IMG/VR virus record: IMGVR_UViG_2695420822_000010
Origin: a virus
Taxonomy: Duplodnaviria; Heunggongvirae; Uroviricota; Caudoviricetes
Direction: 5' to 3' (one strand)
DNA length: 5,566 nt
Shown: in pieces, positions 1 to 5,566 of the stretch
How positions within the stretch are numbered: the stretch's first letter is position 1
Layout of the letters: each line of letters opens with the position of its first letter
Program-made: the position numbers and the translations under genes
Notes under the pieces: generated by a model
What the model was told of the DNA's origin: nothing
The model's database searches: none
The model's input: only the letters and a program-made list of their open reading frames with translations

Positions 1-950
1 ACGCGCTTGCGGGTAAGCAACCGAAAGATGCCACCCTGACGGCGCTGGCCGGACTTACTACTGCGGCAGGCAAGTTTCCGTATTTTACGGGGAATGATGT
101 CGCCAGCCTGGCAACCCTGACAAAAGTCGGGCGGGATATTCTTGCGAAATCGACCGTTGCCGCCGTTATCGAATACCTCGGTTTACGAGAACTCGGCACA
201 AGCGGGGAGAAAATACCGTTACTCAGTACAGCGAATACCTGGACTAATCGACAAACATTCAGCGGTGGCCTTTCTGGTGAACTATCCGGCAATGCTTCTA
301 CAGCTGCAAAATTAAAAACTGCCAGGAAAATAAGCAATGTGGCTTTTGATGGTTCCTCCGATATCACATTAAAAGCAAGTCATGTTGGTGCGTTTGCCTT
401 AGGGAAAACAGGAAGCACCGTTGCGAATGATAAAGCAGTTGGATGGAACTGGAGTAGCGGAGCCTATAACGCAACTATTAGTGGTGCATCAACGTTAATT
501 ATTCATTTTTATATGGGAGAAGGAAGTTGTCCTGCAGCTCAGTTTCGGATTAATTATAAAAATGGCGGTATTTTTTATCGTTCAGCCCGTGATGGTTATG
601 GTTTTGAAGCCGACTGGTCCGAATTTTACACCACCAGAAAACCTTCAGCAGGAGATGTTGGTGCACTGCCGTTATCTGGTGGTCAACTGAATGGTGCACT
701 GGGTATCGGAACATCCAGTGCTCTTGGCGGTAATTCGATTGTATTGGGTGATAATGACACGGGCTTTAAACAAAAAGGCGATGGTAATCTGGATGTTTAT
801 GCTAATAACGTCCATGTTATGCGCTTTGTCTCCGGAAGCATTCAAAGTAATAAAACCATAAATATTACGGGACGTGTTAATCCCTCGGATTACGGTAACT
901 TTGATTCCCGCTATGTGAGAGATGTCAGACTTGGCACACGAGTTGTTTAG
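1..950 (+). CDS. stf: Side tail fibre protein (lambdoid Stf-like), C-terminal portion, cassette A. 5' end lies outside the window (codon phase 3); reading frame ends at an in-frame TAG at 948-950.
   Basis: The frame is open from base 3 to 950 with no stop. The translation (..[71 protein letters not shown]) shares a [14 protein letters not shown] block and a VRD(V/I)RLG block with the minus-strand cassette C protein (4292-5104). The supplied ORF 339..950 only starts at the first GTG; the true ORF continues upstream. Confidence 0.8.
   Translation, partial: ALAGKQPKDATLTALAGLTTAAGKFPYFTGNDVASLATLTKVGRDILAKSTVAAVIEYLGLRELGTSGEKIPLLSTANTWTNRQTFSGGLSGELSGNASTAAKLKTARKISNVAFDGSSDITLKASHVGAFALGKTGSTVANDKAVGWNWSSGAYNATISGASTLIIHFYMGEGSCPAAQFRINYKNGGIFYRSARDGYGFEADWSEFYTTRKPSAGDVGALPLSGGQLNGALGIGTSSALGGNSIVLGDNDTGFKQKGDGNLDVYANNVHVMRFVSGSIQSNKTINITGRVNPSDYGNFDSRYVRDVRLGTRVV
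166..191. other. Candidate serine-invertase crossover site (gix/hix/cix/pix-like), 12-2-12 imperfect dyad TTATCGAATACC-TC-GGTTTACGAGAA, inside the tail fibre coding sequence.
   Basis: Read directly. The left half TTATCGAATACC and the reverse complement of the right half TTCTCGTAAACC both fit the half-site TTATCnnAAACC of Hin/Gin-family crossover sites (consensus quoted from memory), with a 2-bp centre. It lies in frame in the tail fibre gene (encodes VIEYLGLRE), as gix sites do in Mu S. Confidence 0.55.
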
Positions 951-1100
951 ACCATGAAGAAAGGCGTGATGTATGAAAAATCAGGCCATGTAATCACGGG
1001 GCTTGGTATTATCGGTGAAGTCGATGGTGATGATCCGGCAGTATTCAGACCAATACAAAAGTTAATTAACGGAACATGGTATAACGTATCGCAGGTATAA
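951..1100 (+). pseudogene. In-frame continuation of cassette A after the TAG at 948-950; encodes the conserved tail-fibre C-terminal end (..[28 protein letters not shown]), stop TAA at 1098-1100. Together with 1-950 it forms one ancestral ORF interrupted by an amber codon.
   Basis: Same frame as 1-950. The translation [49 protein letters not shown] aligns with the C-termini of cassette C (..[41 protein letters not shown]) and cassette B (..[17 protein letters not shown]), and the homology runs straight across the TAG. A tfa start codon follows 2 nt after the stop, as at the other two cassettes. Confidence 0.7.
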
Positions 1101-1102
1101 TC

Positions 1103-1587
1103 ATGCAGCATTTAAAAAACATTGTCGCAGGTAATCCAAAAACCGTTGAACAATACCAGCTAACAAAGAATTTTGATGTTATCTGGTTATGGTCCGAAGA
1201 TGGAAAAAATTGGCATGAGGAATTAAAAAACTTTCAGGAGGATACAATAAAACTGGCTTACACAGTTGAGGGAATAATTATTGCTATAGACAAGGATGTA
1301 TCAGCAATTAATCCAGAAGGTTTAAGTGTCGTTGAGTTGCCTGATATTACAGCAAATCGCCGGGCTGATATTTCGGGCAACTGGATGTTCAAAGATGGTG
1401 CGGTGATAAAGCGAACTTATACCGAGGAAGAGCAAAGGCAACAAGCGGAAAATGAAAAGCAGAGCCTGCTGCAGCTCGTCAGGGATAAAACCCAGCTGTG
1501 GGACTCTCAGCTACAGCTGGGCATCATTTCCGATGAGAATAAACAAAAATTAACCGAGTGGATGCTCTATGCGCAGAAGGTTGAATC
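1103..1587 (+). CDS. tfa: Tail fibre assembly protein (Tfa family chaperone), cassette A; 3' end lost at the N-run 1588-1598.
   Basis: ATG at 1103, 2 nt after the tail-fibre stop. The translation [55 protein letters not shown] is homologous to the other two tfa copies in the window. The tail of the supplied ORF (1599-1660) is IS sequence read in an arbitrary frame after the gap and is not part of tfa. Confidence 0.85.
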
Positions 1588-1598
1588 NNNNNNNNNNN
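1588..1598. other. Run of 11 N (assembly gap or mask) joining the tfa cassette A sequence to the interior of the IS element.
   Basis: Read directly. Coding sequence of two unrelated genes abuts the N-run on either side. Confidence 0.9.
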
Positions 1599-1599
1599 T

Positions 1600-1839
1600 G
1601 AAAATCAACTTTCGATCAGTGAAGGCGCTTCCCGATTATCTCTTCCTGAAGGCACTTTAGGACAATGGGTTACCGCCGCCAGAAAAGGGCTCGGTACTCC
1701 TGGTTCCCGCACGGTGGCTGAACTGGAATCTGAAATTCTGCAACTGCGTAAGGCGTTAAATGAAGCTCGCCTTGAGCGAGATATATTAAAAAAAGCAACA
1801 GCGTATTTTGCACAGGAGTCGCTGAAAAATACGCGTTAA
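1600..1839 (+). CDS. IS3-family transposase OrfA, C-terminal fragment (..ENQLSISEGASRLSLPEGTLGQWVTAARKGLGTPGSRTVAELESEILQLRKALNEARLERDILKKATAYFAQESLKNTR*).
   Basis: Open frame from the gap edge to TAA at 1837-1839. It has the leucine-zipper-like C-terminus characteristic of IS3-family OrfA and carries the slippery A-run near its 3' end. Confidence 0.8.
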   Translation, partial: ENQLSISEGASRLSLPEGTLGQWVTAARKGLGTPGSRTVAELESEILQLRKALNEARLERDILKKATAYFAQESLKNTR

Positions 1840-1874
1840 TCGAACAATGGCGACAACAATTTCCCATTGAAGCG

Positions 1875-2693
1875 ATGTGTCAGGTATTTGGTGTATCCAG
1901 GAGCGGTTATTACAACTGGGTACAGCATGAACCCTCAGACAGAAAACAAAGTGATGAGCGGCTAAAACTGGAGATTAAGGTGGCACATATCCGCACTCGC
2001 GAAACATATGGAACCCGGCGGCTCCAGACGGAGCTGGCAGAGAATGGCATCATCGTTGGTCGTGACCGACTGGCACGTCTTCGTAAGGAGCTAAGGCTAC
2101 GCTGTAAGCAGAAACGCAAGTTCAGAGCGACTACGAACTCGAACCACAATCTGCCAGTTGCGCCAAATCTGCTGAACCAGACGTTCGCTCCTACAGCACC
2201 AAATCAGGTCTGGGTGGCGGACCTGACGTATGTTGCCACACAGGAGGGATGGTTGTACCTCGCTGGCATCAAAGATGTTTATACGTGCGAAATTGTCGGC
2301 TACGCCATGGGAGAGCGCATGACAAAAGAGCTGACAGGTAAAGCCCTGTTTATGGCGCTCAGGAGCCAGCGCCCACCTGCCGGGCTAATCCACCACTCTG
2401 ATCGAGGTTCACAGTACTGCGCATACGATTACCGGGTCATACAGGAGCAGTCTGGTCTGAAAACATCAATGTCGCGTAAAGGTAACTGTTACGACAACGC
2501 TCCGATGGAAAGCTTCTGGGGAACGCTGAAAAATGAGAGCCTGAGCCACTATCGTTTTAATAACCGGGATGAAGCCATCTCAGTAATACGGGAATACATT
2601 GAGATTTTCTACAATCGTCAGCGTCGTCACTCTCGTCTGGGGAATATCTCCCCGGCAGCCTTCAGGGAAAAATATCATCAGATGGCTGCTTAA
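1875..2693 (+). CDS. IS3-family transposase OrfB (DDE catalytic domain). The frame is open from 1791, so it is most likely expressed as an OrfAB fusion by -1 frameshifting at 1788-1794.
   Basis: The 272-aa ORF (MCQVFGVSRSGYYNW..VWVADLTYV..HSDRGSQY..CYDNAPMESFWGTLKNE..) carries the spacing and residues expected of an IS3-family DDE transposase. It lies in the -1 frame relative to OrfA and overlaps it. Confidence 0.9.
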   Translation: MCQVFGVSRSGYYNWVQHEPSDRKQSDERLKLEIKVAHIRTRETYGTRRLQTELAENGIIVGRDRLARLRKELRLRCKQKRKFRATTNSNHNLPVAPNLLNQTFAPTAPNQVWVADLTYVATQEGWLYLAGIKDVYTCEIVGYAMGERMTKELTGKALFMALRSQRPPAGLIHHSDRGSQYCAYDYRVIQEQSGLKTSMSRKGNCYDNAPMESFWGTLKNESLSHYRFNNRDEAISVIREYIEIFYNRQRRHSRLGNISPAAFREKYHQMAA

Positions 2694-2736
2694 AAAAAGA
2701 ACAAATGGTAGTGTCCGCTATTGCCAGTACACCTCA

Positions 2737-3003
2737 GAGTTTTACACCACAACCCGCAAACCCTCTGCGGGAGATGTTGGTGCATATACGCAGGCAGAAT
2801 GTAACTCAAGGTTTATTACAGGTATTCGCCTTGGTGGTCTGTTATCTGTTCAGACATGGAATGGTCCCGGATGGTCTGACAGGTCAGGTTATGTTGTTAC
2901 CGGTTCCGTTAACTCAAACAGAGATGAACTAATTGATACAACTCAGGCAAGGCCAATTCAGTATTGCATTAATGGGACGTGGTATAACGCGGGGAGTATT
3001 TAA
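2737..3003 (+). pseudogene. Tail fibre C-terminal cassette B, 3' fragment ([52 protein letters not shown]), with its 5' part displaced by the IS element.
   Basis: The supplied ORF 2599..3003 is IS terminal sequence up to 2736 and tail-fibre-like only from 2737. The fragment begins exactly at the motif EFYTT(T)RKPSAGDVGA, which is also present in cassette A at 621-665, and ends with the conserved RPIQ..I.G.WYN tip. A tfa start follows 2 nt later. Confidence 0.7.
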
Positions 3004-3005
3004 CG

Positions 3006-3695
3006 ATGATGCACTTAAAAAACATTTCTGCTGGTAATCCTGAAACAAAAGAGCAATACCAGCTAACGAAACAATTTAACATCAAATGGCTTTATACAGA
3101 GGATGGGAAAAACTGGTATGAGGAACAAAAGAACTTTCAGCCTGATACGTTGAAAATGGTCTATGACCACAACGGCGTTATTATTTGTATTGAAAAGGAT
3201 GTTTCAGCAATTAATCCGGAAGGCGCAAGCGTCGTTGAGGTTCCTGATATTACAGCAAATCGCCGGGCTGATATTTCGGGCAACTGGATGTTCAAAGATG
3301 GTGCGGTGATAAAGCGAACTTATACCGAGGAAGAGCAAAGGCAACAAGCGGAAAATGAAAAGCAGAGCCTGCTGCAGCTCGTCNNNNNNNNNNAGGTTCC
3401 TGATATTACAGCAAATCGCCGGGCTGATATTTCAGGTAAATGGATGTTCAAAGATGGCGTAGTGATAAAGCGAACTTATACCGGGGAAGAGCAGAGGCAA
3501 CAAGCGGAAAATGAAAAGCAAAGCCTGCTACAGCTCGTCAGGGATAAAACCCAGCTATGGGACTCACAGCTACGGCTGGGCATTATTTCCGACGAGAATA
3601 AACAAAAATTAACCGAGTGGATGCTCTATGCGCAGAAGGTCGAATCCACAGACACCTCCAGCCTGCCAGTAACGTTTCCCGAACAACCAGAATGA
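3006..3695 (+). CDS. tfa: Tail fibre assembly protein (Tfa family), cassette B. The ORF as assembled contains a 10-N gap (3384-3393) and a duplicated segment of roughly 140 bp, so the real protein is probably about 180 aa rather than 229.
   Basis: [22 protein letters not shown].. with stop TGA at 3693-3695. Segment 3243-3383 is identical to cassette A tfa 1340-1480. The sequence after the gap restarts at the same point (aggttcctgatattacagc..) as a roughly 94%-identical version. Confidence 0.8.
3384..3393. other. Run of 10 N inside tfa cassette B, flanked by two overlapping versions of the same tfa segment (contig-overlap join).
   Basis: Read directly; see the duplicated peptide [14 protein letters not shown](N/K)WMFKDG.. 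on both sides. Confidence 0.9.
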
Positions 3696-3698
3696 GAG

Positions 3699-3718
3699 AA
3701 GGCCCGCTATCGGGCCTT
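3699..3718. terminator. Perfect hairpin AAGGCCCG-CTAT-CGGGCCTT located 3 nt after the tfa cassette B stop, between the convergent tfa genes; candidate bidirectional intrinsic terminator.
   Basis: An 8-bp GC-rich stem with a 4-nt loop, read directly. The downstream U-tract cannot be assessed because the N-run starts at 3719. Confidence 0.5.
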
Positions 3719-3865
3719 NNNNNNNNNNNNNNNNNNNNNNNNNNNNNNNNNNNNNNNNNNNNNNNNNNNNNNNNNNNNNNNNNNNNNNNNNNNNNNNNNN
3801 NNNNNNNNNNNNNNNNNNNNNNNNNNNNNNNNNNNNNNNNNNNNNNNNNNNNNNNNNNNNNNNNN
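3719..3865. other. Run of 147 N; probably hides the 3' end of the minus-strand tfa (cassette C).
   Basis: tfa cassette C shows 141 codons before running into the gap; Tfa proteins in this window run to about 175-185 aa. Confidence 0.8.
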
Positions 3866-4290
3866 GCCATATTCAGCCTGACAGCGCGTTCCAGCGGCTG
3901 GATGACTGATTCAGCTTCGGAAAGCAATGCGGCCTTTTGTGATTCGGCCTGTTGTTGCAGTTCCTGTTCTGTATATTCCCTCTTTACTACTTTACCATCC
4001 AGAAACATCCATTTTCCGTTATTGTCTGCGTGACGATTTGCCGTAATATCAGGAACTTCAACTATGCTTAGCCCTTCAGGATTAATAGTTGAAACGTCTT
4101 TACTGACAGCAACGATGATGTTGTTCTCATCGTAAGCAATTTTTATGGTGTCTGGCTGAAAATTCTTTTGTTCCTCATACCAGTTTTTGCCATCTTCGCA
4201 AAAGAGCCATACCACGCCCGCTTTTTTAGTTAGCTGGTATTGTTCCGGTGTTTTCGGATTCCCGGCCTTAATATTTTTCAGGTGCATCAT
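3866..4290 (-). CDS. tfa: Tail fibre assembly protein (Tfa family), cassette C, minus strand; 3' end lies in the gap.
   Basis: The start is ATG ATG at complement 4290-4285 ([39 protein letters not shown]..), 1 nt after the stop of the minus-strand tail-fibre cassette. The first 12 codons of the supplied ORF ([12 protein letters not shown]) overlap the tail-fibre stop and are not used. Confidence 0.8.
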
Positions 4291-4291
4291 C

Positions 4292-5104
4292 TTAAACACT
4301 CCCCACGTTGTACCATATTCCCCCAATCAATTTCTGAATTGGCCTTCTGGCAACAGTGTCGACAATATCATCCGCATTGCTGTTAATTGCGGCTGTTAAA
4401 ACATAACCTGACGCATCGCCAAAGCCGTAGTCGCGCCATACGTTTTTATATTCAATGCTGCCAAGACGAATATCCCGAACGACATGATTATGCAGCCATG
4501 TGCTTAACCAGTTGTTTTCCCACACTGAACCATAAATATCGCCACTAGACGCAACTTGCGCACCACTTCCCAGCGCAAATCCCCCATCTGTTTTAAAAAT
4601 GAAATCACCACCACCATCTGAACCGTTATTAATATGAACACCATCACCACCGTTATCTTTCCACAAAAACATACGAATTCTTCCGTCTTCGTTGGCGAAT
4701 GTAATGTGGTGGCGGTAATTACTTTTTAATCTAAAATTGCTGCCATTAGATTCAATATCTTTATAAAGATGTAATCCTAACTCATCAATATGTCCGATGC
4801 GCGAACCATTTGAATAGAAGCTAATAATACCATCTCCATCTTGCCTAAATCCGGTGTCGTTATCTCCCAGAACAATGGAGTTTTCACCCAGTGCGTTATC
4901 AGTAGCTCCAATAGCTAGACCTCCTTTAATTTTGGCCCCGTGGCTGACAGATATAGCACCTGTTCTCAGATTTATAGCGAATGGCCTTAATGGGCCGATA
5001 TTACCGTTTTCGCCTTGTCCTTCAGCCGTCGGAATGAAATGAAGAAAATCTTCTGAACGACGGAAAATTAGACCGAAGGTATCATTGAAAATTCGCAGCG
5101 CATT
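4292..5104 (-). CDS. Tail fibre C-terminal cassette C, minus strand (receptor-binding tip variant); 5' part hidden by the 381-N run.
   Basis: Stop TAA at complement 4294-4292. The translation ..[58 protein letters not shown] shares blocks with cassette A but carries about 74 extra residues between the GDNDTGF block and the tip. Confidence 0.8.
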
Positions 5105-5485
5105 NNNNNNNNNNNNNNNNNNNNNNNNNNNNNNNNNNNNNNNNNNNNNNNNNNNNNNNNNNNNNNNNNNNNNNNNNNNNNNNNNNNNNNNNNNNNNNNN
5201 NNNNNNNNNNNNNNNNNNNNNNNNNNNNNNNNNNNNNNNNNNNNNNNNNNNNNNNNNNNNNNNNNNNNNNNNNNNNNNNNNNNNNNNNNNNNNNNNNNNN
5301 NNNNNNNNNNNNNNNNNNNNNNNNNNNNNNNNNNNNNNNNNNNNNNNNNNNNNNNNNNNNNNNNNNNNNNNNNNNNNNNNNNNNNNNNNNNNNNNNNNNN
5401 NNNNNNNNNNNNNNNNNNNNNNNNNNNNNNNNNNNNNNNNNNNNNNNNNNNNNNNNNNNNNNNNNNNNNNNNNNNNNNNNNNNNN
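5105..5485. other. Run of 381 N inside the minus-strand tail-fibre cassette.
   Basis: Read directly. Confidence 0.9.
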
Positions 5486-5566
5486 GTCACTGTATGCGGC
5501 ATCTTGTCGTGCTGGTGGTGGAAGCCTAGAAAAAGTATCGGGTGTTGCTGAACCGTGTTGATACAT

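What the first reader, a model, noticed from the sequence alone, without database searches (positions are those of the whole stretch)
166..191. Invertase crossover-like site embedded in the tail fibre gene
TTATCGAATACC-TC-GGTTTACGAGAA has the 12-2-12 imperfect dyad and the TTATCnnAAACC half-site that I recall for the hix/gix/cix/pix sites used by Hin/Gin/Cin/Pin/Min serine invertases. It lies in frame inside the Stf-like ORF, where it would mark the boundary between a constant N-terminal part and an exchangeable C-terminal part, as in Mu S and the e14 P region. It is the only such site visible; any partner would lie in the N-runs or outside the window.
Basis: partly seen in the sequence, partly recalled or inferred. 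Interest (0 to 1): 0.7.

Follow-up and report, generated by a model that had tools for sequence, protein, structure and literature searches.

The report
Tail-fibre invertase crossover site (bixL-like)
The 26-bp sequence is a genuine, well-known kind of DNA-flipping site that lets a prophage swap the tip of its tail fibre, here in a decayed copy of the Shigella/E. coli PinB-Gin type switch, so it is real but ordinary.

Summary
TTATCGAATACC-TC-GGTTTACGAGAA lies at 166-191 and is the only such site in the window (0 of 200 shuffles give one). It sits in frame (VIEYLGLRE) in a tail-fibre gene, in the codon register Mu S uses at gixL.

Against published Din-family sites it is 24/26 to bixL of the Shigella boydii PinB system. 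The constant-side half-site matches 12/12 and the GA/TC core is the same. It is 23/26 to P1 cixR, 22/26 to Mu gix and 18-20/26 to e14 pix.

Ungapped relatives at 99-100% identity (IMG/VR L026 and L020, E. coli NCTC86) show what the N-runs hide. They have an inverted partner identical to bixR, which falls in the window's N-run at about 5180-5232. A Gin-like invertase pseudogene follows it. Window 5486-5566 is the tail of that pseudogene.

In same-lineage prophages the exchange point maps to positions 10-19 of the site.

This copy is decayed. The expressed cassette has a TAG at 948-950, an IS600 is present, and the adjacent invertase is dead. An intact invertase lies 1.2 kb further on in L026.

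The kind of system is known, so interest is low.

The parts
1..165 (+). 3' end of the constant part (Sc) of a prophage tail-fibre gene, frame 3
   Evidence: Translation is ALAGKQPKDATLTALAGL...AKSTVAAV, the same as P2 H at this point. Identity to P2-like prophage H genes is 95.7% up to window 186 and is then lost. Many phage H genes match only up to window 186.
166..191 (+). Crossover site of a Din-family (Gin/PinB-type) serine invertase, constant-side ('left') copy. 166-177 is the constant-side half-site, 178-179 is the TC core (GA on the other strand), and 180-191 is the cassette-side half-site.
   Evidence: It is unique in the window, with 0 of 200 shuffles matching. It is 24/26 to bixL, 23/26 to cixR and 22/26 to gix. 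It is in the same frame as gixL in Mu S. Natural exchange points map to site positions 10-19.
192..1100 (+). Variable C-terminal cassette Sv1 in the expressed orientation, with a premature TAG at 948-950
   Evidence: Pfam gp37_C hit. It is 100% identical to L020 and L026 over 909 nt. The TAG at 948-950 is CAG in NCTC86.
1103..1587 (+). Tail-fibre assembly (chaperone) gene tfa1, whose 3' end is lost at the 11-N gap / IS600
   Evidence: Pfam Caudo_TAP, E = 3e-27. Annotated as a tail fiber assembly protein in NCTC86.
1599..2736 (+). IS600 (IS3 family), with about 125 nt of its left end missing at the gap
   Evidence: 99.7% identical to annotated IS600 copies. rve and HTH_21 domains are present.
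2737..3003 (+). C-terminal fragment of a second variable cassette (Sv2), with no site of its own
   Evidence: 91.7-94.5% identical to the end of H in P2-like prophages L003 and L002. It ends ...[11 protein letters not shown] like the other cassettes.
3006..3695 (+). tfa2, artificially lengthened by unmerged contig ends either side of the 10-N gap at 3384-3393
   Evidence: Caudo_TAP hit. Repeat family D1 shows 3238-3383 and 3394-3540 as two versions of the same stretch.
3866..4290 (-). tfa3', the chaperone gene of the silent cassette, with its 3' end in the N-run 3719-3865
   Evidence: Caudo_TAP, E = 2e-20. 100% identical to L026 and L020.
4292..5104 (-). Silent variable cassette Sv3' in the inverted orientation, with its N-terminal ~76 nt hidden in the N-run
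   Evidence: gp37_trimer hit. 100% identical to L026 and L020. In four E. coli genomes this cassette type is fused to Sc exactly at the site.
5105..5485 (.). N-run predicted to hide four things: the start of Sv3', the inverted partner site (bixR-identical, at about 5180-5205 counting from the left or 5207-5232 counting from the right), a 54-nt spacer, and the first ~200 nt of the invertase pseudogene including the enhancer-equivalent stretch
   Evidence: This is inferred from L026, which is 100% identical on both sides of the gap. L026 has its site at 5498-5523 and its remnant starting at 5578. NCTC86 has the same layout.
5486..5566 (+). Tail of a Gin-like invertase pseudogene (about residues 67-79, ...HCMRHLVVLVVEA*) and its truncation junction
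   Evidence: 100% identical to NCTC86 L001 12409-12489 and to L026 5777-5857. Translation compared with Pin, Cin and Gin.

Best explanation
Window 166-191 is the constant-side crossover site of a tail-fibre host-range switch of the Gin/Cin/Pin/PinB (Din) serine-invertase family. It is closest to bixL of the Shigella boydii B segment.

The mechanism comes from established knowledge of the family and was not tested here. An invertase dimer binds each of two inverted 26-bp sites. A Fis-bound enhancer in the 5' end of the invertase gene helps assemble the synapse. Both sites are cut at the central TC/GA dinucleotide, one pair of half-sites rotates 180 degrees, and the ends are rejoined. This flips the 3-5 kb between the sites. 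The constant N-terminal part of the tail fibre (ending ...VIEYL) then becomes fused to a different C-terminal receptor-binding cassette, together with that cassette's chaperone (tfa) gene.

In this window the switch is decaying. The expressed cassette has a nonsense codon. An IS600 sits beside its chaperone gene. The invertase gene next to the hidden partner site is a pseudogene. Inversion in this genome could therefore occur only if an invertase is supplied in trans. The closest ungapped relative has an intact one about 1.2 kb beyond the window's end.
For: Site identity. The site is unique in the window and absent from 200 shuffles. It is 24/26 to published bixL, with a 12/12 constant-side half-site and the same GA core. 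It is 23/26 to cixR and 22/26 to gix, and all 26 bases occur in some published functional site. Mu and P1 sites taken from their own GenBank annotations agree.

Position. It has the same codon register as gixL in Mu S (IQNLGLQE against IEYLGLRE). Homology to P2-like H genes ends inside the site.

Partner and enzyme.
- All three ungapped E. coli relatives have exactly two sites, inverted, bracketing Sv-tfa-tfa'-Sv', with a recombinase gene about 55-80 nt beyond the right site.
- Of 10 IMG/VR contigs with the exact 26-mer and about 3 kb or more downstream, 8 have a complete inverted partner 2.7-3.1 kb away. A ninth is cut by the contig end inside the partner site.
- L026 and L020 are 99.9-100% identical to window pieces 1-1587 and 3866-5104, and L026 also to 5486-5566. 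They place a bixR-identical partner inside the window's N-run.

Real exchange. ETEC1706 shares with ZY22049 flanks that are 99.9-100% identical and the same recombinase protein. Its left junction follows ZY22049's left flank through site position 19 and ZY22049's right-hand cassette from position 10 onward. NCTC86 and L023 carry the same 2962-nt segment in opposite orientations at 99.5% identity.

Decay. TAG at 948-950, IS600, and a remnant with in-frame stops whose homology ends after about nt 235.

Enhancer. The stretch that P1 annotates as the enhancer (nt 19-90 of cin) is 71/72 identical to Mu gin in the L026 remnant and 70/72 in the NCTC86 remnant.
Against: - No partner site, enhancer or intact invertase is visible in the window itself. 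All three are inferred from relatives across an N-run whose length differs from L026 by 27 nt.
- The scaffold has four N-runs, and pieces 1599-3718 are absent from the closest relatives, so the true order of the pieces is uncertain.
- No inverted sibling of this exact locus was found. The inverted-junction hits are only 94.5-96.2% identical.
- P2 H has a 23/26 near-copy of the site with no invertase, and contig L027 has the exact site with no partner. A site alone therefore does not prove a working switch.
- The NCTC86/L023 flip could be due to homologous recombination across arms of about 750 nt.
Confidence: 0.92

Rival explanations
1. Fossil site. The sequence descends from a crossover site, but in this genome it is only coding sequence for the conserved VIEYLGL stretch of a dead tail-fibre gene, and the segment no longer flips. 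This overlaps with the best explanation on origin and differs from it only on present activity.
For: The adjacent invertase is a pseudogene with stops and a truncation, as seen in NCTC86 and L026, and the window carries the identical truncation junction. The expressed cassette has a nonsense codon and an IS600 is present. P2 H keeps a 23/26 near-site without any invertase. L027 and strain 4238 are frozen derivatives without a partner. All six NCTC86-type complete genomes show the same orientation.
Against: In relatives the partner site is intact and identical to bixR, and the enhancer-equivalent stretch is 70-71/72 identical to Mu gin. L026 has an intact 201-aa invertase 1.2 kb further on. From established knowledge, Din invertases complement one another. 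NCTC86 and L023 differ by an inversion despite the dead invertase.
Confidence: 0.45
2. Where inversion of this segment occurs, it is driven by RecA-type homologous recombination between long inverted repeats (near-identical Sv arms) and not by site-specific cleavage at the 26-bp site.
For: NCTC86 and L023 have inverted arms of about 750 nt with only one difference in the first 734 nt, and both have a dead adjacent invertase. The single informative position does not fit a clean site-specific exchange.
Against: The window's own lineage (L026, L020) has arms no longer than the site, about 15 nt. In the ZY22049/ETEC1706 pair the switch point lies within 10 bp of the site core. The identical core dinucleotide in inverted register at every locus is a requirement of the invertase mechanism, not of homologous recombination.
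Confidence: 0.1
3. Chance resemblance: an unrelated dyad inside a coding sequence.
For: None beyond the fact that the site is imperfect (9/12 dyad matches).
Against: 0 of 200 shuffles match. It is 24/26 to bixL. It has the same frame and position as in Mu and P1. Inverted partners are present in 8-9 of 10 informative contigs.
Confidence: 0.01

Closest known systems
Shigella boydii invertible B segment with PinB (bixL/bixR; GenBank D00660, sites as tabulated in PMC3241671)
   Same: The window site is 24/26 to bixL, with an identical constant-side half-site (GGTATTCGATAA) and an identical GA core. The partner in the closest relatives equals bixR 26/26. The left site of relatives L002 and L003 and the right site of L020 equal bixL 26/26. 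Both are tail-fibre cassette switches.
   Different: The cassette-side half-site is TTCTCG..., which is like cix/pix, and not TTCCTG.... The adjacent invertase is a pseudogene. An IS600 and an extra cassette fragment are present. D00660 itself could not be aligned here.
Phage Mu G segment with Gin (gixL/gixR)
   Same: The site is 22/26 with the same GA/TC core. It is in the same reading frame within the tail-fibre gene S. The layout is the same: Sc | Sv-U-U'-Sv' | invertase. The invertase remnant is 174-175/180 nt identical to gin at its 5' end.
   Different: The cassettes differ. The host element is a P2-like or lambdoid prophage, not Mu. The invertase is not intact next to the partner site.
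Phage P1 C segment with Cin (cixL/cixR)
   Same: It is 23/26 to cixR, which is the Sc-side site and shares the unusual GGTATT/AATACC half-site variant. The enhancer lies inside the 5' end of the invertase gene.
   Different: The core dinucleotide is AA/TT in cix and GA/TC here. From established knowledge, sites with different cores are not expected to recombine productively with each other.
e14 P region with PinE (pixL/pixR) in E. coli K-12
   Same: It belongs to the same family and is also a cryptic-prophage tail-fibre switch with decayed cassettes.
   Different: Identity is only 18-20/26 and the core is AA. It is a different prophage and locus, so the window is not the e14 P region.
Phage P2 gene H (non-invertible tail fibre)
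   Same: The constant part is nearly identical, and P2 has a 23/26 near-copy of the site at the same codons (VIEYLGLQE).
   Different: The 5.1-kb P2 stretch examined has no partner site at up to 6 mismatches, and no invertase gene is known for P2 (established knowledge). This shows that the motif can persist as plain coding sequence.

Membership tests
Din-family invertase crossover site (hix/gix/cix/pix/mix/bix) | A 26-bp site made of two 12-bp imperfectly inverted half-sites around a 2-bp core, matching the family consensus | tested here: met
   It has 2 mismatches to the pattern, is unique in the window, and 0 of 200 shuffles match. It is 24/26 to bixL, and all 26 bases occur in published sites.
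Din-family invertase crossover site (hix/gix/cix/pix/mix/bix) | For the tail-fibre switches, the site lies in frame at the junction of the constant and variable parts of the fibre gene | tested here: met
   The codon register is the same as gixL in Mu S. Homology with other H/stf genes ends at window 186.
Din-family invertase crossover site (hix/gix/cix/pix/mix/bix) | A second site in inverted orientation with the same core dinucleotide, a few kb away in cis | tested here: inconclusive
   It is not visible in the window. It is present in relatives that are 100% identical on both sides of the 5105-5485 N-run (L026). It is also present in NCTC86 and in 8-9 of 10 informative IMG/VR contigs.
Din-family invertase crossover site (hix/gix/cix/pix/mix/bix) | A serine invertase gene of the Gin/Hin subfamily adjacent to one site | tested here: inconclusive
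   The window shows only an 81-nt tail of a Gin-like pseudogene. An intact 201-aa invertase lies 1.2 kb beyond the equivalent of the window's end in L026, but NCTC86 has none there.
Din-family invertase crossover site (hix/gix/cix/pix/mix/bix) | A Fis-dependent recombinational enhancer in cis | tested here: inconclusive
   The stretch equivalent to P1's annotated enhancer (nt 19-90 of cin) is kept in the relatives' remnants, 70-71/72 identical to Mu gin. In the window it lies in the N-run. Fis binding was not tested.
Din-family invertase crossover site (hix/gix/cix/pix/mix/bix) | DNA between the sites is actually found in both orientations, with exchange at the core | tested here: inconclusive
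   This is met for the family. The switch point maps to site positions 10-19 in ZY22049 against ETEC1706 and strain 4238, and NCTC86 and L023 carry inverted segments. For this exact locus no inverted sibling was found and no reads are available.
bix / PinB subgroup (S. boydii B segment) | GA core and the bixL/bixR half-site sequences | tested here: met
   GA core, constant-side half-site 12/12, and 24/26 overall to bixL. The predicted partner equals bixR 26/26.
pix / Pin of e14 | AA core and pix half-sites, located in e14 next to pinE and mcrA | tested here: not met
   It is 18-20/26 with a GA core rather than AA. The closest relatives are a lambdoid prophage at ompW/trp and P2-like prophages.

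The most novel reading that the evidence does not exclude
The most novel reading still open is an orphan switch driven in trans. The segment has lost its own invertase but keeps both sites and the enhancer inside the pseudogene stump. It would be flipped either by an invertase from another prophage or by the intact copy that sits behind a third, directly repeated site in L026. That would give a multi-site arrangement in which the larger inversion also carries a SAM-dependent methyltransferase gene.
Probability: 0.12. Interest if true: 0.4.

Novelty: new member of a known kind. Interest (0 to 1): 0.15.

Why it matters
It matters mainly for annotation and assembly. These 26-bp sites are not annotated in E. 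coli or Shigella genomes. They explain why tail-fibre regions of prophages break short-read assemblies and appear as 'partial' or 'frameshifted' tail-fibre genes. The 66-nt context of this site occurs in 331 of 5426 complete E. coli genomes, so the switch family is a common source of host-range variation and of tail-fibre module exchange between P2-like and lambdoid prophages. It adds no new mechanism.

Tried and rejected
- Exact-match scans of genome contigs with the 26-mer and with the 21-mer shared with bixL both found nothing, so no cross-species distribution could be drawn.
- I tried to tell site-specific from homologous inversion in the NCTC86/L023 pair using differences between the inverted arms. 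The arms differ at only one informative position, so the test has no power.
- I expected ETEC1706 to be a simple inversion of ZY22049. Its segment instead holds two copies of the same cassette type with frameshifted tfa genes. Only the junction sequences were used, not the whole segment.
- Strain 720632 (H36) looked like an ungapped version of the window's IS600 region. Its IS600 turned out to be an independent insertion at a different point in a tfa gene.
- I first expected 5486-5566 to lie in an intact recombinase gene. It is a pseudogene tail and junction.
- I considered the e14 P region as the identity of the locus and rejected it on the core dinucleotide and site identity.

Full report
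**Observation.** The window reads TTATCGAATACCTCGGTTTACGAGAA at 166-191. It is a 12-2-12 imperfect dyad with 9 of 12 arm positions complementary, a level reached by only 2 of 4892 26-mers in the window. With the pattern TTATCNNAAACCNNGGTTTNNGATAA and up to 3 mismatches it is the only match on either strand, and none of 200 dinucleotide-preserving shuffles gives a match. It remains the only match at 5 mismatches. It lies in the frame that is open from 3 to 947 and encodes ...STVAAVIEYLGLRELGTSG....

**Comparison with known sites.** I took reference sites from annotated records and from a published table, not from memory.
- The Mu record marks the G-segment boundaries, and 26-mers centred on them are TTATCCAAAACC TC GGTTTACAGGAA and its reverse complement.
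- The P1 record annotates cixL, cixR, the crossover positions and the enhancer.
- Table 3 of PMC3241671 lists hix, gix, cix, pix, mix and bix sites.

In the table's orientation the window site is TTCTCGTAAACC GA GGTATTCGATAA. Its identity to each published site is as follows:

| Site | Identity | Note |
|---|---|---|
| bixL | 24/26 | right half 12/12, same GA core |
| cixR | 23/26 | |
| gixL / gixR | 22/26 | |
| bixR | 22/26 | |
| hixL | 21/26 | |
| pixL | 20/26 | |
| pixR | 18/26 | |

Each of the 26 bases occurs in at least one published functional site. The codon register is the same as in Mu S: TT-ATC-CAA-AAC-CTC-GGT-TTA-CAG-GAA gives IQNLGLQE, and here the same register gives IEYLGLRE.

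**The site is a module boundary.** P2-like phages and prophages match the window at 93-98% up to window 186 and then diverge, while others match only after the site. Prophages L002 and L003 match window 1-186 at 95.7% and lose similarity beyond it.

**What the window contains.**
- The end of the constant tail-fibre part, at 1-165.
- The site, at 166-191.
- Cassette Sv1, at 192-1100, with TAG at 948-950 where NCTC86 has CAG.
- Chaperone gene tfa1, at 1103-1587.
- An 11-N gap.
- A left-truncated IS600, at 1599-2736.
- A C-terminal fragment of another cassette, at 2737-3003.
- tfa2, at 3006-3695, with unmerged duplicate contig ends around a 10-N gap.
- A 147-N gap.
- On the minus strand, tfa3' at 3866-4290 and the silent cassette Sv3' at 4292-5104.
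- A 381-N gap.
- 81 nt at 5486-5566.

**What the gaps hide.** E. coli NCTC86 (L001) matches window 1-1587 at 99.1% and window 5486-5566 at 100%. There the locus is the side tail fibre of a lambdoid prophage next to ompW/trp. It has a second site, TTCTCGTAAACCGAGGTTTTAGATAA, in inverted orientation at L001 12130-12155, followed by a recombinase pseudogene.

Two IMG/VR contigs are closer still. L020 and L026 are 99.9% identical to window 1-1587 and 100% identical to window 3866-5104. L026 is also 100% identical to 5486-5566. In L026 the stretch that corresponds to the window's 381-N run is 354 nt. It holds the first 76 nt of Sv3', an inverted site TTCCTGTAAACCGAGGTTTTAGATAA (equal to bixR, 26/26), a 54-nt spacer, and the first ~200 nt of a Gin-like gene. 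This places the partner at about window 5180-5205 counting from the left, or 5207-5232 counting from the right.

The Gin-like gene is dead. Its reading frame runs VLIGYVRVSTNDQ...GDALVV*KLD*LGHCMRHLVVLVVEA*, and similarity to gin ends after about nt 235. Window 5486-5566 translates to HCMRHLVVLVVEA*KKY..., which is the tail of this stump and its truncation junction. Within the stump, the stretch that P1 annotates as the recombinational enhancer (nt 19-90 of cin) is 70-71/72 identical to Mu gin. In L026 a methyltransferase gene comes next, followed by a third bixR-type site and an intact 201-aa invertase. NCTC86 has no intact invertase there.

**How general the arrangement is.** The exact 26-mer occurs in 25 IMG/VR contigs. 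Of the 10 with about 3 kb or more downstream, 8 have a complete inverted partner with a GA core 2.7-3.1 kb away. A ninth (L021) ends inside the partner. One (L027) has a deletion that runs into P2-like tail genes. Six of the eight also show a Gin-like gene about 80 nt after a partner site: full length in L025, L026 and L032, and only the stump next to the partner in L017, L023 and L030. The 66-nt context of the site is present at 80% coverage or more in 331 of 5426 complete E. coli genomes.

**Evidence that exchange happens at the site.** I built the left junction expected after inversion of the L026 segment and searched complete E. coli genomes with it. Four genomes carry it as one continuous alignment at 94.5-96.2% identity.

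ETEC1706 (L034) and ZY22049 (L003) have flanks that are 99.9-100% identical and the same recombinase protein accession. In ZY22049 the Sv3-type cassette is silent on the right, whereas in ETEC1706 it is fused to Sc. Base by base, the ETEC1706 left junction equals ZY22049's left flank through site position 19 and ZY22049's right-hand cassette from position 10 onward. The switch therefore lies in a 10-bp interval that contains the core. Strain 4238 shows the same fused junction but has lost the second cassette and most of the invertase.

Separately, NCTC86 and IMG/VR contig L023 carry the same 2962-nt segment in opposite orientations, at 99.5% identity inverted against 63% direct, with the right flank 99.7% identical. 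Their inverted arms are about 750 nt long and nearly identical. Homologous recombination therefore cannot be excluded for that pair.

**Mechanism.** This step is inferred from established knowledge of Gin, Hin and Cin and from PMC3575834. Invertase dimers bind both sites. Fis on the enhancer activates the synaptic tetramer. Double-strand cuts at the 2-bp core leave the enzyme serine-linked to the DNA, a 180-degree subunit rotation follows, and the ends are rejoined. The non-palindromic TC/GA core gives each site a polarity, and at every locus examined the two sites have the core in inverted register. The outcome is that the constant fibre part is fused to another receptor-binding cassette with its own chaperone gene.

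**State of this copy.** The nonsense codon, the IS600 and the dead adjacent invertase show a decaying prophage module. Whether it still flips depends on an invertase in trans. One exists just beyond the equivalent of the window's end in L026, but it cannot be shown for the window's genome. P2 H keeps a 23/26 near-copy (TTATCGAATATCTCGGTTTACAGGAA) without any invertase, so the sequence can persist as coding DNA alone.

**Uncertainties.** The window is a scaffold with four N-runs. Pieces 1599-3718 are absent from L026 and L020 and resemble P2-like prophage sequence, so they may reflect a real IS600-associated rearrangement or a mis-scaffold. The gap length differs from L026 by 27 nt.

**Verdict.** Two refinements apply: the nearest relatives are bix/PinB and gix/Gin rather than e14 pix, and a stump of the invertase gene is in fact visible at the window's right end. 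This is a new member of a well-known kind of system, and its interest is low.

Noticed in passing
window 948-950: A TAG stop about 50 codons before the normal end of the expressed tail-fibre cassette. NCTC86 has CAG at this codon, so the expressed fibre gene is a pseudogene here.
   Followed up: yes
window 1588-2736: An IS600 lacking about 125 nt of its left end at an 11-N gap. Its two flanks (the 3' part of tfa1 on the left, a C-terminal cassette fragment on the right) do not belong together. This points to an IS-mediated deletion or a mis-scaffold.
   Followed up: partly
window 3238-3383 and 3394-3540: Two versions of the same tfa stretch lie either side of a 10-N gap. The first matches the corresponding stretch of tfa1 by eye and the second is about 93% identical to tfa1. 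These look like unmerged contig ends, so the 229-aa 'tfa2' ORF is artificially long.
   Followed up: partly
L026 (oriented as the window) 5578-7319; stored coordinates 4539-6343: Beyond the invertase stump there is a class-I SAM methyltransferase gene, then a third bixR-type site in direct repeat with the second site, and an intact 201-aa invertase. This is a three-site arrangement around a methyltransferase gene.
   Followed up: partly
L001 9180-9930 and 11390-12141: NCTC86 has near-identical inverted cassette arms of about 750 nt (one difference in 734 nt). IMG/VR contig L023 has the whole 2962-nt segment flipped, although the adjacent invertase is dead in both.
   Followed up: partly
L034 4986-7987: The ETEC1706 segment holds two copies of the same cassette type in inverted orientation, with frameshifted tfa genes. 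It may be a consensus built from a culture with mixed orientations.
   Followed up: no
window 3696-3718: A GC-rich hairpin (GAAGGCCCGCTATCGGGCCTT) lies right after the tfa2 stop, at the point where the convergent tfa genes meet. It is probably a bidirectional terminator.
   Followed up: no

Follow-up and report, generated by a model that had tools for sequence, protein, structure and literature searches.

Does the window, by which we mean the whole stretch of 5,566 nucleotides analysed here, hold a multi-cassette host-range switch? It carries three different tail-fibre tips, each with its own tfa gene, and an earlier note made from the letters alone had read them as a single locus. Knowledge of invertible tail-fibre segments with invertases of the Gin, Pin or PinB type goes back to the 1980s and 1990s, Shigella included, and IS expansion and prophage decay are familiar features of Shigella sonnei. 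Our analysis indicates that the apparent three-cassette switch is very probably a scaffolding artefact laid over decaying, known systems, and that the real locus is a two-cassette segment, A/C.

Results

The three fibre tips lie where they had been placed, ending at 1100 (+), 3003 (+) and 4292 (−), with tfa starts at 1103, 3006 and 4290 (−) (Table 1). Tips A and C match Pfam gp37_C/gp37_trimer, and the tfa genes of cassettes A, B and C all match Caudo_TAP. Their supposed contiguity did not withstand inspection. N runs at 1588–1598 (11), 3384–3393 (10), 3719–3865 (147) and 5105–5485 (381) divide the window into five blocks, every join between cassettes crosses an N run, and the block ends fall inside tfa repeats common to several cassettes.

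Table 1. Coordinates of features in the window (L003, L007, L011 and L012 are comparison sequences described in the text)
Feature	Position	Strand	Details
stf-type side tail-fibre gene, end of the constant (non-inverting) part	1–165	+	window 1–1587 is 99.94% identical to L011 9048–10634
Din-family crossover site, 26 bp	166–191	+	TTATCGAATACC TC GGTTTACGAGAA; 3 mismatches to the Gin-type pattern
Cassette A, variable fibre tip	192–1100	+	Pfam gp37_C
tfaA, cassette A assembly gene	1103–1587	+	Pfam Caudo_TAP, E=3e-27; last 49 nt lost in gap
Scaffold gap, 11 N	1588–1598	.	very probably a false join of the lambdoid A block to the IS600-B block
IS600 (IS3 family), from about element position 127 to its right end	1599–2737	+	orfB 1875–2693
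Cassette B 3′ remnant, last 88 codons, cut by IS600	2738–3003	+	B-pinB-type segment of a P2-like prophage
tfaB 5′ part	3006–3383	+	tail 3245–3383 with tfaA-type variants (repeat mis-threading)
tfaB 3′ part with left arm and loop of terminator hairpin; mosaic	3394–3718	+	stop at 3695
tfaC, cassette C assembly gene	3866–4290	−	Pfam Caudo_TAP; convergent partner of tfaA
Cassette C, variable fibre tip	4292–5104	−	Pfam gp37_trimer; stop at 4292–4294
Scaffold gap, 381 N	5105–5485	.	354 nt in L011; spanned by L011 12051–12406
pin-type serine-recombinase pseudogene fragment	5486–5566	+	in-frame stop; 100% identical to L011 12406–12486

The order of the cassettes could be read directly from complete S. 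sonnei chromosomes. In all eight of these gap-free sequences (L004–L011) cassettes A and C are adjacent and convergent, at 99.7–100% identity to the window. The end of tfaA is followed there by 28 nt and then by tfaC and tip C, and the interval from window position 1587 to 3866 measures 180 nt in the finished genomes against 2,278 nt in the window. Past the equivalent of 1587, L011 runs through the end of tfaA and a terminator (10687–10706 in a terminator scan) into tfaC, the tail of the window's tfaA block having 0 mismatches to L011. Window 3866–5104 is 100% identical to 10815–12053 of strain 53G (L007), where it directly follows tfaA. Within the ±10 kb fetched around A in L004–L011, a B-type cassette (match ≥90%) was not found. 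The proposal that B and C face each other across a hairpin relied on sequence from the two sides of the 147-N gap; it is A that converges with C.

The prophage that carries the A/C segment is lambdoid, with a J, lom and stf backbone, and adjoins trp. In-frame fusions to the constant part are known in both states, an 875-aa const-A ORF downstream of J and lom in L011 and a 918-aa fibre in 53G, in which cassette C takes the place of A, and both products match Pfam phage_tail_N. Tip A is split by an in-frame nonsense mutation (CAG to TAG at 948–950); the base corresponding to 948 is C in E. coli NCTC86. The split products of 203 aa and 48 aa are named for Shigella sonnei (including Ss046), with at least 1000 contigs each. 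The window is probably a short-read draft scaffold from S. sonnei or a very close relative, and the A/C locus itself now appears to be the remnant of a decaying prophage rather than a functioning switch of host range.

Cassette B (2738–3718) is the IS600-truncated half of a separate two-cassette segment of the B-pinB type, carried by a P2-like prophage. The element that cuts it is identified as IS600 by near-identity (100% to S. sonnei copies and 99.9% to RefSeq features annotated 'IS3-like element IS600 family transposase') and by an IS3-family DDE transposase in orfB (NCBIfam transpos_IS3, E=1e-99, 334 bits against a cut-off of 160; Pfam rve and HTH_21); its left ~126 nt are not in the window. 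The cassette B remnant is 98.5–100% identical to the P2-like prophage sequence L003 from position 6348, within a 744-nt cassette ORF. The same IS600-B junction recurs in L012, an S. sonnei draft, where the surrounding prophage is P2-like (gpV, W, J, I, H). A single contig of this draft links tfaB to tfaD and cassette D, then to a bixR site and the start of a recombinase gene, of which only the first 56 codons are seen. The real partner of cassette B is this fourth cassette, D. The B locus was not among the ten IS600 contexts examined, and the IS600-B junction was absent from four sequence collections.

How the two prophages came to be joined is suggested by the block ends. Splicing 3006–3237 to 3394–3695 restores a protein identical to the tfa product of L003 (annotated WP_000972127.1), and the flanks of the 10-N gap are a 146-nt duplicated overlap with 10 differences. 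The tail of block 2 agrees with tfaA at 144 of 146 positions versus 136 of 146 for the tfaB of L003. It turns to tfaA-type variants after a 33-nt common stretch, past which, from 3278 on, it mismatches L012. Block 3 carries B-type variants up to 3641 and A/C-type hairpin variants at 3696, 3698 and 3707, the change falling within a 54-nt common stretch. Switches in identical stretches of 33 and 54 nt are typical of mis-threading in a k-mer graph. The 11-N gap is not literal, since the sequence lost there comes to at least 49 nt of tfaA plus 126 nt of IS600. Hidden in the 381-N gap are the 5′ end of cassette C, an exact bixR (~5180–5232) and approximately the first 65 recombinase codons; a 424-aa minus-strand ORF reaching 5566 is an artefact whose translation reads through Ns. 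The scaffolder would thus have put two small, repeat-bounded contigs of the P2-like prophage, one holding IS600, the cassette B remnant and the 5′ part of tfaB and the other its 3′ part, between the halves of the lambdoid invertible segment.

Consistent with this, the L012 scaffold has the A block at another point than the window does, so that the drafts give two chimeric orders that disagree, whereas the finished genomes all agree on one. The earlier note had itself named separate prophages joined by scaffolding as what would overturn a single locus; the eight chromosomes show this, and the differing order in L012 supports it. In both drafts the IS600-B contig directly follows the A block, which could reflect a real link or a shared pipeline bias.

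The switches of variants inside contigs might instead be genuine, had the tfa 3′ repeats (~250 nt) recombined between prophages to leave a two-cassette hybrid in which IS600-B-tfaB truly faces tfaC-C, with A elsewhere. Block 3 joins tfaB-type variants to an A/C-type hairpin within one contig and without Ns, the tail of block 2 is a hybrid of tfaB 5′ and tfaA-type 3′ sequence, and B-like and C-like cassettes (95–97% identity) are true natural partners in the Mu-like prophage of E. coli MIN10, with gix-type sites and an intact recombinase. We nevertheless consider such a hybrid unlikely: tfaA in block 1 is unrecombined, with A-type variants kept right up to where it ends; two tfa copies are too few for all three contigs to be true; further tfa 3′ fragments lie nearby (L001 annotation); both switches fall where mis-threading would put them; and A adjoins C in eight of eight finished genomes.

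The A/C segment was evaluated as a two-cassette invertible system. The site at 166–191 is the only match to the Gin-type pattern in the window, and 0 of 200 shuffled sequences matched. Read as its reverse complement, this site departs from bixL by two changes, both in the cassette-side half-site (bixL and bixR sequences from Table 3 of PMC3241671). The A/C locus of L011 has inverted sites at 9213–9238 and 12127–12152, both with a TC core, and the second of these, the partner site, is an exact bixR. Strains differ in orientation: L011 has the constant part joined to A and pin to C, whereas in L007 and L004 the constant part is joined to C and pin to A, with half-sites and flanks swapped exactly at the TC and strain-to-strain breakpoints within 27 nt (160–186); this evidence for inversion is a comparison between strains, not of switching within a culture. 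The locus thus shows inverted 26-bp sites with the same core dinucleotide (one in the window, its partner in collinear genomes), convergent tip and tfa cassettes, a constant 5′ part outside, and inversion at the sites. The kinship that had been proposed with the Mu G, P1 C and e14 P segments was right in kind, with a real crossover site behind it.

In the real locus the stf constant part is followed by the bixL-like site, tip A with tfaA, the terminator, tfaC with tip C in the opposite direction, bixR and a dead pin gene. As in Mu G-gin, e14 P-pin and Shigella B-pinB, a serine invertase would cut both sites at the central TC/GA dinucleotide and invert what lies between, so that the constant part of the fibre reads in frame into either tip A or tip C. 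Homologous recombination between inverted repeats, in place of a site-specific recombinase, could also reverse a segment. The opposing cassettes of E. coli NCTC86 have a 781-nt inverted repeat (99%) in common, from which RecA-dependent inversion could follow, but A and C of S. sonnei are without such a long repeat upstream of their tips, and the narrow breakpoints, with differing half-sites that trade places precisely at the 2-bp core of a bix-type site, make this origin very unlikely.

A recombinase had been expected beyond the minus-strand cassette; the location was correctly foreseen, but the gene is a pseudogene, lying in the 381-N gap and at 5486–5566. In L011 the remnant (12207–12494) gives a tblastn match to Pin/Gin-type recombinases, is interrupted by three stops and breaks off near residue 96, and RefSeq annotates the gene adjacent to A/C as an incomplete recombinase. 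A functional adjacent invertase gene, a further feature of Din-type segments, is absent from the A/C locus, which would therefore be a recombinase-less remnant depending on a trans-acting enzyme. Known systems have a Fis-dependent recombinational enhancer within the 5′ portion of the invertase gene. Over its first 180 nt the dead gene agrees with intact homologues at 171–174 of 180 positions, so on sequence grounds the enhancer could be retained.

The recombinase remnant is identical in L011 and L007, which represent both orientation states, and differs by 1 nt in NCTC86. Both A/C orientations in S. sonnei alongside an identical dead recombinase imply inversion in trans by the invertase of another prophage. 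We infer that a different Din invertase catalyses the flips; the likeliest candidate is PinB from the P2-like prophage, the sites of that prophage being nearly identical to those of the lambdoid A/C locus. Such a flip would yield in turn a full-length fibre with tip C and a fibre with tip A that the nonsense mutation cuts short. There is a precedent in the Qin prophage, whose PinQ inverts the P segment of e14 (PMC12529663), so that one prophage's invertase acts on another's segment, as probably happens at A/C.

A Min- or shufflon-like multiple-inversion locus had also been suggested, and this idea did not survive. In the Min system of plasmid p15B the invertible segments overlap and the mix sites number six (PMC3241671). 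The likeness to it is superficial only, resting on more than two tip cassettes in one stretch; at least three sites and three cassettes on contiguous DNA were not found, the A/C locus having two sites and two cassettes in gap-free genomes and the third cassette being, most probably, a scaffolding insert. A genuine three-cassette host-range switch of this type has a next to negligible probability: three tips, each with its own tfa, do share one scaffold with a crossover site, and the A block precedes IS600-B in two drafts, but an N run stands at every inter-cassette join, the window holds one Din site where complete relatives have two per locus, the 5′ part of cassette B with any site is lost to IS600, the A block is lambdoid and the B block from a P2-like prophage, the finished genomes leave no room for B between A and C, and the neighbouring recombinase gene is dead. 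It is extremely unlikely that the three cassettes are truly linked in this strain, for example through recombination between lambdoid and P2-like tfa repeats; were they so, the bix-type sites of two prophages and PinB in trans could yield more than two fibre variants. That the lambdoid A/C segment, its own pin dead, is still flipped in trans by PinB is much more likely than such a linkage.

Discussion

The A/C segment is an already known type of two-cassette invertible tail-fibre segment. Its closest comparison is the invertible B segment-pinB of Shigella (Tominaga et al. 1991, GenBank D00660), which PMC3241671 cites as actually functional in S. sonnei. Both have two convergent tip and tfa cassettes between inverted sites and a recombinase gene beside one site; A/C shares bixR exactly, bixL save for the two changes, and the GA/TC core. 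A/C differs in lying in a lambdoid, not a P2-like, prophage, and in its other tips and dead recombinase gene. The sites of the P2-like prophage (L003, L012) are the published bixL and bixR exactly, and cassette B of the window is one half of this segment type, a match based on the site table and coordinates in PMC3241671; unlike the complete segment, cassette B in the window is truncated by IS600, and its own sites, partner and recombinase lie apart from it.

The Mu G-gin system offers a second likeness, a segment of ~3 kb organised as Sc, gix, Sv-U facing U′-Sv′, gix and gin. A/C differs from it in half-sites slightly off gix, a lambdoid backbone (J, lom, stf) and an inactive recombinase. The e14 P-pin and PinQ/PinR systems of E. 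coli K-12 resemble A/C as defective lambdoid prophages in which a Din invertase switches the C-terminus of a side tail fibre, although e14 keeps a functional pin, unlike the A/C locus. The pix sites of e14 have an AA core and other half-sites than bix (PMC3241671).

Different prophages have repeats in common within their tip and tfa modules, from tens to hundreds of bases long, and short-read scaffolds can therefore string the cassettes of separate prophages into convincing 'multi-cassette switches'. The practical lesson concerns assemblies, with little new biology. The e14 StfE2 protein is reportedly active in phage defence, and a trans-flipped A/C fibre would gain interest only if cryptic fibres of this kind do likewise. 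A/C in S. sonnei nonetheless provides a natural example beside the recently described action of PinQ on e14, which is a modest point.

Fibre-tip cassettes in the window

The window comprises five blocks of sequence in 5,566 nt, separated by N runs at 1588-1598, 3384-3393, 3719-3865 and 5105-5485. ORF listing and Pfam searches bore out an earlier description of three tail-fibre tips, each with its own tfa gene (cassettes A, B and C with tfaA, tfaB and tfaC; see table). Tip A is interrupted by an in-frame TAG (948-950) that splits off the last 48 codons; E. coli NCTC86 has CAG here, one C-to-T change away. The two split products (203 aa and 48 aa) are named Shigella sonnei, including Ss046, each on at least 1000 contigs, and the nonsense change appears to be fixed across the species. 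A and B are separated by an IS3-family element 99.9-100% identical to RefSeq-annotated IS600, which shortens tip B to its last 88 codons.

Two candidate features were rejected. A 424-aa minus-strand ORF reaching 5566 is not a fibre N-terminus: its frame crosses 381 Ns and takes in 5486-5566, which belongs to a recombinase pseudogene on the opposite strand. The repeat 629-665/2748-2784 is not a crossover site, as it codes for the conserved fibre motif EFYTT.RKPSAGDVGA, sits ~700 nt into the cassette of E. coli FDAARGOS_943 and has no match to the Din pattern.

Fibre tips of the window and crossover sites of finished S. sonnei genomes (L004, L007 and L011 are complete chromosomes)
Feature	Position or flanks	Strand	Adjoining gene or site sequence	Basis
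Fibre tip A	ends 1100	+	Caudo_TAP gene from 1103	ORF listing, Pfam
Fibre tip B	ends 3003	+	tfa from 3006	ORF listing, Pfam
Fibre tip C	stop 4292-4294	-	tfa from 4290 (-)	ORF listing, Pfam
Site, L011	constant part / A		TTATCGAATACC TC GGTTTACGAGAA	
Site, L011	recombinase side / C		TTATCTAAAACC TC GGTTTACAGGAA	
Site, L007 (HE616528.1) and L004	recombinase side / A		TTATCTAAAACC TC GGTTTACGAGAA	
Site, L007 (HE616528.1)	constant part / C		TTATCGAATACC TC GGTTTACAGGAA	

A and C are neighbours in finished S. sonnei genomes

Through the 48-aa ORF we reached eight complete chromosomes (L004-L011), among them HE616528.1, which we take to be S. sonnei 53G; species were assigned from the names of the 203-aa and 48-aa proteins. 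Window 1-1587 is 99.94% identical to L011 9048-10634, and window 3866-5104 is 100% identical to L007 10815-12053. Positions 1587 and 3866 have 180 nt between them in the finished genomes versus 2,278 in the window, and there tfaA is followed by 28 nt with a terminator-like hairpin and then by tfaC and tip C. The last block (5486-5566) is 100% identical to L011 12406-12486, and the 381-N gap therefore represents 354 real bases. No match to B at ≥90% identity was found within ±10 kb around cassette A in the eight chromosomes. Around A and C is a lambdoid prophage (tape measure, L, J, lom, and stf with phage_tail_N) that adjoins the trp operon.

Five of the eight chromosomes (L004, L005, L006, L008 and L010) carry another IS600 copy at ~11529/11530, corresponding to window 4580. 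This copy cuts tip C to 104 codons, and the same five carry rearrangements in the remainder of the lambdoid prophage. Tip C is uninterrupted in the window's strain.

The A/C segment has inverted at Din-type sites

The sole match to the Gin-type pattern in the window lies at 166-191 (TTATCGAATACC TC GGTTTACGAGAA; 0 of 200 shuffles matched). Between the two orientation states of the finished genomes the half-sites trade places precisely at the 2-bp core (see table) and the 40-nt flanks swap along with them, a pattern left by serine invertases rather than by general recombination. Reverse-complemented, the sites are bixL and bixR, the published crossover sites of the Shigella B-pinB system (PMC3241671, Table 3). 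The match to bixR is exact; bixL is exact in the P2-like prophage and has two changes at the A/C locus, in the A-side half-site. Whichever way the segment lies, the fibre gene is in frame and full-length: 875 aa up to the TAG of tip A in the constant-A state (L011), and 918 aa with tip C in the constant-C state (L007). The window carries the constant-A state.

The two cassettes that face each other in E. coli NCTC86 (L001) contain an inverted repeat of 781 nt at 99% identity (L001 9162-9942 and 11379-12159), so that its tips differ over only about the last 50 codons. The A-type inner half-site is present at both NCTC86 sites.

A dead recombinase and probable inversion in trans

An earlier note had placed a recombinase gene just beyond the minus-strand cassette. 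The gene is indeed present, though dead. Residues 1-99 of Pin/Gin-type recombinases align with L011 12207-12494, which has three in-frame stops, a 3-codon alignment gap and a truncation near residue 96; the NCTC86 copy is likewise incomplete according to RefSeq. Window 5486-5566 (+) comes from this remnant; its remainder and the second site fall inside the 381-N gap. Both orientation states carry the same remnant sequence, from which the NCTC86 copy differs by 1 nt, and inactivation therefore most likely predates the flips. An identical pseudogene in strains with opposite segment orientations implies inversion in trans, and we infer that the flips were made by another Din invertase. Hin, Gin, Cin and Pin show general cross-complementation. 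The obvious candidate is PinB, the serine invertase of the P2-like prophage, whose sites have both outer half-sites in common with the A/C locus. PinB is functional in S. sonnei according to work cited in PMC3241671, and inversion of the e14 segment by PinQ demonstrates that one cryptic prophage's segment can be flipped by another's invertase (PMC12529663).

Cassette B belongs with a P2-like prophage

The closest complete relatives of B are silent cassettes, one in a P2-like prophage of E. coli FDAARGOS_943 (L003, 98.5-100%) and one in a Mu-like prophage of E. coli MIN10 (95%); an intact serine recombinase adjoins the B-like cassette in both. The IS600-B junction occurs in one other record, reached via a spurious 75-aa ORF: contig CXCB01000030.1 of the S. 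sonnei draft GCA_001255415.1 (L012). The exact 48-nt junction pattern had no match in GTDB representative genomes, IMG/VR or JGI metagenomes, and no E. coli complete genome covers the junction. A 134-aa tip ORF, the query for a finished S. sonnei B locus, had no database record, a homologue search for this locus returned non-identical cluster representatives only, and B was absent from ten IS600 contexts of finished genomes.

In the draft, P2-type gpV, W, J, I and the constant part of H lead through a crossover site to the 5' part of B and a gap. Beyond it come IS600 and then, on one contig, the 3' part of B with tfaB joined to a B/D-type hairpin, tfaD and tip D, a fourth cassette outside the window. 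Past tip D lie a site and the beginning of a recombinase gene that matches its FDAARGOS_943 counterpart at 100% over 56 residues. The lambdoid A block is inserted in this draft too, elsewhere (7481-8893, between N runs). Because the two drafts give two different chimeric orders against one consistent order in the finished genomes, we read the chimeric orders as scaffolding error arising from shared constant-region, tfa and IS600 repeats.

H is joined to B in the S. sonnei draft (L012 7095-7469) and to D in FDAARGOS_943 (L003 5647-6021, 8707-8884), and the B/D segment has therefore also flipped; in S. sonnei this flip fuses H to the IS600-disrupted cassette. FDAARGOS_943 and CFSAN004176 have Shigella-like IS loads under an E. 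coli label, with ~30 and ~40 matching places, respectively, IS600 end included (NZ_CP065615.1, NZ_CP014583.1).

Probable traces of misassembly at the contig ends

The 146 nt on either side of the 10-N gap are two versions of one tfa segment (136/146 identical). The version before the gap matches tfaA at 144/146, and that after it matches tfaB of the E. coli P2-like prophage at 146/146. Splicing 3006-3237 to 3394-3695 yields a protein identical to the FDAARGOS_943 tfa product, annotated WP_000972127.1, so block 3 holds the genuine 3' portion of tfaB. In block 2, the tail (3245-3383) has tfaA-type variants from the end of a 33-nt shared stretch. Block 3 has tfaB-type variants to 3641, then 54 identical bases, and past these the variants of the A/C intergenic hairpin (3696, 3698 and 3707), not those of the B/D hairpin. 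These mosaic ends (3245-3383 and 3642-3718) have the look of repeats collapsed or mis-threaded by a k-mer assembler. The 11 Ns after 1587 do not give the true gap length, since no fewer than 49 nt of tfaA and 126 nt of IS600 are absent there. Deliberate masking as the origin of the N runs was rejected; L012, an independent NCBI draft, has N runs of like style.

Next to the crossover site, window 161 is the sole base that differs from L011 (C, with T in L011), and C is the variant of the P2-like H gene (L003 and L012). Either repeat collapse or an exchange of sequence between the two constant regions could have left it there. Extra tfa 3' fragments adjoin the dead recombinase gene and a methyltransferase gene (L001 12453-12536 and 13409-13585; L004 7783-8007), adding copies of the tfa repeat that confuse assembly.

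Comparison with known systems

Structurally the A/C locus is a Din-type invertible tail-fibre segment, as shown by its sites, convergent cassettes, in-frame constant part and inversion at the sites, and it differs from a complete Din-type system in having no functional adjacent recombinase. The join of B-type to A/C-type sequence within the block 3 contig would be expected of a real B-C recombinant in the window's strain, an explanation we consider improbable. The B-C pairing proposed earlier looks natural because C-like tips are paired with B-like tips in MIN10, yet it is not the arrangement of this species, in whose finished genomes A and C are adjacent. Hardly credible is a true three-cassette locus, the Min/shufflon-like switch of the earlier note: unlike such multiple-inversion loci, the segment has two sites and two cassettes in complete genomes, and IS600 has deprived B of its 5' part. 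Overall the system is a decaying example of an ordinary type described before, and what looked interesting about the locus is a product of the scaffold. Such cassettes move between lambdoid, P2-like, Mu-like and P1-like elements; C-like tips also occur on ~90-kb plasmids whose size and gene names suggest that they are P1-like.

Follow-up and report, generated by a model that had tools for sequence, protein, structure and literature searches.

A premature amber codon very probably makes a pseudogene of the side tail fibre gene in a defective lambdoid prophage of Shigella sonnei

The side tail fibre gene stf of phage lambda PaPa reportedly carries a frameshift, an observation that goes back to Hendrix and Duda in 1992, and the cryptic prophages of Escherichia coli K-12 have stf pseudogenes. 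In these cases a point lesion has hit stf in a lambdoid phage or prophage, the assembly gene is left downstream, and the lesion persists since the fibres are dispensable. In Shigella, pseudogenes accumulate through the expansion of insertion sequences (IS) and reductive evolution. Phage Mu has two alternative fibres, S with its chaperone U (PDB 5YVQ) and S' (PDB 8JU3), from opposed cassette pairs within an invertible segment, and a Caudo_TAP chaperone gene directly follows the fibre tip. In Mu, the assembly protein attaches to the fibre's distal portion, is retained on the virion and makes sure that the fibre trimerises correctly (PMC9608196). A cryptic-prophage counterpart is the P segment of e14, where short inverted crossover sites lie inside fibre genes and both orientations are found in sequenced genomes. 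This segment is flipped by PinE, PinQ and PinR, one of its chimeric fibres is claimed to serve the host, and recombinases of this family act on segments in other prophages (PMC12529663).

We analysed a stretch of 5,566 nucleotides (IMG/VR record IMGVR_UViG_2695420822_000010; "the window" in the following), which, judged by its sequence, is from Shigella sonnei or a very close relative. The locus is that of a lambdoid prophage adjoining trpA and includes the tail-tip gene J, a lom-like gene, and stf together with its assembly genes. We found an in-frame amber codon in the variable part of stf (Table 1), which is very probably a nonsense mutation that makes an ordinary pseudogene in this defective prophage. 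The S. sonnei gene thus resembles its lambda PaPa and K-12 counterparts in all the respects named above; it differs from lambda PaPa stf in having an amber codon, 50 codons before the end, in place of a frameshift, and in that this lesion occurs throughout the S. sonnei data examined and lies inside an invertible cassette. With Mu, the locus shares the homologous C-terminal tip, the chaperone gene directly after it and the opposed cassettes within an invertible segment. However, the fibre here has a lambdoid constant part (phage_tail_N, side tail fibre type) and not a myoviral one, and the chaperone- and receptor-binding end is left untranslated because of the stop.

Table 1. Features of the window (L-numbers denote S. 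sonnei loci used for comparison)
Feature	Positions	Strand	Evidence
stf constant part, 3' end, joined to the TAG cassette in the window	3-165	+	match to L011/L012
26-bp Gin/Hin/Pin-type crossover site TTATCGAATACC TC GGTTTACGAGAA, left border of the invertible segment	166-191	.	
Variable tail fibre part (cassette A) as far as the premature stop	192-947	+	Pfam gp37_C, Mu S/S' homology
Amber nonsense codon TAG, from CAG (Gln) by one C>T	948-950	+	orthologue and S. sonnei comparison
Orphaned coding sequence of the conserved distal fibre tip (49 codons and TAA)	951-1100	+	Mu S alignment, invariant columns
Cassette A gene for tail fibre assembly (chaperone), truncated by an N run	1103-1587	+	Caudo_TAP PF02413, E = 3e-27
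IS3-family insertion sequence without its first ~126 nt	1599-2737	+	100% identical to L005 9656-10794
Mu S'/P1-type fibre tip fragment and assembly gene ("cassette B")	2738-3718	+	E. coli matches
Visible part of the cassette C assembly gene (opposed cassette)	3866-4290	-	100% identical to L008 from 8815
Intact variable part of the cassette C fibre (opposed cassette)	4292-5104	-	L008 identity

The tail fibre reading frame is open from the start of the window to the TAG, and beyond it 49 sense codons lead to a TAA at 1098-1100. In L012, a finished genome with the window's orientation, stf begins 1.7 kb further upstream, carries a phage_tail_N domain and comprises 926 codons (925 sense positions and the terminal stop), among which the TAG at codon 876 is the sole internal stop. 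A previous reading of the window from its sequence alone (the sequence-only reading) had reported this in-frame TAG, its coordinates and the translation downstream of it, all of which proved correct on re-reading. It had also claimed that homology to the other two tips of the window continues past the TAG without a change of frame; this was borne out by alignment to the Mu fibre, by E. coli orthologues of ~99% identity and by an alignment of six tips.

Pfam gp37_C was found in the fibre, whose part upstream of the stop matches the Mu S/S' chimera of PDB 8JU3 (E = 3.9e-55). When glutamine was written at the stop position before aligning, the last ~76 residues aligned with positions 424-502 of Mu fibre S, which has 504 residues (PDB 5YVQ, E = 4.5e-16), and the segment lost after the TAG with positions ~449-502, that is, with the extreme C-terminus of Mu S. 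Our six-tip alignment comprised the cassette A tip, two E. coli orthologues, the two other tips of the window and Mu S; 13 of its 17 invariant tip columns fall beyond the stop, and the lost 50 residues include the motif RPIQK-ING-WYN, which is common to otherwise diverged tips. The homology across the stop is not a matter of chance, because the Mu S alignment, the full-length coding sequences (CDSs) of E. coli orthologues and the invariant tip columns all speak for it. The Caudo_TAP assembly gene begins three bases past the TAA of the fibre; its product has 177 aa in finished genomes, and it is called at 8150-8683 in L005-L014. Homology and this adjacent gene both place the fibre with the Mu S, P2 H and lambdoid Stf-type fibres that are paired with a Tfa chaperone, but the uninterrupted C-terminal tip expected of an Stf-type fibre is broken by the TAG, which splits off the last 49 codons.

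The DNA here is ~99% identical to lambdoid prophages of the closest complete E. coli genomes, which adjoin potB or trpA, and ~91% identical to P2-like E. coli prophages. Orthologues of both kinds have one annotated fibre CDS, which ends at the equivalent of window position 1100. In a codon-level alignment, all four aligned orthologues carry CAG (Gln) where the window has TAG, a difference of one C>T transition. We counted both alleles in 5,426 complete E. coli genomes by 35-base queries, built so that no 28-base seed word misses position 948; those for CAG doubled as positive controls of the method. CAG was found with the window's flanks in 6 genomes and with the P2-like flanks in 66 (72 together), and TAG in none of the 5,426 with either version. 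The comparison with orthologous loci that the sequence-only reading had proposed has thus revealed a sense codon at this position and CDSs that continue to the conserved end. Since all checked orthologues carry CAG and read through, the stop is derived and not the natural end of the gene. A Dcm-methylation hotspot was rejected as the origin of the transition, the ancestral context being GTTCAGACC and not CCAGG. The 150 nt downstream of the TAG show 0-1 differences from the E. coli orthologues; such near-identity would fit a young clone, yet on these few differences it gives no positive sign of relaxed selection.

Among the genomes sampled, the mutation was seen only in S. sonnei. There, the TAG lies at the same place in all ten loci that we fetched, which come from finished as well as draft genomes and from several projects, whichever way round the segment described below is turned. 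It divides the frame into an upstream ORF called as 203 aa (339-950) and the 48-aa ORF (954-1100), each of which is present on at least 1,000 public contigs; the exact 48-aa ORF was found in 2,201 blocks of a public assembly collection, and its ten listed places are large contigs or chromosomes, including that of strain 53G (HE616528.1). The names attached to the exact 203-aa and 48-aa sequences are those of S. sonnei, including Ss046 (Q3Z104_SHISS), whose genome, like that of 53G, is a finished one. Positions 1-1587 of the window correspond to 7048-8634 of L011 and L012 with one mismatch, and positions 175-1587 are identical, base by base, to L005, L008, L011, L012 and L013, leaving no variation to measure. 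The pattern of the site was absent from a scan of a species-representative genome collection, a set without the window's genome.

The TAG-bearing cassette borders on a crossover site whose partner, visible in L008 and L010-L013, lies 2.9 kb away in L011, where the two sites form a 30-nt imperfect inverted repeat with 83% complementarity. In the window, the second site would fall within the N run at 5105-5485 by comparison with L008 and L011. The S. sonnei crossover sites are at 7209-7238 and 10129-10158, as compared between L008, L010 and L013 on the one hand and L011 and L012 on the other. The outer half-sites are TTATCGAATACC on the constant side and TTATCTAAAACC on the recombinase side, the inner ones GGTTTACGAGAA for the TAG cassette and GGTTTACAGGAA for the opposed cassette, and they are swapped exactly at the core between L011, L012 and the window versus L008, L010 and L013. 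With the segment flipped, L008, L010 and L013 yield gene calls for a 918-aa fibre. L010 and L011 are redundant ends of a single long-read contig (UGZB01000001.1) with flanks of at least 99.9% identity, and the 2.95-kb segment is flipped between them; both states were therefore present in one DNA preparation. On the evidence of these sequences, the segment still flips in S. sonnei by site-specific recombination. Homologous recombination was rejected as the cause, as the sole inverted repeat that flanks the segment in S. sonnei has 30 nt at 83% complementarity and the exchange occurs at the core of the site.

Paired inverted sites and both orientations are thus found, as in segments of the Gin/Hin/Pin/Cin type, but the intact serine recombinase gene expected next to them is not: the recombinase beside the cassettes, in S. 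sonnei as in the closest E. coli orthologues, is a 60-aa ORF with a Resolvase domain. Since this is only a remnant, an invertase encoded elsewhere must act in trans. The e14 P segment is similar in that its serine recombinases, too, can act from another prophage; the S. sonnei segment differs in that the remnant makes action in trans necessary, and in that one of the two alternative fibres carries an amber mutation. A rough census of exact products on contigs gave 72 contigs with the truncated 875-aa fibre, in which the TAG cassette is joined to the constant part (and 30 more where it is called as 391 aa), 277 with the intact 918-aa fibre of the opposed cassette, and at least 1,000 with the 203-aa ORF of a detached TAG cassette. 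At 9241-9555 and 9594-10750 in L005-L007, L009 and L014, an IS3-family element trims the opposed cassette to a 104-aa ORF. Beyond it these loci have neither a constant fibre part nor a second crossover site, so that the TAG cassette should be locked in the detached state. By analogy with StfE2 and the PinQ system of e14, one of the alternating 875-aa and 918-aa fibres might have been kept for a host function, such as the masking of a phage receptor, with the amber codon silencing one of the phases; we consider this very unlikely.

The conserved tip might be restored from a second translation product; the sequence-only reading had thought a separately translated tip peptide conceivable. A restart at ATG954, 3 nt past the TAG, or at ATG969 would supply a peptide of 43-48 aa that rebuilds the tip of a split gene. 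Both ATGs are present as claimed and open ORFs of 48 and 43 aa, respectively. The distance from the TAG to ATG954 is short enough for termination-reinitiation, a process known for nonsense mutants in E. coli, and the 48-aa ORF is called by gene callers. However, pairing with the 3' end of 16S rRNA amounts to -2.5 kcal/mol for ATG954 and -3.2 kcal/mol for ATG969, which is at background: the mean over all ATGs on the window's + strand is -2.2 kcal/mol, and the real assembly-gene starts reach -3.9, -7.6 and -8.3 kcal/mol, the last of these at the strong ribosome-binding site of the cassette C gene with its start codon at 4290. The arrangement is, moreover, confined to one young clone and seen in none of the orthologues checked, and nothing indicates that such fibre fragments complement each other. 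A weak restart after termination is possible, but a function for it is unsupported, and a rebuilt tip is distinctly improbable.

Suppression or readthrough of the amber codon, for example by a suppressor tRNA that inserts glutamine, would yield the full-length fibre. Such a reading could draw on the fact that the TAG replaces a Gln codon and that the tip downstream is intact in sequence. The window itself contains no tRNA, however, and the 16-kb flanks of six S. sonnei loci gave tRNA-Arg (two) and tRNA-Met only; no Rfam family was found on either strand of the window. The stop is conserved in no orthologue checked, and since the gene has a single in-frame TAG, there is no recoding pattern. Strong amber suppressors are not known from natural Escherichia and Shigella isolates, and basal readthrough of UAG falls far short of what a trimeric structural protein requires. 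We therefore regard a full-length product as very unlikely.

A sequencing or assembly error, with C as the true base at 948, would agree with the draft quality of the window, which has four N runs, an IS that starts internally after 11 Ns and a duplication around a 10-N gap, but it can practically be discarded, since the TAG recurs in independently assembled loci, finished chromosomes among them, and both ORFs that it creates are so widespread on public contigs. That the TAG is the natural end of the fibre and the similarity downstream a relic of an older, longer gene has nothing in its favour beyond the stop itself and is hardly conceivable, given that the lambdoid and P2-like CDSs continue past it and that most invariant tip residues, included in the solved Mu fibre, lie downstream. 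Of the four alternatives offered by the sequence-only reading, the pseudogene has stood; error and a natural stop are refuted, and readthrough or a separate peptide is unsupported.

The same reading had called the TAG-bearing unit "cassette A" of three. The layout with three of them is doubtful, because finished S. sonnei genomes have two cassettes here: the opposed cassette directly follows the 177-aa assembly gene, with no middle cassette in between. In the window, 3866-5104 is identical to L008 8815-10053, and the cassette C assembly gene is called in the loci as a Caudo_TAP gene at 8712-9239. The IS3-family element at 1599-2737, which we take to be IS600, has the transposase domains HTH_Tnp_1, rve, rve_2 and rve_3. 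It starts internally, directly after the 11-N run at 1588-1598 (in L005, the element begins at about 9530), and the finished S. sonnei loci lack it at this position. This stretch is probably a scaffolded contig and not the true local sequence, and the three-cassette layout is probably a scaffolding artefact. The middle unit (2738-3718) shares 98.5% identity with another E. coli prophage and about 94.6% with E. coli plasmid records, and its tip (2738-3003) is almost the same as that of the Mu(-) fibre S' in PDB 8JU3. Since this tip is fused to the right end of the IS, an IS has inserted in a second fibre gene of the Mu/P1 type somewhere in the genome. The 10-N run at 3384-3393 is flanked by two divergent versions of the same assembly-gene stretch. 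Despite the doubtful layout, the three tips of the window are useful for comparison.

The pseudogene is in keeping with the state of its surroundings. J is frameshifted in L008 (about 14387-14408) and L012 (about 2960-2980), where overlapping ORFs of 547 and 513 aa replace what is one open gene in the closest E. coli orthologue, and IS1 and IS3-family elements have inserted in the S. sonnei prophage. We call the prophage defective because of this frameshift, the IS insertions, the recombinase remnant and the IS-truncated opposed cassette. The suggestion of a pseudogene in a cryptic prophage is thus supported by the CAG orthologues, the reproducible TAG and the other lesions of the prophage.

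A single C>T change has turned CAG into TAG in the variable, receptor-binding cassette of stf. Translation would halt at codon 876 and give an 875-aa fibre that lacks its last 50 residues. These residues make up the distal tip that Mu S, P2 H and lambdoid Stf-type fibres have in common, the putative docking place of the assembly chaperone encoded immediately downstream. The truncated product should be unable to form a working tip, because the homologue of the 50-residue distal end of Mu S is missing; it is expected not to fold or trimerise, or not to bind its receptor, and sequence comparison thus points to a loss of function. As J is broken, no infectious particles would be formed. Selection would then not act on the truncated fibre, and the lesion would be neutral and lasting.

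The finding is an ordinary one, and both ORF pieces are already in public S. sonnei annotations. A nonsense mutation beside IS1 and IS3-family insertions and a frameshifted neighbour, in a host-restricted clone, shows no difference of substance from other Shigella pseudogenes, and S. sonnei stf is one more instance of them. For annotation, it calls for caution: the S. sonnei "phage tail proteins" of 203 aa and 48 aa both derive from a single broken gene, of which they are the two halves. The TAG could also serve as a clone-specific marker, because all S. sonnei copies examined have it, as against none of the 5,426 complete E. coli genomes. Finally, a fibre segment that still inverts although no invertase adjoins it is in line with the role in host defence recently claimed for fibre cassettes of cryptic prophages.

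Follow-up and report, generated by a model that had tools for sequence, protein, structure and literature searches.

A 141-bp Identical Block in Two Tail-Fiber Chaperone Genes of a Draft Shigella sonnei Scaffold Is Probably an Assembly Chimera

Introduction

How do two tail-fiber chaperone (tfa) genes that are clearly diverged in their 5′ halves come to be identical, base for base, over 141 bp further downstream? The question is raised by the window, by which we mean the whole 5,566-bp stretch of DNA analyzed here; it corresponds, over all 5,566 bp, to the entire scaffold CXBP01000245.1 of the draft assembly GCA_001255875.1 (Shigella sonnei-type). An earlier note on this DNA left two readings side by side, namely, a recent gene conversion that homogenized the 3′ halves of the genes or a chimeric sequence built by the assembler from two cassettes. 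The identical block is, in our judgment, probably an artifact of short-read assembly and scaffolding in an S. sonnei draft that mixes two prophages, and not a biological event. The overlap of the sequences flanking a gap, the agreement of the post-gap sequence with tfaB of complete genomes, the absence of the junction elsewhere, and the order of the contigs in finished genomes favor the chimera and speak against conversion.

Results

Composition of the Window

Four runs of N (gap 1, 1588–1598, 11 nt; gap 2, 3384–3393, 10 nt; gap 3, 3719–3865, 147 nt; gap 4, 5105–5485, 381 nt) divide the window into five contigs of 1587, 1785, 325, 1239, and 81 bp. The features that they carry are as follows, with fetched loci and contigs designated by L numbers.

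1–1100, plus strand: lambdoid side-tail-fiber gene, 3′ part (constant region, crossover site, tip A); matches PF12604 gp37_C
166–191, no strand: gix/cix-like crossover site TTATCGAATACCTCGGTTTACGAGAA where the constant part meets tip A; inversion between S. sonnei L012 and L009
1103–1587, plus strand: tfaA, gene positions 1–485, cut by gap 1; authentic copy, PF02413 Caudo_TAP, locus-1 alleles at all diagnostic positions
1340–1480, plus strand: first copy of the block, genuine tfaA sequence; 100% identical to tfaA of 10 S. sonnei loci and E. coli NCTC86
1588–1598, no strand: gap 1, 11 N, with tfaA position 485 on its left and IS600 position 127 on its right
1599–2736, plus strand: IS600 positions 127–1264, including the orfB transposase; 100% identical to S. 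sonnei L006 9656–10794, rve and HTH_21 domains
2737–3003, plus strand: tail-fiber tip B, 3′ end, 88 codons; abuts the right end of IS600 directly
3006–3277, plus strand: tfaB gene positions 1–272, authentic B; 0 differences from tfaB of E. coli FDAARGOS_943 (L003)
3278–3383, plus strand: end of contig 2, gene positions 273–378, suspected chimeric part; tfaA alleles at 10/10 diagnostic sites
3384–3393, no strand: gap 2, 10 N; the flanking contig ends overlap by 146 bp and differ at 10 sites
3394–3695, plus strand: tfaB gene positions 233–534, authentic B; 0 differences from L003 tfaB, B alleles at 235, 237, and 273–480
3696–3718, no strand: spacer between the convergent tfa genes, GC-rich inverted repeat; locus-1-type alleles at gene coordinates 535, 537, and 546
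3866–4290, minus strand: tfaC, first 141 codons, 3′ end in gap 3; PF02413, 100% identical to S. sonnei L009 and L012
4292–5104, minus strand: tail-fiber tip C, inverted cassette; PF20744 gp37_trimer, 100% identical to S. sonnei L009 and L012
5486–5566, no strand: 81-bp contig beyond the right crossover site; 100% identical to L012 10408–10488

Two Homologous Chaperone Genes and the Block They Share

Positions 1340–1480 equal 3243–3383 at 141/141 positions, exactly as the earlier note had it. The left edge of the block is a mismatch (1339 against 3242), and the right edge is the first N of 3384–3393; because the 10-N run begins there, the right edge is the end of a contig and not a biological boundary. 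A chance match can be eliminated as the source of the identity since tfaA and tfaB are homologues. Their authentic alleles are 92.9% identical across the block region, and what calls for an explanation is that this copy reaches 100% instead.

The divergence of the 5′ halves is equally evident, with 70 mismatches over gene positions 1–237 (70.5% identity) against 94.6% identity between authentic tfaA and tfaB at nt 238–534, the change being abrupt at approximately position 238. The proposal that the 5′ half tracks the cognate tip while the 3′ half is shared is borne out for the authentic genes by these two values, and the identical block is not needed for it. Within the 3′ halves, the two genes have exactly shared stretches of 35, 47, 54, 71, and 93 bp. 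The post-gap piece differs from tfaA at 18 of 253 comparable bp. It also differs from the pre-gap piece, as had been noted, though at exactly 10 sites in the 146-bp overlap rather than at about 15 (gene positions 273, 276, 279, 297, 299, 300, 323, 333, 360, and 369).

The PF02413 (Caudo_TAP) family of Tfa proteins has phage Mu U/U′, P2 G, and lambda Tfa among its examples. TfaA, TfaB, and the partial TfaC match its profile with 117.8, 126.9, and 74 bits, respectively (cut-off 22.1), and the tail-fiber tips match gp37_C or gp37_trimer. Each chaperone gene sits immediately after its tip: the distance from the end of the tip to the start of the gene is 3 nt both for tip A and tfaA (1100 to 1103) and for tip B and tfaB (3003 to 3006), and on the minus strand a single nucleotide separates the tip C stop codon (4292–4294) from the tfaC start at 4290. 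Authentic TfaA and TfaB are identical at 55/79 residues of the N-terminal part and at 94/98 residues of the C-terminal part; the C-terminal sequence of TfaC differs, and the 3′ half is common to A and B only. The passage of PMC9608196 that cites North et al. (2019, Nat Microbiol 4:1645) describes a nonconserved N-terminal domain of Tfa that binds the fiber tip and a conserved C-terminal helical domain that drives trimerization. The variable N-terminal part, here predicted to bind the fiber, and the conserved C-terminal part follow this published pattern and are not new.

Sequence on Either Side of Gap 2

In the two closest complete genomes, the pieces before and after gap 2 map over one another, and the overlap can be read directly from the coordinates. 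On NZ_CP065615.1 (L003), window 2737–3383 corresponds to 6351–6997 and window 3394–3718 to 6852–7176; on NZ_CM177019.1, the pre-gap piece corresponds to 2474819–2475465 and the post-gap piece to 2475320–2475644. Both genomes have one undivided tfaB of 534 nt, which encodes WP_000972127.1. The comparison with complete genomes that the earlier note proposed thus returns one tfaB, and it is the post-gap version: L003 tfaB agrees with the pre-gap piece at gene positions 1–272 and with the post-gap piece at 233–534, with 0 differences. Tip B and tfaB taken overall are 98.5% identical to the P2-like prophages L003 and L016–L018.

Phasing of the alleles, likewise a direct observation, places the tfaA allele in the pre-gap piece at all 10 sites where the two pieces differ. 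The switch from B to A occurs within gene positions 238–272 (window 3243–3277), 35 bp that are naturally identical in tfaA and tfaB, and the pre-gap contig stops 106 bp past this shared stretch. The post-gap contig opens with B-specific bases at 235 and 237, which means that the scaffold contains both a B5′–B3′ link and a B5′–A3′ link. One tfaB gene could not bear both, and B5′–B3′ is the form seen elsewhere. A gene conversion would have cost the recipient its original sequence, and here the tfaB 3′ half is kept in the scaffold at 3394–3695.

We also considered contig 3 as a second chimera because it passes from a B-type tfa to locus-1 alleles at 535, 537, and 546. This was rejected, as the same combination is present in L031, L035–L037, and L039, and the three sites are therefore not strictly diagnostic.

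If the scaffold were essentially right, it would describe a three-cassette locus in which tfaB carries an in-frame tandem duplication of 156 bp (52 codons) whose first copy was homogenized with tfaA, a reading that we hold to be highly improbable. The two copies begin 156 bp apart (3243 and 3399), a distance divisible by three, and one 229-codon open reading frame (ORF) spans the Ns, both of which suit a duplication; however, one period in three would preserve the frame by chance. The exact TfaB protein occurs on 590 contigs, in P2-like prophages with baseplate, tail-fiber H-like, invertase, tape-measure, and sheath genes, and it is 177 aa long in 590/590, which argues against a duplicated form. 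The ORF through the Ns of gap 2 is recorded once, on CXBP01000245.1 itself, and this 229-codon "tfaB" corresponds to no real protein.

The coexistence of two versions of the same 146 bp in one assembly could also point to a mixed template, that is, two strains or subpopulations that contributed tfaB and a recombinant allele, with both versions kept by the assembler. We give this little credence. The second version is exactly the tfaA of the same scaffold, and since it is already present there, an extra source is unnecessary.

Arrangement of the Contigs in Finished Genomes

In S. sonnei L012, window 1–1587 maps to 7048–8634, 3866–5104 to 8815–10053, and 5486–5566 to 10408–10488, and the matches of these three pieces to L012 and L013 are 99.8–100% identical. 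Contig 1 matches complete genomes of S. sonnei at 99.9% identity. The distance from the end of contig 1 (tfaA position 485) to contig 4, measured directly, is 180 bp in L006, L009, L010, L012, and L013, which make up the complete set of fetched S. sonnei loci, finished or chromosome-scale, that cover the interval. IS600, tip B, and tfaB are absent between contigs 1 and 4 in the finished S. sonnei L012 and L013, and the IS600–tip B–tfaB locus was not found in any finished S. sonnei genome. The earlier note had placed cassettes A and B next to each other in one locus; this appears not to hold, as the two are not neighbors in finished S. sonnei. They appear to be neighbors because contigs of two prophages are interleaved, apparently an artifact of scaffolding.

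The 180-bp spacing in these five loci also stands against a three-cassette locus, and so does the size of gap 1. The gap would have to hold 49 nt from the end of tfaA, the spacer, and the initial 126 nt of IS600, at least 175 nt in total, and because this cannot fit into 11 nt, the join cannot be colinear DNA. Gap 1 is thereby a second indication that two loci are interleaved in the scaffold. Gaps 3 and 4 exceed the matching intervals of finished genomes by 39 and 27 nt. We rejected the possibility that the Ns are masked sequence of equal length; with gaps 3 and 4 too long and gap 1 far too short, they are scaffold estimates. A novel locus was considered as well, given that 0 of 5,426 complete E. 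coli genomes cover at least 80% of the window, and was set aside in that the interleaving of two loci explains this result.

The order of contig 3 and contig 4, with tfaB beside tfaC, does recur in L039 (IMGVR_UViG_2693429557_000008) and, in diverged form, in E. coli E66 (L002), which would favor a three-cassette locus. L039 is the sole contig that matches contig 3 over 325 bp and runs into tfaC. It is, however, a sister scaffold, joined through a single N at 3141, the position that corresponds to base 1 of the window; in it a complete tfaB adjoins tfaC, and a second tfaB 3′ fragment adjoins a P2-type tfa. We did not accept L039 as proof that tfaB and tfaC are neighbors, because it too was scaffolded from short reads, with one N at a join and the tfaB 3′ fragment present in duplicate.

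We note that separate draft assemblies break or mis-join at the same places in the tfa region. In many S. sonnei drafts, TfaA is split into partial proteins of 53 aa and 123/124 aa (P0151, P0153, P0155) on contigs of 1.2–4 kb. These partial proteins point to a recurrent contig break at tfaA codon 53, possibly an IS insertion in some lineages.

The Junction in Other Sequences

Every tfa copy in the fetched loci was phased at the sites that separate S. sonnei tfaA from P2-type tfaB. Among 47 other tfa copies, 22 are A5′/A3′ (10 S. sonnei chromosomal loci, E. coli NCTC86, and 11 IMG/VR contigs) and 23 are B5′/B3′, with two distant alleles not classed; the phased set includes 10 loci that encode the exact TfaB protein, mostly in P2-like prophages. 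Mixed copies were found only on the Logan contigs L026 (B5′/A3′, 1721 bp) and L027 (A5′/B3′, 1686 bp), which are automated short-read contigs of ∼1.7 kb. The absence of the junction elsewhere was observed directly: among 185,579 species-representative genomes, 2.9 million viral contigs, and 241 million metagenome records, nothing matches a 53-nt chimeric junction sequence exactly. In the viral contigs, control B/B and A/A junctions have 11 matches each, and the best match of the 184-bp junction region among 5,426 complete E. coli genomes is 95.7%. In the IMG genome 2695420708, both loci are present in the parental phase, one on contig L038 and the other on contig L049, so that a genome with both prophages and unrecombined genes does exist.

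These results bear on gene conversion, which would have replaced at least 106 bp of the P2-like tfaB with the matching part of the lambdoid tfaA in a recent event, contig 3 then deriving from a third tfa copy. Stated in terms of the prophages, the chaperone gene of a P2-like prophage would have copied the sequence of its C-terminal domain from an unrelated cryptic lambdoid prophage on the same S. sonnei chromosome, with L026 and L027 as further independent events. We consider this unlikely, although several observations are in line with it. The 35-bp perfectly shared stretch at the switch is enough for RecA-dependent exchange. L026, from an unrelated run (SRR13855169; independent reads, other assembler), is 100% identical to window 2734–3383 and has the same B5′→A3′ switch, and L027 has the reciprocal one. 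If L026 is correct, such recombinants would occur in nature. More distant alleles are naturally mosaic at these sites, as described below. A switch within an exactly shared stretch is expected both for homologous recombination and for mis-traversal of an assembly graph.

On the other side, conversion needs three or more tfa copies, as contig 1 is A5′–A3′ and contig 3 links the B-specific bases 235 and 237 to the B 3′ half. The junction is reproduced in one 1.7-kb Logan contig and in no complete genome, long contig, or independent finished or long-read sequence. Each full-length chimeric protein occurs on a single short Logan contig, compared with 590 contigs for TfaB and at least 1000 contigs, named S. 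sonnei or Shigella, for the full 177-aa TfaA, chromosomes being included among the contigs that encode the parental proteins. Finally, the block stops at a contig end without a resolved tract boundary.

At the same diagnostic sites, more distant tfa alleles from complete genomes and longer contigs (L001, L002, L004, L021, L022) are fine-scale mosaics, an example of the patchwork being E. coli 720632 (1222221111111122). They imply that recombination in the region happens over evolutionary time, and from the alleles compared here the conserved tfa 3′ half and the spacer have the appearance of a zone in which recombination occurs naturally on longer time scales. Patchwork alleles across the tfa 3′ half and spacer are also present in L031 and L035–L037.

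The Invertible Segment, Tip A, and IS600

The site at 166–191, which we take to resemble the gix consensus, marks one end of an invertible segment. Between L012 and L009, a 2.95-kb segment is inverted, with 25-bp overlaps at L012 7209–7233 (window 162–186) and 10134–10158; in that comparison the central 2.95 kb runs collinear, the sequence on both sides of it is inverted, and the right-hand crossover site corresponds to gap 4 of the window. The segment, which comprises tip A, tfaA, tfaC, and tip C, is found in one orientation in L012 and L013 and in the other in L009, L011, and L014. L011 and L012 are two ends of one record, UGZB01000001.1, which suggests that both orientations are present in one culture. 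No intact adjacent serine invertase gene was found; S. sonnei L006 has a 60-aa PF00239 fragment, and recombinase fragments are annotated in E. coli NCTC86 and E66. An invertase of another prophage may act in trans. The crossover sites play no part in the identical block, which lies inside the tfa genes.

Tip A contains an in-frame TAG at 948–950, which splits the gene, where E. coli NCTC86 has CAG. The 48-aa ORF at 954–1100 that the TAG creates is present in 2,201 protein-collection blocks, including that of the S. sonnei 53G chromosome (HE616528.1), which indicates that S. sonnei is fixed for the nonsense mutation and that the fiber gene is a pseudogene.

IS600 is annotated as such in E. coli 720632 (L001). 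Its right end in the window meets tip B (2736/2737) at the codons EFYTT, where the tips diverge from the shared fiber part. The IS600–tip B junction was found in none of the viral contigs, and the 134-aa ORF that spans it is without a record in other assemblies. We note that IS600 occurs elsewhere in the same invertible region of other Shigella-type P2-like prophages (L017, L021, L023, L031, and L037).

Discussion

The explanation that we regard as probable, an assembly chimera, would begin with an isolate that has two paralogous tail-fiber chaperone genes, each in a different prophage. One, tfaA, would belong to a cryptic lambdoid prophage beside trp with the order tip A, tfaA, tfaC, tip C, and the other, tfaB, would follow tip B in a P2-like prophage, here cut by IS600. 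The contig with IS600 and tip B would be correct through tfaB to gene position 272; reads of tfaA would then have extended contig 2 from inside the 35-bp shared stretch at 3243–3277 so that its final 106 bp carry tfaA alleles, and the genuine tfaB 3′ half would have been built as a separate contig of 325 bp. With ends that overlap by 146 bp and mismatch at 10 sites, the two contigs would have been unmergeable, and a minimal gap of 10 N would have been written between them. Contig 3 resembles both loci, and the scaffolder may have used it to thread the contigs of the two prophages together. The behavior of the assembler, like the particular step at which it erred (graph traversal, gap filling), is something that we infer. 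A genome with just two genes, A5′A3′ and B5′B3′, accounts for all of the contigs with the exception of the last 106 bp of contig 2.

The scaffold is accordingly unfit to be read as a three-cassette host-range locus. More generally, tail-fiber and tfa regions in draft Shigella and E. coli genomes with multiple prophages are prone to chimeric contig ends that mimic conversion or duplication. Were gene conversion true after all, coresident prophages would actively exchange a conserved module of their tail-fiber chaperones, and a real block would be a modest case of conversion between prophages. The biological weight of the finding is small, and its value is practical.

Several known systems bear comparison with this locus. 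The Din family comprises invertible tail-fiber segments that determine host range, such as the Mu G segment with Gin, the P1 C segment with Cin, and the e14 P segment with Pin. The lambdoid locus resembles them in its opposed tip-plus-tfa cassettes after a constant fiber part, its gix-like site, and the occurrence of both orientations, and it differs in that the invertase is only a 60-residue fragment in S. sonnei. With the Tfa family it shares the PF02413 matches of TfaA, TfaB, and TfaC, the position of each gene after its tip, and, between A and B, a variable N-terminal and a conserved C-terminal part, whereas the exact 141-bp identity exceeds natural conservation and is not a trait of the family. 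The block itself is comparable to the chimeric contig ends that repeats induce, having paralogues of ∼95% identity, exact stretches of 35–93 bp, and a switch within a shared stretch. The scaffold as a whole, with a 146-bp overlap across a 10-N gap and an order of contigs that contradicts finished genomes, is likewise comparable to the interleaved scaffolds that repeats induce.
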